Shown here piece after piece: positions 1-64,000 of a stretch of DNA of 64,000 bases; position 1 is the stretch's first letter, and the number at the start of each line of letters is the position of its first letter. This stretch comes from a virus, in the IMG/VR virus record IMGVR_UViG_3300047388_000429, positions 6,426 through 70,425 of that record. One strand, given 5' to 3'. Made by a program: the position numbers and the translations under genes. Below the pieces are notes generated by a model. That model searched no databases and was not told where the DNA came from. It saw only the letters and a list, made by a program, of their open reading frames with translations.

Positions 1-67
1 TAATATATATCCTTTCGGAAAAGGATATAATAGGGTAAAAAATCCTAAGTCAAATACCCATTCGGGC

Positions 68-99
68 AAAAAAACGCCGCCGGTGTATTCGGCGGCGTC
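68..99 (-). terminator. Intrinsic terminator of the leftward terD/gapR operon
   Basis: Minus strand GACGCCGCCG-AATACAC-CGGCGGCGT followed by a T run, just after the stop of ORF 124..402. Confidence 0.75.
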
Positions 100-123
100 C
101 TTCGCTTCGAATAATAGCGAGAA

Positions 124-402
124 TTACTTTTTTAACTTCTTCGGTTTTATTTGAGTTCTCTCCATAGGAACGATGATTTTTTTGTTCTTGAACTGAGCAT
201 TATAAAGCTTTCTCCCTTTGATGGCTAATTTGTAAAGCTTAACCTCAAGACGATGAGCTTTTAGTTGTGCAGATTGAGTCTTCTGATAGGCTCTTTGTGA
301 TTTCTGATATGCTTTATTATTTTTATCATTTGCTCCCTTCAAGAGAAGGGTTTGTTTTTGAAGCTCACGCAGGATTTTTATTTGAGTGTTTAATCGTCTC
401 AT
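124..402 (-). CDS. Hypothetical basic protein
   Basis: 92-aa ORF, last of a co-oriented chain, followed by a terminator. Confidence 0.55.
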   Translation of the reverse strand: MRRLNTQIKILRELQKQTLLLKGANDKNNKAYQKSQRAYQKTQSAQLKAHRLEVKLYKLAIKGRKLYNAQFKNKKIIVPMERTQIKPKKLKK

Positions 403-405
403 TAG

Positions 406-543
406 TTACTTTCCTTTATTCTTGTTTCTAAACTTCCACTTATCGATGAGCCCCCGATACATTGAACCCACGATGAATCCGATTATCAGGCCCACGGCGA
501 GTCCGGCCTCGATAAAGACCCCAACGCTGTATGTCGCGATCAT
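406..543 (-). CDS. Small membrane protein (MIATYSVGVFIEAGLAVGLIIGFIVG...)
   Basis: 45-aa ORF read manually; start overlaps the stop of the upstream ORF; one hydrophobic segment. Confidence 0.5.
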   Translation of the reverse strand: MIATYSVGVFIEAGLAVGLIIGFIVGSMYRGLIDKWKFRNKNKGK

Positions 544-737
544 ACTTCATCTATCCACTTCGAAAGTTGTGGCGCGATGTTTTTTAGCCAATGCGCGGCC
601 GCCTGGTCATCGACGACGATCAGAACAAGACCGATGTAAATGAACGTATGTGGCGGAAAGAAGAAAGCGCCGATGACCATTATCAGCCCCGCCCAGAAAG
701 AAACTTCGAGCAGTTGTTTTTTAAGCCAGTTTTTCAT
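540..737 (-). CDS. Small membrane protein
   Basis: 65-aa ORF with two hydrophobic stretches. Confidence 0.55.
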   Translation of the reverse strand: MKNWLKKQLLEVSFWAGLIMVIGAFFFPPHTFIYIGLVLIVVDDQAAAHWLKNIAPQLSKWIDEV

Positions 738-753
738 GAACCTGTCCCTTGAT

Positions 754-788
754 AAAAAAAAAGGGGTGGGCTCAACCGGCCCACCCCG
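754..788 (-). terminator. Intrinsic terminator after terD
   Basis: GGGGTGGGC-CGGTTGA-GCCCACCCC plus T9 on the minus strand. Confidence 0.75.
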
Positions 789-794
789 ATAGTG

Positions 795-1379
795 TTAGGC
801 TGCTTTCGCGACGTTGCCAGAGAACAGGTTCGCAAATCCCTCAATGGATTTCTTTCCATTGCCGGTCTTGTAGTATTGCGAAACATTCTGGAGAGTCCAA
901 CCAGCAGGAGTGCGGTGCAGTGTTGCTGCATGCAGAACTGTGTCACCGCCAGCAGCGTTGTCAGCCTTGACTTCAAACACTTGCGGGTCGGTTGCCGTCT
1001 GGCCGTTAACGATGCGGAAACGGAAGTTCTTGGCAGTTGCGAGATCTGCGCCGGAGTAAGCGCAAACGCCGATCGCGATGCTGTTAACATCGGCTTCAAC
1101 CTTTGTCAGGTCCATGACGATGCTCTCGTCATCGCCATCACCTTCGCCGGTTCTGTTGTCTTCGCTGAGTGTGATACCTGGCTCGGTCTTGTCATTGAAG
1201 TACACGAGACGTGTTGCGCTCGTCAATTTTCCGTCAACGAGGGCCGCGGCAACGAGATCGAGATCAACCGGTGCTCCGACCATGTCCCAGCCCGCGCCGA
1301 CATAGACTTTGTTAAAAGCGTTACCAGCCTTGTCCTTGATTTCCAGTGACACGCCTTTTTCTACGATTTGGATTTCCAT
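795..1379 (-). CDS. terD: TerD-family stress protein
   Basis: Motifs GAGWD, DLDL, LVYFN, DNRTGEGDGDDE; AAAGGAA RBS. Confidence 0.9.
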   Translation of the reverse strand: MEIQIVEKGVSLEIKDKAGNAFNKVYVGAGWDMVGAPVDLDLVAAALVDGKLTSATRLVYFNDKTEPGITLSEDNRTGEGDGDDESIVMDLTKVEADVNSIAIGVCAYSGADLATAKNFRFRIVNGQTATDPQVFEVKADNAAGGDTVLHAATLHRTPAGWTLQNVSQYYKTGNGKKSIEGFANLFSGNVAKAA

Positions 1380-1554
1380 TTATTAGTTCCTTTCAGTTTG
1401 CGTCCCGTGATCCGCCGGACGCTGCGCGGTAGAAAAAAAGTATATATCCGTCTGTCCCAAGTGTTTTAACTCCTCGCTTCTCGGGACGCCCATCAATGGA
1501 GTATGTCGCGCATGATAGCCCATGCAGGCGGATATAGTGTGGTGCTATGCTCTG

Positions 1555-1866
1555 TTAAAAATCCAATTCCATCTGAATTGCCGAGGCGTAAAGTTCTAAG
1601 AGTTCCCGTTCTTCATGCCGTTTTTCTTTGTTCTGTTTGCGGATCGAGACGAGCTTGCGGATAATCTTGGGTTCGAATCCTGTGCCCTTTGCCTCACTAT
1701 ATACATCGCGGATATCTTCGGCGATCGCAGTCTTTTCTTCCGTGAGATGTTCGATGCGCTCGATAAAGGATTTCAGCAGTGCGCCGGATACCCCGCCACT
1801 GTTATGACCGACACCAGCGGACTCTTCATCCGTTGTTTTAAGCTTTTCTTTTGCCATTTTTAACAT
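1555..1866 (-). CDS. gapR: GapR/DUF2312 nucleoid-associated protein
   Basis: GHNSG...LKSFIERIEHLTEEK...DVYSEAKGTGFEPKIIRKLV signature. Confidence 0.88.
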   Translation of the reverse strand: MLKMAKEKLKTTDEESAGVGHNSGGVSGALLKSFIERIEHLTEEKTAIAEDIRDVYSEAKGTGFEPKIIRKLVSIRKQNKEKRHEERELLELYASAIQMELDF

Positions 1867-2379
1867 CCTTCTCTCTTTGGGCTGTTACGATAGAATCGAG
1901 GAAATAGCTGGCGGAGCGATCTAACTCCTTCGCTTTTTTGGCAAGCCATTCCTGATTATCTGTGGATAAGTTGTAGCCGTTTACTGATTTTTTACTCATT
2001 AAAAACTCCTTTTAGGCACTTTCAGTGATTTTCACTCTGATGTCAAGAGGGGGCGCATAAAAAAATGTTGAAAATAGTTTAAAATACCCTTTGCGGGCGA
2101 TTCCGGTTTCGCCTATTATTGGGTCATCAGGCAATTCCGCCCGATAAAATCAGTCACGGAGAATCAACATGGAATACGAACTTAAAGAAAACGGAAAGGT
2201 GCAGGCCACCGGAACAGCCCAAGAATGCTGGGACGCCCTGCTCGAAATTTATGGGTGCAGCACCACCATCGGCGAGCTTGCGGCACGTAACATTATTATC
2301 GAACCCAAACAATAGGCTCGTGACTGAGGCGGCGGGGGCGGCCAATTCCCCCGCCTGCCAGTCACAGAAAGGAAAAAAC

Positions 2380-2801
2380 ATGAAAACCGCTTTCGCAGTC
2401 ATCCTGACAATCTCGGTGATGCTCAACATAAACACCTATTTCCCCTGCGCGCTCGCCCCACACGCGCAAAACCCTGCCGCAGCATCCGGCATAGAAATGG
2501 CGGCGCAGATGCCTTCCGAAGCGCCGCCCGCGTTTAACAGGCTGTTAAAGAACATGATCAGAGGGGCGCGGTAATGACCGGACATACAGACAGCCCAGCA
2601 ATGACACAAATAGAAGAAGCCTTCACAAGAAAACGCAAAGAAATGTATGGCGAGGCTTGGCAGGCATTCGATTTCTGGGGTGTTCCGGATCGCGAACTAC
2701 CCGAGGAACACCGTCAGGATCTATTGCGCTGGTTGCGCGTGTCCCTGAAATACGAATATGAAGATCATGTCCGGCGCGTCACCTGTTCACGCCGATTTTA
2801 A
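2380..2801 (+). CDS. Two small hypothetical early genes (2380..2574, 2574..2801)
   Basis: Overlapping stop/start; AAGGAA RBS before 2380. Confidence 0.5.
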
Positions 2802-2818
2802 ACAAGAGAGGAAACAAA

Positions 2819-3943
2819 ATGTCCACAGAACTTACCATCATTTCCATCCAAAATCCGTTGCAGGTATTCAGTACCCCGAACGGCCTAGATTCGATCATCG
2901 ATAAGATCGAAGCCGATGCCAAGAGCATCGATCGCGATATAAGCACCGAGGCTGGCCGCGATAACATTCGATCGCTGGCCTTCAAGCTCGCAAAATCAAA
3001 GACCTTCCTAGACAAAATGGGAAAAGACCTCACCGAAGAACAGCGCGCGCAGATCGCGGTCGTGAACGCCGAACGCAAGCGCGCGTGGGAACGCATGGAG
3101 GCCCTGCAGGAAGAGATCAGGAAGCCGCTGACAGAATGGGAGAACAGGGATAAACTGCGAATTCAGGCCCATGAAGATGCACTTCTGAAGATCGTCGACA
3201 ACGCCCTATTCATGCATGGATTGTCCGGAATATTCTATAATCCAGATAGCGGAACCATAAAATATCGGATTAATAAAATTCCAGAACTTATGAACCGCGA
3301 ATGGGAAGAATTTTCGGCGCGCGCAATTCAAAAGGCTGATGAGACGAGATTAAAACTCGATTCCTTGTATGACGATGTTCTTAAAAAAGAAGCGGACGCC
3401 GCAGAACTCGCCCGCCTTCGTGCCGAAGAAGAGGCACGCCAGCGTCGTGAACATGACGAACGAGTGGCCGCCGAGGCCACCCGCGCAGCAGAGGAAAAAG
3501 CCGCTCGCGATGCCGAGATAGAGCGCCAGCGGGTAGAAAAAGAACTGCATGATGCCGCAGATCGCCAGCGCCAGATCGAGGAAAAGGCGTTACGCGATAA
3601 AGCCGATGCAGAGGCCGCTCTTGCCGCCGCCGAAAAGAAAGCCGCAGACGATGCCGCGGCCGCAGCCAAGGCGCTCAAGGACGCCCAAGAGAAGGCGGAG
3701 CGCGACAAGCAGGCCGCGTTGAAAAAACAGCAAGACGATGCCGCGGCCGCTAAGGCCGCCGAAGACGCGGCGACGCGCAAGAGGGAGGCGGATCAGGCGC
3801 ATAAGAAGAAGATCAATAATGAGGCCATGACATGTATTCAGGCCGTAATTGACGAAGCTACTCGGCAGGGAGAAGATCCTGCAAAAATGATCATCATAGC
3901 CATAGCGAAAGGAGTGATAAACCATGTTAAAATTAGCTATTAG
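2819..3943 (+). CDS. Coiled-coil phage protein (common upstream of phage recombination genes)
   Basis: 374 aa, Ala/Glu/Lys-rich heptads, GAGGA RBS. Confidence 0.75.
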   Translation: MSTELTIISIQNPLQVFSTPNGLDSIIDKIEADAKSIDRDISTEAGRDNIRSLAFKLAKSKTFLDKMGKDLTEEQRAQIAVVNAERKRAWERMEALQEEIRKPLTEWENRDKLRIQAHEDALLKIVDNALFMHGLSGIFYNPDSGTIKYRINKIPELMNREWEEFSARAIQKADETRLKLDSLYDDVLKKEADAAELARLRAEEEARQRREHDERVAAEATRAAEEKAARDAEIERQRVEKELHDAADRQRQIEEKALRDKADAEAALAAAEKKAADDAAAAAKALKDAQEKAERDKQAALKKQQDDAAAAKAAEDAATRKREADQAHKKKINNEAMTCIQAVIDEATRQGEDPAKMIIIAIAKGVINHVKISY

Positions 3944-4102
3944 AGAAACGATGAACGACCGTCTCGCGAATAAGCGCGACTTCGTGGTCATCAGCAGCCA
4001 GCCTGGTTTTTGGGAACGATTCTACAAGATGACACCCGAGATCAGAAAAAGTGCGGCGCAAAAGTGGAACGACTTGGTAAATCAAAAAGAAGGATTAAGA
4101 AT

Positions 4103-5002
4103 ATGATAACATCTGCAGGAATTTACGATATTCCTTTTTCGCAATATCTCGGAAAGGCACTGACCCCGACGCCGCCACTTTCGGCGTCGACGATCAAAGC
4201 GATGCTCGATAAATCACCATGGCACGCCGCCTGTGCCCACCCCGACATCGGGGGGATCGATAAGGAAGATGAGGAAACGACTGTTTCCGGCATCGGAACC
4301 GTCGCCCATGCGCTGATCCTCAAGCAGGCCGACAAGCGGATAGCCGTAAGCCCATATCCTGAATTCAGGACCAACGAAGCCAAGGCATGGCGGGATAGCA
4401 ATCTTGCGGCCGGAAAGGTGGTCGTCAAGGAGGAAAACTTTCAGGCGGCCGTCCGCATGGCCGCCGCCTTCGAGCCGCAGATGTCGGAATTCGCCAAAGA
4501 GCTCGGAGAAGAGTTCACGACCGATCAGGTTGAAAAAACGGTGGTCGTTCAGATCAATGGCGTCTGGTGCAAGATCAGGATCGATGCGATCTGCAAGAGT
4601 CTCTGGGATATCAAGTCCACGGGTGCCGATTATACACCAGCCAAATGGATAAAAAACCAACTCTACGGCCTCGGCATGGACATCAGTGTCGCCTTTTACA
4701 AAAGGGTCTGGAAAGCGCTGGCGCAGGAGGACAAGCGGTTTATCTTGGCGGTCATCGAGCAAAGCGAGCCCCACGACGCATATCCGGTTATCCTCGGTGA
4801 AATTGGCCTCGACTTGGCGAACGAGAAAATAGACTGGGCCTTCGATACCTGGAAACGCGGGATCGAGACCGGCAAATGGGATGGCTATTCCCGCGGCCGC
4901 GTGATCTACGCATATCCGCCCGCGTGGGAACTCACGCAATGGGAAGAATTTAAAGAGCATGAAAAACAGCGTGCAGAAACACTGCAGCGGGAAGCGGCAT
5001 AA
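4103..5002 (+). CDS. RecE/exonuclease VIII-like PD-(D/E)XK nuclease
   Basis: LSAS, GTVAHALIL, KIRID, WDIKST motifs; ATG at 4103. Confidence 0.8.
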   Translation: MITSAGIYDIPFSQYLGKALTPTPPLSASTIKAMLDKSPWHAACAHPDIGGIDKEDEETTVSGIGTVAHALILKQADKRIAVSPYPEFRTNEAKAWRDSNLAAGKVVVKEENFQAAVRMAAAFEPQMSEFAKELGEEFTTDQVEKTVVVQINGVWCKIRIDAICKSLWDIKSTGADYTPAKWIKNQLYGLGMDISVAFYKRVWKALAQEDKRFILAVIEQSEPHDAYPVILGEIGLDLANEKIDWAFDTWKRGIETGKWDGYSRGRVIYAYPPAWELTQWEEFKEHEKQRAETLQREAA

Positions 5003-5004
5003 AA

Positions 5005-5604
5005 ATGACTACGAATGTGCCCACGGAAGCGCAGTTTCTTAAGGATGTTAGGGATCACAAGATGATCGTTGTCCTAGACAATGGCCTTCACCGGCATCTA
5101 CGATTCCGCGCCGATAAAAATTCCTTTAACCAATGGTTTGAAATCGTGACGTGGGATCAATGCCTGACCGTACACGGCGACATGGGAACCTATGTATTTT
5201 CTCGCGTCGAAGATATGCTCACGTTCTTTCGCGGCAAGAAAATCAACCCCGATTATTGGGCTGAAAAGATACAGTCGGACAGCAAGTTCGGGAACGGATC
5301 AAGGACGTTCAGTATCGATACCTACCGCAAAGATGTTCACTCCCACCTTGAAGGGTATGCCCTCAACAAGAAGAAGTTAAAGTCCATCAAGGAGGCACTG
5401 GAATCCGATGTTTTCTCTCTCGAATTTGAGACGGAACTTCGTAACGCCCTGTATGACTTTGAACATGAAGGATTCCGATTCGAGGAATCCGGTATGATCT
5501 CCGGCATGGATTGGACTTACCATTATATTTGGTGCCTCTACGCCATCGTCTGGGCGATCGAACAATACGACGCTTTTAAAACCCCAAAAGAGAAAGCAGC
5601 ATAA
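5005..5604 (+). CDS. Conserved hypothetical phage protein
   Basis: 199-aa ORF coupled to its neighbours. Confidence 0.7.
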   Translation: MTTNVPTEAQFLKDVRDHKMIVVLDNGLHRHLRFRADKNSFNQWFEIVTWDQCLTVHGDMGTYVFSRVEDMLTFFRGKKINPDYWAEKIQSDSKFGNGSRTFSIDTYRKDVHSHLEGYALNKKKLKSIKEALESDVFSLEFETELRNALYDFEHEGFRFEESGMISGMDWTYHYIWCLYAIVWAIEQYDAFKTPKEKAA

Positions 5605-6581
5605 TGTCATTCAGCTATAGCCCCAACGACTTCAAAGAAGCCACGCCGATCAACACCTACGTCAAAATGGCGCTCGCCGGTCCGCCGAACTCCGGCAAGA
5701 CCGTGTCGGCGCTCAGACTGGCCGCAGGATTTGGCGGTGAAACCGCAGTGATCGACACCCAGAACAAGCGGGCGATGCGATATGCCAACGCCTTCAAATT
5801 CAGGCACTTCGATTTGCAGCCCCCGTTCTCGGGAGAGCACTTCGGGGCGGCGATCAATGCGGCGGCCAAGGCGGGCTTTAATAACATCATCGTCGACGCC
5901 ATGAGCGACGAACATGAAGGCCCTGGCGGCCTCTTGGATTATTCGCATCAATTTCAGGAACGCAAAACCGCCGATATTGAAGATGGTCCGAAACGCGACA
6001 AGGCCAAAGAAAAATATCTTATGTCCTCGTTGATCGTCCCCAAGATGCAACGCACGAATTTAATTCAATTCGGGATCAGCCGTTTGGACGTCAATTTCAT
6101 CCTCTGCTTCCGCGCGAAGCCGAAGATTAAGATGGTCAAGGAAAAATGGGAAAACGCGTCGACCGGAAAATCTGGGGAGAAAAACGTCCCGACCGATCAG
6201 GGCATTCAACCGATTGGTGGAAACGAATTCTGGGGTGAAATGAACATCGTGGCGATCATGGACGAGGGTTCCAAAGGGGCTCCGGACTGGGAAGAACAGG
6301 CCTGCCGGATCAATGAATTTCCGCCCGCAGAACTCACGGCGTATCTTCACAGCGTAAAACAATTCGATGAAGAGTGCGGCCGGAGATTAGTTGAATTCAA
6401 CACGCCGGTACGGTTCATCTTGAAGACCAAGAGCGCCGAGAAGGCCTATCCGACGATGGACCGCTGGCGCGCGGCCGCCGCGGCATTGGTCTCCAAGATC
6501 ACGCCGGAACAAAAAGCGGAACTTATAAGCCTCAATCCGACATACATCGCGGAGTTCGAAAAGATGGAGGTTAAGTTATGA
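5604..6581 (+). CDS. AAA/RecA-fold ATPase (Sak4-like annealing protein)
   Basis: Walker A GPPNSGKT, VIDT, IIVD; near the exonuclease gene. Confidence 0.75.
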   Translation: MSFSYSPNDFKEATPINTYVKMALAGPPNSGKTVSALRLAAGFGGETAVIDTQNKRAMRYANAFKFRHFDLQPPFSGEHFGAAINAAAKAGFNNIIVDAMSDEHEGPGGLLDYSHQFQERKTADIEDGPKRDKAKEKYLMSSLIVPKMQRTNLIQFGISRLDVNFILCFRAKPKIKMVKEKWENASTGKSGEKNVPTDQGIQPIGGNEFWGEMNIVAIMDEGSKGAPDWEEQACRINEFPPAELTAYLHSVKQFDEECGRRLVEFNTPVRFILKTKSAEKAYPTMDRWRAAAAALVSKITPEQKAELISLNPTYIAEFEKMEVKL

Positions 6582-6760
6582 TCGACGTCGACAACTGGCA
6601 TTGGCCCCAATGGGGATGGGTGATCGGGGATTTTACAGTCCTTGTACTCTACGCCTTTGTCCACGGCAGAAAAATCAAGGAAAGATATAATTTCTTTGGG
6701 CGACTCGCGACCGTTGGAATGAATATTTATATTCTTGTACAGGGAGGATTTTTTAAATGA
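6578..6760 (+). CDS. Small membrane protein
   Basis: ATGA overlaps at both ends. Confidence 0.55.
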   Translation: MIDVDNWHWPQWGWVIGDFTVLVLYAFVHGRKIKERYNFFGRLATVGMNIYILVQGGFFK

Positions 6761-7968
6761 AGTATATCCATGAAGGCACGAAACACCCGATAAAGGCTTG
6801 GGTCGATCACGTTCCGATCGAGGACGTGGCATTGCAGCAGCTTAAGAACATCGCTGATCTCCCCTTCATTTACAAACACGTCGCGGTGATGCCGGACGTC
6901 CACTGGGGCATGGGAGCCACGGTCGGGAGCGTTATCGCCACGAAGGGCGCGATCTGTCCAGCCGCCGTCGGGGTGGATATCGGTTGCGGGATGATGGCCG
7001 TTAAGACGACGCTCACGGCTTCGCAGTTGCCGGAGAACCTGCAGGCGATCCGAAGCGAGATCGAGAAGGCGGTCCCGCACGGGAGGACCAACAACGGGGG
7101 AACCGGTGATCGCGGGGCCTGGCATGATATTCCGGATGAAGCAGCTGAAATCTGGGCGAATCAATTCGCTGATCGCTATGACCAGATCGTTGAAGGCCAC
7201 CAGAAGGCCCGCGCATATAATTCAGTCAATCATCTGGGTACCCTCGGAAGCGGCAATCACTTCATAGAATTATGCTTGGATACCGAACAGAACGTGTGGA
7301 TCATGCTTCACAGCGGCAGCCGCGGGCTCGGGAACAAGATCGGCATGTATTTCATCGAGCGCGCGCAGAATGAATGTGAGAAGTATTTTATCAACCTGCC
7401 GGATAAGGATCTGGCTTATCTTGTCGACGACACTCCGCTGTTCAGAGACTATGTTCTGGCCGTCGAAATGGCGCAGGAATTCGCGTATGCCAATCGTGGC
7501 CTGATGATGAAGAACGTGCTGGCGGCGATCCGCAAGCACATTCCGAACCTCAGGGTCACCGATATGGCGGTCAACTGTCACCACAACTATATTGCAAGGG
7601 AGGCCCATTTTGGACAAAACGTCATCGTCACCAGAAAGGGAGCTGTACGAGCGCGTGCGACAGACCTTGGAATCATTCCAGGCTCCATGGGGGCTAAGTC
7701 CTTCATCGTCCGCGGAAAGGGAAATGTTGATTCGTTCTGTTCATGCAGCCATGGTGCCGGTCGCGTGATGTCCCGCGGGCAGGCAAAGAAGCTGATTAGC
7801 ATGGAGGACCATATTCGCGATACCGCTGGCGTCGAATGTCGGAAGGACGCTGATGTCATCGACGAGAGCCCGAAGGCTTATAAGGATATTGAAAAAGTAA
7901 TGCTTTCGCAGGCTGATTTGGTTGAAATAGTATATGAACTCAAGCAGATCCTTTGCATTAAGGGGTAA
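6757..7968 (+). CDS. rtcB: RtcB RNA ligase
   Basis: MPDVH, VGVDIGCG, GTLGSGNHFIE, HSGSRG, HHNY, RKGA, PGSMG, SHGAGR motifs. Confidence 0.96.
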   Translation: MKYIHEGTKHPIKAWVDHVPIEDVALQQLKNIADLPFIYKHVAVMPDVHWGMGATVGSVIATKGAICPAAVGVDIGCGMMAVKTTLTASQLPENLQAIRSEIEKAVPHGRTNNGGTGDRGAWHDIPDEAAEIWANQFADRYDQIVEGHQKARAYNSVNHLGTLGSGNHFIELCLDTEQNVWIMLHSGSRGLGNKIGMYFIERAQNECEKYFINLPDKDLAYLVDDTPLFRDYVLAVEMAQEFAYANRGLMMKNVLAAIRKHIPNLRVTDMAVNCHHNYIAREAHFGQNVIVTRKGAVRARATDLGIIPGSMGAKSFIVRGKGNVDSFCSCSHGAGRVMSRGQAKKLISMEDHIRDTAGVECRKDADVIDESPKAYKDIEKVMLSQADLVEIVYELKQILCIKG

Positions 7969-7970
7969 TA

Positions 7971-8498
7971 ATGACCAAGACATTAAATCTATCTGGCAAA
8001 AAATTCGGAAAGTTATCTGTTATAAAGAGGGATAAAAACTATACTTATAATGACGATAAAGGAAAACTTCGTGTGGCGTTTTCCCAATGGAAATGCAAAT
8101 GCGAATGCGGGAAAATTGTAACCGTTGTCGGGAGAAGTCTTGTTGCAGGAAGAACAAAAAGCTGCGGATGTCTCAGATTTGAAACAAAATATCCAGAGGG
8201 AAAATCTTTTAATAAATTATTCCAAAGCTATAAAGGTAATGCAAAAAGACGCTCTATTCCTTTTAAGTTAACAGATAGAGAGTTTTCTAAGTTGGTCTTA
8301 TCACCATGTTTCTATACAGGATTATTACCGACAAAAAAATATAACGGTATAGACAGAAAAAATCCTAAACTCGGATACACGGTAAAAAATTGTGTCCCAT
8401 GCTGCTATAAGATCAACAGAGCTAAATCTGATATGCCAATTAAAGAATTTCTATCACTGATTGGTTTAGTGTCAAGACATCTACCAGTGAAAGGATAA
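7971..8498 (+). CDS. HNH-type homing endonuclease
   Basis: WKCKCECG...SCGC N-terminus; GIDRKN..GY..NCVPCC..NRAK; AT-rich. Confidence 0.8.
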   Translation: MTKTLNLSGKKFGKLSVIKRDKNYTYNDDKGKLRVAFSQWKCKCECGKIVTVVGRSLVAGRTKSCGCLRFETKYPEGKSFNKLFQSYKGNAKRRSIPFKLTDREFSKLVLSPCFYTGLLPTKKYNGIDRKNPKLGYTVKNCVPCCYKINRAKSDMPIKEFLSLIGLVSRHLPVKG

Positions 8499-8501
8499 AC
8501 G

Positions 8502-10689
8502 ATGGACGAACCAACGATCGTCGTAAATGGCACTACACTGTCCGTCGGCGAGGCGATGACCATGAGAGTCGCCTTAGCATCCTTCGCATCGGACCTAGCA
8601 CTGAAAGGCCTCGGTGATGATTACCATGGGCGAACGATGACAGACGCCTATATGAACAACATCAAGAAAATAAACGGGTACATGAAAAAATGACTAACAA
8701 AGCCGATAATGCGCTGAGCGACACCCTCCGCACCTACATAACCTCCACCGCAGGGCAGGGCGATGAAATAGAAGGTCTTAGAAACACGCTGAAAATCATA
8801 CAGCATGAAGGACAAAACCCATCGTCATGGCTTGCAGAACAAGCCCTCCAACTTCACCCCCCGCAGCCAGACAAATACAAGGAGGCAACATGAAAAAATT
8901 CATAGCATGGGTTGTAAAATGGCCTGATAACAAAATTTCGCGCACATATCATACAAAAGCCGAAGCAGTGGAAAGCGCATGTCGATTTTTCGAAGCCGGA
9001 CAAAAGGTAGTCAAGGTAGAAATTCGCGAGATCAAGAAGAGGAAAAAGAAATGAAAATCACCGAGGAAATGAAAAACGCTGCTTTAGATGAGTTAGAGAC
9101 ATCAATGGGGAGATGCTCTGTCATGTCTACGAAGGCGGTCTCTACAATCCGCGCCATCTTGCAGCCATCCCAGCAGCCTATTGCTATTGATTGGGACGGC
9201 CTGCACGCATTTAGAAAATATGTATTTAAGCGCGACACAAAAGTGGCCTCATTCCTTGAAAAATGGTTATACGATAATGAGACGCGTCCTGCTGGCGATA
9301 GCAAGCCATCCCCGCAGCCCGACCCCCATTGCAACATACACCACCAAGATTTATTCCGCAGAGGCTCTGCGCCGATACAATGGGTGTGCATGGACTGCGA
9401 GAAAGAGGCATATCATTATTTACAAGGACAGAAGCAGCCCGACACCGTGACAATATCGAGGGAGAAATGGCAAGAACTGGCTGATTTTCACTTTAATGAC
9501 ATTGATCTGCCAGAAAAGACACAGCTTTATTTAACCGGAATATCTGCGCTGGCTCTTGGTCTTATGCAGGAAACAAATGCCACAACGTTTACGGCTTCCG
9601 CAGAACTTCCGCACAAGGCAAGTGGCAAGCGATACAAGGCGGAGTTTAAATTATCCCTCCTCAACGCCGAAGGGAAGGTGTGAGGTGAGTGATGTTACAA
9701 AACGCCACTATGTTATTGTCGATAAGCAAGGAAACAAAATGATCTACGACCACGAGCTTTCTGTTTCAGAAATTGCGGAAGTGTTCAAAAAATTGGGTGA
9801 GGTAAGGGGCGCACGTTTGTATGTTTATCAACTGCAAAAAGTATATGGAGAGATATTAGAATGACGACACCCCCCGACAAGATCAGTAAGGCGATTACCA
9901 CATTAAGAAATACATTGTGGTTAGTAAGCGGACATGTATCGGGTAAAACGGATGAGAACGCACTTGAAGCACTCGAAACCCTCATCCAAGCCGCCGAACA
10001 AAACATCAGGCTCCACGCGCTGTTAAATGAATCCATCCTTATGAACGTTGAGCGCAGAAAAGAAATTGAAGCCCTCGGCAGGAACGAGGTTGTGGAGGTG
10101 ACGGTGGAGCAAGCGATTGATGAATGCCAGCTGTGGGCATTATGCGACAATATTATATCTCGCGAAATATTAAGGAAGATTGCCAAAAAATACGCAGGCA
10201 GGGCGATCAGGATCGTGGAGAAAAAATGAAAACCTACAACGTTACAGTAAAAGCCGCAATAAAAAGAAATTTTTTAGTTACGGCTAAAAACAAAAAAGAA
10301 GCTATTGAGGCCGCAAAGAAGACCGAGTTTTCTGATCACACCGATCTTTTAAAATATCATTGGGCAACAGCGAAAGTCAGCTTAGATGGAGGGTAGTCAT
10401 GACACTGGCAAAAGCGATTGAAGCGGTGAGGGAGCATTGTTGCGAAACCAAAGCGGCTCTTGACTACGCAGGATACACCAAAGATTACACTGGAGGTTCT
10501 TTAAAAGACGCCGTTCATCATATTGAACAAGCCCTCGCCGTGCTGCCGGAGCCGAAGACGGAGGAGGAGATAAAGAAAATTATCCACAACACTGTGGTCT
10601 CATCCATACGTGCCTTCGGTAAGTGGGAAGCTGCGGACATTGTTCGTGCTCTCCGTAACGCCAACGTGCTTTTTGTCAAGGAGGTGTGA
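8502..10689 (+). other. Cluster of small hypothetical early genes (8502..8693, 8690..8893, 8890..9054, 9051..9683, ~9686..9864, 9861..10229, 10226..10396, 10399..10689)
   Basis: Tightly coupled ORFs with ATGA overlaps and GGAG-type RBSs. Confidence 0.6.
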
Positions 10690-10972
10690 ACCATGCAAGT
10701 GATTTTATACGTTCTCGGAATACTGGTGGTGATCCAGGCATTTATTATTCAAGATCGTCAAACGATAATTTTTAGACTTGAGAAGCGTAATGCCGATCTC
10801 CTTAAACAAATCGAAACTTTAAAGAAGAAAAAATAATGCCCACAATAACAGAAGCACTTATCATCGCCGCCATCCAGACCCTCATAGTCGTCGCCGTCAT
10901 CTACGGGATCGTCGAGGGCATGCATAGCCTGATGAACTCCGGCCATGTCTTGTCGAACATCGTTCAGGCAAA

Positions 10973-11380
10973 TCAATGACGCCGGTCCGCGTCCAGCGCA
11001 AGCGCACCCGATGCCGTTGGGGTAAGATTAATAAGCCATTTTCTTACCAGAGATCTAAGTTCAGGAGTAATTATTTTTCCAGCATGAAGATCACGATGAC
11101 ATTGGCGACATACCCACAAAACATCGAGAGGTTTATTATAATCTTTATGATGCTTTTCCAGATTTTTAAATCCACCACAATTGAAGCATGGCCGAGGCTT
11201 AAGTTTACCAATTTGTTGATATCTATTAGCAAGAGAAACGGCTCTATGTTTTTTCTTTTCCAGATGAGTAAATTCAGAATATGGTTTTCTGGTCTCGCGC
11301 ATATAAGTATTATGGCACGTTCTACAATAACGTCCACATTTTCTTTGGGGATTTATCCCGCAATAAGAGCACAACTTCAT
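10973..11380 (-). CDS. HNH-like endonuclease, antisense to the early operon
   Basis: CxxC pairs; EKHHKDYNKPLDVLWVCRQCHRDLH; AT-rich. Confidence 0.7.
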   Translation of the reverse strand: MKLCSYCGINPQRKCGRYCRTCHNTYMRETRKPYSEFTHLEKKKHRAVSLANRYQQIGKLKPRPCFNCGGFKNLEKHHKDYNKPLDVLWVCRQCHRDLHAGKIITPELRSLVRKWLINLTPTASGALALDADRRH

Positions 11381-11428
11381 GAAACAATTATGTACCACAA
11401 CTAATAAAAAAAGTAATCCAGAATCGCA

Positions 11429-12148
11429 ATGAAAAAAGAAATTAAAATTGGAAATTGTACTTTGATTCATGGAGATAGCATCAGGGCATTACCAGAACTA
11501 GGACAATGCGCAAATCTAGTCATTACAGATCCCCCATATCGGTTGACCGCCGGAGGCTGCACCGAGGGCGGCCTTCACAAGCGCTTTGGGGGCGGTGGCG
11601 TGTACGATAATAGCGGGGAGATCGTTCCCTGCGATATCGACTGGCCTGATTTCATGCCCCTCTTATACGCCGCCCTAGGCCCTTCTACGCAGGCATATGT
11701 TATGTGTAATAATAGGCATATTCAGAACATGCTTGTCGCCGCCGAAAAGGCCGGATTTGATTTCCACAATATGCTGGTCTGGGACAAGGGGACAGCGACC
11801 CCGAATCGTTGGTACATGAAGAACTGCGAGTTCACGGGATTTTTCTACAAGAAGCCCGCCCGCGCGATCGCCGACTGCGGGGCCAAGCAGTTGATCAGCT
11901 GCCCGCAGGTGGACGTCACGGACCATCCGACGGAAAAGCCGGTTCCGCTGATGCGCCACTACATCGAACAGAGCAGCGCGCGCGGGGATATTGTCCTCGA
12001 TCCTTTCATGGGATCTGGGAGTACCGGCGTGGCTGCGGTGCAGTCTGGGCGTCGATTTATCGGCATAGAAAAAGATGAGCGTTTTTTCAACATGGCGGTC
12101 AGGCGTATTCTGGATGCCGTCGATAATTTTCAGGAGAGATTGATCTAA
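11429..12148 (+). CDS. DNA amino-methyltransferase (N6A/N4C, beta class)
   Basis: DPPY, HPTEKP, DPFMGSGST motifs. Confidence 0.92.
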   Translation: MKKEIKIGNCTLIHGDSIRALPELGQCANLVITDPPYRLTAGGCTEGGLHKRFGGGGVYDNSGEIVPCDIDWPDFMPLLYAALGPSTQAYVMCNNRHIQNMLVAAEKAGFDFHNMLVWDKGTATPNRWYMKNCEFTGFFYKKPARAIADCGAKQLISCPQVDVTDHPTEKPVPLMRHYIEQSSARGDIVLDPFMGSGSTGVAAVQSGRRFIGIEKDERFFNMAVRRILDAVDNFQERLI

Positions 12149-12570
12149 TGGCTAGGGCAGAAATGACGGAAGAGGAAATAGCAGCACATCTATCATGGAT
12201 GCCATCTGAAGAAGAAAATGCAGCTATGTGGGCCGAGTTTGCGCGACTTGAGGCGATAGAGAACAAAAAGCTTGAAGATATAAAACAGCGCGTGAAGGAA
12301 CTATGTGGACGCAAATTCTACACACTTTTTTTAGAATATCTTCAAAACATGAAAGAAATGTCCACACAGATTCATAGTTGGAAATTGACCACAGAAAAAC
12401 CCTATATAAAGAAAAAGCAGCGGATTGATGAGATCAGCTGTAATTCTCGTATAACGCATGAATATGTAGACCAGTACCGCAACGGCGGCATGGAGGGAGA
12501 TGATTTTGCGGGGCAGATATGGTTGCATATCAAAGGAAATCGTTACTTTAATTTTCACTATAGAATGTAA
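12148..12570 (+). CDS. Hypothetical protein
   Basis: 140-aa ORF coupled to the MTase stop. Confidence 0.6.
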   Translation: MARAEMTEEEIAAHLSWMPSEEENAAMWAEFARLEAIENKKLEDIKQRVKELCGRKFYTLFLEYLQNMKEMSTQIHSWKLTTEKPYIKKKQRIDEISCNSRITHEYVDQYRNGGMEGDDFAGQIWLHIKGNRYFNFHYRM

Positions 12571-12917
12571 AGGATGACAAAATAATGACCCCAGATTATG
12601 AAGCTCTTTACAAGGCGGCGCGCAAATACATCGACAAGTGCCCTTGCGATCCAGATATTAACAGAGATCAACTCGCGGCGTGGAATTCATTGATCAATTT
12701 GGAAGAGAGCATGGGGATCAAAAAATGAGTCGCGCCGATCGCGCCGCCGCCCTGATGCGCCTTGAGATCAATAATGCGAAAAAAACCGATACTTTCATAA
12801 ACCGGAACGTCGCCTTCGTGATCTGGGAGGACGGCCAGGAGCGCGTCATCCATCTTCCGTATATGAAATATTTCAGTTGGATTTGCCGGCAATAGTTTGT
12901 GGATGACGCCCGATAAG

Positions 12918-13289
12918 CTAGATCATGGATCGCGGCCGGATCGGGACCAGCATATGGATGCTCTCGAGCTTTATCCCTGCGCGGCTCGGGTGAGGATCGT
13001 GAGCCAGTTTTCCCTCAAAATAGATCACCGCATGATCGACGCCGCGGGGGCTCGGTCCAAAAGCGAGATAAAAGCATTCAGGGCATACGATCCGCCGCGG
13101 TTCGAAAGCTATATAACCGTGCTTTTCTAAGAAGTTATGATATCCAGTCCAGAACCCTTCAGGACAATCGTGGAAATTCGGGACCACGTCGATCGGCAAT
13201 TCGAGGATCGACGCCACGGCCGCCTGCAGGCAGTTTCCCTTCGATCCTTTTTCTTTATCGTAAAATTTGTCCTGATCAACGGGTTTCAT
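12918..13289 (-). CDS. Hypothetical phage protein (possible cysteine-peptidase fold)
   Basis: GNCLQAAVAS...HAVIY...HDPHP. Confidence 0.6.
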   Translation of the reverse strand: MKPVDQDKFYDKEKGSKGNCLQAAVASILELPIDVVPNFHDCPEGFWTGYHNFLEKHGYIAFEPRRIVCPECFYLAFGPSPRGVDHAVIYFEGKLAHDPHPSRAGIKLESIHMLVPIRPRSMI

Positions 13290-13752
13290 TTATTTTGTCC
13301 TTATTGACTTTTTGGCGGGTGGTCGCGCCGAACGCTGAAGGCTGATCTTCAGATTTGATCTCGTAAAAAAGGAAGGGCATCCTCCCCGTATGGGTGACCG
13401 CGCCAGGCTTCCCGATTTCAGGGGCACGGCCGGTCAGGATATCCGAGCAATCCCAAGCCCCACGGCTGCCGGTTCCTCTATGATAGGCCATTCCGGCCCC
13501 GCATTCACAGCGCACATATGCCGCATAAATCAGGTCCGTGTCTTTATAATATTTCCCAGCTTTATCGGCGCGCGCCTTGAGGATCGGCCAGAGAAAATTA
13601 TAAAAAAATCGGTTTTTAAGATTGTAGAACGGCTGCGAAATAAAAGGCCAAATCCTGTATTTGTATCTGTCGCCCGTCAGGTAATTGAGGATCTTACCGT
13701 GCGCCCAGCATGAGAAAAAACATGTTATAAAACCAAGGATAAACATTTTCAT
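13276..13752 (-). CDS. Hypothetical protein
   Basis: 158-aa ORF coupled to the spanin gene. Confidence 0.55.
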   Translation of the reverse strand: MKMFILGFITCFFSCWAHGKILNYLTGDRYKYRIWPFISQPFYNLKNRFFYNFLWPILKARADKAGKYYKDTDLIYAAYVRCECGAGMAYHRGTGSRGAWDCSDILTGRAPEIGKPGAVTHTGRMPFLFYEIKSEDQPSAFGATTRQKVNKDKINETR

Positions 13753-13997
13753 TTTATTTCGTGCCCCAAAAGAGCCCTGCAGCGATCGATGGACGCCCCT
13801 TGGTTTTCTACATACTCAGCGGCCTTCCCGTCCGTTATCGGGGCCGTCGGCCGCAGTGGATGGTCGCACTGATCCTCCGGATCACTTGGCGCGATTCGGA
13901 TGAGGCTGGGGCATCCCGCTAATGGCAGCACCAACAAGAGGACTGACAGGGCGCATAAAAATCGGACTTTCGTGCAACTTTTCATTAATAATTGCAT
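13749..13997 (-). CDS. o-spanin (Rz1-like lipoprotein)
   Basis: Hydrophobic signal with LAGC lipobox, Pro-rich, overlaps the i-spanin gene. Confidence 0.7.
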   Translation of the reverse strand: MQLLMKSCTKVRFLCALSVLLLVLPLAGCPSLIRIAPSDPEDQCDHPLRPTAPITDGKAAEYVENQGASIDRCRALLGHEIK

Positions 13998-14214
13998 ATT
14001 TATCTCCTATTTTTGCAATTTCGATCTGGGCCGCCACCTTCTGATTATCAGCTGCCGCCGTATATTCTGCCTTGCAGGCCGCTTCTCCGCTTTTAAAAAC
14101 ATGATGATGATACAAGAGCGCAGCCGTCGCGATGGCCGCGCAACATCCGAGCGTCAACCAGGTTGAAGTTGAAATGCCGACCGCGTCTTCCGCAACTTCA
14201 GTGACGATACCCAT
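13882..14214 (-). CDS. i-spanin (Rz-like)
   Basis: N-terminal TM plus helical region, directly after the endolysin. Confidence 0.7.
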   Translation of the reverse strand: MGIVTEVAEDAVGISTSTWLTLGCCAAIATAALLYHHHVFKSGEAACKAEYTAAADNQKVAAQIEIAKIGDKYAIINEKLHESPIFMRPVSPLVGAAISGMPQPHPNRAK

Positions 14215-14723
14215 TAGGAGCCCAATCCTTTCAAGCAAGCATTCATTTGTTCTTCTCGGCGCGTGACGATCCCGTAACAGTTATTTGCTTTTACACGGCA
14301 ATCTTTCCCAGCGACATAAACCCATCGAGGGAACTGTCGGCATGCGCCCGCAATATCGCCGGATTTAATGAGCCTGAGCATCGTTGATTTTTTAAAATTT
14401 CCCGCGCCGGCATTGAAGACTTCATCGACAAATACCTTTTTTGTCTCCGGCGGGATCTTCGCACCACCCGTCAGAAAATCCACAGTGGCAATCGCATTGA
14501 CGGTATCACTGTGCAAAAATTCCTTGCATTGCTCATCCGTGGCGACGTCGCCTTCTTTCACACCATCGGTGTGACCGGAGCATATCGTGTAAATACCGCC
14601 GGTATCTTTGTAAGCGTGGTGAACTATACCTTCGTGAGGTCTAATAAAATTCATGCAGCAGATGACGAATGCTGCGCTGGTGCCCGCTGCGATCTTGGAA
14701 AGACGTGGATTATTTCCCATCAC
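14214..14723 (-). CDS. Endolysin, GH24 lysozyme, probable SAR type
   Basis: HEG...AYKDTGGIYTICSGHT (E-D-T triad); weakly hydrophobic N-terminus. Confidence 0.9.
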   Translation of the reverse strand: MMGNNPRLSKIAAGTSAAFVICCMNFIRPHEGIVHHAYKDTGGIYTICSGHTDGVKEGDVATDEQCKEFLHSDTVNAIATVDFLTGGAKIPPETKKVFVDEVFNAGAGNFKKSTMLRLIKSGDIAGACRQFPRWVYVAGKDCRVKANNCYGIVTRREEQMNACLKGLGS

Positions 14724-14769
14724 CTTCCTCCAAAATAATCGCCGAGGGGACTGCCCTCGGCGATCAATG

Positions 14770-15018
14770 TCAGGCGCCCGTTACCTCTGTGGCAACTTCT
14801 GTCGCAGTTGTCTCCACCGTTTTTTCAACAGTTTCTGCGCCGGCCGCGACCGTAGTTTCGACGGCCGTTACTTCGATTTCTTTCTTTTCGACCGCAGCCT
14901 TTTCGTGCGCCAACAGCGCATCGATCTTGGCGTGAGCCTCAGCAAGGACAGCCTCGATTTCAGCCTTGAGATGTTCGCCTGCGGTTTCGACTTTTGTTAT
15001 CAGGTCTTGTAGGCTCAT
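14770..15018 (-). CDS. Hypothetical acidic protein
   Basis: AAGGA RBS; hairpin downstream. Confidence 0.6.
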   Translation of the reverse strand: MSLQDLITKVETAGEHLKAEIEAVLAEAHAKIDALLAHEKAAVEKKEIEVTAVETTVAAGAETVEKTVETTATEVATEVTGA

Positions 15019-15075
15019 GATCTATTTTCCTTTTTAAGATTTAAGACTTTGGTTTGTAGATTCGCGAGCTCCATC

Positions 15076-15477
15076 CTACGCTGCTGCGGAGGCAGACGCT
15101 GTATCTGTGCCATTGCCGTTTTGATCTCCCGCTGGACTGGCTACCACCGGAGGCGCTGATACCGCTACCTGAATAGCGGAAAGAACTCCGTTCGTTACCG
15201 CCTGTGCGATTACATTGGCGTCCTGATCAGTGATATCGATATTCAGAGACAGCGCCTGCGCCTTGATAAGCACGGCCGCCGATTGAATGGCCGCCTGCGG
15301 CTGTTGTCCGCCAGCGATGGTCGCGAGCGCCAACGTCGTCGGCTCAGTGAGATCAAGGGCGGAAAATTTGGTGACCAGGCCATTGAGCATCTCAATGTTG
15401 GCCTGCAGCAACGTATAAAGAGACGGGGCCGGTGCCTTGAAGAGCGGGATGACTTTATCGACTAAAGCAGTGGACAT
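15076..15477 (-). CDS. Hypothetical protein
   Basis: AAGGAAG RBS, 133 aa. Confidence 0.6.
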   Translation of the reverse strand: MSTALVDKVIPLFKAPAPSLYTLLQANIEMLNGLVTKFSALDLTEPTTLALATIAGGQQPQAAIQSAAVLIKAQALSLNIDITDQDANVIAQAVTNGVLSAIQVAVSAPPVVASPAGDQNGNGTDTASASAAA

Positions 15478-15559
15478 ATTACTTCCTTTCAGATTTTGAA
15501 TCCGCGGGGATGCGGTAAAAGAATCATGGCAGATATTTTTTTATTGCACAATCGAAAAG

Positions 15560-15633
15560 TGGTTCTGGGGGCACGGATCGAACGTGCATTACCTGATTCA
15601 AAGTCAGGGGGCCTACCATTAGCCGACCCCAGA
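15560..15633 (-). tRNA. tRNA-Gln(UUG)
   Basis: CCTGA-CT TTG AA-TCAGG arm, TTCGA T-loop, CCA. Confidence 0.92.
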
Positions 15634-15638
15634 AAAAG

Positions 15639-15711
15639 TGGGTTGTGCGCGGGATTTGAACCCGATACGCCGAGTCACAATCGGCTGCTTTGCCGTTAAG
15701 CTACGCACAAA
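15639..15711 (-). tRNA. tRNA-His(GUG), 4-bp T-stem
   Basis: GCCGA-TT GTG AC-TCGGC; C73-CCA. Confidence 0.85.
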
Positions 15712-15713
15712 CT

Positions 15714-15787
15714 TGGCAGAGGGCCTGTGAATCGAACACAGATTAGCCGTTTTGGAGGCGGCGAGCTTGCCATTAGCAGAGCCCTCT
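15714..15787 (-). tRNA. tRNA-Trp(CCA)
   Basis: GCCGC-CT CCA AA-ACGGC; G73-CCA. Confidence 0.88.
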
Positions 15788-15801
15788 AAATTGGTCGGCG
15801 A

Positions 15802-16209
15802 TCACTTGCCGTGTTTTAAATATTTCTCCCGTCGTACTCTCTGTTGTTTTTCCTTAGTCCATGTACTCCACTCATCTCTACGCCTTCCCGAGCGGGCAGC
15901 GTCCCTTTCTCCCTTAGACGCATAGAGTTGATTAGGCTTCGAAGCCGCAGAACAGTTGCAACTCAAATGCGAGAACGCGATGTTTTCTAGGTCAAAGAAA
16001 GATGCCAAAGGATCAGCCGCTCCCATCCATGCCTCCTTGTGCTCGATGGACATATCCGACGAAGATATGATCTCATTTTGACACCTGAAACACTTGTTAA
16101 GGCCAGCTTTACACACTAGTGAGAAAAGAACATTCTTTCTCAGTTTATGTGTGGCAGTACCTATGGGCATCCCGAGTAAGGACGCTTTCTTGTCGTTATG
16201 TTTGCTCAT
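15802..16209 (-). CDS. HNH-like endonuclease inserted at the 3' end of tRNA-Pro
   Basis: CFRC...SIEH...NIAFSHLSCN; GGAGG RBS. Confidence 0.75.
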   Translation of the reverse strand: MSKHNDKKASLLGMPIGTATHKLRKNVLFSLVCKAGLNKCFRCQNEIISSSDMSIEHKEAWMGAADPLASFFDLENIAFSHLSCNCSAASKPNQLYASKGERDAARSGRRRDEWSTWTKEKQQRVRREKYLKHGK

Positions 16210-16243
16210 CGTTTACCTCCGTATTTAATGTTGCAAACGAATG

Positions 16244-16319
16244 TCGGTACGGCAGGATTTGAACCTGCGATCCTCTGGTCCCAAGCCAGATGGGGACGGC
16301 CAGACTCCCCTACGTACCG
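16244..16319 (-). tRNA. tRNA-Pro(UGG), no encoded CCA
   Basis: TCTGG-CT TGG GA-CCAGA; C1:G72, A73. Confidence 0.9.
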
Positions 16320-16326
16320 TTTATTT

Positions 16327-16403
16327 TGGTGGGCCGCCTCGGACTTGAACCGAGAGAAAGCTTGTTCCTAAGACAAGTGCGTCTGCCATTCCGCCAGCAG
16401 CCC
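16327..16403 (-). tRNA. tRNA-Leu(UAG), short variable region
   Basis: CTTGT-CT TAG GA-ACAAG; Leu-type D arm; A73-CCA. Confidence 0.88.
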
Positions 16404-16404
16404 A

Positions 16405-16487
16405 TGGTGCGAGTAATCAGAATCGAACTGATACGCCGAAGCGAGCGATTTTAAGTCGCTTGCGTCTACCTATTCCGCCATACTCGC
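16405..16487 (-). tRNA. tRNA-Leu(UAA)
   Basis: AGCGA-CT TAA AA-TCGCT; variable arm; CCA. Confidence 0.92.
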
Positions 16488-16512
16488 TTATAAAATTCTC
16501 CTTTCGCGCAAT

Positions 16513-16544
16513 AAAAAAACCCCGCCTTGTTTAGGGGCGGGGTT
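16513..16544 (-). terminator. Attenuator terminator 3 (upstream of the Leu-Leu-Pro-Trp-His-Gln block)
   Basis: AACCCCGCC-CCTAAACAA-GGCGGGG followed by TTTTTTT. Confidence 0.88.
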
Positions 16545-16570
16545 CAGAGCTTTCGCACTCTTACCGTATA

Positions 16571-16642
16571 TTACCGCCCAAGCATAAAGGCTCCCAGTGG
16601 GAGTTGCTGTAAATGCCAGGGCTGTAACAAATTCTTTTTCAT
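16571..16642 (-). CDS. Leader peptide 3, MKKNLLQPWHLQQLPLGAFMLGR
   Basis: Codons 5-16 are only L/Q/P/W/H, matching the downstream tRNAs; stop 26 nt before the terminator. Confidence 0.85.
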   Translation of the reverse strand: MKKNLLQPWHLQQLPLGAFMLGR

Positions 16643-16648
16643 TGTTTT

Positions 16649-16677
16649 ACAATATGATGATTCTTTGAGAATTGCAA
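16649..16677 (-). promoter_or_regulatory. Sigma70-like promoter giving a leaderless leader-3 transcript
   Basis: TTGCAA-17 nt-TATTGT-6 nt-ATG. Confidence 0.7.
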
Positions 16678-16683
16678 GAGAAA

Positions 16684-16759
16684 TGGTCCGTCCAGAGAGA
16701 CTCGAACTCCCAGCCTGAAACTTAGAAGGTTCCTGCTCTTCCAATTGAGCTATGGACGG
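16684..16759 (-). tRNA. tRNA-Arg(UCU)
   Basis: GGAAC-CT TCT AA-GTTTC; CCA. Confidence 0.92.
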
Positions 16760-16760
16760 A

Positions 16761-16849
16761 TGGTGCATGGGGATGGATTTGAACCACCGATGTTAACCCA
16801 AAGGGACCTGATCTACAGTCAGGCGCATTCGCCGCTCTGCCACCCATGC
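16761..16849 (-). tRNA. tRNA-Tyr(GUA)
   Basis: CCTGA-CT GTA GA-TCAGG; long variable arm; CCA. Confidence 0.92.
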
Positions 16850-16858
16850 GTTATCTTT

Positions 16859-16947
16859 TGGCGGATGCTGAAGGGGTCGAACCTTCGTGAGCCAGCGAGG
16901 CTCCGCAGTTTAGCAAACTGCTCGTTTTACCATTCACGCAAGCATCC
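16859..16947 (-). tRNA. tRNA-Ser(GCU)
   Basis: GCAGT-TT GCT AA-ACTGC; long variable arm; G73. Confidence 0.92.
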
Positions 16948-16955
16948 AGAAAAAT

Positions 16956-17043
16956 TGGCGGAGGGTAAAGGAGTCGAACCATCAGCGCATTCAAGGCTGG
17001 CGACAGTTTTCAAGACTGTTTGTCCCCGCGGACGCTACCCTCC
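16956..17043 (-). tRNA. tRNA-Ser(UGA), probable 8/4 fold
   Basis: ACAGT-CT TGA AA-ACTGT; acceptor GGAGGGTA/TACCCTCC (8 bp). Confidence 0.85.
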
Positions 17044-17117
17044 GGACTCACGAACCGGACTCGAACCGGCATAAGCGATTTTGCAGACCGCTGCATAACC
17101 TTTCTGACCACCGCGAG
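17044..17117 (-). tRNA. tRNA-Cys(GCA)
   Basis: GCGGT-CT GCA AA-ATCGC; U73; ends in CC and abuts G1 of tRNA-Ser. Confidence 0.85.
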
Positions 17118-17123
17118 AGAAAT

Positions 17124-17205
17124 TGGCACGCCCGACAGGAGTTGAACCTGCATCTTCCATCCGATTACCTTTGTCGGCGTTCGTAGCACCGAGGGTTACG
17201 GGCGT
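17124..17205 (-). tRNA. Rearranged tRNA-Arg(ACG) lacking a conventional D arm
   Basis: Acceptor ACGCCCG/CGGGCGT-G-CCA and canonical T arm; anticodon arm CGGTG-CT ACG AA-CGCCG comes right after the acceptor 5' strand. Confidence 0.7.
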
Positions 17206-17206
17206 A

Positions 17207-17282
17207 TGGTACGACGAACCGGAGTCGAACCGGCACCCTGCGGGTCCGGAACCCACCGCTCTTCCAGTTGAGCTTCCGTCGT
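17207..17282 (-). tRNA. tRNA-Arg(CCG)
   Basis: GTGGG-TT CCG GA-CCCGC; CCA. Confidence 0.9.
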
Positions 17283-17286
17283 AAAT

Positions 17287-17361
17287 TGGCGATCCTTGGG
17301 GGTGCTGCCCCCCCGACCTCCGCCGTGACAAGGCGGCGCTCTGCCGTTGAGCTAAAGGACC
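17287..17361 (-). tRNA. tRNA-Asp(GUC) with atypical T-loop
   Basis: CCGCC-TT GTC AC-GGCGG; T-loop GGCAGCA; G73. Confidence 0.85.
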
Positions 17362-17367
17362 ATGAAT

Positions 17368-17454
17368 TGGTGCCAGCCACAGGATTCGAACCTGCGATGA
17401 TCTTGCGATGACGGTTTACAAAACCGTTGCCTTCAACCACTCGGCAAAGCTGGC
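17368..17454 (-). tRNA. tRNA-Thr(UGU) with long variable arm
   Basis: ACGGT-TT TGT AA-ACCGT; G1:C72, C2:G71. Confidence 0.82.
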
Positions 17455-17789
17455 AATTTTATTATTCCAGCGTGAACTTTACGATGACAATTAGAGCAAA
17501 GAACAACGCACTTCTTTAATTCTTTTTCAACTTTTTTAAGAGAATGATTTGTAAAATTACTGATATTTATATTCATATCTTTTTTCTTTGGATCTAGATG
17601 ATGGAAGTCCAAACAATAAGGTTCTTTCTCTCCGCAAACCTTACATTTAAGTTTTTTCTTCATCTCTCTAAATTCTAACCGTCGTCTTTTTCTCCACGCA
17701 TTATTCAATTCCATGCGACGTTTTTTATTACGTGGATACCAGATTTCCCGATGGTATTTGGCGATTTCGCCTTTTGTTTTGTAACTCAT
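17433..17789 (-). CDS. HNH endonuclease within the tRNA array
   Basis: CKVCG...LDFHH...CVVLCSNCHRKVH; stop lies inside the tRNA-Thr D-loop. Confidence 0.8.
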   Translation of the reverse strand: MSYKTKGEIAKYHREIWYPRNKKRRMELNNAWRKRRRLEFREMKKKLKCKVCGEKEPYCLDFHHLDPKKKDMNINISNFTNHSLKKVEKELKKCVVLCSNCHRKVHAGIIKLPALPSG

Positions 17790-17818
17790 AAAAACACTAT
17801 ATAGCATGTTACAAAAAT

Positions 17819-17897
17819 TGGTAGCAGAGATCGGATTCGAACCGATGATAACAGCGTTATGAGCACCGTGCTTTGGGCCAGACTAAGCTACTCTGCG
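17819..17897 (-). tRNA. tRNA-Met(CAU), elongator-like (Ile2 not excluded)
   Basis: CGGTG-CT CAT AA-CGCTG; G2:C71, C3:G70; C11:G24; C1xU72 mismatch. Confidence 0.82.
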
Positions 17898-17903
17898 TCA
17901 ATT

Positions 17904-17978
17904 TGGTGCGCTGGCAGGGAGTTGAACCCTGTCCTCAAGCTTGGAAGGCTCGCATGCACCCACCAACAACTCCAGCGC
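17904..17978 (-). tRNA. tRNA-Gly(UCC)
   Basis: CGAGC-CT TCC AA-GCTTG; weak D stem; A73. Confidence 0.82.
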
Positions 17979-17985
17979 ATTATCT

Positions 17986-18060
17986 TGGCGGGGAACTGTG
18001 GAATTGAACCACATACGCGCGGACCTTCAAACCGCCGCTCTACCGATGAGCTAGATCCCC
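17986..18060 (-). tRNA. tRNA-Phe(GAA)
   Basis: GCGGT-TT GAA GG-TCCGC (U31xU39); G73. Confidence 0.82.
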
Positions 18061-18126
18061 AAAGTTAAACACGCGGCCGTGTGAGTTTCGGCTCTTACAC
18101 CATCGTGGCAGACGGGTTGCGTGAAT

Positions 18127-18202
18127 TGGCTCCCGAGAGTGGACTCGAACCACTGACAACTTGATTAACAGTCAAGGACTCTACCAACTGAGCTACTCGG
18201 AA
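18127..18202 (-). tRNA. tRNA-Asn(GUU)
   Basis: CTTGA-CT GTT AA-TCAAG; G73-CCA. Confidence 0.93.
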
Positions 18203-18213
18203 TAATTTTTATT

Positions 18214-18299
18214 TGGCCGGCGGGGCAGGACTTGAACCTGCGACCTCTTCATCCAGTGCGCATGGCATGAAGCGCTCTAACCAACTGAGCTACCCGCCG
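18214..18299 (-). tRNA. tRNA-like RNA with elongated anticodon arm, identity undetermined
   Basis: Canonical acceptor, D and T arms and CCA, but 16 nt (TGCCATGCGCACTGGA) replace the 7-nt anticodon loop. Confidence 0.75.
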
Positions 18300-18331
18300 A
18301 AAAATCATCATATCAACAATGTTCAATAACC

Positions 18332-18366
18332 AAAACAAAAACCCCGCTTCTTTTAGGAGCGGGGCT
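18332..18366 (-). terminator. Attenuator terminator 2 (upstream of the 14-gene tRNA block)
   Basis: AGCCCCGCTCCT-AAA-AGAAGCGGGG followed by TTTTTGTTTT. Confidence 0.85.
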
Positions 18367-18393
18367 TTGTGTTTTTAACAGGGAGAAAAAGAT

Positions 18394-18468
18394 TTACACA
18401 AATAGCCCCTCGCCGCTTCTTCCGAAGCCGCGGTCATAGGACATATTTGATGTGCATATCGTTTTCAT
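18394..18468 (-). CDS. Leader peptide 2, MKTICTSNMSYDRGFGRSGEGLFV
   Basis: Codons 5-19 use only C/T/S/N/M/Y/D/R/G/F, which are all ten amino acids of the downstream block. Confidence 0.85.
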   Translation of the reverse strand: MKTICTSNMSYDRGFGRSGEGLFV

Positions 18469-18474
18469 TCTTTC

Positions 18475-18503
18475 AGTATCTATCAGATTCGCTAAAAAGT
18501 CAA
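18475..18503 (-). promoter_or_regulatory. Sigma70-like promoter giving a leaderless leader-2 transcript
   Basis: TTGACT-17 nt-GATACT-6 nt-ATG. Confidence 0.7.
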
Positions 18504-18504
18504 A

Positions 18505-18578
18505 TGGTACTCGGTGAAGGAATCGAACCATCGTCAACTGCATGTAAGGCAGCCACTCTCCCATTGAGCTAACCGAGC
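18505..18578 (-). tRNA. tRNA-Val(UAC)
   Basis: GCTGC-CT TAC AT-GCAGT; CCA. Confidence 0.9.
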
Positions 18579-18628
18579 ACATCCGGCGCAGCGATTGTTT
18601 GGGCCATGACAGTCGCTGCGCCGAAACT

Positions 18629-18705
18629 TGGTGGACCCTGCGAGAATCGAACTCGCCTCAGTCTGCTTGCAAAGCAGTCTCGCCCCCCTTGGTACATGAG
18701 AGCCC
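18629..18705 (-). tRNA. tRNA-Ala(UGC)
   Basis: CTGC-TT TGC AA-GCAG; G3:U70; atypical D arm. Confidence 0.85.
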
Positions 18706-18712
18706 ACATATT

Positions 18713-18787
18713 TGGTCGGTGCGATGGGAATTGAACCCATTTTATACGCCTTAAAAGGGCGCTGCCTGACCGGCCGGCTCCGCACCG
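18713..18787 (-). tRNA. tRNA-Lys(UUU)
   Basis: GCGCC-CT TTT AA-GGCGT; CCA. Confidence 0.88.
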
Positions 18788-18791
18788 TAAT

Positions 18792-18866
18792 TGGTTGAGG
18801 CGAAGGGAATCGAACCCCACGTCTAACGGTTATCAACCGCTTGCACTGCCATTGTGCTACACCTCA
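18792..18866 (-). tRNA. tRNA-Ile(GAU)
   Basis: AGCGG-TT GAT AA-CCGTT; CCA. Confidence 0.9.
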
Positions 18867-18890
18867 GAAATCTGTTTCCTCCCGCATAAT

Positions 18891-18916
18891 AAAAAACCCG
18901 CCTTTGTGGGGCGGGT
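18891..18916 (-). terminator. Attenuator terminator 1 (upstream of the Ile-Lys-Ala-Val block)
   Basis: ACCCGCC-CCACAAA-GGCGGG followed by TTTTTT. Confidence 0.85.
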
Positions 18917-18944
18917 GCAAAATTCAAGACGAATTTGACCAGCC

Positions 18945-18998
18945 CTATTTGTCGGGTTTAATCGCTTTCGCCACAATCTTTACAGTCTCTCGTCTCAT
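18945..18998 (-). CDS. Leader peptide 1, MRRETVKIVAKAIKPDK
   Basis: GAGGA RBS; codons 6-14 are only V/K/I/A, matching the downstream tRNAs; too short to appear in the ORF track. Confidence 0.85.
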   Translation of the reverse strand: MRRETVKIVAKAIKPDK

Positions 18999-19016
18999 CT
19001 CGTTCTTCCTCTACTT

Positions 19017-19090
19017 TGGCGCGGCCAACGGGAATTGAACCCGTGTTGTCCGATTGAAAGTCGGCTTTCCTGCCGTTAGAAGATGGCCGC
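19017..19090 (-). tRNA. tRNA-Glu(UUC)
   Basis: CCGA-CT TTC AA-TCGG; G73-CCA. Confidence 0.9.
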
Positions 19091-19187
19091 TTAAAGTAGG
19101 CTAAGCCATCTGTATTTTTCAGGGGTTTGCTACGCTGGCCCCCTGCGGCCTCTGTACGTCCCAAACCGTTAAGTGAGGGACCAAAAT

Positions 19188-19262
19188 TGGTTGCGAAGCT
19201 TGGAATTGAACCAAGTACCTGCTGCTTATGAGGCAGCCGAGCTACCGATGCTCTACTCCGCG
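19188..19262 (-). tRNA. Initiator-like tRNA-fMet(CAU)
   Basis: C1xA72, A11:U24, CAT anticodon; anticodon stem GCTGC/GCAGC. Confidence 0.85.
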
Positions 19263-19268
19263 ATTTTC

Positions 19269-19297
19269 ACTTTATAGGAGTTGTAATTTTATTTCAA
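19269..19297 (-). promoter_or_regulatory. Sigma70-like promoter at the head of the tRNA array
   Basis: TTGAAA-17 nt-TAAAGT, 6 nt before tRNA-fMet. Confidence 0.7.
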
Positions 19298-19306
19298 GAG
19301 AAAAGT

Positions 19307-19729
19307 TTAGGCGAGCACGCGCGCGGCCGCGGCCTCGAAAACCGCCTCTTCATACCAGAACGGCAACGCCGAATCGGGACACGTCCCTTGTTCATGAAGG
19401 ACAATCGCTTGTGTCAAGCGAATCAGGTTGTCGGGGACTTCGATATCAAAATAATCCGTTTGATCGACGCCGCAATGACGGCAAACATCAAGGACACAGA
19501 CAGCGGCCTTGTCCGGCGAGGAATAACGAGCAATAAAAGCCGCGATGTGCTCGAGGTCATCTTTTCGCTGAAAAGATAAAAGAGTTTTCATGAGCGCGGC
19601 GATTCCGCTGACGGGGCTATCAAAACGAATTAACCTTGGATCATCTTGCAGCGTGCTTTGGGCTACGCATGCTCTCCCATTGTGCTCGAGCTTGCCAGGA
19701 TTGTTGAGAATGATAGACCACGGTGTCAT
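19307..19729 (-). CDS. Putative lysozyme-like virion/lysis protein
   Basis: NNPG motif, F.SP..GI.A, AI..HEQG. Confidence 0.55.
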   Translation of the reverse strand: MTPWSIILNNPGKLEHNGRACVAQSTLQDDPRLIRFDSPVSGIAALMKTLLSFQRKDDLEHIAAFIARYSSPDKAAVCVLDVCRHCGVDQTDYFDIEVPDNLIRLTQAIVLHEQGTCPDSALPFWYEEAVFEAAAARVLA

Positions 19730-19974
19730 CTATGGCCTCCCTCGAGCCATGCCAGGACCAGCGTCCATGCCGTTGAAAAGACTCCCATGACGCCGGTTCC
19801 TATCCACATGATTTTTTGATGGCGCTCGACCTTTGGTTTTATTTCTTTGATGGCCGCCTGAGCGACGGCGAGATCAGACGTTAACTTTGGAATAGTAGAT
19901 GTATTTTTTTCAATGTTGCTTACGCTGCTCTGCAGCTGGCCTAGGACTCTAAATATTTCATCATTGCTCGACAT
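19726..19974 (-). CDS. Holin-like or other membrane protein
   Basis: Coiled coil plus C-terminal TM segment. Confidence 0.5.
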   Translation of the reverse strand: MSSNDEIFRVLGQLQSSVSNIEKNTSTIPKLTSDLAVAQAAIKEIKPKVERHQKIMWIGTGVMGVFSTAWTLVLAWLEGGHR

Positions 19975-19975
19975 G

Positions 19976-20344
19976 TCACGGCACCGTCAGTTGTTTCCTA
20001 AAAACTATTTGACCAGGTGAAAGAAGCATATCTGCATTTGAAACCGTATAAACATTTCCGATCGGTGAAGTTATTGTCGGCTCCCATTTATAGGTTCCGG
20101 TGACCAGATCAACGGTTTGCGTTCTCAGGATTTTAAATTGAAATGCTCCCCTGTTCGTCGTCTGATTGGGGATGGTAACGGTATGATCACCAGTCGTGTA
20201 TGTCGCAATAATTGAACCGTCTAAATTAAAAAGCTCGACCTTGATCGTGTAACCCGTCAAATCGATTAAAGAATTATCGCTTCTGTTCCTGACCAAGGAC
20301 TGAATGGGGATGTCATTATTGGTGATCGCTGAAAAGTTCAACAT
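19976..20344 (-). CDS. Ig-like virion accessory protein
   Basis: IDLTGYT...GTYKWE pattern; tail region. Confidence 0.5.
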   Translation of the reverse strand: MLNFSAITNNDIPIQSLVRNRSDNSLIDLTGYTIKVELFNLDGSIIATYTTGDHTVTIPNQTTNRGAFQFKILRTQTVDLVTGTYKWEPTITSPIGNVYTVSNADMLLSPGQIVFRKQLTVP

Positions 20345-20356
20345 TTTTTTATGATA

Positions 20357-21352
20357 TTAGTCATCTATTATTCCGTCAAGTTTTACTTGGTCGGCGACGC
20401 TTCCGGATACATCGACCTGTTCTTCGATGATCCCGTCTCCATCAAACTCTGGCAGAGCGGAACCAAAATTATTAATGAGGTCTGAGACCATGCCCTCAGA
20501 CAAGATATTATTCTGAATATAACCGTTAACGATTAAATAAACGACGATGGCCTGCGCGCCGACTGCAGTCATCATATCCGACTGCTCGACCATCGATCCA
20601 GCGGCACTGAATTTAAGGACGGCAGATGCGTTCATCAAATCGGGGTTTTCAATCATCGTCCCTTGGACAAAGATCGGGCCGATACCAACTCCCTGCATTA
20701 AATCGTGCTGCTCGACGACGGCCATGGACGCAGAGAATGTCAGGATACCGGCACCGGAAGATACGTCATGACCTTCCGATATCGACGCCGATCCGATAAA
20801 TTTCTGGACAACGGATCCACCCATGATATCAGGTCTTTCCGTGGCCGCCATGGACCCCGAGAACTTCAAAACGGAATGGCCGGCCGCGATATCATGACGC
20901 TCAATGGACGCCATTGATGCCCTGATATCGAGCTCCGCGACACCGCCCATGGTGTCATGTCTTTCATGAGCCGCCGCCGATCCTTTGAAGGTCAGGACCC
21001 CTGCAATGCTCGATGAATCATGGCGTTCTGTTGCGGCCCCAGAGGCTTTAAAACTCAACACGCCAGCGGCATTAGATGAGTCATGCCGCTCCGTAGAATT
21101 CATGGCCGCGGAAAATTTCAAGACGCCTGTTATGTTTGAAGAATCGTGCCTTTCCGTCGGAGAACCGCTTGCGCGGAAAGAAAGGACACCAGACGCAGAC
21201 ATGGAATCATGGCGTTCGACTGCGGCCGCAGCCGCCGAGAATGTAAGGACCCCCGCTATCGATGATGTATCGTGACGCTCTGTGGCGGCAATTGCCCCAC
21301 TATTTGATGCCGCAGTTCGGGGAACACCAAAAAGACCTAGCCGTGTGGCCAT
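20357..21352 (-). CDS. Repeat-rich virion protein (~21-aa ERHD repeats)
   Basis: About a dozen E(R)HDxxxxGVLxF units. Confidence 0.7.
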   Translation of the reverse strand: MATRLGLFGVPRTAASNSGAIAATERHDTSSIAGVLTFSAAAAAVERHDSMSASGVLSFRASGSPTERHDSSNITGVLKFSAAMNSTERHDSSNAAGVLSFKASGAATERHDSSSIAGVLTFKGSAAAHERHDTMGGVAELDIRASMASIERHDIAAGHSVLKFSGSMAATERPDIMGGSVVQKFIGSASISEGHDVSSGAGILTFSASMAVVEQHDLMQGVGIGPIFVQGTMIENPDLMNASAVLKFSAAGSMVEQSDMMTAVGAQAIVVYLIVNGYIQNNILSEGMVSDLINNFGSALPEFDGDGIIEEQVDVSGSVADQVKLDGIIDD

Positions 21353-21361
21353 TTTTCCCCC

Positions 21362-23293
21362 TTAAAATATATCGAAGGTATCACCGTTTGAAGGTGCGGC
21401 ACCTGTTGAGGTCGGCAAGTAAGTGATGACCTTTGTCGTCCCGTTATAAGCGGTAATCGTCGCCTGCGCGCCCGCCAGAACTCCGGAGCTCCATATAATG
21501 GTTCTTCCATTCCAGAGGTTATCTATTGAGCTCGAGGCGTTCCCACTGCACGACATCTGAGTACTTGACAGAGTTCCAGTTATCGCTGTCCCAGACGTAA
21601 TTGAAAGTGCTCCAGCAGAAAGAAGGGTGGCCGCTGTCGCGGATCCAGCTATTTGATCAGAATTTGCGGTCACTCTCGCCGTCACGGAGCCGACGGAGCC
21701 GACGACGTTGCCACCGACGTTTCCGGTGACGGAACCGACCGCTCCCGTGACACTCGCCGGAGTCGCGGCGTTGAGAGAAGTCTTCATAGTAGTTGTAAAG
21801 TCACCGTTCGACGGCGCGTTCGTCAAGTTTGTTGCCGTGGTCGCGGTCGTAACCGTTGAGAGCGTGCCGACAATCGTGCTCGCCGTGATCGCGCCGCCCG
21901 TTCCAGCAAGTATGCACTCAAGTCCGGAGCCGTTGGAAGTACCTGTCAGTTTTAGGCCATCAGCGGTTGAGGAAACGGTATTCGTGCCGCCGCCCGTGAT
22001 GGTCGCCCCTGAAGCTGCTCCGTTTGTTGAGGCTGCGCCAGAACCGCCAGTAATTAATAATCCGTTTGCCGCTGTACCACCGGCGCTTGTATTTGCATTT
22101 CCACCTTTAGCCCAAATACCAGTTCCAGCAGGAGTGGAAGAATTTGCTAAACCTCCTAAAGCATGAATACCATCACCGGACTGCCCACCAGCACAATATA
22201 ATCCATGTTGAGAAACACCCGCACCAGCTATTGCAAGACCATAACCTAAAGTTCCCGCTTGTATTTGCATTCCATATCCGGAGGTTGCCCCACCATTAAA
22301 GTCTGCGCCATCTCCTGTCGCGCCACCAGTAACCGTCATACCAGCGCTTGAGCCATGTCCCGTAACAGATAATCCATTCCCGTTGGTAGCATTTGAAACT
22401 GCGTTTAGTCCATTACCTGTCGCGCCAGCCCCAGACTCACAGTCCAGACCATGTCCCGTACTTGTACCAGAAACCTTCAATCCTGTTGCAGTTGAGGCAA
22501 CGGTATTTGTGCCTCCACCCGTTATTGTTGCTCCAGAAGCTGCACCATTCGTTGACGCCGCTCCCGCGCCTCCAACGATCTTAAGACCCTCAGAAGCTAC
22601 ACCGCCACCAGTTGTTGATGCTGCGCCACCCGTAATCGTTAGGGCAGCAACAGCAGGAGTCGCTCCAGAAGCGGCAGTTCCGACAAACGATGTCGCCGCA
22701 TTTGTGCCAGCGATGAGGATACCGCCCGCCGCACCAGGTGTAGCCGCAGCGACGTTATTAATATTTTTGATATTTACATCTTGAATTCCAGCCGTTGCTG
22801 GCGTGCTATAAATCGTTCCAAGTAAATATTTATCATCCACAATTGGAACGCCGGCAACGTTTGGAGTCGCTACATTGCTGCTATTCCATTGAATGACGTT
22901 CGCTGTGACGTTCGTCAGGCCGCCAGTTGCGCTCTGCGTGCTCGTGACCGTGAGATCGATTTCGAGTGGACAGTCGACCATGTTTGTAGCGCCACGCAGC
23001 ATGATATCCACGAAAGTGCCGGAGGCCAGTGCCGCGTTCGGGAGATCCAGACGATACCAACCAGGCATGTTCACGCTATCGATCTCGACGAATCCGCCGC
23101 TCGACCACGCGCCGGTCACAGTCTGCGTCGCGAGAGTGATGGCCACCGATGCTGCACGGGGGAGAACATAGTAAGCGGTCAGGCCAGAAGTATTATAAGC
23201 AAGGCCCGTCAATCCGACGCCAGTTATGGTGCTTCTTATATAGACGTTTTGAGTTATAGAGGTTGTGCCCGCCTGAATAGAAGATTTAGCCAT
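21362..23293 (-). CDS. Gly-rich tail fibre/adhesin
   Basis: 643 aa; N-terminus paralogous to 25064..25798. Confidence 0.7.
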   Translation of the reverse strand: MAKSSIQAGTTSITQNVYIRSTITGVGLTGLAYNTSGLTAYYVLPRAASVAITLATQTVTGAWSSGGFVEIDSVNMPGWYRLDLPNAALASGTFVDIMLRGATNMVDCPLEIDLTVTSTQSATGGLTNVTANVIQWNSSNVATPNVAGVPIVDDKYLLGTIYSTPATAGIQDVNIKNINNVAAATPGAAGGILIAGTNAATSFVGTAASGATPAVAALTITGGAASTTGGGVASEGLKIVGGAGAASTNGAASGATITGGGTNTVASTATGLKVSGTSTGHGLDCESGAGATGNGLNAVSNATNGNGLSVTGHGSSAGMTVTGGATGDGADFNGGATSGYGMQIQAGTLGYGLAIAGAGVSQHGLYCAGGQSGDGIHALGGLANSSTPAGTGIWAKGGNANTSAGGTAANGLLITGGSGAASTNGAASGATITGGGTNTVSSTADGLKLTGTSNGSGLECILAGTGGAITASTIVGTLSTVTTATTATNLTNAPSNGDFTTTMKTSLNAATPASVTGAVGSVTGNVGGNVVGSVGSVTARVTANSDQIAGSATAATLLSAGALSITSGTAITGTLSSTQMSCSGNASSSIDNLWNGRTIIWSSGVLAGAQATITAYNGTTKVITYLPTSTGAAPSNGDTFDIF

Positions 23294-23541
23294 TTATTTC
23301 ACCCCACCACAAGCGTAAGTATTATTCCCTCTCGGATAGCAAGTGACCTCTTTTTGTCCGTCAGTAACAACGATTGAACCATCAGGATTTTCTTTTATAG
23401 TTCCCCATACAGTGGCGGTTATATGCCCCGTAACGGATTGCGCCCATGCCGCGCTCGTGCAAAAGCAACAAACCGTAGCAAGATATCTAAAGCCCTGTTT
23501 CGAGATCAATCTCATCACTGATCGCCCCCCAAAGAAATCTG

Positions 23542-23943
23542 TTAAGGATTTCCCTCGGTGATCGTCAGAGAAGTAACGGACACCTGCGCGCCGGCCGCGA
23601 TAGCCGTGCTGTTAAAATTCAGATCAGCACCGGAGGTCCCGCATGATCCTTGGATTTGAGCGTTTCCGAGGCTGTCGGTGATCCTGAAGAAAGTTGCCGT
23701 TCCGGTACCATCAGCGGATGATTCTGTGGCGATCGCATTGGCCGTTAAAAGACCCGCTGATGATGCCGGTGCAAAGGGCGTTCCGCAAGTCAGCTGCGCC
23801 AGAAGAGTGGCCCCACCAAGAGATGCGCCGACATTCGCCGGAACGGAACCGCCGTAAATCTTCAGGATTCCAGCGTTTCCAATCGCGGCAGAAAGTACAT
23901 CAAGGCGCGCATCTCTTTCGGTCGTCGTGTAACTAAGCGTCAT
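23542..23943 (-). CDS. Tail-fibre-associated structural protein
   Basis: GTATFFRI...QGSCG pattern. Confidence 0.6.
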   Translation of the reverse strand: MTLSYTTTERDARLDVLSAAIGNAGILKIYGGSVPANVGASLGGATLLAQLTCGTPFAPASSAGLLTANAIATESSADGTGTATFFRITDSLGNAQIQGSCGTSGADLNFNSTAIAAGAQVSVTSLTITEGNP

Positions 23944-24224
23944 ATTTTATCTCCCCTATTATGATTTCACATGGTTGTAGTTTCTCAGGCAGCGTCTTGA
24001 AATTAAAACTCAAGACGTTGTATCTGTTTTTTAATTGATTTGCGATTCGATCACAGAGATCGTTGACCGATGAAATCTGGTGATGTCTTTCATGACCGTC
24101 CGGATATTTGACGATCGAGAATTCTGGATTTACGCTGACAACTGATATTTTCAGCTCTTCACCAGATAACATTATTTTTTTGGAGAGCCCGTGGGAAGAA
24201 ACAATCGCTTGTCCTATTGGCATT

Positions 24225-25067
24225 TTATACCTCTATATATGTTGATGATACACCGGCCGGTCTCGGCAGGATATCGATATTATTAAATATGTATATCATG
24301 TCAGCTGTCAATGTGAAATTGAACACGTAGGTTTGAGTCATGTCGTGATTGTCGATGAGCCATGCCGGACCGTAGTCTCTAAAAACATAGGCGAGCATTC
24401 TATTCGTTTCAGGAACCGTCCCGCTGCTGACAAGTTGAAATGCTCTGAGCTGGAGGAGGATGCGCGCCGCCGAAAGCGGCAAGGCATACGAACCACCGGC
24501 ACCGCCAGCAAAATTACCCTGAGTGAAGTCCACATTATTGGTCCCGAACCCCCATGGGATCTGACCAGGATTTGCAGCATTGTTGAAAACAATGGGCTGT
24601 CCGAGAATAATTGACCACACCGATAGACCGAAAATATTTGCGGTCTGAAGGTTGAAAACATCTCGATACCAATTTTCCCAGAATTGAGTCTGGTTGGCGT
24701 CGTACCAAGCCTGTTTATTTTTGACTATCGCCTGAAGATTAACGGCTTCGTTGTACTGCCAGAGCAGAGCCTGCTGGACGTCCACCGTATAATCGAATTC
24801 TTGAATTATCAGATGGGTATCAAGGGGAAAGACTGCCACAGCACCGGCCTGCATGGAATCCCCGCGTTCTTCCACAGCACTATCGCCGATAAATTCCAAG
24901 AGAACCGATGATCCCATTCCATCGGCTCCCTCGATCATCGCCGCGGATCCATCATGCCCGCTGATGACGTAAGCGCCCATAGAATCGGAACCCTCAGTCA
25001 TTGCGCCATTTATAATGGTGCCTGAAGGAGCCGTGAATGGGACGCCGAGTATAGTTAACCTTGTCAT
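24225..25067 (-). CDS. DUF2612-like baseplate protein with N-terminal repeat extension
   Basis: LLWQYN...FNLQTAN.FGL.VW..ILG...LPRPAGV. Confidence 0.75.
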   Translation of the reverse strand: MTRLTILGVPFTAPSGTIINGAMTEGSDSMGAYVISGHDGSAAMIEGADGMGSSVLLEFIGDSAVEERGDSMQAGAVAVFPLDTHLIIQEFDYTVDVQQALLWQYNEAVNLQAIVKNKQAWYDANQTQFWENWYRDVFNLQTANIFGLSVWSIILGQPIVFNNAANPGQIPWGFGTNNVDFTQGNFAGGAGGSYALPLSAARILLQLRAFQLVSSGTVPETNRMLAYVFRDYGPAWLIDNHDMTQTYVFNFTLTADMIYIFNNIDILPRPAGVSSTYIEV

Positions 25068-25798
25068 ACTATAACGAATGTATCCGTGTTACTGGGGGCC
25101 GTCGTAAAGGGTTGAATTGTCGTGATCTGTCCGGTGTTACTGTAGGCGGCAATAGTTTGCGCCTGCTGTATAAGAGCTCCGGACGTGAAGAGAATGAACC
25201 GACCAACATAAGCGCCGGTGACCGTGCTGGCGAGATTGGTCGTGAACACAGATGATGTGAGCGTTCCGGTGACGGCCGCACCAGACTGCATGGTCTGCGC
25301 AGACGTGCTTAAGTTAGTGGCCGCAGTTGTCGAACCCGCAATTTCATCGACGTTCGCGGTCACCCGCGCCGTGACGGAGCCGACGGAGCCGACGACGTTT
25401 CCACCGACGTTGCCGGTGACGCTCGATACGGCACCAGTAGTGGCGTTCCATCCTGTGAGTTCAATTTCGTCTATATAATTGATCATGTTGTTGGCCCCGA
25501 GAAGGGAAATGTCCACGAAAGTGCCGGAGGCCAGCGCAGCATTCGGGAGATCCAGACGATATAAACCAGGCGATTTCACGCTATCGATTTCAACGAATCC
25601 GCCGCTCGACCACGCGCCGGTCACAGTCTGGGTGGCGAGCGTGATCGCGACGGGAGCCGACAAAGGCAGCGTATAGAATGCCGAGAGTCCAGCAGAGTTA
25701 TAGACGAGTCCTGTTAACCCTTCGCCGGTGATTGTGCTGCGGATGTAGACGTTGATCGTTTTACTCGTTGATCCGACTTGAATAGAAAGTTTTGCCAT
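25064..25798 (-). CDS. Short paralog of the 21362..23293 fibre
   Basis: Shared N- and C-terminal domains. Confidence 0.7.
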   Translation of the reverse strand: MAKLSIQVGSTSKTINVYIRSTITGEGLTGLVYNSAGLSAFYTLPLSAPVAITLATQTVTGAWSSGGFVEIDSVKSPGLYRLDLPNAALASGTFVDISLLGANNMINYIDEIELTGWNATTGAVSSVTGNVGGNVVGSVGSVTARVTANVDEIAGSTTAATNLSTSAQTMQSGAAVTGTLTSSVFTTNLASTVTGAYVGRFILFTSGALIQQAQTIAAYSNTGQITTIQPFTTAPSNTDTFVIV

Positions 25799-25801
25799 TT
25801 T

Positions 25802-27745
25802 TTATATCCCTAAGTTTGGAGGAGCCGTTGCTGCAATTGTTAGAGCGCCTGCGCTGAATGTCGGTACTCCGCCATAACTCACAGCGCCAGCGTTCGTCAC
25901 GTTGAACCCCGTGGCGAAAGAGTGTGATGTGGCCGCAGGAAGTTTAAGTGTTCCACCGCTCGCCGTAAGCGTTGATCCAATGGTAAGTTTATCAATCGTG
26001 GATGTCCCGCCCGAAAATGCCATAGTCGTTCCGGATTTAAGTTCTGCGCTGTTTCCCGTGGAATTTATTGTCCCGCTGGATACAGCGACAGCCCCCGTTC
26101 CCCAAAGCTGGGCCGCGAGATTTATAACGGCTGGAGCAATGGCGGAATCTACCGTGACAGCACCTGTGCTTTTTAAATTATCGTTCACATTGGTCGTGCC
26201 GCCGGAGAACGTGATGGCGCTAAATTGGTGATTAAAGCCGTTAGTGTTGAACGTGCAGTAGTCGTAGACGATCAGAGTATTAGTCGAGGTGATCGCGTCC
26301 AGCGGGGAAATTGTGCGATTACTTCCGAACGTCATGGGCCACGGGATACTCTTTCCGGCGGTTGTTATGTGCGTTGTTCCTGCCCCGCCCTCAAAGTTCA
26401 ATGCGCTGGTGCCCGATAGAGTCATTGCACTTATCAGCGTTAGGTCGCCATATAGTTCTGTGCTGGCATTTATATTAAGTGTCGGTGTATTCGTCGCGCC
26501 AGTGAAATCTAAAGCCCCGATTCTTGCCACATTATTTGTTACAACAATTGATCCCGTCGAAAAAGCATTCGCGTCAAATTTTCCCGTGTCCTGTGGGAGC
26601 GGAACCCGTGCCACGACTGATCCCCCTGATGTCGTCTTCCATGGCAGACCATCAATATTCCCACTCGTCGTCATCTTCGCAAAAACGGTTGCCGGAGTGG
26701 TAAAGGTGATGCCGCTGTTGTTTCCGCAGTCTCCAGAAAGTCCCGTGATCGCAGAAAGATTCCAGCTCGCCGATCCCGATGCCGCAATATCTTTCAGGTT
26801 TAGATATTGAGCGGTAACGGTTCCGTTACATACGATATTAGCTTGGACTCCATAGGCCGCGGAGTGAACGAAGAGCCTTGTATTTTGCGAGAAAACGTTC
26901 CCGTTCATTGTGAGCGTGCCGTTGACGGTGATCCCGCCATTGATACTGAAGCTGCTCGACACGTTTACAGATGGAAGGGTGAAATTATTAAATGTAGGAG
27001 TACCGGTGATTGTTGGACCATATGCTCCAGCATTTCCTTGAGAATAATCGTGATATGTCTGGTCACCCATTGTTGGACCAGCAGAATTAAAAGGCTGCGA
27101 GAACGTCGATGTGCCGCCGTTAATAGTCAGACCCGTGGAAAGATTACCGACACTGAATCCTCCATTGTTTGTAAAGGTTCCAGAGCCCATATTAAAGACT
27201 CTTGTTCCGCCAGTATTCGAAGTGAAATTAATAGCTGTAAGATTGAAGCCGTTCATATCCAAGGTGCCGTTGGTCAGCGTCATGAATGGCGCAGTGCCAG
27301 CGAACATCACCGTGTTGGATTGCAGCAGCCAGCTGCCGCCGACACCGTTGAAAACCATATTTGAAGTTTGTTTTCCACCCCAATCCATCGTGTTTCCGGA
27401 GTGAGTAGATATAAAATTCCAGAAAGATGCCGCGTCAGTCGGGAAGGCAAAAGTCATGCCGGAAACTAATTTAAAGTTCCCGCCATTCGCATCACCGACG
27501 TTGACTTGCTTTCCTGTACCGGAAGCGGTAAGGGTACCGGTAAATCCAGTGCAGTCCAAAGATTGACAAAGGCTTGGTGATCCCGTCGTGCCATCAATGG
27601 TGATCGTTTTTACGCCAGTGGCGGCATTTAAAAAGACTCTATCTGCGCTTGTCGGCGGACCAGCGCCAGGCGAGCCGCCAGATGATAAAGACCATGTTCC
27701 AGTTGATGACCAGTTACCGGTTGCTACTGCAAAAAGATCCGTCAT
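25802..27745 (-). CDS. Beta-rich tail spike/adhesin
   Basis: 647 aa, G/T/S/N-rich; GNWSSTGTWS...GG start. Confidence 0.65.
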   Translation of the reverse strand: MTDLFAVATGNWSSTGTWSLSSGGSPGAGPPTSADRVFLNAATGVKTITIDGTTGSPSLCQSLDCTGFTGTLTASGTGKQVNVGDANGGNFKLVSGMTFAFPTDAASFWNFISTHSGNTMDWGGKQTSNMVFNGVGGSWLLQSNTVMFAGTAPFMTLTNGTLDMNGFNLTAINFTSNTGGTRVFNMGSGTFTNNGGFSVGNLSTGLTINGGTSTFSQPFNSAGPTMGDQTYHDYSQGNAGAYGPTITGTPTFNNFTLPSVNVSSSFSINGGITVNGTLTMNGNVFSQNTRLFVHSAAYGVQANIVCNGTVTAQYLNLKDIAASGSASWNLSAITGLSGDCGNNSGITFTTPATVFAKMTTSGNIDGLPWKTTSGGSVVARVPLPQDTGKFDANAFSTGSIVVTNNVARIGALDFTGATNTPTLNINASTELYGDLTLISAMTLSGTSALNFEGGAGTTHITTAGKSIPWPMTFGSNRTISPLDAITSTNTLIVYDYCTFNTNGFNHQFSAITFSGGTTNVNDNLKSTGAVTVDSAIAPAVINLAAQLWGTGAVAVSSGTINSTGNSAELKSGTTMAFSGGTSTIDKLTIGSTLTASGGTLKLPAATSHSFATGFNVTNAGAVSYGGVPTFSAGALTIAATAPPNLGI

Positions 27746-27756
27746 TTATTTTCTCC

Positions 27757-28845
27757 TTACGTTGGACCGATAGCAACCCACAACATTGGTTTGCTTGGCC
27801 CTGAACCTTGATGTTGAGCATAAAATTGTGTTGACGAGATGTTATTTACGTTCGGCGTAAATTGCGTTCCTGTAGTAAAGGCAGGAGGTGCGGATCCAAC
27901 TGTCAATATAAAATTGACGTAGTACGGCGTTCCGCTAAACGCGGTCGGAAAGACATTTAATCCACCGGCATTGTGATAGAATTCTGAAGATATTCCCGTT
28001 CCCCATTGAAGAGTTACCCCGCCTTCAAAATCGATCTTTCCATTAGCCCCAGCGGTCGTCGATAATATTTTTAACCATGTGCCAGCAGCACCGAGAACTT
28101 TTCCAGCCGCCGCATCGCCGGCCGCCGGAGCCGGAACGAGTCCAGCCCTACCACCCGATCCAGAATCCCCGACAAAGTTCAAGGGCGTGGGGTTTTGAAT
28201 CACCCAAAAACCAGTCGTAGAATTATAAACCAGAGAATAGATCCCAGTTGGAATAATCGTCCCCGCTGCCGGATCCTGATTAGCCAATGTTTTAATGGCC
28301 GTTGTTGGCGTGCTGTTTACAGTCAAATCACAGGCACCGGTATTTGCAAAGGTCGGCCGCATCTGGACGACAGCGCCATTTAACAAAGATCCCAGCGCAG
28401 GATTTGGGGCGATCACGTAATGATTTGCTGATCCCGTGTCGGTGGCTAAGTTAAAATATAAAAGATTGTTTGAACCGATAACTTGCCAGTTTGCGCTCGG
28501 GGGAGTGTCCGTATTATTTGACACCAGAGAACGATAGGGGACTCCGTTATGCCACACAGAGGCGCCCTGTGCATATTGAAATGCTACACCGCCATTGGCG
28601 GCCGCGGTAATCCATGACGGAAATCCCGTTTGCTGTATTTGCTGGATGGCTCCTGTCGTATCGAACATGAGCTGGTTGAATTGATCACGCGGAACCGGAA
28701 GATAACCAGGCGCGGTATTTGCGAGTTCATACCCGATAGGAAATCCAGATTCGTAACTCACCGTTCCGCTGATCTGCGTCGGGTTTGGTATCGGCGTGAG
28801 ATTTCCGCTGATGCCAAAAGGAAAAAGAAAATAATGTTCCGTCAT
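27757..28845 (-). CDS. Tail fibre protein
   Basis: PFG..G...VSY..GF...Y N-terminus; LQWG C-terminal domain. Confidence 0.8.
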   Translation of the reverse strand: MTEHYFLFPFGISGNLTPIPNPTQISGTVSYESGFPIGYELANTAPGYLPVPRDQFNQLMFDTTGAIQQIQQTGFPSWITAAANGGVAFQYAQGASVWHNGVPYRSLVSNNTDTPPSANWQVIGSNNLLYFNLATDTGSANHYVIAPNPALGSLLNGAVVQMRPTFANTGACDLTVNSTPTTAIKTLANQDPAAGTIIPTGIYSLVYNSTTGFWVIQNPTPLNFVGDSGSGGRAGLVPAPAAGDAAAGKVLGAAGTWLKILSTTAGANGKIDFEGGVTLQWGTGISSEFYHNAGGLNVFPTAFSGTPYYVNFILTVGSAPPAFTTGTQFTPNVNNISSTQFYAQHQGSGPSKPMLWVAIGPT

Positions 28846-28879
28846 GTCAAAACCTCATAAGTTGATCGTACATCAGATA

Positions 28880-30064
28880 TCATGGGAGCACCAATGTTAT
28901 ATCGCTGGGGTTGGAAAATCCGATTTGATTCACAGCGATCGGCAAAACTGCTGTTCCGAATTCTATGCTCGATGCGTAGGAAATCTGGACTTGATTGATG
29001 ATCATATACGGATATTGAGAAAGTAGAGCACCCGCGATTTCAAAAGCGGAAATGGGTTGCCCGACAGACCATGCCGGATAATTTGCGACATTCCCTGCGA
29101 TATAGTTTGCGATACCCGTTTGGATATCAGCGATCGCGGCATTCGCTGACGTTACCTGAATGGCTATTTCTATCGGTGCCGGACGATCAAAAAGAACGGT
29201 ATATATCTGGCCGCTCGTCGGTTCGGTGACGCTGACGCTAGTATTTCCATTCCATGCGCATCCCGAAGATTTGTTCTCGAGCATTGCGGCCGCGACGTTC
29301 AGATCGGATCCGCCGTTGACGCACACGTAAATAGAATGGCCCACCATAGTGATATCTTTTATGACCTGAGTGGTCGCAGATATATTTTCCTGAAAAAATA
29401 AGCTCTGTACACCAGGAACGGCGAATAGCGCGGAAGTTATACTCTCCGCAAGCGATACACCCTGAAAGGCGAGTGTATTGCTGCGGAGAGCGCGTGCGCC
29501 GATGTCCGACTGTGTAGTCGTTCCCACAACACCAGCGACGCTGTTATTTACTGTTTCCCAGCCCAGAACATTGGTGACCGGAATATTGAGTGCCGATGCC
29601 AAGCACGGAATGGGCCCGAAGGCAACGGAAACAAAATCCACCGTCGCCTGTCCGTTGGCGGCCAAGGTCACCGGTGAAAGAGTCGCGAATATATCTCCCA
29701 CTGCAGTTTTTGCCTGAGCGCCTTCAGGGATTACCGTTCCAGGAACGCCATTTAGAGTTACCCCCTTGACTAAAGTTTGAGTCGCGGGTGTTCTCTGCAT
29801 TCCGGTGAGGGCAAGAATAGCATCAAGAAAAACGCCGCCTGCGATGTTCGGATTTATTTGATTGGCAAGAGCCGCGTTATTTTGGACGACCTGAGAGCGC
29901 GCCAGAGCTTCGGCGGCGATCAGAACTCCTTGAGGAGAATCTGGGGTTAATTGGAGATCGGTCCCGAAAATTGTCTGGTATTCGGCGTTGATGCCACTGA
30001 GAATTTCACTGGTATCTGGAACGATCGTACCCGTGCTGTTTATAAACTCATATGGATTTGTCAT
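28880..30064 (-). CDS. Baseplate J-like wedge protein
   Basis: P.SPQG.LI, G.FLD motifs; position in the tail module. Confidence 0.82.
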   Translation of the reverse strand: MTNPYEFINSTGTIVPDTSEILSGINAEYQTIFGTDLQLTPDSPQGVLIAAEALARSQVVQNNAALANQINPNIAGGVFLDAILALTGMQRTPATQTLVKGVTLNGVPGTVIPEGAQAKTAVGDIFATLSPVTLAANGQATVDFVSVAFGPIPCLASALNIPVTNVLGWETVNNSVAGVVGTTTQSDIGARALRSNTLAFQGVSLAESITSALFAVPGVQSLFFQENISATTQVIKDITMVGHSIYVCVNGGSDLNVAAAMLENKSSGCAWNGNTSVSVTEPTSGQIYTVLFDRPAPIEIAIQVTSANAAIADIQTGIANYIAGNVANYPAWSVGQPISAFEIAGALLSQYPYMIINQVQISYASSIEFGTAVLPIAVNQIGFSNPSDITLVLP

Positions 30065-30423
30065 GTCGTTAAGCTCCCTTTAATTTCTGCTGCCCCGAAT
30101 TCAGAGGCGATCGTTGCCGTGTAAGACAGAATTCCGTTCTCTGTATTGGTGACCACAGATTCAACGGAATTTACGCCGATAACATTATTTAAGGCCGTGA
30201 TCAGGAATGATTGCCACAGCGAGTAATTTGGACTGCCGATCCAGATCGATTCAAAATTCGGGATCCCGAGACCTGTTTCTAGTACCGCCTCTCCGAGTTG
30301 CAGTTTACTTGCCGTCGCGCAGCATTGCTCAACGGCTGGCAGCCCACTGAGGACCACGATGTTTCCGGAGACGTCTAAAAATAAGTCGTTGGTATCCGCT
30401 GTCGTCGCAAGGGTTTTCGTCAT
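30061..30423 (-). CDS. Baseplate/sheath-initiator protein
   Basis: GE...GIP.F motif; synteny. Confidence 0.65.
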   Translation of the reverse strand: MTKTLATTADTNDLFLDVSGNIVVLSGLPAVEQCCATASKLQLGEAVLETGLGIPNFESIWIGSPNYSLWQSFLITALNNVIGVNSVESVVTNTENGILSYTATIASEFGAAEIKGSLTT

Positions 30424-30929
30424 GTTGCCCTCGCGAATTCACCAAACATTTTTTTTGAAGCCTCTGAATAAGCCATTAACGCTTCTTCTTTTGTTTCAAA
30501 ATATCCAAGATGGATATTTCTTTTTATCATTGCCCTGTATCTATTGCCTACAGCATGGACACCCTTGACTCCGCACTTGTTATTATTTGGACAAGCGCGA
30601 TTAGATTGATTTTGTGAATCATTGGCTTCTCTCAGATTATCCCACCTGTTATTTGATGGATTCATGTCCCTGTGATCTATGAGATTCTCAGGCCATTCAT
30701 CGGTCATAAATATCCAAGCTATTCTGCTTGCTAAATAACTTTTGTTATTAATTTTTAAAACAATTCTTTTTTTATTATCTGTTTTTCCCGCAATTCTTCC
30801 TGCATATCTCGCGTTCCATCTTTTCGGAACATCACTGCGGTTTTTCCAAGAAAAAATTCCCATCTCAGGATCGTAATCAAGGATTGATCTTATATATTCT
30901 GCAGTCAGGTCATTACTGAACTTTCTCAT
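30420..30929 (-). CDS. HNH-AP2 homing endonuclease
   Basis: IDHRDMNPSNNRWDNLREA; HLGYF...A..AY. Confidence 0.88.
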   Translation of the reverse strand: MRKFSNDLTAEYIRSILDYDPEMGIFSWKNRSDVPKRWNARYAGRIAGKTDNKKRIVLKINNKSYLASRIAWIFMTDEWPENLIDHRDMNPSNNRWDNLREANDSQNQSNRACPNNNKCGVKGVHAVGNRYRAMIKRNIHLGYFETKEEALMAYSEASKKMFGEFARAT

Positions 30930-30931
30930 TT

Positions 30932-31687
30932 TTATACAGGGGGACCAGAATCCCCGCCTCCTGTTTGAACGCCGCTATGAACGTGCGTATGTAAAGATGT
31001 GCCCGCGCCCGTGATGTTTCCGTTTGCCGTAATTGAGCCGCTGAACGTCGCGGCCCCACCGCCGTCGCCGCCGGATTCCAGCAGCCCTGTAATCTTCGTC
31101 AGGGGGCTGTCCAGAGTGATGGACCCCGAGGCCTTGCAAAGTATGGTCGGAGCCACGACTTCAACTGTAGGGGCCGTTATTTTGACTTTGTCGGGCCATA
31201 TGGCGACGCGGGTGGTCCCGTCGAGTGTTTGAATGATGAGGTTCCCCTCATCTTCCTCGTTTATGACAACATTCTTAAACATCGTGTCCGGTATGAACAT
31301 CGCGTTTTCAAAGCTATGGAGCCTTCCGGTATTCGGCGGCGAGTTCTGCAAGAATTTCAAAAACAGGGAAATATCGCGATCGTTGGCCTTGATCCATCCC
31401 AGATCGCCAGGCTTAAGCGGGCACGAGATCACAAATCCGCCGCCTCCGATCTGGAGGACCGGTATCGCCGCGAGGACCCCGCGCTGGACGAGAGTGTTAT
31501 TCGTGGTCACGATCGAGATCATGGGCTGGATCGTCGCGAGATTTGTCGACCTGTCATAGGAGACGACCTGCGCGGGAAGCATGTCATCAGTCTTCTGCAG
31601 CCACTTCGTCAAAATGAATCTCACGATCCCCGAGAAATCTCCGCGACTGGCTGGGTTCAGTGATGGGGGGAAATTATTTGTCGTCAT
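30932..31687 (-). CDS. Baseplate central spike (gpV/gp138-like)
   Basis: C-terminal HTHVHSGV; DRDIS motif. Confidence 0.85.
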   Translation of the reverse strand: MTTNNFPPSLNPASRGDFSGIVRFILTKWLQKTDDMLPAQVVSYDRSTNLATIQPMISIVTTNNTLVQRGVLAAIPVLQIGGGGFVISCPLKPGDLGWIKANDRDISLFLKFLQNSPPNTGRLHSFENAMFIPDTMFKNVVINEEDEGNLIIQTLDGTTRVAIWPDKVKITAPTVEVVAPTILCKASGSITLDSPLTKITGLLESGGDGGGAATFSGSITANGNITGAGTSLHTHVHSGVQTGGGDSGPPV

Positions 31688-32547
31688 GGCGTCACCCCAC
31701 CAGAAGAGTATTTATTAGTGAGCGTCAAATTGTAGAAGAATGGTTCATCCCGATTTGAAATATCAAAAGCAATCTGGCTGATCCGATATTTTCCATTAAC
31801 CGACGGATTTACGATGCTGTCGACGGTAACGAGATCACCGATATTAACGCCAGCCGTGGCAAGCATTTGAGCCGTGCATCCGGATTCCGTTGCCTGCGGG
31901 AGGCCAACAAGCGTTTTATTTTTTAAGCTGAGAACAAATCCATTGTCTTCATTAAATCCGTTGACGTCCCTGACGATAAGGATCCCGTTGTTTACTGTCG
32001 CGACGATCCCGCCGATATCATTCAGGCGTGGTATCAGATCATTCGTGTTCGCCGGAAATGAAAAGTTTGCGACTTGAATGTCGTTCGTGACCCTGAAAGA
32101 AAGGGATAATTTTGGATTTGAATTGTCAGCCACGTATTGAGCGATGACGCTCAATTTTGTCAGCGGGCCAAAGCTCGTCGGCTGCAGCGCGGACGCCAAT
32201 CCGCTGCTATCGAGGCTCCTGAACATGATCCCTATATCCGGCGGCGGCATAACTGTGCTCGTGTAACAGGTGCCTTCAAAGAGCCTGAACAATCCTTTTG
32301 ATTGCCTGCCGACGTCAACGGTGATATACGCGGGTTTTACATTGTTAGCCAATACCGGCGTCGCGTTCGTCAACAGCCAGTGGCGTTGATCGCGGGTCAA
32401 GTTCGATATCTTGATCGTGCAAAACGCCGATGTCGCGCTGAAAAATCTTTGTCCTTGGATGTGAATGTCCAGATCCTGAAAATAGGTGGTCACCCCATCG
32501 ATCAGGATACCGACTCTCAAAAGACGAGGATCAAACGCCGCTGTCAT
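31684..32547 (-). CDS. Baseplate hub protein
   Basis: Synteny; I.NL...PPD pattern. Confidence 0.7.
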   Translation of the reverse strand: MTAAFDPRLLRVGILIDGVTTYFQDLDIHIQGQRFFSATSAFCTIKISNLTRDQRHWLLTNATPVLANNVKPAYITVDVGRQSKGLFRLFEGTCYTSTVMPPPDIGIMFRSLDSSGLASALQPTSFGPLTKLSVIAQYVADNSNPKLSLSFRVTNDIQVANFSFPANTNDLIPRLNDIGGIVATVNNGILIVRDVNGFNEDNGFVLSLKNKTLVGLPQATESGCTAQMLATAGVNIGDLVTVDSIVNPSVNGKYRISQIAFDISNRDEPFFYNLTLTNKYSSGGVTP

Positions 32548-33092
32548 TGACCCTCCGTAAAGTAGAATCCGAGGCCGTCTTCGGTGATATAAAGCGGATT
32601 CGTTTCGGTCACATAATTACTTGTCCCAGCCTCATCGACATAGTTGTGAGTCCCTGCCTCATCGACAAAATTATTCGGGATCTCGGCTTCATAATTAGAT
32701 GCCTGTGTATATCCCTGTGGAAATATCCGGAGTGGCAGTGCCGCATTTGGATCAAAATAAGCGGCAGTCAGAACCGGCGGCGGGGGAACGCGAATAAGCG
32801 CGAGCTCTGCGGCGCTCAAGTAAACAAGTTGCTGACCGGTACCAAACTGAGTGTAATCTGGAACTTCCTGATCGATGGTCACCAGAACGAAGTTACCGGC
32901 CTCTTCATATTCAGAGGGGATGATCCGAGCCCCACCAGCGATATTCAGGCCAGAAATGATGACGTTCCCGTTCAAGGCCAAAGTTACCGCTATACCATCA
33001 TTGACGACCTCGATCGTCCAAGCCCACTGATTATTGTCGAGTTGGACTGAAAAACTTTGGTTTGGGAGTGCCTGGATGGGTAATAATTGCAT
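32544..33092 (-). CDS. Baseplate plug-like protein with acidic C-terminal repeats
   Basis: PNQSFSVQLD N-terminus; VDEAGT repeats. Confidence 0.65.
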   Translation of the reverse strand: MQLLPIQALPNQSFSVQLDNNQWAWTIEVVNDGIAVTLALNGNVIISGLNIAGGARIIPSEYEEAGNFVLVTIDQEVPDYTQFGTGQQLVYLSAAELALIRVPPPPVLTAAYFDPNAALPLRIFPQGYTQASNYEAEIPNNFVDEAGTHNYVDEAGTSNYVTETNPLYITEDGLGFYFTEGQ

Positions 33093-33706
33093 TATATTCC
33101 TACCCCGAAAACAGTTCCTGCGTGGAGATAACTCAATCCCGAAGACGTCAAATTGGTCGCCGATATAAGGCCGCTTTGAACATTCGTGCTGTTCTTCGGG
33201 TTGGCCGGTGAAAAGTTGGAGACCGTTCCGGCCGGCGCTGTTGAAGAAGGCGCGATCATGATGACTTCGCGCAGTTTAATATAAATCGTGATCGCCGTGA
33301 AAAGTTCTGAATCTTCTTTGTGCGGCAATTCCTCGATGATCATGTTTTTATAGGTTCCGACACGGGTCTGAACAGATAAAAGAGTCGCAGCCTGCCATGC
33401 GTTTCTGATCGCAATGAAATCCGTCGCGTAAGATGCAGACGGAATAATGCAGAGTAAGCTGATCTCTGTCGGCATGCTGATCCGGTGATCGGAGAGCGTG
33501 ACTCCGGTTTCTACCGGATAATTCATGACCTTCGCATATTCCTTGATCTCCGCCTGCAGCGGCCGCGCGCCACTAAAAATCTGTGTCAGCGTCTGCTGAT
33601 CAAGGACTTGAACCTGATCCGTTTTCGTCAGCGTCGATAAAATGCTTCCGACGGATCCTGTGTTGGATAAAATAGACGCTGGCGTGATGTTAAGAGGCAG
33701 GGTCAT
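33092..33706 (-). CDS. Tail tube initiator/Dit-like protein
   Basis: YPVETG...SDH...P; Y.NM.I motif. Confidence 0.7.
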   Translation of the reverse strand: MTLPLNITPASILSNTGSVGSILSTLTKTDQVQVLDQQTLTQIFSGARPLQAEIKEYAKVMNYPVETGVTLSDHRISMPTEISLLCIIPSASYATDFIAIRNAWQAATLLSVQTRVGTYKNMIIEELPHKEDSELFTAITIYIKLREVIMIAPSSTAPAGTVSNFSPANPKNSTNVQSGLISATNLTSSGLSYLHAGTVFGVGI

Positions 33707-35151
33707 CTTACTTGTCCATTGTCAATGGTACTGGATAGGAATCCCAGAGCCGAATAAATCTCGTCCTTGAGTGCCCCAGCAATACCCGTTGCGATATCGT
33801 TCGCATTATTGGCCTGCGTTACGACCTCTACTTTATCAATCTTCACGTTCGTCGTTCCACCGCTAGGGGCCGGTGATAGTTGAGATGCCGTGGAGAGCAC
33901 GGACTTGGCGCGCGCTATATGATCATTCAGGGGGAGTTTTATTCCCTTGATTCTCTCACCCAGATCATCGCTCGATCCCAGATCACCACTTCTTTTATTG
34001 ATATGGTTGTCGATATCCAAGATCGCCTTTTGCATCGGATCATCGATCGATGATTTTTTGGTCTGTGCAGATTTATATAACGGAGCTTTGCTTATGATAT
34101 CGGCGGTCATGTTTTTTACGATCTGGGCCTCAATGTAGGGGCTCCACAGATCGGCCAATTTTTTGAACCCGTATAGGATTTCTCCGCCGCCGAGGAAGGC
34201 TGCGGCTCCGGCGGCACCTGTCGCTGCCGTCGCGGCACCGGTTGCGCCTCCAAGATCGACGGCACCCCAATCGCCCATGGCAACCTTACCGGCCGCAACT
34301 TCTCCAGCCGTCGCCTTACCTGCAGTTTTTCCCAGAAATTTTGTAATGGCTTTTGTACCCAGCCACCCTGCGAGCGTCGTTCCACCAATAACTGCAGCTG
34401 AGCCTGCCGCTGGACCGGTCATCCCTATAAGGGCGGCAAAGCGATCCAAGAATCTATTTAGGGGGCCCGAAATGGTCGTCAATAATCTGTTAAAAAATCC
34501 CTGTTGTGATGCATCGACTCCGACTTGAGCTTTATTAGCCTCATATGCCGCGAGCGCTGCCTTATTCGTATCTTTCGATAAGAAATTGGCTCTCTTCATG
34601 TTGGCTTCGAACTCGCCACCAGACATCGTGGTCAATTCGCGTCTTGTGAATTCGTCGGTGATCCCGAATTGATTTAATAGACCCTGTTGCTGTGTCGGTG
34701 TTTTTCCGGTCAGCATTCTTCTCAGATTTCGGATATTTTGTTCTGGATCACCGGAGGCAAGGCCCGCAGCTCGGTTTGCCTGCGCCATTTTGATCGCATT
34801 GCCGACGCCGGTTCCAAAATCCCCGCCCGCCAATTGCGTCGCAAGACCGGCCGCCCGCAGCTTCTCCGCGGTTGTCCCGTAATTGTCGGCCAAGACCTTC
34901 AAATTGGTATTGAGATCGATCGCCTGCTGGATGCCGGATTTCAGGATCTCGAAACCGCTGATCGCGCCAATGGCGCTGGCCGCCGACTCCGCCATCTTGA
35001 CGAAGTTCAATCCAACTTCTTGAGTGGTATCACGGGTATTCTTTAAAGCCTGTTCTGTATCTTTTGTAGATTTTTCAACAGCTTTATTGCCTTTGATAAC
35101 ATCATCTGCATTGGACTTGAACAACAGATAGAATGTTTGAAAAGCACTCAT
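33703..35151 (-). CDS. Tape measure protein
   Basis: Ala/Gly-rich helical protein following the tail chaperones. Confidence 0.7.
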   Translation of the reverse strand: MSAFQTFYLLFKSNADDVIKGNKAVEKSTKDTEQALKNTRDTTQEVGLNFVKMAESAASAIGAISGFEILKSGIQQAIDLNTNLKVLADNYGTTAEKLRAAGLATQLAGGDFGTGVGNAIKMAQANRAAGLASGDPEQNIRNLRRMLTGKTPTQQQGLLNQFGITDEFTRRELTTMSGGEFEANMKRANFLSKDTNKAALAAYEANKAQVGVDASQQGFFNRLLTTISGPLNRFLDRFAALIGMTGPAAGSAAVIGGTTLAGWLGTKAITKFLGKTAGKATAGEVAAGKVAMGDWGAVDLGGATGAATAATGAAGAAAFLGGGEILYGFKKLADLWSPYIEAQIVKNMTADIISKAPLYKSAQTKKSSIDDPMQKAILDIDNHINKRSGDLGSSDDLGERIKGIKLPLNDHIARAKSVLSTASQLSPAPSGGTTNVKIDKVEVVTQANNANDIATGIAGALKDEIYSALGFLSSTIDNGQVR

Positions 35152-35695
35152 TATTTTCCTGCGGCTTTTTTAGATGCCTGATATTCATTATATTTTGAAA
35201 CCATGATAATTTCCCAAAGCTGCATCGCTTCCTCTAAGTCCAAGCATGTTTTCAACTCTGTAAGGCTTGCTTTTCCGTGGGAGATGATTGTACCGATGAG
35301 AGCATCAACATTTCTGACACCTTCCTCGCCACCATCTGAGTTAAATTTTCTAAGAAATCTAAGCTCCTCCCATCGCGAAAAAAACTGCAGTTTTTCTCCA
35401 TCATCGCCATTTCGATCTTCATCAGCTCTTCGAAGCCAGGGCAATGATTGTTAATCAAGTCCTTGGTCGATAGGCGTGTCTCGACGGGACCGTTTTTGAC
35501 GGCCACGTAAGACATCAACTTGATCATTATTTCTTCGCTCTCTTTGTAGTCTCCAATTTTCGGCATATTCGCGGCGATATATTTGGAGACGATCTCACGG
35601 CCGTCAACGGCTGGAAAGTTGGAAAGTATGTAGGTCCTTTCCTTTCCGTCCTCGCATTTCAATACCAGTGGGATTGGCTTGATGAGTTCAGGCAT
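35151..35695 (-). CDS. Tail assembly chaperone (35252..35695) and -1-frame extension (to 35151)
   Basis: Overlapping ORFs between tube and tape measure; T7 slippery site. Confidence 0.7.
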
Positions 35696-36138
35696 TAGTT
35701 CACCGTTCCGAACATGAAGCTATAGGTGTGCGTTTTCAGGCGGCCGTTGCTGCCGATCCCCTTGCCGAATTGAGCGTCAGTGATGACCCCGCTTCCGAGG
35801 GATGCGACACTCTTATCCGGATAGGTAAGATTCGCGGTGATGATGTCATTCGCCCCGTTTTTTCCCTGAGATACGCGGTTGGCCTTGGCGAGCGCCTGCA
35901 GGTTGAGATCGTCGATGCTGCCAGGAATAACCGTCAGCGTCATCGGGATCATGACCGCGCGCGACCAGACGATCGCATCGCCGTTGACACCCATTGCGGC
36001 GTCCCCGAACTTTACGCTCGGAAAATCCACGGCGTCCGCATCATCGGAGGCCTGCGTGAACGTGAATCCGACCGGAAATGTATTGCTCGCGATGATCGAG
36101 AGTACAAATCCAAAGCCTGTTACATTATTTGTCGACAT
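35695..36138 (-). CDS. Tail tube protein
   Basis: Follows the sheath; 147 aa. Confidence 0.75.
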   Translation of the reverse strand: MSTNNVTGFGFVLSIIASNTFPVGFTFTQASDDADAVDFPSVKFGDAAMGVNGDAIVWSRAVMIPMTLTVIPGSIDDLNLQALAKANRVSQGKNGANDIITANLTYPDKSVASLGSGVITDAQFGKGIGSNGRLKTHTYSFMFGTVN

Positions 36139-36151
36139 TTTTTATCCTCCG

Positions 36152-37663
36152 TTAAATTAAGATATCGCTTCCGTTGATCTGTCTGATGACGTCATCTTTG
36201 CTGTAAATTAGCGTGTACTGCGCGATGAACTCGTTTTGTCCGTCGACAACAGTCGGAACGAATTCGATCCCGAGCCAGTAACCGATGTTCTGAACCTGTT
36301 TCCATGCGTTCGGGTCATCTGTAGTCGTGGTGATAAAGCTTTTCTGGACATTCGTGAGCAGCTTGCCGACGCTTATCGTGCCATTCAGGAGCGCCTGATC
36401 GACGACCCCCTGCATGATGTTCAGGATCTGGGCCTGTCCGGCAAGATTCGCCGATACCTTCCCGAGTGCCAGAAGAAGGGTCATCAGGGCGGCCCCCAGA
36501 GCGTCCTTCAGCCAGATTTCATTGGCATACGTGTTCTGGTCGAGAGGATCTGTTGAAGTCCCCCACATGATGCCACGCTGATAGAAGTTGATGATCTGAC
36601 CGGCTGTTTGGGTGTTCCCGTAGTAGTTGATGCGGAGGCCATCGTAGGTGTTGGCATCAGCATCCGTGGTGACGGACGCCGAAAGGGTCGGGAAGACCTG
36701 AAACATGTAATTCTGCGTCGAATTGGCCGCCGCATAGTTGGTGGCCGCCAAAATCTGCATGGGCTCCTGTTCCGGATATTGATTTACGAGCACTGGGTCC
36801 AACGTCGCTGCAGTCCCGCCGATGGCACTAAGAGCCGTAAACCATGACGAAGCATTCGAGGCGATAACCGGCAAGCAGTACATGAACATCACGTTCTGCG
36901 CTTCATTCCATGTCGCGATTTCCGTGACCTGCGTTAAATTGAGGGCCGCGCCGTTCATGAAACCGAAGCTTCCGAAATTGTTGTTCGCCGCCGCAGATTG
37001 AGTCAGGCAGGCCGTCAGTGTCTGAACGCCCGCACCGTCTCCGATGATCGTGTCCGCGCTCGCCCATCCCAGAGTTGAAAGGATGTCATTTGAGACACCA
37101 GCGGTCACCGAAATAACGGCTGCCCCCGTCGCTCCGCCGAGCAGGTTAAATTGCTGGGTCGTCGAGTCCCAGACTACGGTCGCGCCAGTCCATAAGGAAC
37201 CGCCGCCGCTGATCGCCTGGATCGCCGATTGGAGGATCGTCGCGACCGCCGACAGGCTGCCTGCGCCGCTGAAATCCAGACCGCTAAAGGTGTGCGAGGT
37301 CGTCCCCATCTGAAGGGTAAAGGCACCGGCGGTGATCGCCGTCCATGTGGACAGAAGTTGCGGGGCCTTGTGACCGAAGATCACCGGCGCGCAGGCCACG
37401 CTGTTCCAGCGCGCGAAACTCAGGGCCTTCGGTGACGTAATGTTTTTGCTCACCCAGCCAAAATACTGGACGGCACGGTGATATTCTTCACCGGTTCCGA
37501 AGTATGACAGAACATCCGCGGCGCTATTGAACGTGACCTGTGAATTCGACGGGATCAGGGCGTTGTCATCGAAAAAACGGCCGATTAGCTGACGGGTGCT
37601 CACATTATTTGCGGCCCCGACTCCTGAAACGATATCGATGTAACGTTGAAGACTGATAGGCAT
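36152..37663 (-). CDS. Tail sheath protein (DUF3383-like)
   Basis: NYYG.TQ.AG...FYQRG, YANE.WLK motifs. Confidence 0.85.
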   Translation of the reverse strand: MPISLQRYIDIVSGVGAANNVSTRQLIGRFFDDNALIPSNSQVTFNSAADVLSYFGTGEEYHRAVQYFGWVSKNITSPKALSFARWNSVACAPVIFGHKAPQLLSTWTAITAGAFTLQMGTTSHTFSGLDFSGAGSLSAVATILQSAIQAISGGGSLWTGATVVWDSTTQQFNLLGGATGAAVISVTAGVSNDILSTLGWASADTIIGDGAGVQTLTACLTQSAAANNNFGSFGFMNGAALNLTQVTEIATWNEAQNVMFMYCLPVIASNASSWFTALSAIGGTAATLDPVLVNQYPEQEPMQILAATNYAAANSTQNYMFQVFPTLSASVTTDADANTYDGLRINYYGNTQTAGQIINFYQRGIMWGTSTDPLDQNTYANEIWLKDALGAALMTLLLALGKVSANLAGQAQILNIMQGVVDQALLNGTISVGKLLTNVQKSFITTTTDDPNAWKQVQNIGYWLGIEFVPTVVDGQNEFIAQYTLIYSKDDVIRQINGSDILI

Positions 37664-37675
37664 TTTTTATCTCCT

Positions 37676-38209
37676 TTATACTCTGTCTAAGATTATTTCG
37701 ACTTCCGAGACTATCGGGGCCGTTGAAGTGGTAATTTGTTTATGTTGGACAATGAAATCCAAAGAAGGTGAATATTCATTGCGCCCGAAGTCATCGCTGA
37801 ATGGAACGTTCCTGATCTCATGCACTCTGAGCATCCCGACTCCTTGCGCGGCAAGGGTCGCAATGGTGTTGCTGCTCTGCAGGATCGATCGGATCAAATT
37901 CAATATATCACTCGCCGTATATTGAGATTGATTGGTCGGACTCTGTATCGAGAGCGCGCTGATCTGGAATGTCGTTTCGTAATCCTGAGTCTCGACGTGG
38001 ACGATCATTGGGTCCGTCCACGTGTCCGACCTTTGGGGAGATCCCAGCGCAATGTCTCCGACCTTGTACATAAATGCCGATGCCGTTTTTGGCACACCCT
38101 GTTGCGTCGGCTGGAAAGCCTGCTGGATCGGAGATCCAGCTATTCCAGCGTCTGCTTCACCGGCAATTATGGTCGAGATCAGAAGAGTTATGAGCTGGTT
38201 GTCGAGCAT
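37676..38209 (-). CDS. Tail terminator/neck protein
   Basis: Synteny upstream of the sheath. Confidence 0.65.
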   Translation of the reverse strand: MLDNQLITLLISTIIAGEADAGIAGSPIQQAFQPTQQGVPKTASAFMYKVGDIALGSPQRSDTWTDPMIVHVETQDYETTFQISALSIQSPTNQSQYTASDILNLIRSILQSSNTIATLAAQGVGMLRVHEIRNVPFSDDFGRNEYSPSLDFIVQHKQITTSTAPIVSEVEIILDRV

Positions 38210-39063
38210 TATGATGTCGCCGCGCTAAATGGTGTTGTCGGCGTCGTGCCGGCCGAGAATGTTCCGGTGACTTCAGCTAGATTCGCCGCGATGTCCTTGA
38301 TGAAGTATCGGTCACCGACGAGGCCCCCGCTCGGTTGAGTTCCCGCAAAAGGCATCTGCAGAGAGTGGTTGGTCGCCGCCGGAGATTGAAACATCAGAGG
38401 CGTGCCCCCGTTCTGGCCGATCGCGTTCCCGATAAAGAAGTCGGACACGGAGTTCGCGAGAACTTTGTGGGCATTGCTGGTCGCCGCCGTTGTGACGATG
38501 ACCTCGAAAACCGCACCACTTCCGGTCATCGCTGGAAGAGTCAGAACCGAACCGGCTGCGGTGTTCAGGAGATAGGTACCGCCAACAGAAGCCGACAGAG
38601 AAGCGCCGACAGCTATCGGAGCGACGGCCGTCAAGGCGATGGTGCCGTTCGCGGCCTGCAGGTGCTGGGTATAGTTCGTGGCGCTCGAGTTGTCAGAGGT
38701 AACGGTCGTCTTTCCCGTCGACGATCCGAGCATCGCAAGATCCGAATTGGTGAACGTCTGCAGGGCCGTCCATGTCTGGGCGAGATTGAGCTCCGCGATC
38801 GTTCCTGTGTTCGCCGGAAGGGTCGCGACATAGTTTGATGCTCCAGCGTTCGCGGACTCGAGCAGCGTGTGGCCCGTGGATGACCCGAGCAGCGAAAGGT
38901 TGCCGTTATTGAACGTCTGGACTGCTGTCCAGATCTGAGCAAGATCAAGTGCGACCGGAGTCGTCAGCAAATCCGTGGTTCCACTGCGGACCGTTACGAT
39001 CTTGTCGGTTGCGCCTGCGACTGCTCCGCCATCTGCGATTTCAGAAAGTTTTGTGTTAGCCAT
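38209..39063 (-). CDS. Putative head fibre/spike protein
   Basis: Internal repeat LAQxWTAxQTFxN; follows the spike-base-like gene. Confidence 0.55.
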   Translation of the reverse strand: MANTKLSEIADGGAVAGATDKIVTVRSGTTDLLTTPVALDLAQIWTAVQTFNNGNLSLLGSSTGHTLLESANAGASNYVATLPANTGTIAELNLAQTWTALQTFTNSDLAMLGSSTGKTTVTSDNSSATNYTQHLQAANGTIALTAVAPIAVGASLSASVGGTYLLNTAAGSVLTLPAMTGSGAVFEVIVTTAATSNAHKVLANSVSDFFIGNAIGQNGGTPLMFQSPAATNHSLQMPFAGTQPSGGLVGDRYFIKDIAANLAEVTGTFSAGTTPTTPFSAATS

Positions 39064-39069
39064 TTTATT

Positions 39070-39276
39070 TTATCCTTCCGTTGAGTAATTATTTAAGCCG
39101 TCTTCAGTCACATAATTCCATTCTGGTATGTAACTATTTGCCAGTGCTTCGTCGACATACGTGTCGGTTCCCGCCTCATCGACAAAATTAAATTCTGGTC
39201 CGTACAGGTGTATGACCGCGTCCTGCTCTTGGAACATCGTGGAAATTTCAGTGATGGCAAGACCAAGACCGAGCAT
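39070..39276 (-). CDS. Small virion protein (MLGLGL start, VDEA repeats)
   Basis: 68-aa ORF coupled to the upstream gene. Confidence 0.55.
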   Translation of the reverse strand: MLGLGLAITEISTMFQEQDAVIHLYGPEFNFVDEAGTDTYVDEALANSYIPEWNYVTEDGLNNYSTEG

Positions 39277-39572
39277 TAGTTGTATAACCCTATTACTGTG
39301 GCGCTTGTACCGGACGCGAATACGCGCGCGACCTGAATTGGTATGATGTATCCGACAGGTAGATTTCCAAGTGCGACTGCAGTCGTATTTCCCTGCACGT
39401 ATTCGGCGATCGGGAGCACACTAACCGTGCCGGCGGCGGTGACCATCAGGGCCTTTGCGTACACTGGAAGGTCTACGGTATCGCTGGGCGTGATCGCGGC
39501 GGCCCCGCGGGCCTGCGATGAAATCTCCGTTGATCTCTGTGCGTAGGGGTCGCTCGCTGCGGTATAAGTCAT
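39276..39572 (-). CDS. Head spike-base-like protein
   Basis: AITPSDTVDL...IPIQV.RV..SGT.AT pattern resembling the RcGTA spike base. Confidence 0.65.
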   Translation of the reverse strand: MTYTAASDPYAQRSTEISSQARGAAAITPSDTVDLPVYAKALMVTAAGTVSVLPIAEYVQGNTTAVALGNLPVGYIIPIQVARVFASGTSATVIGLYN

Positions 39573-39584
39573 TTTCTATCTCCT

Positions 39585-39947
39585 TTAAGGCACTAGAATC
39601 GTTAAAATCTGTATCCAGCCATCGATCCCGAACCACGGGGTTTTCGACAGCGCCTGAAAATTGTTTCCCTGAAACTGGAACATATCTCCTGACACATCTC
39701 TCGTGACGTCCATCGCGTCTTGTTGCATGAAAAAATTGTAATAGGACTTCTGAAAGTCCAGACCATTAACGGCATAGAGTGATCTCGGGACCGGCTGAAC
39801 GGAGCCCATGATTTGCTGGGTCAGATCGTAGGTCGCCGCCCAGTTGCCGTTCGGCATCAGAGTTCTCGTCACATAAGGAATATACGTGAACTGCTGCTGT
39901 GCAATCACTCTGGTTGCCATCGCCATGATGTTTCCACCTGGAATCAT
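39585..39947 (-). CDS. Head-tail joining protein
   Basis: MIPGGN...GSVQPV; synteny. Confidence 0.65.
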   Translation of the reverse strand: MIPGGNIMAMATRVIAQQQFTYIPYVTRTLMPNGNWAATYDLTQQIMGSVQPVPRSLYAVNGLDFQKSYYNFFMQQDAMDVTRDVSGDMFQFQGNNFQALSKTPWFGIDGWIQILTILVP

Positions 39948-40492
39948 GTTTGTCTGGCCTCCCCGATTACACCGAGGATCATCTGCTCGGTATCGATCAG
40001 CGGCTTGTCGCTGGTGCCTGGCGGCTTTCCGCGGAGTTCGCCGGACTTCAGTTTTTCCGCGATCTCGCCGATAGTCTTTCCCGTTATCGGCCGACCGAGG
40101 GTCTTGCGGTAGTAGCGTGCCCAGAGCGTGATTTCGCTCAGTGGAGGTGATTTGACATCCGCGATAGACTGCTTGATATCCTCTGCGGCGAGCTTCGCGA
40201 TGTTCGTCATCGCGTCTTTTCCCGTTATTTTTCCGGAGATTATATTTTTCGCTTGGATCGCCGCGTAATCGTGCCATCTTTGGGCGTTCTTCTTTATCGC
40301 CGGACGCATGAACGGACGTGGCGGAATCGGCCCGTGCCCGAATTCTTGGATTTGCGCGATATACGCCACCTGCTGGCCCGCCGGATACTTATTATCCTCG
40401 GCCCAGCCGGTCAGGCCTTCCCAGCCTTGCAGGGCCTTTAATTTTAAATCCAGCTCCGCAAAGGCGTTTGGATTGCTGCGTTTGACATCCAT
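39944..40492 (-). CDS. Neck/tail completion protein
   Basis: EFG...IPPRPFMRP, KPLIDT motifs. Confidence 0.75.
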   Translation of the reverse strand: MDVKRSNPNAFAELDLKLKALQGWEGLTGWAEDNKYPAGQQVAYIAQIQEFGHGPIPPRPFMRPAIKKNAQRWHDYAAIQAKNIISGKITGKDAMTNIAKLAAEDIKQSIADVKSPPLSEITLWARYYRKTLGRPITGKTIGEIAEKLKSGELRGKPPGTSDKPLIDTEQMILGVIGEARQT

Positions 40493-40495
40493 ATG

Positions 40496-40918
40496 TCACC
40501 TCCGCAGCGTGTATGTTGTCGGGAACCCGCCGACGAAGAACCCGCCAGCGGCCGCGACCTGAAAGAGAGCAAGCAACTGCTGACCATACTGGGTCTGGTT
40601 CAGCCACCACTGCCATTGGTTGACCTCCGGCGGTGGAGTCAGCTGGACCGAGATTTTGTCGATCGTCGCGCCCTGAACGAGCCCCGCCTGCTGACCGGCG
40701 GCCGCCTGCGTGTTCAGGACCGCCAGATGCGCGGTCATCAGGTTGATCGCCCGATAACGCTGTTGCTGGGTCAGGCCTCCAGAGGCGGTATTATTGCTGA
40801 TGTATGCGGTGGCTTCATTCCAGTACAACTGCAAAGTTTGTTCAGGATACTGTACCGAGTTAGCAAACTGGGTATAATACTGGACAAATGTTGCATAATT
40901 GAACTGTAGGCATGTCAC
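40496..40918 (-). CDS. Head-tail adaptor (DUF4054-like)
   Basis: L.TAHL, WLNQT.YGQ motifs. Confidence 0.78.
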   Translation of the reverse strand: MTCLQFNYATFVQYYTQFANSVQYPEQTLQLYWNEATAYISNNTASGGLTQQQRYRAINLMTAHLAVLNTQAAAGQQAGLVQGATIDKISVQLTPPPEVNQWQWWLNQTQYGQQLLALFQVAAAGGFFVGGFPTTYTLRR

Positions 40919-41331
40919 TGCAACGCGGCTCCTCCACCGACTCTCATTTCTTTAGGAATCTCGAGGCGCCCGCCAGGCAGATAGTCTTTTTGCGTCAGCG
41001 GTGCATCTGGGCTCGTCGACATATCCGGCGCAACTTCTTCTCCGTCGATCTTCTTATCGAATCTTTTGACGGCCCCTGATTTCAGGTGTTGCTGGAAAGT
41101 TTGATCGCGGAGAAGAAATTCCATTTCTTCGTCCGTGACCTTTGTGACGATCCCATGCTGAGTGAAAAGACCGCGCGTGTCGTTTTTCTGAACAACGCCG
41201 TGTTTTCCCTTGATAAGGACGTGGTCCTTACCCGATGAGAGTTTTTCGGATACGTTAGGTCCGCCTGCCGGAGAGTTTTTCCAGTTGACATACTTAACAT
41301 CGGAAGTGTGGGTGCTTACGATATATGGCAT
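40915..41331 (-). CDS. Hypothetical virion-module protein
   Basis: ATG at 41331, directly after the capsid stop. Confidence 0.6.
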   Translation of the reverse strand: MPYIVSTHTSDVKYVNWKNSPAGGPNVSEKLSSGKDHVLIKGKHGVVQKNDTRGLFTQHGIVTKVTDEEMEFLLRDQTFQQHLKSGAVKRFDKKIDGEEVAPDMSTSPDAPLTQKDYLPGGRLEIPKEMRVGGGAALQ

Positions 41332-41333
41332 GT

Positions 41334-42497
41334 TTAGATCCCCGTCCAGCGAGTCATTGCGTAAGGACGTTTGCAGAGCGCGCCGGCCGAGGCGTGAACG
41401 TAATCTTCTTCGTATCCCTTGGCTTGGATGGCGACGCCTAGGAACTGAAGTTTTGCCGGAACGATCTGTGTCCATGTCTTGCGGTTGTCCGAAGAAACGC
41501 CATCGTCGACAACATCTGCGTGGATGTTGAAGACATTGGCACCGGAGTTCGCGGAGTTGAACTGCGGGGCGCTGACAACGCGGCACATCGGATATGCGGT
41601 CTTCAGCCAGCCGATGACCGAGATACCGAAGTCCGAGGTCTTTTTCAGGAACTCGATGCTGTTCGTCGGAACCGTCAGGGTCGTCGGTGTCTTCTCGGGG
41701 TCGACGAGGTCGTTGGTCTGCGTGCGGAGCTGCGCGAAGGCCGTGATCAGGTCGGACTGGATTTCTAGGAAGGTCTTGGCCGACCAGAGTTTCGAGCTCG
41801 AAACCGCTCCGGTGGCAACCGTCAGATATGCCAGAAGGTTCGGGTCCGTGAGGAATCCGTAGGTCTGGTTATTTCCGCTGTTGTAGCCGTAGAAGCCGAT
41901 CTGGTTACGCATGACCTCGAGCTGCAGGGCGCAGGAAGCGCGCTTCTGTTCGCCGCTGTCGACACGGACGCGGGCGCTCGTCGCCTGTTCCAGTTTGCCG
42001 ACGTGCATGCCGAGCTCGTTACGGACGACCGAACGCTGAACGAAGTTCAGGTTCCAGTCGGTGAGCGGGATATTCCCGTTGTCACTGTAAGGAACCGGAG
42101 CACCGGTCATTTCGAGAACTTGTTGGACGATCTGCACGTCTTCCCATGTCCCTACGGTATCGACACCGATGATCTCGTCGATTTTACGAGCGGCCGTGGC
42201 GATCGCGACGATGCCAGGCAGCCAGTTTTGCAGGAACTGAAGCGGGGCCGCGAGCGACGGCGTGGTCACCGGTTGCTGGATCGAACCAGCGTCCATCGCG
42301 AGATTGAACTGACGGGACTGATAAGCCCTGTTCATTTCGTCGAGGACGCCAGGCGCGAAGCCTACGCCGATGGCCTGCAATGTGCGGTCGAGAGACGCGT
42401 CCATCGCATATTCTTTGCCGACGGCCCAGCGATTGTGCTTTTCGATGAACGCGGGGCTAAAGCTGGCGTGGACTTTAGAAATTTCTGTCTGCATCAT
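41334..42497 (-). CDS. Major capsid protein (DUF2184-like)
   Basis: N.IGFYG...YGFL.DPNL; RPYA C-terminus. Confidence 0.88.
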   Translation of the reverse strand: MMQTEISKVHASFSPAFIEKHNRWAVGKEYAMDASLDRTLQAIGVGFAPGVLDEMNRAYQSRQFNLAMDAGSIQQPVTTPSLAAPLQFLQNWLPGIVAIATAARKIDEIIGVDTVGTWEDVQIVQQVLEMTGAPVPYSDNGNIPLTDWNLNFVQRSVVRNELGMHVGKLEQATSARVRVDSGEQKRASCALQLEVMRNQIGFYGYNSGNNQTYGFLTDPNLLAYLTVATGAVSSSKLWSAKTFLEIQSDLITAFAQLRTQTNDLVDPEKTPTTLTVPTNSIEFLKKTSDFGISVIGWLKTAYPMCRVVSAPQFNSANSGANVFNIHADVVDDGVSSDNRKTWTQIVPAKLQFLGVAIQAKGYEEDYVHASAGALCKRPYAMTRWTGI

Positions 42498-42505
42498 GGT
42501 TCTCC

Positions 42506-43492
42506 TTAATTGCTAAGTTGGATGACCGCAACGCCGCCGGTCGTATCAGCCTGATACTGGAATACGGTTGCATTCGGGACAAAGAGGTTCGATGGGCCGG
42601 TGACCGCGATGGCCGGTGTAATCGTGCCGACGGTCTGGTTGAGCGTGTAAGTTCCGGTGTTGCCCGTGCCGGTGCCAAGCGCCGTGACGACGGTATTAGC
42701 GGGAACCCCTGCGCCGAACACTTGCGTGCCGATCAGGATCTCACCCGAAGACACCGTGGCAACGGTCATGACGTTGGTCGCGAAGGTCGCCGTGCCAACG
42801 AATGCCGGAGCCGGTACGTTCGCCACACGAAGCGTATTCGTGCTCGAAACCGTCTGCTGGTTGATCGTGCTCAGATTGTAGGTGCCGGTGAAGCCGTTAC
42901 CGGTACCCAAGCTGATGATCGTCGCGGGTTCAACGCCGGTGCCGGTAACGATCTGACCAACGGCGAGTTTACCGCCGGTCGTCGCTACAGCGGTGACCGT
43001 CAGAACGTCGGCGACCCCTGCGCTGCCTCCAGCTGCGATCGAGCCGGTGAAAGCTACTACAGGAGGAACGCTGTTCAAGTTGCCGGTCAGCGGGTCGTAG
43101 GTAACGAGGTCGCCAGGGTTTGCCGGACCAGGAAGATTGACGAACACATAACCACGGCTCAGAAGCTGGCCTTGACCGTTGTCGGGGACCGCAAGAGTCG
43201 CCGCCAGCGGGTTGCCGCCGGTACCGAAGAGCGCGTTCTGCTTGATGTTGCAGAGGATGCCGCCCAGCGGGCCTGTGCCACCGACTTGCGCGATAGCGCC
43301 GTTCGGGGTTGCGCCACTCGGTGTCGCGGTCGCAGCCGTCTGTAACGTGAAGTAGTTACCGAACAGTTGCGGGACGCCGTTGGAATACAGGTTGTATTCC
43401 AGAGCGCGCTCTCCGCCATCGGAGAAAGCGAGATCACCGACGATTCCGAGAGCGTTGAAGATATTTACTGCTTGTTGAAATTGAGCTGTCAT
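42506..43492 (-). CDS. Head decoration/cement protein
   Basis: Between scaffold and capsid; repeated GTGxTGTYxL. Confidence 0.7.
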   Translation of the reverse strand: MTAQFQQAVNIFNALGIVGDLAFSDGGERALEYNLYSNGVPQLFGNYFTLQTAATATPSGATPNGAIAQVGGTGPLGGILCNIKQNALFGTGGNPLAATLAVPDNGQGQLLSRGYVFVNLPGPANPGDLVTYDPLTGNLNSVPPVVAFTGSIAAGGSAGVADVLTVTAVATTGGKLAVGQIVTGTGVEPATIISLGTGNGFTGTYNLSTINQQTVSSTNTLRVANVPAPAFVGTATFATNVMTVATVSSGEILIGTQVFGAGVPANTVVTALGTGTGNTGTYTLNQTVGTITPAIAVTGPSNLFVPNATVFQYQADTTGGVAVIQLSN

Positions 43493-43503
43493 TTCGTTTC
43501 CCC

Positions 43504-44864
43504 TTATTGGCTGTCAGCAAGAGTTTTGTCGATCAGACCAGTGCCGGTTGAGGCGCTGTCCGTAGCAAAAGCGAGACCGATGCGGGGCTTCGCGGTGTTG
43601 AGACCGTCGAGGTATGCATCAAGGACCACCGATTCCTGTCCCTTCGGTGCCTTTTTGCCCATCTTTTCCAGAGCGTAGGTCGCGACTTCTTCGGCGCTGG
43701 CCATCAGGGAGTGATCGAAGGTCCCGATGTGCGGCGTAACCTTGGCGACCAGCTTGTCGCGGTTCGCGATATCGCTGAGCATCGATTTGGTACCACGACC
43801 CTCAAGTGCTGCGATCTTCGCATTCAGCGGGGCCACTGCTTTTTCGATCGCGTTGGTGATTGCTGCATCCATTGCGCCTTTTTCCTTTTCCTTTTCGGAC
43901 TCGTCTTTGGCTTTGTCTTTGTCGGCCTCGTCCTTTGCCTTGTCGTCTTTCTTTTCTTCGGCGGCATCTTTGCCTTCTTTTTGCTCGCCTTCTTTTTCTT
44001 TGGTGTCGCCGTCCTTGGCGTCCTTGCCCTTGCCTTCGATTTCGGTTTCACCTTCTTTTTTGCTGTGTTCTTCCAGCATGTCACCGATCTTCTTCAGCAT
44101 CGGGAGGTTGTCCTTCATGAACTTGTGGACATCATCGAGGGATGCCTTTTGTTCTTCCTTCTGTTCTGTCGCCTCAGTCATTCCATCTTCTCCTTTTGAT
44201 TTACGGGCCTCGCTGTAGGCGATTGCCGCAGCTTGTTTTGGGTCTTTTCCGTGCTCGATCTCGGTCTTGATGTTCTCGGAAATCACTTCCTTCGATGAGC
44301 CTTCTTTTAATGGCATTTCATCACCGAGATTGATGTCGAAACTATCAAAGGCGAAACCGTGATCGAGAACGGCAACGTCGCAGCGAGCCTTGTCGACGAG
44401 CGCGATATGATTGCCGCGCAGGCCGCGCTGAATGAAATCATACGGGATTCCATTCCAAGAGCCTTTTTTTTTTCCCATTCACGGACTCGGTATCCCAGCG
44501 AGAGTTCTTTCTTGCCGGCCTCGATAAGGCGCTTCAGAGTCTCCGAGAAAATCTTGAGAGGCGCATAAAGGATGCCGCCTTCGAACATCAGTTTCTCGCC
44601 GGTCGTCCCGTGCGCGCCCTTTTCTTCTGTGGGCGTGAATCCCGTGCCGAGCATCGTGTGGTCGTTGACCAGCGGGACGAGCTCAAAACTTTTCATGGCC
44701 TCGGGATCAGCGAGTTCCTCGGGCGGCCGATAGACGTTGTAAACTTTTTCTGGTTCGCACTCTTCGGATATATTCTTTCCGAGGTATGGAAAGACGCCAA
44801 CGCGAGAGATCGGATTTTTCTCTATCGTAATAAAACCGTTCTCATCGATTTCTCTGGCTGTCAT
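43504..44864 (-). CDS. Prohead protease-scaffold (DUF2213-like), split by a -1 frameshift at A10
   Basis: N-part 44307..44864 (GVFPYLG, ELSLGY) and C-part to 43504 (NHIALVD.AR) join by a -1 shift at 44463-44473. Confidence 0.8.
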
Positions 44865-44982
44865 CGGTGCTCCCTTACTTATCAGGAACACGAAGAACAA
44901 AATCCGTCAAAAAGTTTTCGGATTGACAAAGGTGACCGGCGGTGATTAGAGTAGATGGACGGTTACAGAAGGTAATATAAAT

Positions 44983-45165
44983 ATGATCGAAGCCGAGAAT
45001 TTCTATACGACAGCTGAAGTCGCAGATTTTCTGAACATCAAGACCTCGACTCTTAAAAAGTGGCGTCACATCAAAAAATTCAATCCCCCGCATTTCAAAT
45101 TTGGTGGGGGCGTCCGTTACAAGGGCGCTGATTTGCTGTCTTGGATAGAGAGAAATAAAAAATGA
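44983..45165 (+). CDS. Excisionase-like HTH protein
   Basis: YTT.EVA.FL...TL.KWR...P...VRY; TTGACA box upstream. Confidence 0.8.
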   Translation: MIEAENFYTTAEVADFLNIKTSTLKKWRHIKKFNPPHFKFGGGVRYKGADLLSWIERNKK

Positions 45166-45416
45166 GAACCCATTCAAATCCCGAAGAATCGCCGTACTAC
45201 GCAACGGAGCAGGACCACGAGAAGGCGTTCATCAAATACTGGAAAGAACGGGGAATCAACGTCGGAACAAAAATAGAAGAGACGTCCATGCGCCACTTCA
45301 CGAGCTATAACCTGAGATCCGATCTTGTCATGCGCGTCCCGCGCGCGCCGCACCCGCGCGTCTACGGGATCGACCGGACGGAGATCAAGCTGCGTCATCA
45401 AAGGAAATGGGGATGA
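45162..45416 (+). CDS. Hypothetical protein
   Basis: Coupled to the HTH gene. Confidence 0.55.
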   Translation: MRTHSNPEESPYYATEQDHEKAFIKYWKERGINVGTKIEETSMRHFTSYNLRSDLVMRVPRAPHPRVYGIDRTEIKLRHQRKWG

Positions 45417-45570
45417 AGATTCGAGCTCTGGCTTGGGTGGCCGCCGCATTAATGTCTTGGAGCCGATATCCCACTTGGTCGTCAGGTAATATTAAAGAAG
45501 TAACCGCAGATGCCGACACATTGTTATCAGAATTTGATAAAAGATTCGATAGCAATGGAGACCGCAAAAA

Positions 45571-46422
45571 TTAGTCCTTCTGCGGCCGGATGACCGCGAC
45601 CGCGCGGCAGCGGCAATTGATGGCCGTCCCTGGAAATCCGTACATCGCCGGTTGAGACTTCGTCGCCTTCTGGACTAGCACGGGTGTATCAAAACGGAAG
45701 ACCCGTCCGTCGTAGTCGATGTGGAGCTCCCGCGGTTCCACGGATCCGCTGGTATGCCGCCATGTGTATTCCTCGATCCCCTCATCCTGGTACCGGACGC
45801 GCGATAGCGTCTGCGTGGTCTTGCGCGTCTGGTCGAGGGCAATGATCTCCGCGCGCCGCATCGATACCGCTTTGTGGGCCCTGATTTCCTTGGTCAGCTG
45901 CGAGAGCCCTGTCCCCTGCGTGATCGACCGCATGACGCTCCCGTTGACCTGCGCGAGATATTGCTGGCCGATCGATTTAATCAAGTTCACGTTCTCGGTG
46001 ACGATCGCGCTCAAGTTCTCGTTCAGGTGCTCGCTCAAGTTCTCGCGGGGGACCGCAAATTGGAGACTCATCTTTTTCAGGCTCTCTCGGACCGCCGCCT
46101 TATTCGCCTTGTCCGATTGGCCGGTGAATTTCTCGGCCAGCGGCTTCGCCCGCTTATTGAAGAGCCTGATGAATTTCCGCGACAGATAATTCGTGAGAAT
46201 CCGCGCCTGCGCCGACGGGCTGTCGTCCTGCGCGAAGAACGCCTGCACGTCCTCGTGGGCAAAAAGCTTCTTGATCTCGCGTTCGTACTCGTCGGACATC
46301 CGCGTGATCAGCGCCTGCAGCTCGGCCTTATAGCGCGCGGCCACTCCGGCCGGCGGGGTGATGACGTGGCCTTCAATGAATTTCTGCTGGAGTCTAGGTC
46401 GCCATTTTTCTTTGCGCGCCAT
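45571..46422 (-). CDS. Minor head protein (Mu gpF/SPP1 gp7-like)
   Basis: RA..IA.DQT, PG..INCRC motifs. Confidence 0.88.
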   Translation of the reverse strand: MARKEKWRPRLQQKFIEGHVITPPAGVAARYKAELQALITRMSDEYEREIKKLFAHEDVQAFFAQDDSPSAQARILTNYLSRKFIRLFNKRAKPLAEKFTGQSDKANKAAVRESLKKMSLQFAVPRENLSEHLNENLSAIVTENVNLIKSIGQQYLAQVNGSVMRSITQGTGLSQLTKEIRAHKAVSMRRAEIIALDQTRKTTQTLSRVRYQDEGIEEYTWRHTSGSVEPRELHIDYDGRVFRFDTPVLVQKATKSQPAMYGFPGTAINCRCRAVAVIRPQKD

Positions 46423-46585
46423 CGGCCATCACTTGACTAGCCTGATGAAGTGCTCGCCCTTCGGCGGTTCTTCGGCGCGCTCTTCGAGGACAGGAATTCC
46501 CTGTTTTTTCATGATCTCGCGCGTCGCGGGAATCAGCCCCATTTCGCTTCTTCCATATTCTCTATGAAATCCGCCACTGGAATTC

Positions 46586-48535
46586 TCATGTATCATCTGA
46601 TTCTCCTTGATCTGGTGACCTCACCAACTGGGGGTCAGGGGTTCTGCGTGTGTGTGTCGGTGAGGTCGTAACTTTGTCCGCGCCGTCCGTGGCCTTGCGC
46701 GTCGCCGCGTTGAAAACGACTTCGCGCGGGAGATCCGTGGTGAAGATCGGGGCGTTGCCGGTCCGGACCGCCGCGGCGAGGCTGTGGTGGCCGTCGACGA
46801 TCATCCGGTAAAGCTTGCCTTGGTCCACAAATTCTGGGGTGACGTTGACCACGAAATCCCCGTTCTTGATCTTCTCCGCGACCTTCTTCTCATCCAAGTA
46901 CCGCTGGTGGGTGATCAGGCGCGCGCCCTGAAAGGTTCCGGCCGCGGCGTCGAAATCCCCGCAGAGATATCCATCCTCGGCGGTTCCCCCATCGCCGTCG
47001 CCGCCCCCTTCGGGCTCCCCTTCTTCGGCCGCGGGGTCGAACGGTTCATCGATTTCCTCGATCCCGTTGTACCCGCTGTCCTTGTCGGCGATGAGTCTCT
47101 TCCGGCTGTCCACGCCGTCAATGGATCCAGCGGTCGTCAGCGCGACGTCCGTGTCGGCCTTGATCTTGTTGATCTCCGCGAGCTCCTTGGCGGTCGGGCT
47201 GTCCGTGGGGTTCCAGATGATCTCTATGTTGACCGTCGGGGATATCCCGTGACTGCGTTGGCAGAGCTGGGTGTGGCGCTCGACGATCGGCGAGAGCTCG
47301 AGCTCCTGCACGCTCTCGAGGAATTCGTGATAGCTGTCCGAGTCGTAAGTTCCCTCGGAGCCGAGGCCACCCTTCGGGGATTTCCCGAGGAGTTTGGCCT
47401 CGGGCACCTCGGCCTCGGCTGCCACGAGTCCATATTGCGTCATAATCGTCTCGTTGAATTCAGCGAGCGACGTGTCGATCTGGTCGACCTTCTCGTCGGG
47501 GCCCAGAACCTTGAGTCCGAAGTTATTGATCAGCGCCATCCACTCGGTGAGCTTCGCCTTGAAGACTTCAAGGTTGTTCATCGCCTTTGTCGTGTCAGTG
47601 GTCAGGGTCAGCAGGCGCTTGGTCATCGCCAGCAGCGGGGCCTCGTTGGCCGTCCGCTCCGCCGCGTAGACGCGCTCGTATATGAGCTGGGCCGTCGAGA
47701 GCCCGCCATAAAAATATGAGGGCTTCAGGATGTCCGCGAGATCGTTGCCGTTCCGTGAGATCACGAAATGACTGCGGTGGAATTTTTTGCCGTTGATCAT
47801 CCACCACGTCGGGTTATAGAAGTTCTGACTCTGCGGGTTACTCGCGTCATCGAGGTCGAACATCGGGGCCAGCCAGTAAGGGTCGATCTGGGTCATCCCC
47901 TTGTAGGATCCTTCCTTGACGCCATCGATGTTGAACGGCAGCTCGTAGTCTATGCCGTCGACGAGAAAAAGGGTGTGCCGGATCCCGAAGACCCGCGCGA
48001 ACTTGTAGTGCTCGATCAAATTGTTTTTAAGCTTGTATCGCTTGTCGAGCGCCCGCAGTTTGTCGAAAGCATCGGGCGGGACTTCGACATCCTTGTTGAC
48101 CGTCCGCTCGAATCCGTGGCGCACTGCGTCTTGGCCTGGCATCTTGCAGGCCTTGTTGACCAGCCAGTTCTGGGCCAAGATCGCGCAGACCTGCCAGCCG
48201 ATGAACCCTTGATTTGAAAACCACTCGAGGACGTGGATCGGCAGGAATCCCTGATTGCTGGCCGCGAAAGATTTTACTTGCTGGATATTATTATCCATCA
48301 CCTCTTTCATCTGCGAGTCCATGGCGACTGCAGTCCCTCCGGCGGTCACGATCTGTAGATCCGCGTGGGTGCGCAGGAAGCTCTTCTTCATCGCCGCGTC
48401 ATGGCGACGCTGGAGTTCCATTGATGTGGTGAACCCGTCTTTTGCGACGGCCGTGAATCCCTTTGGATTCTCCACGGGCTCGGCCTTGACGTTCTCGGGG
48501 GACTCTGATTTGTTATTGAACGGCCAGAATTTCAT
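46586..48535 (-). CDS. Portal protein (DUF1073-like) with C-terminal ParB-like domain
   Basis: H.S....R, KLLG.SP.G motifs; C-terminal IVDGHHSLAAA. Confidence 0.85.
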   Translation of the reverse strand: MKFWPFNNKSESPENVKAEPVENPKGFTAVAKDGFTTSMELQRRHDAAMKKSFLRTHADLQIVTAGGTAVAMDSQMKEVMDNNIQQVKSFAASNQGFLPIHVLEWFSNQGFIGWQVCAILAQNWLVNKACKMPGQDAVRHGFERTVNKDVEVPPDAFDKLRALDKRYKLKNNLIEHYKFARVFGIRHTLFLVDGIDYELPFNIDGVKEGSYKGMTQIDPYWLAPMFDLDDASNPQSQNFYNPTWWMINGKKFHRSHFVISRNGNDLADILKPSYFYGGLSTAQLIYERVYAAERTANEAPLLAMTKRLLTLTTDTTKAMNNLEVFKAKLTEWMALINNFGLKVLGPDEKVDQIDTSLAEFNETIMTQYGLVAAEAEVPEAKLLGKSPKGGLGSEGTYDSDSYHEFLESVQELELSPIVERHTQLCQRSHGISPTVNIEIIWNPTDSPTAKELAEINKIKADTDVALTTAGSIDGVDSRKRLIADKDSGYNGIEEIDEPFDPAAEEGEPEGGGDGDGGTAEDGYLCGDFDAAAGTFQGARLITHQRYLDEKKVAEKIKNGDFVVNVTPEFVDQGKLYRMIVDGHHSLAAAVRTGNAPIFTTDLPREVVFNAATRKATDGADKVTTSPTHTRRTPDPQLVRSPDQGESDDT

Positions 48536-48644
48536 TTGTAGACCACGACTAAACCGGCGATGAAGAACATGAACAGAAGAGTCCCGATATACCAGTATGG
48601 AAAAAACTTTACAGCGCGGTCATCGGAAACGGATTTCTTCTTCT

Positions 48645-49889
48645 TCACATGAACCACCCATTTTTCTTCTTGATCAGGGGAGCAAGCGCGTATCGGCAGG
48701 CGTCGATCCCGTGGTCATATTTTGATATTATGTCCGGAAGCACATCGCGTGTCAATCTGTCGATCTTATACCGGTACGATCTCATTTCCTGAATAAGGTT
48801 AACGCAGCGCGGGTGGATCACGATATTGTAGCTCTTCATGATCGTGATCCCGTCCTCGACGCTCCCGCTCCATTTCTCTGCGGCCTCGATGTCGAACCCG
48901 CGGGCCTTGAGGTGCGCGATCGTCTCCGGCCGCGAGCAGTCGGCGCGTATTTTGTATCTCCGCGAGTCCGGAATCTTATCGTACATCTTCGGCATGTCGT
49001 CGAGCATGACGCCAATACCATATTCTTCATATTCGATGTAGAGATTCCTGTCCTTGATCCAGACCTTGACCAGCGTGTTCGGGTCCTGCGAGAACCCGAA
49101 GTCGGCCCCGAAGTACGGGCCATCCCAGTCCGGCTCGGGGGTAAAGCTCTCGACGCGATAACAGCCGGAGAAGATGATCGCGTCCGTGCGCCCGACCTCG
49201 ACTCCCATGTAGACGTGGGCGTGCTTCTCCGGCCGGTCTTTCTCCATGGCCGCCGCGTCCTTCAGGAATTGCGGGCCCAGCCATTCCGGCGGCGACTGCT
49301 TGTAATTGCTCTGGTGGACCAGCCGCGAGGGGTCGACGCGACGCGCCTCCTCGTTGATCCACGCGAAGGGCTCGGCCGGCGGGTTGTAGGTCACGAATTC
49401 CGTGAACACGGTGCCCCCACGGAGAACCGAGATCCGGACGCTCTCCATTTCCTCGAGATCCGTGTACTCCGCCCCTTCCTCGAACCACAGATATTTCAAA
49501 TACCCCTTTTTGGTCTTCACGGATTTCATCTTCTGCGCGTCGTCGAGGCCGCGGAGCATGATCTTCTGGCCGGTCGGCAGATACGTGATCTCGTCGTCGC
49601 TCTTGTGGGTCTTGAAGAACAAGGACCATCCGAGCTTGTCTATCGCCCACTCGAAGGTCGGGCGCACACTGTCCTTCAGGGACGCCGCGGTCTTTCTGAA
49701 AGCGATGCCGTTCGCCAGCGGGTCCTCGACTATCCCCTTCACGATCTCGATGGCCGTGAACGAGGACTTCAAGGACCCACGGCCGCCGCGCAGCCAGAAC
49801 GAAGAATAGACGTTAGCGCGTATCGCGTTGTGGACCCCGTAAAACGCGGGACCGATCAGGTCCGTGAGCTGGACACCATCACTCGACAT
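48645..49889 (-). CDS. terL: Terminase large subunit (PBSX-type)
   Basis: GGRGSLKS, WFEE, TYNP, DFGFSQDP, DH.IDA.RY. Confidence 0.93.
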   Translation of the reverse strand: MSSDGVQLTDLIGPAFYGVHNAIRANVYSSFWLRGGRGSLKSSFTAIEIVKGIVEDPLANGIAFRKTAASLKDSVRPTFEWAIDKLGWSLFFKTHKSDDEITYLPTGQKIMLRGLDDAQKMKSVKTKKGYLKYLWFEEGAEYTDLEEMESVRISVLRGGTVFTEFVTYNPPAEPFAWINEEARRVDPSRLVHQSNYKQSPPEWLGPQFLKDAAAMEKDRPEKHAHVYMGVEVGRTDAIIFSGCYRVESFTPEPDWDGPYFGADFGFSQDPNTLVKVWIKDRNLYIEYEEYGIGVMLDDMPKMYDKIPDSRRYKIRADCSRPETIAHLKARGFDIEAAEKWSGSVEDGITIMKSYNIVIHPRCVNLIQEMRSYRYKIDRLTRDVLPDIISKYDHGIDACRYALAPLIKKKNGWFM

Positions 49890-50283
49890 CGATCACCGCC
49901 GGAAGCGGAGCAGGGACGTCAATTATTTTTTGATCGGCCGGTATGTTGTCGATGACGACGACGCTCGGGAGCGCCGATGCGACGCCGCCGGTGTCGTCGC
50001 TGAATTTGAATTTCCGCTCCATGTACCGGTTGATCGTCAGGCTGTCACCGGCCTTGACGAGCTTCATCCAGCCCTTGAGGACCTCGGCGTCGACGATGGT
50101 CTCCGCGTTCTCGAGTTCGCGCGCGTAATGCTTATAGAGCGTGGGCTTCGTGATATTCAGGGCCGCGCAGATCCGGTGATGAGGGATCCGGAACGCCGAG
50201 AGCATGGTCACGGCCCCGCGCGTTCCCTCATTTGGAATGTGCGCGTTCCCGTGTTTTTTGTTCTGCTCTTCTTCATCCTGCAC
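49879..50283 (-). CDS. terS: Terminase small subunit
   Basis: HTH (ITKPTLYKHY..EL) overlapping the terL start. Confidence 0.75.
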   Translation of the reverse strand: MQDEEEQNKKHGNAHIPNEGTRGAVTMLSAFRIPHHRICAALNITKPTLYKHYARELENAETIVDAEVLKGWMKLVKAGDSLTINRYMERKFKFSDDTGGVASALPSVVVIDNIPADQKIIDVPAPLPAVIDVE

Positions 50284-50285
50284 GT

Positions 50286-51867
50286 CTACGCTCCGGCCTC
50301 TACGATTTGATTCTTGACCGCCAATCCTTTGTTGTACGCGCGGACGAGGACGGCGACCATCCCGCGGGCTGTCGAGTCCGCCTGGCTCCCGTAATTCGGA
50401 TCGCAGGCGCGGCGCTTGAACAGCGCATGATTGTTTTTAAGGATTTCGGCGCGACGAGTCGTATCTTTGAACCTGAACTCGTTTTCGTTCATGTCACCTG
50501 ACCACACACAGATCGGCCACGGTTTTCAGGAGCGCCGCCGTGATCATCCCGAAATACTTGTTTCCCGCGGCGTCCACGAATTGAATGTCCACGGTGTCGT
50601 TGCCCGCACAGGTCCCGTTGCGGACGATCACCGCTTTTTGTAGCGACACTTCGCTGAACCCTTCTCCGCCGCGGGTTCCGTTCCGGTAATCCGGTGCGAC
50701 CTCGGAGCTCTCGCAGATCTGGATGTCGATGCAGTTCGTTCCCATGTTATTCCTTCTCGCCGCTGAGTTCGCTGATCTTTTGACGGAGATCCACGTTCTC
50801 TGATTCATAGACACCGTTTTCGGTCTTAAGGTCCTCACATGATTTACGGAGGTCCGTGTTCTCCTGCGTCAGCTTGGCCTCCGTGGCCTCGAGGTCGGCG
50901 ACCTGCTTCTTCAGAGCAGCGAGTTCTTCCTGCAGGACCGTCGATTGTTTTTCCGGTCCGGCGCTCGCGCTTTGAATCATGGCGCTGCAAATAATATGCT
51001 CAGGCGTTCCGGCGCTGAATTTGTTTAGGCCGGCTTGAGCCAAGTGGACGGCAGCGTTCATGTCGATTTTTTTAGTCATGTTATTTTCCCTTCTAGGTTT
51101 ACAGTAAATAATTCAGCACATTGTGCAGACATCGGTTTGCTTTTTTCTTTCTGGGCGTTTGCCAAGACTTCAAGAGCATCCGCGAGGCGCCCGACGTTTT
51201 TGGTCAGCGAAAATATTTCGGTGAGCGCCGCCTTAAGAAGTGGCTTATCCGCTTCAGGTTGATCGCTGATAAGATAATAAATGAATTTATCAGTTTCCGT
51301 GAATTCAGTCATAATCACCTCTTTAGGTAAGCGGCTTCGAGATTGCTGATGCCGTCGAGCACCTTTTTGATCGTCGCTCGGTTACATTTGTCGAATTCAT
51401 AATAATTGTAGCCACATAGTTTGCGCAAACGCCGATTCCAAGAGTGCCAGCCTATCCGACATAGAAATTTCATTTTATCTCCACGCATGAATACGTTATT
51501 TCTCCGCCCATGATATCAGGGAGCGCTTCTTTGGCGGCGATGATGCCCGCTGAAAGACAGGTCGGCTGTGACTTGAAATCAGGAACCTGTGTAATAGCTA
51601 CGCCCGTATGAGTGGTTACGACAAGGATCAAGGTCCAATGGATCATTTCTGCCCCCGCAGGTGGCCGTTATAACGCTTCGGAAGCTGATAAACGTCGGCG
51701 CGAACCGGCTCCGGCGGCCGTTTTATCTCGGGGGCGGTCGCTAAAACCCTAAAAATGCCGTTTTCTCGATAAAAAACGGCCGTAAAATCGGATCCACGCG
51801 CGAAATCCGCGGATATTGTCGGTATTCTTGCCGATTCTTCGATGCAATTCCCTGTTATTTTGCTCAT
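50286..51867 (-). other. Small hypothetical genes (50286..50507, 50494..50745, 50747..51079, 51076..51318, 51643..51867 and shorter ones)
   Basis: Co-oriented, coupled ORFs. Confidence 0.55.
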
Positions 51868-52152
51868 ACTGCGGTCTCCGCCGTGAATGGCGCGCCGGAT
51901 ACGGCGTGGACCGCGCGCTCGCCGGTCAGCTTCTCCCAGCGGGAGACGATGATATCCACATAAGCGGGGTTGAGCTCGCAGCCGTAACAGACGCGTCCCG
52001 AGGTCTCGGCGGCGATGACCGTGGTGCCGGATCCCAAAAACGGGTCGTAGACGAGCGCGCCAGGCTCCGAGTTATTGAGCATCGGGATCCGCATGCAGTC
52101 GACGGGCTTTTGGGTGCTGTGGCCGGTCTCGCTCTTCTGCGACTCGCCGGTC
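51864..52152 (-). pseudogene. Orphan C-terminal fragment of a DNA methyltransferase
   Basis: HSTQKP...DPFLGSGTT...GCEL.P.Y; no motif IV and no start of its own. Confidence 0.75.
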
Positions 52153-52596
52153 TTAGATTGTTTGGAGAAATTTATCGAACGAGAAATCGTCGATGTATGG
52201 GGCGATGTATCCAGAATTTTGTTTGTAAGTGCAGCGGCGATCACGGAGAATGATCGTCTTAGCCACTTCTTTTTTGAACGGCACATAGGCGACTTGTTTT
52301 GTGTCCAGCGCAACGAGCGCAAATCCATCGAATTCGCCGACCTCATAATTCCGCTCGCCTTTCTTTCCGGCACGCCGAACATGGAACAGATAAGTTGGTG
52401 TCCTATATGTGAGATTGATGTGGCGTGGTTGAAGCGTGGCTTTGACCTGAAAACGGAATAACCGTCTTTCAGTATCAACGACAAGATCGTAATTACATCC
52501 TTGATCTGTGAGAAAGCATTTGCGTTTCTGCAGAATGAGATCGGCCATGACGATAAATTCACCGGCGCGCCCGATATTGAGTTCGTGACTTTCCAT
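52153..52596 (-). CDS. PD-(D/E)XK homing-type endonuclease
   Basis: GRAGE, YDLVVD, FQVKAT motifs. Confidence 0.8.
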   Translation of the reverse strand: MESHELNIGRAGEFIVMADLILQKRKCFLTDQGCNYDLVVDTERRLFRFQVKATLQPRHINLTYRTPTYLFHVRRAGKKGERNYEVGEFDGFALVALDTKQVAYVPFKKEVAKTIILRDRRCTYKQNSGYIAPYIDDFSFDKFLQTI

Positions 52597-52627
52597 GATT
52601 TAATGGTTACATGGGACGTAATCATTG

Positions 52628-53806
52628 TCAAGCAGACTCCTTCCAAGGTAATCCGGTTACGACATGAAATGCTTCTTTTCCGGTCAGAGCCATCCAGCGT
52701 TTGATGATCACATCGCAGTAATGCGGCACAAGCTCTATTATCCGGCATTGGCGATTCATCTTCTCGCAAGCGATAAGAGTTGATCCGCTGCCGCCGAACA
52801 TATCGAGAATGATATTGCAATCCTCGCCATATTTTTCGATACACCACTCAGCGAGAGCCACAGGTTTCTGTGTGGGATGGACACGTTTTTCTCCGTGTTC
52901 GGATTTTTTAAGCATCCCCATCCATTGATGTCTGAAAATTCTGACCGCCGATTTTTGATTCGTCCAGGCAAGCTCGGCGTCAGCAAAATCAGTCGTGCTG
53001 TTTTCTTTGTCCCAGACAACCCAGCAATTGCTATCCGGTAAGTGACTGGCGTAATAATTGCCACCCCAGATTATTTCTGTTTTTGCCCGGAGCGTCTTAA
53101 TCACATGGATGGCCTCGACAGCGACATCAACGGAATCATCTCCAGCCACTGGCGCATACGTTCCGGTTTTGGCTAGTTTTCCGGTGCCAATTTTCCCTCG
53201 TTTTGAAACTATACTAATTCCGTAAGGTAGGTCTGTGTAAACCATATCCACTTTGTCACCGGCCAATAATTTCTCAACATCGGTCACCGATGTCGAATCC
53301 CCGCAGGCCACACGATGGGCCCCGAGTTGCCAGATGTCCCCCAGCACGGAGACGGGCACAACGGGCGGCTCCGGTAGATCATCCTCGGCGACCTCTGCGG
53401 TCCCGAGTCCGCTTATTTTCCCGATTTCTAAACCGGTGAAGCCGGTTAAATCCATGTTGAACCCCATGGCCGCGATTCCCGACAATTCGGCGGCCAGAAT
53501 ATCGTCGTCCCATTCCGCATCAAGAGCTGAACGGTTGTCCCAGATCACTAAAGCCCTTTTCTGAACTTCAGTAAGTCCTGATATCCGAACGGCCGGCGCA
53601 ATAGGAATTTCGGCTTTAATCGCCGCCTTCTGGCGCGCGTGTCCGGCGAGAATCATATCGTTCTCATCGATGATGATAGGGGCTGTCCAACCGTATTCTT
53701 TGATTCCGCGCACAAGCTTGTCGATCTGCTCATCGCTGTGCTTGCGGCTGTTCTTGTCATATGGTTTTAAAGTATTAACGTAAACTTCACAGTTCTCGCG
53801 GTTCAT
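52628..53806 (-). CDS. ParB-N-domain DNA methyltransferase
   Basis: ILAGHAR ParB motif; DLPY; HPTQKP; DMFGGSGST. Confidence 0.88.
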   Translation of the reverse strand: MNRENCEVYVNTLKPYDKNSRKHSDEQIDKLVRGIKEYGWTAPIIIDENDMILAGHARQKAAIKAEIPIAPAVRISGLTEVQKRALVIWDNRSALDAEWDDDILAAELSGIAAMGFNMDLTGFTGLEIGKISGLGTAEVAEDDLPEPPVVPVSVLGDIWQLGAHRVACGDSTSVTDVEKLLAGDKVDMVYTDLPYGISIVSKRGKIGTGKLAKTGTYAPVAGDDSVDVAVEAIHVIKTLRAKTEIIWGGNYYASHLPDSNCWVVWDKENSTTDFADAELAWTNQKSAVRIFRHQWMGMLKKSEHGEKRVHPTQKPVALAEWCIEKYGEDCNIILDMFGGSGSTLIACEKMNRQCRIIELVPHYCDVIIKRWMALTGKEAFHVVTGLPWKESA

Positions 53807-54107
53807 TTTTATCCTCCATAGCTCGTCTGTTTTCTTGCCTCGTCTTGCCCCCTAATCGCCCCGCACAGCGATTGCACATCTCGCTCTTGCTATCCTTGCG
53901 CACCAGTTTTTGTTTACCGCACCCAGCGCAGATTATAGGCTTTTTAGGGCGTATTTTGGGAATGGTTAACCGTTTGGCCATGAGAATTATCCTTCAATTA
54001 TTGATTATGCACGATTTTATTTTTCTGTCTGCAAAAATCGTTTACCGAACGGTTAAGGAATAAATGGAGATTATGGGATAGTGCGCATTGTCTAATATTT
54101 ATGTAAC

Positions 54108-54400
54108 ATTTCGACACGCATTCGACACCTCTTTCGACATACTAAGTATTTGATTTAATTTAACGATTAAGAGAATGTCGAAATGTCGAAGCTTTTTTCG
54201 CACCACAAGAGCTATGAATACGTAGAAATGTAATAACATAAATACAGATTTTTATCTTTTCTCATGTATATATATATTTCTTTAGACATATTAGACAATA
54301 CAACAAGAGAGCAGGTAAGTATTTTAAATCACTAAGAAAAAGATGTCGAAAAAGATGTCGAAACTAATAGCATAATCATTCGACATTTTCGACATTTTGT
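54108..54400. repeat. Iteron-like TCGACA/TGTCGA repeats in an AT-rich spacer; candidate replication origin
   Basis: Nine exact plus two degenerate (TAGACA) copies in both orientations, next to the helicase-like gene. Confidence 0.65.
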
Positions 54401-54485
54401 CCCTTGACCACTATCAAATTCAATTTATACTGATCCTTGTTGATCGCCGTCAAAGCCAGTTCTTGGCAAAAATAGTGGGTTTTAA

Positions 54486-56354
54486 GTGTCAGATTCGAAT
54501 CAAGATGGTGCTGCGCAAGCAAGCATCGATCCAGACCGGACGCCTTTTGCAGCGCAACCCGCCGCAGATGACGATCAACACCGGTCTGGATCACCTTTTG
54601 GGGATGGCTGGGAACTCGACTACGGGCCCGCCGAAGAAGTAATTATAGAAAAAACGGACTGGCCTTTCAAATGTCTGGGATACGACCATGGCCAATATTA
54701 TTTTTTATCCAAAGCCTCAAATCAGATCCTGCACTTTCCGGCATCTGGGCTCGTCAAAGCAAATTTGCGCTCAATAGCGCCGCTGGAATGGTGGTACGAG
54801 TTTTTTCCAAAGAAGGATAAAAAGAAGAACGATAAGGGCGAACTCGAGGATGTCGTAGTCGGCATCAACTGGGACCAGGCCGTCAATGATATTCTGGATA
54901 AATCCCATAAGGCAGGAGTATTCCACGCCGACAACAGACAACGCGGATGCGGGGTCTGGGCTGAAAAACGGGGTCCCCTTATCCATTGCGGAAATAAGCT
55001 GATATACCTCGGCCAAGAATATACGGCATTCGATTATGAGTCCCATTTCATCTATGAGGCGGCACCCCCACGATTCAGGATCGCCGCCAAAGGATTGACC
55101 ACCGAAGAATCGCGGCTGCTCTATAAAATTTGCACCGAGGCTTCGTGGAAGGACCCCAAGAGCGGGAAGATCCTTGCCGGATGGATCGTCGCCTCGATCG
55201 TGGGTGGCTGCCTGAAATGGCGTCCCCATATCTGGATCATGGGCGAAAAAGGAAGCGGCAAGAGCTGGATAATCACGGATGTCCTTACCAAGGTTTTTGG
55301 AAATCTCGCTTTTTTCCTCGGGGCCGGAAGCACAGAGGCGGGGATCCGCCAGAGCCTGCAGCACGACTGCCTTCCGGTGATCATGGATGAAATGGAGGGC
55401 GAGAGTCTCAAGGATAGCGAGATCCTTCAATCCATCATAACAATGTCCAGACGCTCATCGAGCGGCCAACGGATGGCCAAGGGAACCGCCGATGGTATAG
55501 CCCAGAGCTTTACCCTGCAGTCATCATTTTGTTTTGCGTCCATCAACCATTCTATTTCGCAAGGAGCCGACCAAAGCCGGATCAGTATCCTTGAATCACA
55601 AAAAGATGAACGGGATCCCGCGATATTCTCGGCCCTGGATAAATTGGCAACTAAGACCCTGACTCCCGAATATTCGGAACGTCTGCTGCGTCGTGTCATC
55701 GATGATCTGCCTAACATTTTGAAAAACATCACGACTTTCATGGAGGAGATCAGGGAGAAAATGAAGGACGCCCGTGCCTCTCAACAACTGGCACCACTTC
55801 TTGCCGGCATATTCTCTTTACAAAACGGGGGCCTTATTACCAGCGCAGCGGCAAGAAAATGGCTGGATAAAAATGATTTCAAATCCTATACGGCGACCGA
55901 GGCGCAAAAAGATTGCGAGCGCGCCTTTGATTTTCTGATGACCACACGTATCCGTGTAATAGGTGCAAAAAAACAATTTGATGTCCAGATCGGAAAGGCC
56001 ATTTCAGTGGCGCTCGGAACCTCCGATGAAGAAGGATACACGAATAAAGAGGCGCGCGCCGCTCTCGATGCTATTGATATAAAGGTCAGAGAATATGTGT
56101 GGATCAGAAAACCATCCCAGCATATCAGTAAAATTTATAAGAACACGCCATGGGCAATTTCATGGGCAAACTCACTTAGACTCAACGATTTTATAGGTGC
56201 CAGCGAATCATCCTGCAGAATAGGCAGCGGGACCGCACACGTTCTTATAATTGATCCAGCGAAATTTTCTGAGGATATCAAACATTCGATAAAATCTGAG
56301 GAAGAGATAGCTCGGGAAAACTTGGCTAATGAACCAGATATACCTTTTAATTGA
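54486..56354 (+). CDS. Replicative AAA+ helicase/primase-associated protein
   Basis: Walker A GEKGSGKS, Walker B VIMDE, AD.SR; DIPF tail. Confidence 0.75.
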   Translation: MSDSNQDGAAQASIDPDRTPFAAQPAADDDQHRSGSPFGDGWELDYGPAEEVIIEKTDWPFKCLGYDHGQYYFLSKASNQILHFPASGLVKANLRSIAPLEWWYEFFPKKDKKKNDKGELEDVVVGINWDQAVNDILDKSHKAGVFHADNRQRGCGVWAEKRGPLIHCGNKLIYLGQEYTAFDYESHFIYEAAPPRFRIAAKGLTTEESRLLYKICTEASWKDPKSGKILAGWIVASIVGGCLKWRPHIWIMGEKGSGKSWIITDVLTKVFGNLAFFLGAGSTEAGIRQSLQHDCLPVIMDEMEGESLKDSEILQSIITMSRRSSSGQRMAKGTADGIAQSFTLQSSFCFASINHSISQGADQSRISILESQKDERDPAIFSALDKLATKTLTPEYSERLLRRVIDDLPNILKNITTFMEEIREKMKDARASQQLAPLLAGIFSLQNGGLITSAAARKWLDKNDFKSYTATEAQKDCERAFDFLMTTRIRVIGAKKQFDVQIGKAISVALGTSDEEGYTNKEARAALDAIDIKVREYVWIRKPSQHISKIYKNTPWAISWANSLRLNDFIGASESSCRIGSGTAHVLIIDPAKFSEDIKHSIKSEEEIARENLANEPDIPFN

Positions 56355-56376
56355 AAACACAAGAAGGAGAACGAAG

Positions 56377-56586
56377 ATGAAAATTGAAGAAGTTATAGCT
56401 GCTAGTGAACTTATAAAAAATTATAAAGAACTAACCGACTGGGATGGATGTTTAGTCGGCTATCGTCCCGTCATCGAATGGGGTGACTTAAGATTTGAAA
56501 TAACTCAAGAAGAAGCCGATATTCTTTTAAAAAATAGAATCGCTGTCCTTGCGGAGACGCTTAGAAGCAAGGGGGTTGAGGTTTGA
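56377..56586 (+). CDS. Hypothetical protein
   Basis: AAGGAG RBS. Confidence 0.6.
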   Translation: MKIEEVIAASELIKNYKELTDWDGCLVGYRPVIEWGDLRFEITQEEADILLKNRIAVLAETLRSKGVEV

Positions 56587-56620
56587 ATTTATCATCTCTA
56601 TCTATACTTGTTGAGCCCAC

Positions 56621-57463
56621 ATGAATAAAGTGAAACGCCCCACAGTAACAGCCGAAATGGTCGCCCCTATACTGGCGCAAATGGATCCCAAAGAAGGAGA
56701 CACGATAGCGGTCTGGTTTTCATGTGGAGCAGCGAGTGCCGTTGCGCTAAAGAAAACGCAGGAAAGGTATGGAAATCTCTGTTCTATTAGAGCGATAAAT
56801 AATCCAGTGATGGAAGAACATCCCGACAATAGAAGATTTTTAAAGGATGTTTCAAAATGGGTGGGCATAGAAATTGAAGAAGCTAAAAATCCTGAATGGC
56901 CGAACGCCAGTGCAAGAGAAGTCTGGGAAAAACGTAAATTTATGTCAGGTAAGGAAGGCGCTCCATGTACCGGCGCTCTCAAGCGCGAGGCGCGCCATTT
57001 GTGGGAATGCATTAATAAGACCGAATGGCTTGTCATGGGGTTCACAGAAGAAGAAACAAGAGATAGGTATTGGCCTTTTATATTTTTTGAACGGAGAAAC
57101 ACGCTCCCTATTTTACAGGATGCCAGGGTTTCAAAAGCAGACTGTTTTGAAATAGTGGGTGCTGCCGGAATTAAACTTCCTGAAATATATGATCTGGGAT
57201 ATCCGAATGCAAATTGTATCGGGTGCGTAAAGGCATCAAGTCCCGCCTATTGGAATCACGTAAGAAAAATGCATCCCGAGGTTTTTAAAGATCGAGCCGA
57301 GCAATCCAGAAGGCTGGCAACCGGAAATTCCGGATACGGTAATAAGCTTGTCAGATATAAAGGAAAACGTATTTTTCTTGATGAACTACCAGAAGACGCG
57401 GTCGGAAGACCGATGAAAACCATGCAAACAGAATGCGGGATATTTTGTCCAACATTTAAATAA
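56621..57463 (+). CDS. PP-loop/PAPS-reductase-like protein
   Basis: WFSCGAASAVA; NANCIGCVK; ECGIFC. Confidence 0.75.
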   Translation: MNKVKRPTVTAEMVAPILAQMDPKEGDTIAVWFSCGAASAVALKKTQERYGNLCSIRAINNPVMEEHPDNRRFLKDVSKWVGIEIEEAKNPEWPNASAREVWEKRKFMSGKEGAPCTGALKREARHLWECINKTEWLVMGFTEEETRDRYWPFIFFERRNTLPILQDARVSKADCFEIVGAAGIKLPEIYDLGYPNANCIGCVKASSPAYWNHVRKMHPEVFKDRAEQSRRLATGNSGYGNKLVRYKGKRIFLDELPEDAVGRPMKTMQTECGIFCPTFK

Positions 57464-57474
57464 AGGAGAACGAG

Positions 57475-58233
57475 ATGCCTATCGAACTATTGAACGGAAA
57501 ATTTGAGACCTTTGCCTTCAGCGGCGGGGAGATCCACGTCAGAGTCACCGAGCACAATCCGCTGTCGAATATCCGAGCGATCCTCAAGACGCCATCGGAT
57601 ATCATGACGCTGCTCCTGCTCGCCGACGCCCTTAAACGTCTGAATAGCATTATCGTAAGCTTGGAGATCCCGTATTTCCCTTACGCGCGGCAGGACAGGG
57701 TCTGCAATAAAGGCGAATCATTGGCGGTCAAGGTCATGGCCGACCTGATTAACGGCATTGGAGCCGAACGGGTGTCCGTCGCTGATCCGCATTCGGACGT
57801 CATGTGCGCGCTGATCAATAATTGCCAGGTTATCAACGTCTATTACTCCCTGAAGAAGTTGATCGGCGACAAGCTGATCATTTGTCCGGACGCCGGTGCA
57901 GAAAAAAGGATCTCGAAGCTGCAGCTCCCGTATGTAATGGCCACGAAGGTCCGCGATCCCATGACCGGTCAGATCCTGAGAACCCAGCTTTATGATGAAA
58001 GCGGGACTGTCCGAGACAGGGCTTGCCTAATCGTCGATGACATCTGCGACGGCGGCCGGACCTTCACGGAACTCGCGAAGGTCCTGCGCGACCACGGGGC
58101 GGCCTCGGTTGAGCTGTACGTCACCCACGGAATCTTTTCTAAAGGACTAGAGGTATTTAAGGGCCTCATTAACAACGTCTACAACTACGACTACAACACA
58201 GGAGAAATAATATGCACAAGAACAATGGAGTGA
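57475..58233 (+). CDS. Ribose-phosphate pyrophosphokinase-like protein (Adps-like)
   Basis: F.GGE, PYARQDR, DPHS, PDAGA, IVDDICDGGRTF, THGIFS. Confidence 0.9.
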   Translation: MPIELLNGKFETFAFSGGEIHVRVTEHNPLSNIRAILKTPSDIMTLLLLADALKRLNSIIVSLEIPYFPYARQDRVCNKGESLAVKVMADLINGIGAERVSVADPHSDVMCALINNCQVINVYYSLKKLIGDKLIICPDAGAEKRISKLQLPYVMATKVRDPMTGQILRTQLYDESGTVRDRACLIVDDICDGGRTFTELAKVLRDHGAASVELYVTHGIFSKGLEVFKGLINNVYNYDYNTGEIICTRTME

Positions 58234-58237
58234 TCTG

Positions 58238-58798
58238 ATGCTGTCTCCTGCACAAAAGCGCGCTCAACTAAAATATCGCTCCTCTGAAAAAGGAATCGCT
58301 ACTCGCAATAATTACGAGAAAAGTAAAAAAGGCAGAGAACTTGCAAGCCGGAGAAGAAACAAACCTGCGGCGAAAATATACATGAAAAAGTACATGCAAA
58401 AATATCAACGAGATCCAGAAAATATAAAAAATAAAAGACGTTGGACTTTTAGCTGGGAGGGAAAAGCTTTTCAGCTTTTACAAGGGATGCGAGAAAGCAC
58501 AAGACGTAAAAATCTTGGAAAGATAGAGTGGACATCTTCTGAAATATTGGAAAAAATAAAAGATAAAAGATGCTGCAAAACTGGAATTGACTTTACCTTG
58601 CAAGATGAAAATACCCCGCCACATACAAGAAATCCGTTCGCTCCGAGTCCAGATAGAATCGATAATAATAAGGGATATACGAAGAAAAACGTTCAGTGGG
58701 TTTGCTGGATGTACAATCAAATGAAAGGACAGGCCACAGAAAAAGAAATTAAAAAGTTTCTAACCGCTATTAACAATTTCACAGGAGAAAAGATATGA
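58238..58798 (+). CDS. HNH-like endonuclease
   Basis: SPDRIDNNKGY...NVQWVC..YN.MK; AT-rich. Confidence 0.75.
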   Translation: MLSPAQKRAQLKYRSSEKGIATRNNYEKSKKGRELASRRRNKPAAKIYMKKYMQKYQRDPENIKNKRRWTFSWEGKAFQLLQGMRESTRRKNLGKIEWTSSEILEKIKDKRCCKTGIDFTLQDENTPPHTRNPFAPSPDRIDNNKGYTKKNVQWVCWMYNQMKGQATEKEIKKFLTAINNFTGEKI

Positions 58799-60393
58799 TG
58801 CACATCAACCCATTACACGCGATTGACTTTTACAAGTCAGCACACCGTAAGCAGTACCCGCAGAACACGACTCTCATCTATTCGAACTTCACGCCGCGCA
58901 GCAATAAATTAAGCAACCTGCCGGACAAGAACGACAAGATCGTTTTCTTCGGACTCCAGTACTTCATCAAAGATTTCCTGATCAACGCGTGGAATGAAAA
59001 CTTCTTCCTGCTCCCTAAAGAACAGGTGGTCGCCGAATACAGGAGGCGCATGGACACTTCTCTGGGCAAGGACGTGATTCCCGTCGATCACATAGAGGCC
59101 CTGCATGACCTCGGCTATCTGCCGATCGAAATCAGGGCGCTTGCCGAGGGCGCGGAAGTCGACATGAAGGTCCCGTGCCTGACGATCCACAACACCCACC
59201 CAGATTTTTTCTGGATCGTCAATTATCTTGAATCCGTGATGTCCTGTTATCTTTGGAAAACCTGCGTGTCCGCGACGACCGCCCGCTGGTACAGAAAAAC
59301 CCTTGAGGCATATGCGGACGCCACTGGGGCCGACAAGGGATTTGTCCAATTCCAAGGCCATGATTTTTCTTTCCGAGGTATGTCGGGGCTCGCCGATGCC
59401 GCGGCATCCGGTGCCGGTCATCTTTTATCTTTCGTTGGCACCGACACGGTACCGGCCATCGATTTCATGGAGCAATTCTATGGCGCTGATGCCGAGAAGG
59501 AATTGATCGGCTGCTCGGTACCGGCGACCGAACACAGTGTTATGTGCATGGGCGGCAAGGACGATGAGATCGGGACGTTCCGTCGCCTGATCGTCGACAC
59601 CTACCCGAAGGGCATCCTCTCGATCGTCTCCGATACATGGGACTTTTGGAAGGTCGTCACCGAGTACGTGCGGGAGCTCAAGCCCCAGATCATGGCGCGC
59701 GCCGGTAAAGTCGTGATCCGGCCGGACAGCGGGGATCCCGTGAAGATCGTCTGCGGGACCGCCTATAAACTGATGGACAGCGTCGAAGCCGACCAGCCGC
59801 ACCTTGAAAAGATGGTGGACGCCGGTTTCGAGTTCTTTGAACACCGCGGGACATATTTCCAAATCGAGGCGACAAAGCGATATGGAGGCGGATATAAATG
59901 CTCGTTCACGGAGGTCAGGTCGACTCCTGAAATGAAGGGCGCAATAACATGCCTCTGGGAAATCTTCGGCGGGACCACTAACGCTAAAGGGTTCAAGGAA
60001 TTGGACAGTCACATCGGCCTGATCTACGGGGACTCGATAACTCCGGCGCGCGCGCTCGCGATCATGAACGGCCTGCGCGCCAAGGGATTCGCGTCGACGA
60101 ATGTCGTCTTCGGAATCGGATCTTTCACCTATCAGTATACGACTCGCGACACCTACGGATTCGCGGTCAAGGCCACTTATGGGGAGATCAACGGCGTCGG
60201 ACAGGCGATTTTCAAGGATCCGGCGACCGACAGCGGGATCAAGAAATCGGCGAAGGGGATCCTCGCGGTCAGGGACGGAAAGCTCTATGACGAGCAGCCG
60301 AGTCTGGACGTCCAGAGCGAGCTCCTGCCGGTCTTCAAGGACAGCCAGATTTTATTGGAGACCACACTCGCGGAAATGAGGGCCCGCGCATGA
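58795..60393 (+). CDS. Nicotinamide phosphoribosyltransferase-like protein (Namat-like)
   Basis: DFYK..H..QYP, HDFS.RG, PATEHSVM, VSDTWD, IRPDSGDP, KKSAKG. Confidence 0.92.
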   Translation: MMHINPLHAIDFYKSAHRKQYPQNTTLIYSNFTPRSNKLSNLPDKNDKIVFFGLQYFIKDFLINAWNENFFLLPKEQVVAEYRRRMDTSLGKDVIPVDHIEALHDLGYLPIEIRALAEGAEVDMKVPCLTIHNTHPDFFWIVNYLESVMSCYLWKTCVSATTARWYRKTLEAYADATGADKGFVQFQGHDFSFRGMSGLADAAASGAGHLLSFVGTDTVPAIDFMEQFYGADAEKELIGCSVPATEHSVMCMGGKDDEIGTFRRLIVDTYPKGILSIVSDTWDFWKVVTEYVRELKPQIMARAGKVVIRPDSGDPVKIVCGTAYKLMDSVEADQPHLEKMVDAGFEFFEHRGTYFQIEATKRYGGGYKCSFTEVRSTPEMKGAITCLWEIFGGTTNAKGFKELDSHIGLIYGDSITPARALAIMNGLRAKGFASTNVVFGIGSFTYQYTTRDTYGFAVKATYGEINGVGQAIFKDPATDSGIKKSAKGILAVRDGKLYDEQPSLDVQSELLPVFKDSQILLETTLAEMRARA

Positions 60394-60911
60394 ACTATCA
60401 GGAAGAGCTCTTTCTTTTTGATGACGAACGGGCCTATCAGTATTTGAAGAAGCTCGGCTGTCCATCGATCGACGATCGGTGGGCGGCCGCGGCTAACGTC
60501 CTTTTCATCGGCGAGCGCTGGGAACCCACGCGCGACGCCGGTGAGGACGCCATGGTTTTTCCGGTCTTCAGCTACAATTGGGAGGTCGTCAACCTTGTGG
60601 CCTGGCGGCCGCGGCAGCCCGACAAGTGGTATCTCCGCAAATGCGATGACTCCATGCTCGGGCGCGATCGATTCAATGCCGCTCGCTGCTGGCGGGGATC
60701 CGAGGTCCTTAAAGTCTTCGATAACCCGATGGCGTGGCTTCTCGGCGGCCAGAAAGGATGCTGCCCGCTCACCGAGGACGCGCTCCTGAATTTCGTGGAC
60801 CTCCGGCATGACCTGCGGACGCCCATTAAAATCGACTGTTCTGATGCGATGATCGCGCGGATCGCGGCGGCCCGTGATAACGCTTATCCGATGCCGAAGA
60901 GGGTAAAATAA
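60390..60911 (+). CDS. Hypothetical protein
   Basis: Coupled ORF, 173 aa. Confidence 0.65.
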   Translation: MNYQEELFLFDDERAYQYLKKLGCPSIDDRWAAAANVLFIGERWEPTRDAGEDAMVFPVFSYNWEVVNLVAWRPRQPDKWYLRKCDDSMLGRDRFNAARCWRGSEVLKVFDNPMAWLLGGQKGCCPLTEDALLNFVDLRHDLRTPIKIDCSDAMIARIAAARDNAYPMPKRVK

Positions 60912-61259
60912 TGCTGCACGATGATATATATTCAATCATAAAAAACAATCACCATCGTGTGATCGGCGATAGTATGCAGCTGCAACATATAGAGCTGATT
61001 TTGAGAAAAAAGCCCGTCGGAATTTACTTTGATAATACTGTTAAAGAAAATTCTCAATTATATGAAACGGCCAAAGAATTTTTTTATAATGGATTTCTCA
61101 CATTTCCATTCGATGATTTGATATTTCATGTCAAAGATTTTTTTGTAGATGAAAGCGACACTGGAACAAAAGATTTAACTATATGGGTGACAAAAGAAGA
61201 TAATATTTATGTATGTTCATATGTTTATAAAAGAACAAAAGATTTCGGACATGTACGCA

Positions 61260-62180
61260 TTAGGGCTTGACCGCAAGTGATAACAGATTTCCGAACGCAT
61301 TTTCATTTTTCCTTTCATTAAATCTGAAAACAATTTCGTCGATATAAAGCCTCAAGTATTTTTTCGAGACGTGGTGAAACTGCCCGTAAATCGCACGTTT
61401 GACCAAAGCCCAGAAGCCTTCGATGTTGTTGGTGTGAATGTTCCCGTATTGTGCGGAGAACATATCACTTTCTGAATAGACCACGCTGTGATTAATGCGG
61501 CGGTGAATTATAAAGCTGTTCAGCGCATTATAGCCGTTAAACTCATCGGTGTTGATAACCGCTTGCGGTGCATCGACAAGGCGGCGAACGAGTGCCGAGA
61601 TGTAGTCCATAGTCATTTCGGACTTTTCAACTGGCATGGCGCGAACGTTGCCGCCACGCTCTATCACGCCGATAATGGCCTCTTTGTCAGTGCCGCGACC
61701 ACGCTTGGATTTGTCGCCGCCCTTCGGGTCATCGTCACGGCGGTTCTTTTTGCGCGGCTTCCCGCCGATAAAAGTCTCATCCATCTCGACAATGCCAGCC
61801 AGCAGCTTGCCATCATCGTGCATAGCCGCACGGATGCGGTGCATCATGCTCCATACGGTAGGGCGGCGCATTTCAAGATGCCGTGCGGCTTGCATGGCAG
61901 ACAGTCCTTTTTTTGCCGAAAACATAAGTGAAATCAAAAGGAACCAGCGTTGCAGATCAACATGGGAATTGTGAAAAATCGTGCCAACGGTCACACTGAA
62001 CGACTTGTGGCATGTCCAGCATTGAAGGCGCGGCCTGCGGTCAGGGTCAACCTTCTTGCAAACAGTATCAGCCCCGCAATAGGCGCAGAACGGCTTTTCG
62101 CCCCACCGCACCTTCTCAAGGTGGGCGAGGCAATCGGCTTGTGTAGGCCAGCGTTTATAAATTTCGATGATCGAGGTCAT
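61260..62180 (-). CDS. IS1595-family DDE transposase
   Basis: Zn ribbon, GTIFH.S, EMDETFIGG, TD..Y, HTN.IEG.W, Y..E..FR.N. Confidence 0.93.
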   Translation of the reverse strand: MTSIIEIYKRWPTQADCLAHLEKVRWGEKPFCAYCGADTVCKKVDPDRRPRLQCWTCHKSFSVTVGTIFHNSHVDLQRWFLLISLMFSAKKGLSAMQAARHLEMRRPTVWSMMHRIRAAMHDDGKLLAGIVEMDETFIGGKPRKKNRRDDDPKGGDKSKRGRGTDKEAIIGVIERGGNVRAMPVEKSEMTMDYISALVRRLVDAPQAVINTDEFNGYNALNSFIIHRRINHSVVYSESDMFSAQYGNIHTNNIEGFWALVKRAIYGQFHHVSKKYLRLYIDEIVFRFNERKNENAFGNLLSLAVKP

Positions 62181-62688
62181 GCGCGTTCCTCAATTCTGAA
62201 ATCATTCGGAAAATCGCGCATATGAGCATGTAACTTCGCGGCAGCATCCGTGGCGGAGTCATGGGCTACGTCGATGCCCTCTTGTTGGCATCCTTCGCGG
62301 ATGCGCTTCATAACGCGCTTATCGGCCTCATGCGCCTTGTTTATAAGGCGTTTGGCGGTGGCCGTGAGCGGGATTGTTGCATATGACATTTTATTAACCT
62401 TTCTTAACAGAATTGCGAGAAGGCGAAGTCACGCGCTTCTTTATATGTTGCGAAGAATTCCGTAACATTGTTATTGTCGGTTACTTCCCAAACTGCGCCT
62501 TTGCCATTCTCGGCGCATGCTGTGATAAAGGCGGGGTCGAGATCGGTAGGGTCGTTGCCTAAAGTGGCATTTAAACGCTCTGTGAGCGTCCAGCGGGCGA
62601 TGGTGTAGTCAGTTCCGAAGCGGCACTCCTTGTCGGACGAGACGCGGACTGTGTTGCGGCCAAATGCTTTTCTGTATGTTTGGGTCAT
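62177..62688 (-). CDS. Two IS passenger ORFs (62177..62389, 62404..62688)
   Basis: AGGAG and AAGG RBSs; inside the TIRs, upstream of the transposase. Confidence 0.65.
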
Positions 62689-63315
62689 TTTCTTTCTCCT
62701 AAATTATAAAGTTGAACAATTTCAACCTTATAACTCCATTATAACTGATCTATAGGGATTGTCAAGCCCTAAAGTGTACAATTCCGAAAGATTTAGCGGT
62801 TGACGGATTTACGGCTCTTTTAGATATGGAAGGAAAAAGATGCGGCAGCCGTATATATAAAAAAGGAGAGGAACTATTAAAAGAAGACGAATACAGGATT
62901 CAAAATCTTATATCTTGGATACTTATTTTCCTCCTGACAATTAATCATCCTGCATACGAAAAGAAAGAGGAGGAACCCGATTCTGCGTTGCAACGATCAC
63001 GAATCAAACGCGGGAAGGAAACTCTTTCCAAATATGTCTATGTTCGTATGAAACCCCATATAAAAGCGGCACTGTCCGCCGGAGACGGCACAATTCGGGC
63101 TCCGCACTGGCGGCGGGGGCACGTCAGAAGGCTCGCCGACGGCCGTGTCGTGCCCGTACAGGCCTGTCTGGTGAACTGGGAGGGGGATCCCGAGGATCCG
63201 GCGGCACCGGCTAAGAAAATCTATGTAGTTTGAAAATAGTTGAAATTTCTTGTTGACATCTATCAAAGATGAATTATTGTAACAATTGTTACTTTAAATA
63301 GACAAGGAGAGAAAA

Positions 63316-64000
63316 ATGACGATAGAAAAAATAACCGCTTATAAGGCATTTGATAAAGATTTAAAATGTCGCGATTTTCAATATGAGATCGGGAAAGAAT
63401 ATGTTCATAAAGGAACGGTTAAGCCATGTGAATCCGGCTTTCATGTCTGTAAAGAGCCGATTGATGTCCTGAATTATTATAATATTTGCGACAGTCGATT
63501 TGCTGAAGTTGAAGTTTATGGTGATGTAAAGGATCATCCAGAAGATTCCAAACTCGCAGCGAGTCATTTAAGAATCAAGGCAGAAATAACGGTTGGACAA
63601 TTCATTAAAGCGTCTGTTGATTACGTATTTAATGGTTGGTTCAAAAAAACCATGCTGGAAAAGAATGACGGTGATTTAGTGCAGGCCTCCAGCGGCGACA
63701 ACGCCCAGCAGGCCTCCAGCGGCGACAACGCCCAGCAGGCCTCCAGCGGCGACAACGCCCAGCAGGCCTCCAGCGGCGACAACGCCCAGCAGGCCTCCAG
63801 CGGAAATTACGCCAAGCAGGCCTCCAGCGGCGACAACGCCCAGCAGGCCTCCAGCGGCGACAACGCCCAGCAGGCCTCCAGCGGATATTACGCCAAGCAG
63901 GCCTCCAGCGGCGACAACGCCCAGCAGGCCTCCAGCGGCGACAACGCCCAGCAGGCCTCCAGCGGAAATTACGCCAAGCAGGCCTCCAGCGGCGACAACG
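63316..64000 (+). CDS. Phage protein with 9-aa tandem repeats (runs off the window)
   Basis: MTIEKITAYKAFDKDLKCRDFQYEIG...C.SGFH, then QASSGDNAQ repeats; AAGGAG RBS; TTGACA box upstream. Confidence 0.85.
   Translation, partial: MTIEKITAYKAFDKDLKCRDFQYEIGKEYVHKGTVKPCESGFHVCKEPIDVLNYYNICDSRFAEVEVYGDVKDHPEDSKLAASHLRIKAEITVGQFIKASVDYVFNGWFKKTMLEKNDGDLVQASSGDNAQQASSGDNAQQASSGDNAQQASSGDNAQQASSGNYAKQASSGDNAQQASSGDNAQQASSGYYAKQASSGDNAQQASSGDNAQQASSGNYAKQASSGDN
63682..64000 (+). repeat. 27-bp coding tandem repeat, 11 full units plus a partial 12th
   Basis: CAGGCCTCCAGCGGCGACAACGCCCAG, with variant units encoding GNYAK/GYYAK. Confidence 0.95.

Follow-up and report, generated by a model that had tools for sequence, protein, structure and literature searches.

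A putative leader-peptide attenuator ahead of four tRNA genes in a myovirus-like phage

Leader-peptide attenuators of biosynthetic operons have amino-acid biosynthesis or synthetase genes as their targets. The ilvGMEDA leader, ilvL, senses Leu, Val and Ile, the thr leader, thrL, senses Thr and Ile, and the pheST attenuator, with its leader pheM, places phenylalanyl-tRNA synthetase under leader-peptide control via the cognate charged tRNA. T-box riboswitches likewise choose between terminator and antiterminator according to the state of a particular tRNA, but they bind the uncharged tRNA directly, through the specifier codon and the T-box sequence, with no ribosome. For decades, codon compensation and escape from tRNA-cutting defences have been the two sides of a debate on what phages gain from their tRNA genes, and to our knowledge little is known about how phage tRNA genes are controlled.

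Phage tRNAs have been described as an escape from tRNA-targeting defences (PMC10264068, PMC11555353, PMC12409363); in their available text, these papers provide a motive for replacing tRNA-Lys and other tRNAs on demand, and they concern the sequence or presence of tRNAs, not inducible control. In the available text on Anabaena sp. PCC 7120, the trn array becomes active only when translation is impaired, and its regulation is shared with rtcB (PMC8421152). The controlling elements of that array are direct repeats in the promoter and the repressor TrcR (PMC8421152, PMC10272220), and the main text of the first of these papers uses 'attenuat', 'leader peptide' and 'terminator' 0 times each. A literature search, which covered articles without their supplementary files, found no attenuation or leader-peptide control of tRNA genes. 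As far as the available text goes, the repressor-controlled Anabaena trn operon is the nearest published case to tRNA-gene attenuation.

Here we describe a soil phage that, like Anabaena, has both an accessory tRNA array and RtcB, but in which control of the array would not depend on a promoter and a repressor. On the strength of its sequence and of modelled RNA folding, we consider it fairly likely that a short ORF within the array, leader 1, belongs to an attenuator of the trp/ilv type, in which ribosomes on a leader peptide control transcription, and that this attenuator gates four tRNA genes. Its likeness to the ilvGMEDA, thr, trp and his leaders lies in a short ORF led by a Shine-Dalgarno (SD) sequence and, as in ilv and thr, in clustered codons for several amino acids; in mutually exclusive 1:2, 2:3 and 3:4 pairings; in a stop codon beside segment 2; and in an intrinsic terminator before the regulated genes. 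It differs from the enterobacterial leaders in sitting inside a tRNA transcript, behind tRNA-Glu, and has no sequence relation to them, and its targets would be phage tRNA-Ile, Lys, Ala and Val. As with pheST, a component of the translation machinery would be under leader-peptide attenuation; pheST, however, controls a synthetase and senses one amino acid, whereas the product here would be tRNAs and four species would be sensed. Unlike a T-box, leader 1 has a conserved SD and ORF. What appears to be new is the use of attenuation logic with tRNA genes as the regulated genes.

The window, by which we mean the whole 64-kb stretch of DNA analysed, spans bases 6426-70425 of an IMG/VR record of 70,425 bp with direct terminal repeats. 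The phage is myovirus-like, with genes for a tail sheath, baseplate wedge, portal and large terminase, and it also encodes RtcB (E 1.8e-129). ARAGORN identified 23 tRNA genes in the window, every one on the minus strand, from 19262 to 15560. Two relatives were available for comparison. G001, an IMG/VR contig of 67 kb, shares 74% identity with the window phage in its portal, and it has the order tRNA-Met, tRNA-Glu, leader, terminator, Ile, Lys, an Ala-like gene (missed by ARAGORN) and Val. L014 is an 11-kb IMG/VR contig with tRNA-Glu, leader, terminator, Ile and Lys, then a different ORF and the contig end; it is incomplete, with Ile and Lys the visible part of the gated block. The features of leader 1 and its surroundings in the window are as follows.

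19269..19297, minus strand: P1, promoter-like site TTGAAA-17-TAAAGT, 9/12 consensus matches, just upstream of the first tRNA-Met
19262-19188, minus strand: tRNA-Met(CAT), from ARAGORN; Rfam tRNA 57.4 bits
19090-19017, minus strand: tRNA-Glu(TTC), from ARAGORN; Rfam tRNA 57.4 bits
19011-19007, minus strand: Shine-Dalgarno sequence GAGGA, 8 nt before the ATG
18998-18945, minus strand: leader ORF MRRETVKIVAKAIKPDK, 17 codons plus TAG (ATG at 18998, TAG at 18947-18945)
18983-18957, minus strand: putative regulatory codon run, codons 6-14 (V K I V A K A I K), from codon readability
18954..18980, minus strand: segment 1, AAGAUU..GGCGAA..GAUUA..CCC, the 5' strand of the 1:2 pairing, from masked folds; overlaps the regulatory codons
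18928..18945, minus strand: segment 2, GGGCUGGUCAAAUUCGUC, from folds; its partner is segment 1 or segment 3
18909..18945, minus strand: predicted antiterminator inner hairpin (2:3), GGGCTGGTCAAATTC / GAATTTTGCACCCGCCC, from folds; captures ACCCGCC
18959-18953 with 18900-18894, minus strand: predicted antiterminator outer helix, AAACCCG (codons 14-16) with CGGGUUU; encloses the inner hairpin
18916-18891, minus strand: intrinsic terminator (3:4), ACCCGCC-CCACAAA-GGCGGGT plus T6, with a 7-bp GC-rich stem
18869..18882, minus strand: SD-like GGAGGAAACAGATT between terminator and tRNA-Ile, also in G001 and absent in L014
18866-18792, minus strand: tRNA-Ile(GAT), from ARAGORN; Rfam match
18787-18713, minus strand: tRNA-Lys(TTT), from ARAGORN; Rfam match
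18705-18629, minus strand: tRNA-Ala(TGC), from ARAGORN; no Rfam match at E<=1
18578-18505, minus strand: tRNA-Val(TAC), from ARAGORN; Rfam match
18505..18866, minus strand: putative gated block Ile/Lys/Ala/Val, the four tRNA genes behind the terminator

P1 is the presumed start of a transcript that carries tRNA-Met, tRNA-Glu and leader 1, and similar -35/-10 pairs, read by eye, lie at the equivalent place in G001 and L014. The SD that had been described ahead of the leader ORF and behind tRNA-Glu is present at that place. Since tRNA-Met and tRNA-Glu lie upstream of the attenuator, they fall outside its gating. The spacer from tRNA-Glu to tRNA-Ile measures 150 nt, its last 24 bases lying behind the terminator; in L014, the T tract adjoins tRNA-Ile directly. 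An internal promoter for the Ile/Lys/Ala/Val block was considered and rejected, as we found no promoter-like site between the terminator and tRNA-Ile. Lacking a promoter of their own, the four block tRNAs would therefore depend on read-through of the terminator. By our own reading, the tRNA-Ala gene carries G3:U70.

The first-pass annotation had singled out codons 6-14 of the leader (GTA AAG ATT GTG GCG AAA GCG ATT AAA) as readable by the anticodons of the four downstream tRNAs. Under the established rules of wobble pairing, strictly applied, GAU, UUU, UGC and UAC do read all nine. We defined a strict set of the eight codons read by these anticodons via Watson-Crick or standard wobble pairing, and runs of at least nine such codons occur once in the six frames of the 64-kb window against 0.0021 expected, a statistic computed post hoc with the pattern already seen. 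The next longest run in the window has 6 codons. The nine-codon match to the downstream anticodons is real and not a product of chance. It holds in full for the window, but codon 6 is AAC (Asn) in both relatives, so that the conserved run is codons 7-14. Within it, codons 7-10 (AAG ATT GTG GCG) present the wobble-read codon of each of the four tRNAs in turn, and the off-block codons number 6 of the 16 after the ATG (R, R, E, T, P, D). Among the Ile codons in 17 long ORFs of the phage, 62% are ATC, and GTC makes up 46% of the Val codons; leader 1 uses ATT, GTG/GTA and GCG, and these two preferred codons are absent. Codon choice in the leader thus appears to follow the downstream anticodons and not the preference of the phage.

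Two further spacers in the array, both on the minus strand, hold an ORF followed by a terminator.

18504-18300, minus strand: leader 2 spacer, with a promoter-like site, ORF MKTICTSNMSYDRGFGRSGEGLFV and a terminator
16683-16488, minus strand: leader 3 spacer, with ORF MKKNLLQPWHLQQLPLGAFMLGR and a terminator

Behind leader 2 lie tRNAs Asn, Phe, Gly, Met, Thr, Arg, Cys, Ser, Tyr and others, and behind leader 3 lie Leu, Leu, Pro, Trp, His and Gln. When the codons of each leader were assigned to the three blocks, leaders 1, 2 and 3 of the window had 10/16, 18/23 and 13/22 in their own block (3x3 chi-square p 2.9e-7), and the leaders of G001 had 10/16, 18/24 and 13/23 (p 3.9e-6). In leaders 2 and 3 the residue order differs between the window and G001, and the amino-acid set is the same. 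A changed order with a constant set would be expected from selection on composition, not on peptide sequence.

Full leader 1 sequences were available from three phages of one narrow clade (the window, G001 and L014). The leader ORFs of the relatives (MLRETNKIVAKAIKPIK in G001, MRRETNKIVAKAIKPDR in L014) have the same 17 codons with the same ATG and TAG, and an SD precedes each (GGAG in G001, GAGGA in L014), with different bases in the spacer between SD and ATG. Across codons 7-15 (KIVAKAIKP), all 27 bases are identical in the three sequences, third positions included, and residues 2, 6, 16 and 17 vary non-conservatively (R/L, V/N, D/I and K/R). The G of the TAG is the first base of segment 2 in all three, and segment 2 is itself invariant apart from one C-to-U change that keeps a G-U pair. 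Pairwise identity of the leader core is 87-88% among the three sequences; the adjacent tRNA-Met, Glu, Ile, Lys, Ala and Val genes are 52-74% identical between the window and G001. Co-conversion by a homing endonuclease was rejected as the cause of this conservation, as the tRNAs that separate the leader from the closest inserted ORF have diverged.

The same data bear on whether leader 1 is simply a small gene for a functional 17-residue peptide, with a hairpin-terminator that merely ends its mRNA. Such a gene would account for an SD, ATG, length and stop that are kept in all three sequences and for an invariant KIVAKAIKP. It would not call for fixed third positions in codons 7-15, which indicate a constraint at the level of RNA or codons, and the non-conservative changes at residues 2, 6, 16 and 17 sit poorly with it. 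The sister leaders 2 and 3, moreover, keep composition and not sequence, and a mere mRNA terminator at this place would leave four conserved, promoterless tRNA genes silent. We regard a peptide-coding function as highly improbable.

Changes among the three sequences lie mainly at unpaired positions. From the ATG to the terminator, 6 of the 20 variable columns are paired in any proposed helix and 14 are unpaired, compared with 58 paired and 25 unpaired among the 83 invariant columns (Fisher p 0.0017). The terminator stem is invariant and its loop variable. Over the three sequences, 90.5% of the cells of the inner hairpin and 94.7% of those of the outer helix are paired, and the 1:2 hairpin and terminator counted together reach 96.3%. 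There were no compensatory changes among the 21 antiterminator pairs or the 27 pairs of the 1:2 hairpin and terminator; the single pair change across the three sequences is G-C to G-U. The case for the proposed structures is therefore one of conservation and energy, not of covariation.

Folding agreed with the structure that had been suggested from the sequence, in which a hairpin of GGGCTGGTCAAATTC and GAATTTTGCACCCGCCC (18945-18909) takes up the 5' terminator arm, ACCCGCC. The best fold of the 73 nt around the stop codon is the alternative to the terminator (-24.2 kcal/mol, z -3.26, with 1 of 200 shuffles as good), and the local terminator hairpin has -12.7 kcal/mol. Folding of the whole 150-nt spacer is not unusually stable (z -1.06). 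Two elements can be added to the earlier description. The outer helix AAACCCG/CGGGUUU occupies the 3' terminator arm, and a 1:2 anti-antiterminator pairs GGCGAA..GAUUA..CCC with GGG..UGGUC..UUCGUC.

To follow the position of the ribosome, we computed equilibrium partition functions for leader 1 of all three phages under a mask that ran from the 5' end to a point 12 nt past the first base of the A site, an assumed footprint. With the A site at codons 7-10 of leader 1, P(terminator) is at most 0.012 in the window, 0.31 in G001 and 0.042 in L014; G001 is the less clean case, with about 0.3 at codons 7-8. From about codon 12 to the stop the terminator is favoured (P 0.77-0.99). It had been proposed that a ribosome at the stop codon covers the 5' strand of the hairpin and so permits termination, and in the model P(terminator) then rises to 0.88 in the window, 0.94 in G001 and 0.99 in L014. 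Free RNA gives 0.86, 0.89 and 0.97, respectively, with segment 1 paired to segment 2. For stalls at codons 11-14 the equilibrium model predicts no antitermination, with P(terminator) of 0.25-0.83 for the window, 0.85-0.93 for G001 and 0.55-0.97 for L014, and antitermination from these positions would need kinetic trapping of the 2:3 hairpin.

Masked folding thus gives an equilibrium switch that depends on the position of the ribosome in all three sequences. Dinucleotide shuffling of everything upstream of a fixed terminator, 300 times per element, never produced a score as high as that of the native switch (0 of 300 in each of the three). The thr attenuator of E. coli (thrL) has no equilibrium switch in the same test, with P(terminator) at about 0.99 throughout, whereas the antiterminator of leader 1 wins at equilibrium. 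Because a proven attenuator fails it, the test is stringent and the pass of leader 1 is notable. Leaders 2 and 3 also have a flat P(terminator) and no equilibrium switch in this crude test, a negative that says little for the same reason. The anatomy of leader 1, its conservation and its bistable fold are thus computed properties of these sequences.

A strong and invariant stem could also belong to a leaky constitutive terminator or insulator beside a small ORF that is conserved but non-regulatory; its effect would be no more than a smaller dose of the four tRNAs, or an end to the transcript of tRNA-Met and tRNA-Glu. The alternative fold comes without proof from covariation, and a T5-like record annotates terminators inside its phage tRNA region, both of which would suit this explanation. 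It leaves unexplained, however, why nine consecutive codons, a run that occurs once in the window, match the four anticodons that come next, why each of the three leaders has the composition of its own block, why the wobble sites of codons 7-15 are invariant, and why there is a switch that depends on ribosome position and that none of 300 shuffles reproduced. We consider a plain terminator quite unlikely.

The bistable RNA, together with nucleotide conservation above that of the flanking tRNAs, might also be expected of a switch that works without translation, or of a processing or protein-binding element (of the T-box kind, an RNase site or an antiterminator-protein site). At E<=1, the single Rfam match on 18867-19016 is a 20-bit, terminator-like match to anti-hemB; no other family, T-box included, was found there, and the leader families (Thr_leader, His_leader, Leu_leader, Trp_leader and others) were likewise without a match on 18867-19016 at that threshold. 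The T-box model had no match at E<=1 anywhere in 15400-19400. On this result, a T-box or another known RNA family was rejected as the identity of leader 1. An element indifferent to ribosomes would also have little cause to keep an SD and ATG while the spacer between them varies, or to place the stop codon exactly at the first base of segment 2 in all three sequences, and we judge it very unlikely. Sub-threshold Thr_leader matches were found in leader 2 alone (22.0 and 23.9 bits on the minus and plus strands, respectively, with a cut-off of 55).

A portal search gave 5 loci, and among them the tRNA array is found in G001 alone; the distant portal relatives have no array, with 0 tRNAs in G002, G003 and G005 and 1 in G004. 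Pattern scans of IMG/VR (with the back-translated leader, the segment-2 17-mer and a leader-3 pattern) returned G001 and L014 and otherwise chance matches. L002 and L015 were rejected as leader homologues, being chance matches inside coding regions, as were all 11 stretches from a metagenome pattern scan (chance matches in coding sequence) and 7 pattern matches in genome contigs. For the 133-aa protein encoded downstream of the array, the protein collection contains 4 relatives, and an alignment search of IMG/VR with it returned G001 only. The gene upstream of the array is without a relative in IMG/VR, and a search of genome contigs with a flanking protein gave 0 relatives. By blastn against 50,697 phage records, we obtained only matches of about 77% to single tRNAs. 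No comparable leaders were present in the one T5-like phage record examined, and the idea that the design is general to tRNA-rich phages was rejected on that one record.

Among the contigs of four public runs, the leader is overlapped by contigs from 3 soil DNA studies, with few differences, and by one sediment metatranscriptome contig (18919-19001, 4 differences). This lone RNA-library contig may stem from a relative or from DNA carry-over.

Computation supports the attenuator reading, in that the predictions a trp-type attenuator makes at the level of sequence hold in the window and in both relatives. Translation of the leader, its coupling to the polymerase and tRNA supply as the signal are our inferences. 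In the mechanism that we propose, a transcript from P1 would yield tRNA-Met and tRNA-Glu unconditionally and then enter the 17-codon leader, where a ribosome would load at the SD just behind tRNA-Glu. A fast ribosome, at about codon 12 to the stop, would cover AAACCCG and GGGCUGG (segment 2); with segment 2 covered, the 3:4 terminator would form and the polymerase would halt before tRNA-Ile. If charged tRNA-Lys(UUU), Ile(GAU), Val(UAC) or Ala(UGC) were scarce, the ribosome would stall at codons 7-10, perhaps 11-14, and leave segment 2 and AAACCCG free. Both terminator arms would then be sequestered, and the polymerase would read through into tRNA-Ile, Lys, Ala and Val. The most effective stalls are predicted at codons 7-10, one each for Lys, Ile, Val and Ala. 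Untranslated RNA would fold as 1:2 plus 3:4 and terminate. Newly charged tRNAs would relieve the stall and turn the block off, which would close a negative feedback loop. The phage therefore probably makes its Ile, Lys, Ala and Val tRNAs only when ribosomes are short of them, and such a shortage might arise from cleavage or decay of host tRNAs or from codon demand late in infection.

The same attenuator could work as described and yet report amino-acid starvation or general translation stress instead of the supply of four tRNAs. Leader-peptide attenuators such as those of his, trp and ilv answer to the level of charged tRNA whatever its cause. The available text on the Anabaena tRNA array, moreover, describes induction by general translational stress (PMC8421152). 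Amino-acid starvation, however, is not relieved by extra tRNA, and the division of the array into three blocks, with leaders that match the tRNAs behind them, points to sensing of particular species. We regard a general stress signal as unlikely and retain tRNA supply as the probable one.

More tentatively, the array may be an on-demand, block-wise counter-defence in which each attenuator fires when host enzymes cut or deplete its tRNAs and RtcB carries out repair; we see this as a possibility on the doubtful side of even. tRNA-Lys(UUU), one of the four species, is a classic target of anticodon nucleases. If this were the case, leader 1 would use the ribosome to detect attacks on tRNA-Lys, Ile, Val and Ala, and a general, so far undescribed layer of phage tRNA biology would come into view.

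If the attenuator reading is true, the phage gauges decoding speed at specific codons and supplies the missing tRNAs only on need, and the textbook trp/ilv logic has been reused for a new class of genes. An element of about 130 nt would then be a compact sensor, with the prediction that depletion of any one of the four tRNAs induces the block, and it could act as a living read-out of tRNA-targeting immunity. Attenuation of this kind would explain how phages dose their tRNAs.

Leaders 2 and 3, short ORFs in the tRNA array that each precede their own tRNA block, lie in spacers that also carry a promoter-like site and a terminator:

18300-18504, minus strand, leader 2 spacer
16488-16683, minus strand, leader 3 spacer

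In the window, both ORFs are enriched in the amino acids of the tRNA block that follows. G001, a related 67-kb IMG/VR phage contig with the array, also has both leaders, with the residue order of the peptides rearranged between the two sequences. A crude equilibrium test, in which folding with ribosome-masked bases was used to ask whether terminator probability depends on ribosome position, found no switch in leaders 2 and 3.

Several elements were located downstream of the terminators, including that of the putative attenuator at leader 1 (terminator 1):

18869-18882, SD-like motif (GGAGGA / AAGGAGA type) between terminator 1 and the first tRNA of its block
16495-16510, SD-like motif of the same type between terminator 3 and the first tRNA of its block
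18313-18331, minus strand, 19-nt stretch GGTTATTGAACATTGTTGA immediately 3' of terminator 2

The SD-like motifs are common to the window and G001. L014, a related 11-kb IMG/VR contig, has no SD-like motif after its terminator, and the T tract there adjoins tRNA-Ile. The stretch after terminator 2 is identical over 19 nt between the window and G001, with about 69% identity across the remaining spacer.

Two spacers between tRNA genes differ in length from their G001 counterparts:

18579-18628, minus strand, 50-nt tRNA-Ala/tRNA-Val spacer with a 10-bp GC-rich hairpin (GGCGCAGCGA...TCGCTGCGCC)
19091-19187, minus strand, 97-nt tRNA-Met/tRNA-Glu spacer

The former, whose hairpin lacks a T tract, spans only a few bases in G001, and the latter measures 25 nt there.

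Unusual tRNA genes and tRNA-like sequences were also recorded:

17290-17361, extra tRNA matched by Rfam and missed by ARAGORN
16960-17043, tRNA-Sec-model match (33.8 bits) with a Ser-UGA-like anticodon loop
17118-17206, 89-nt spacer, tRNA-like at both ends
18629-18705, tRNA-Ala with G3:U70, predicted by ARAGORN, no Rfam match
18214-18299, 'tRNA-???' of ARAGORN, with a two-base anticodon call

The arrays are further interrupted by inserted ORFs:

17433-17807, minus strand, HNH-like, scoring 20.8 bits, slightly short of the 21.4-bit Pfam threshold
15802-16209, minus strand, second ORF, no Pfam match
L014 1-170, ORF in the L014 array

Those of G001 and L014 differ from the window's and occupy other positions, the pattern expected for mobile endonuclease genes. 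The window also encodes an RNA ligase:

6757-7968, plus strand, intact RtcB (Pfam PF01139, E 1.8e-129)

A phage-encoded RtcB is consistent with tRNA repair beside the array.
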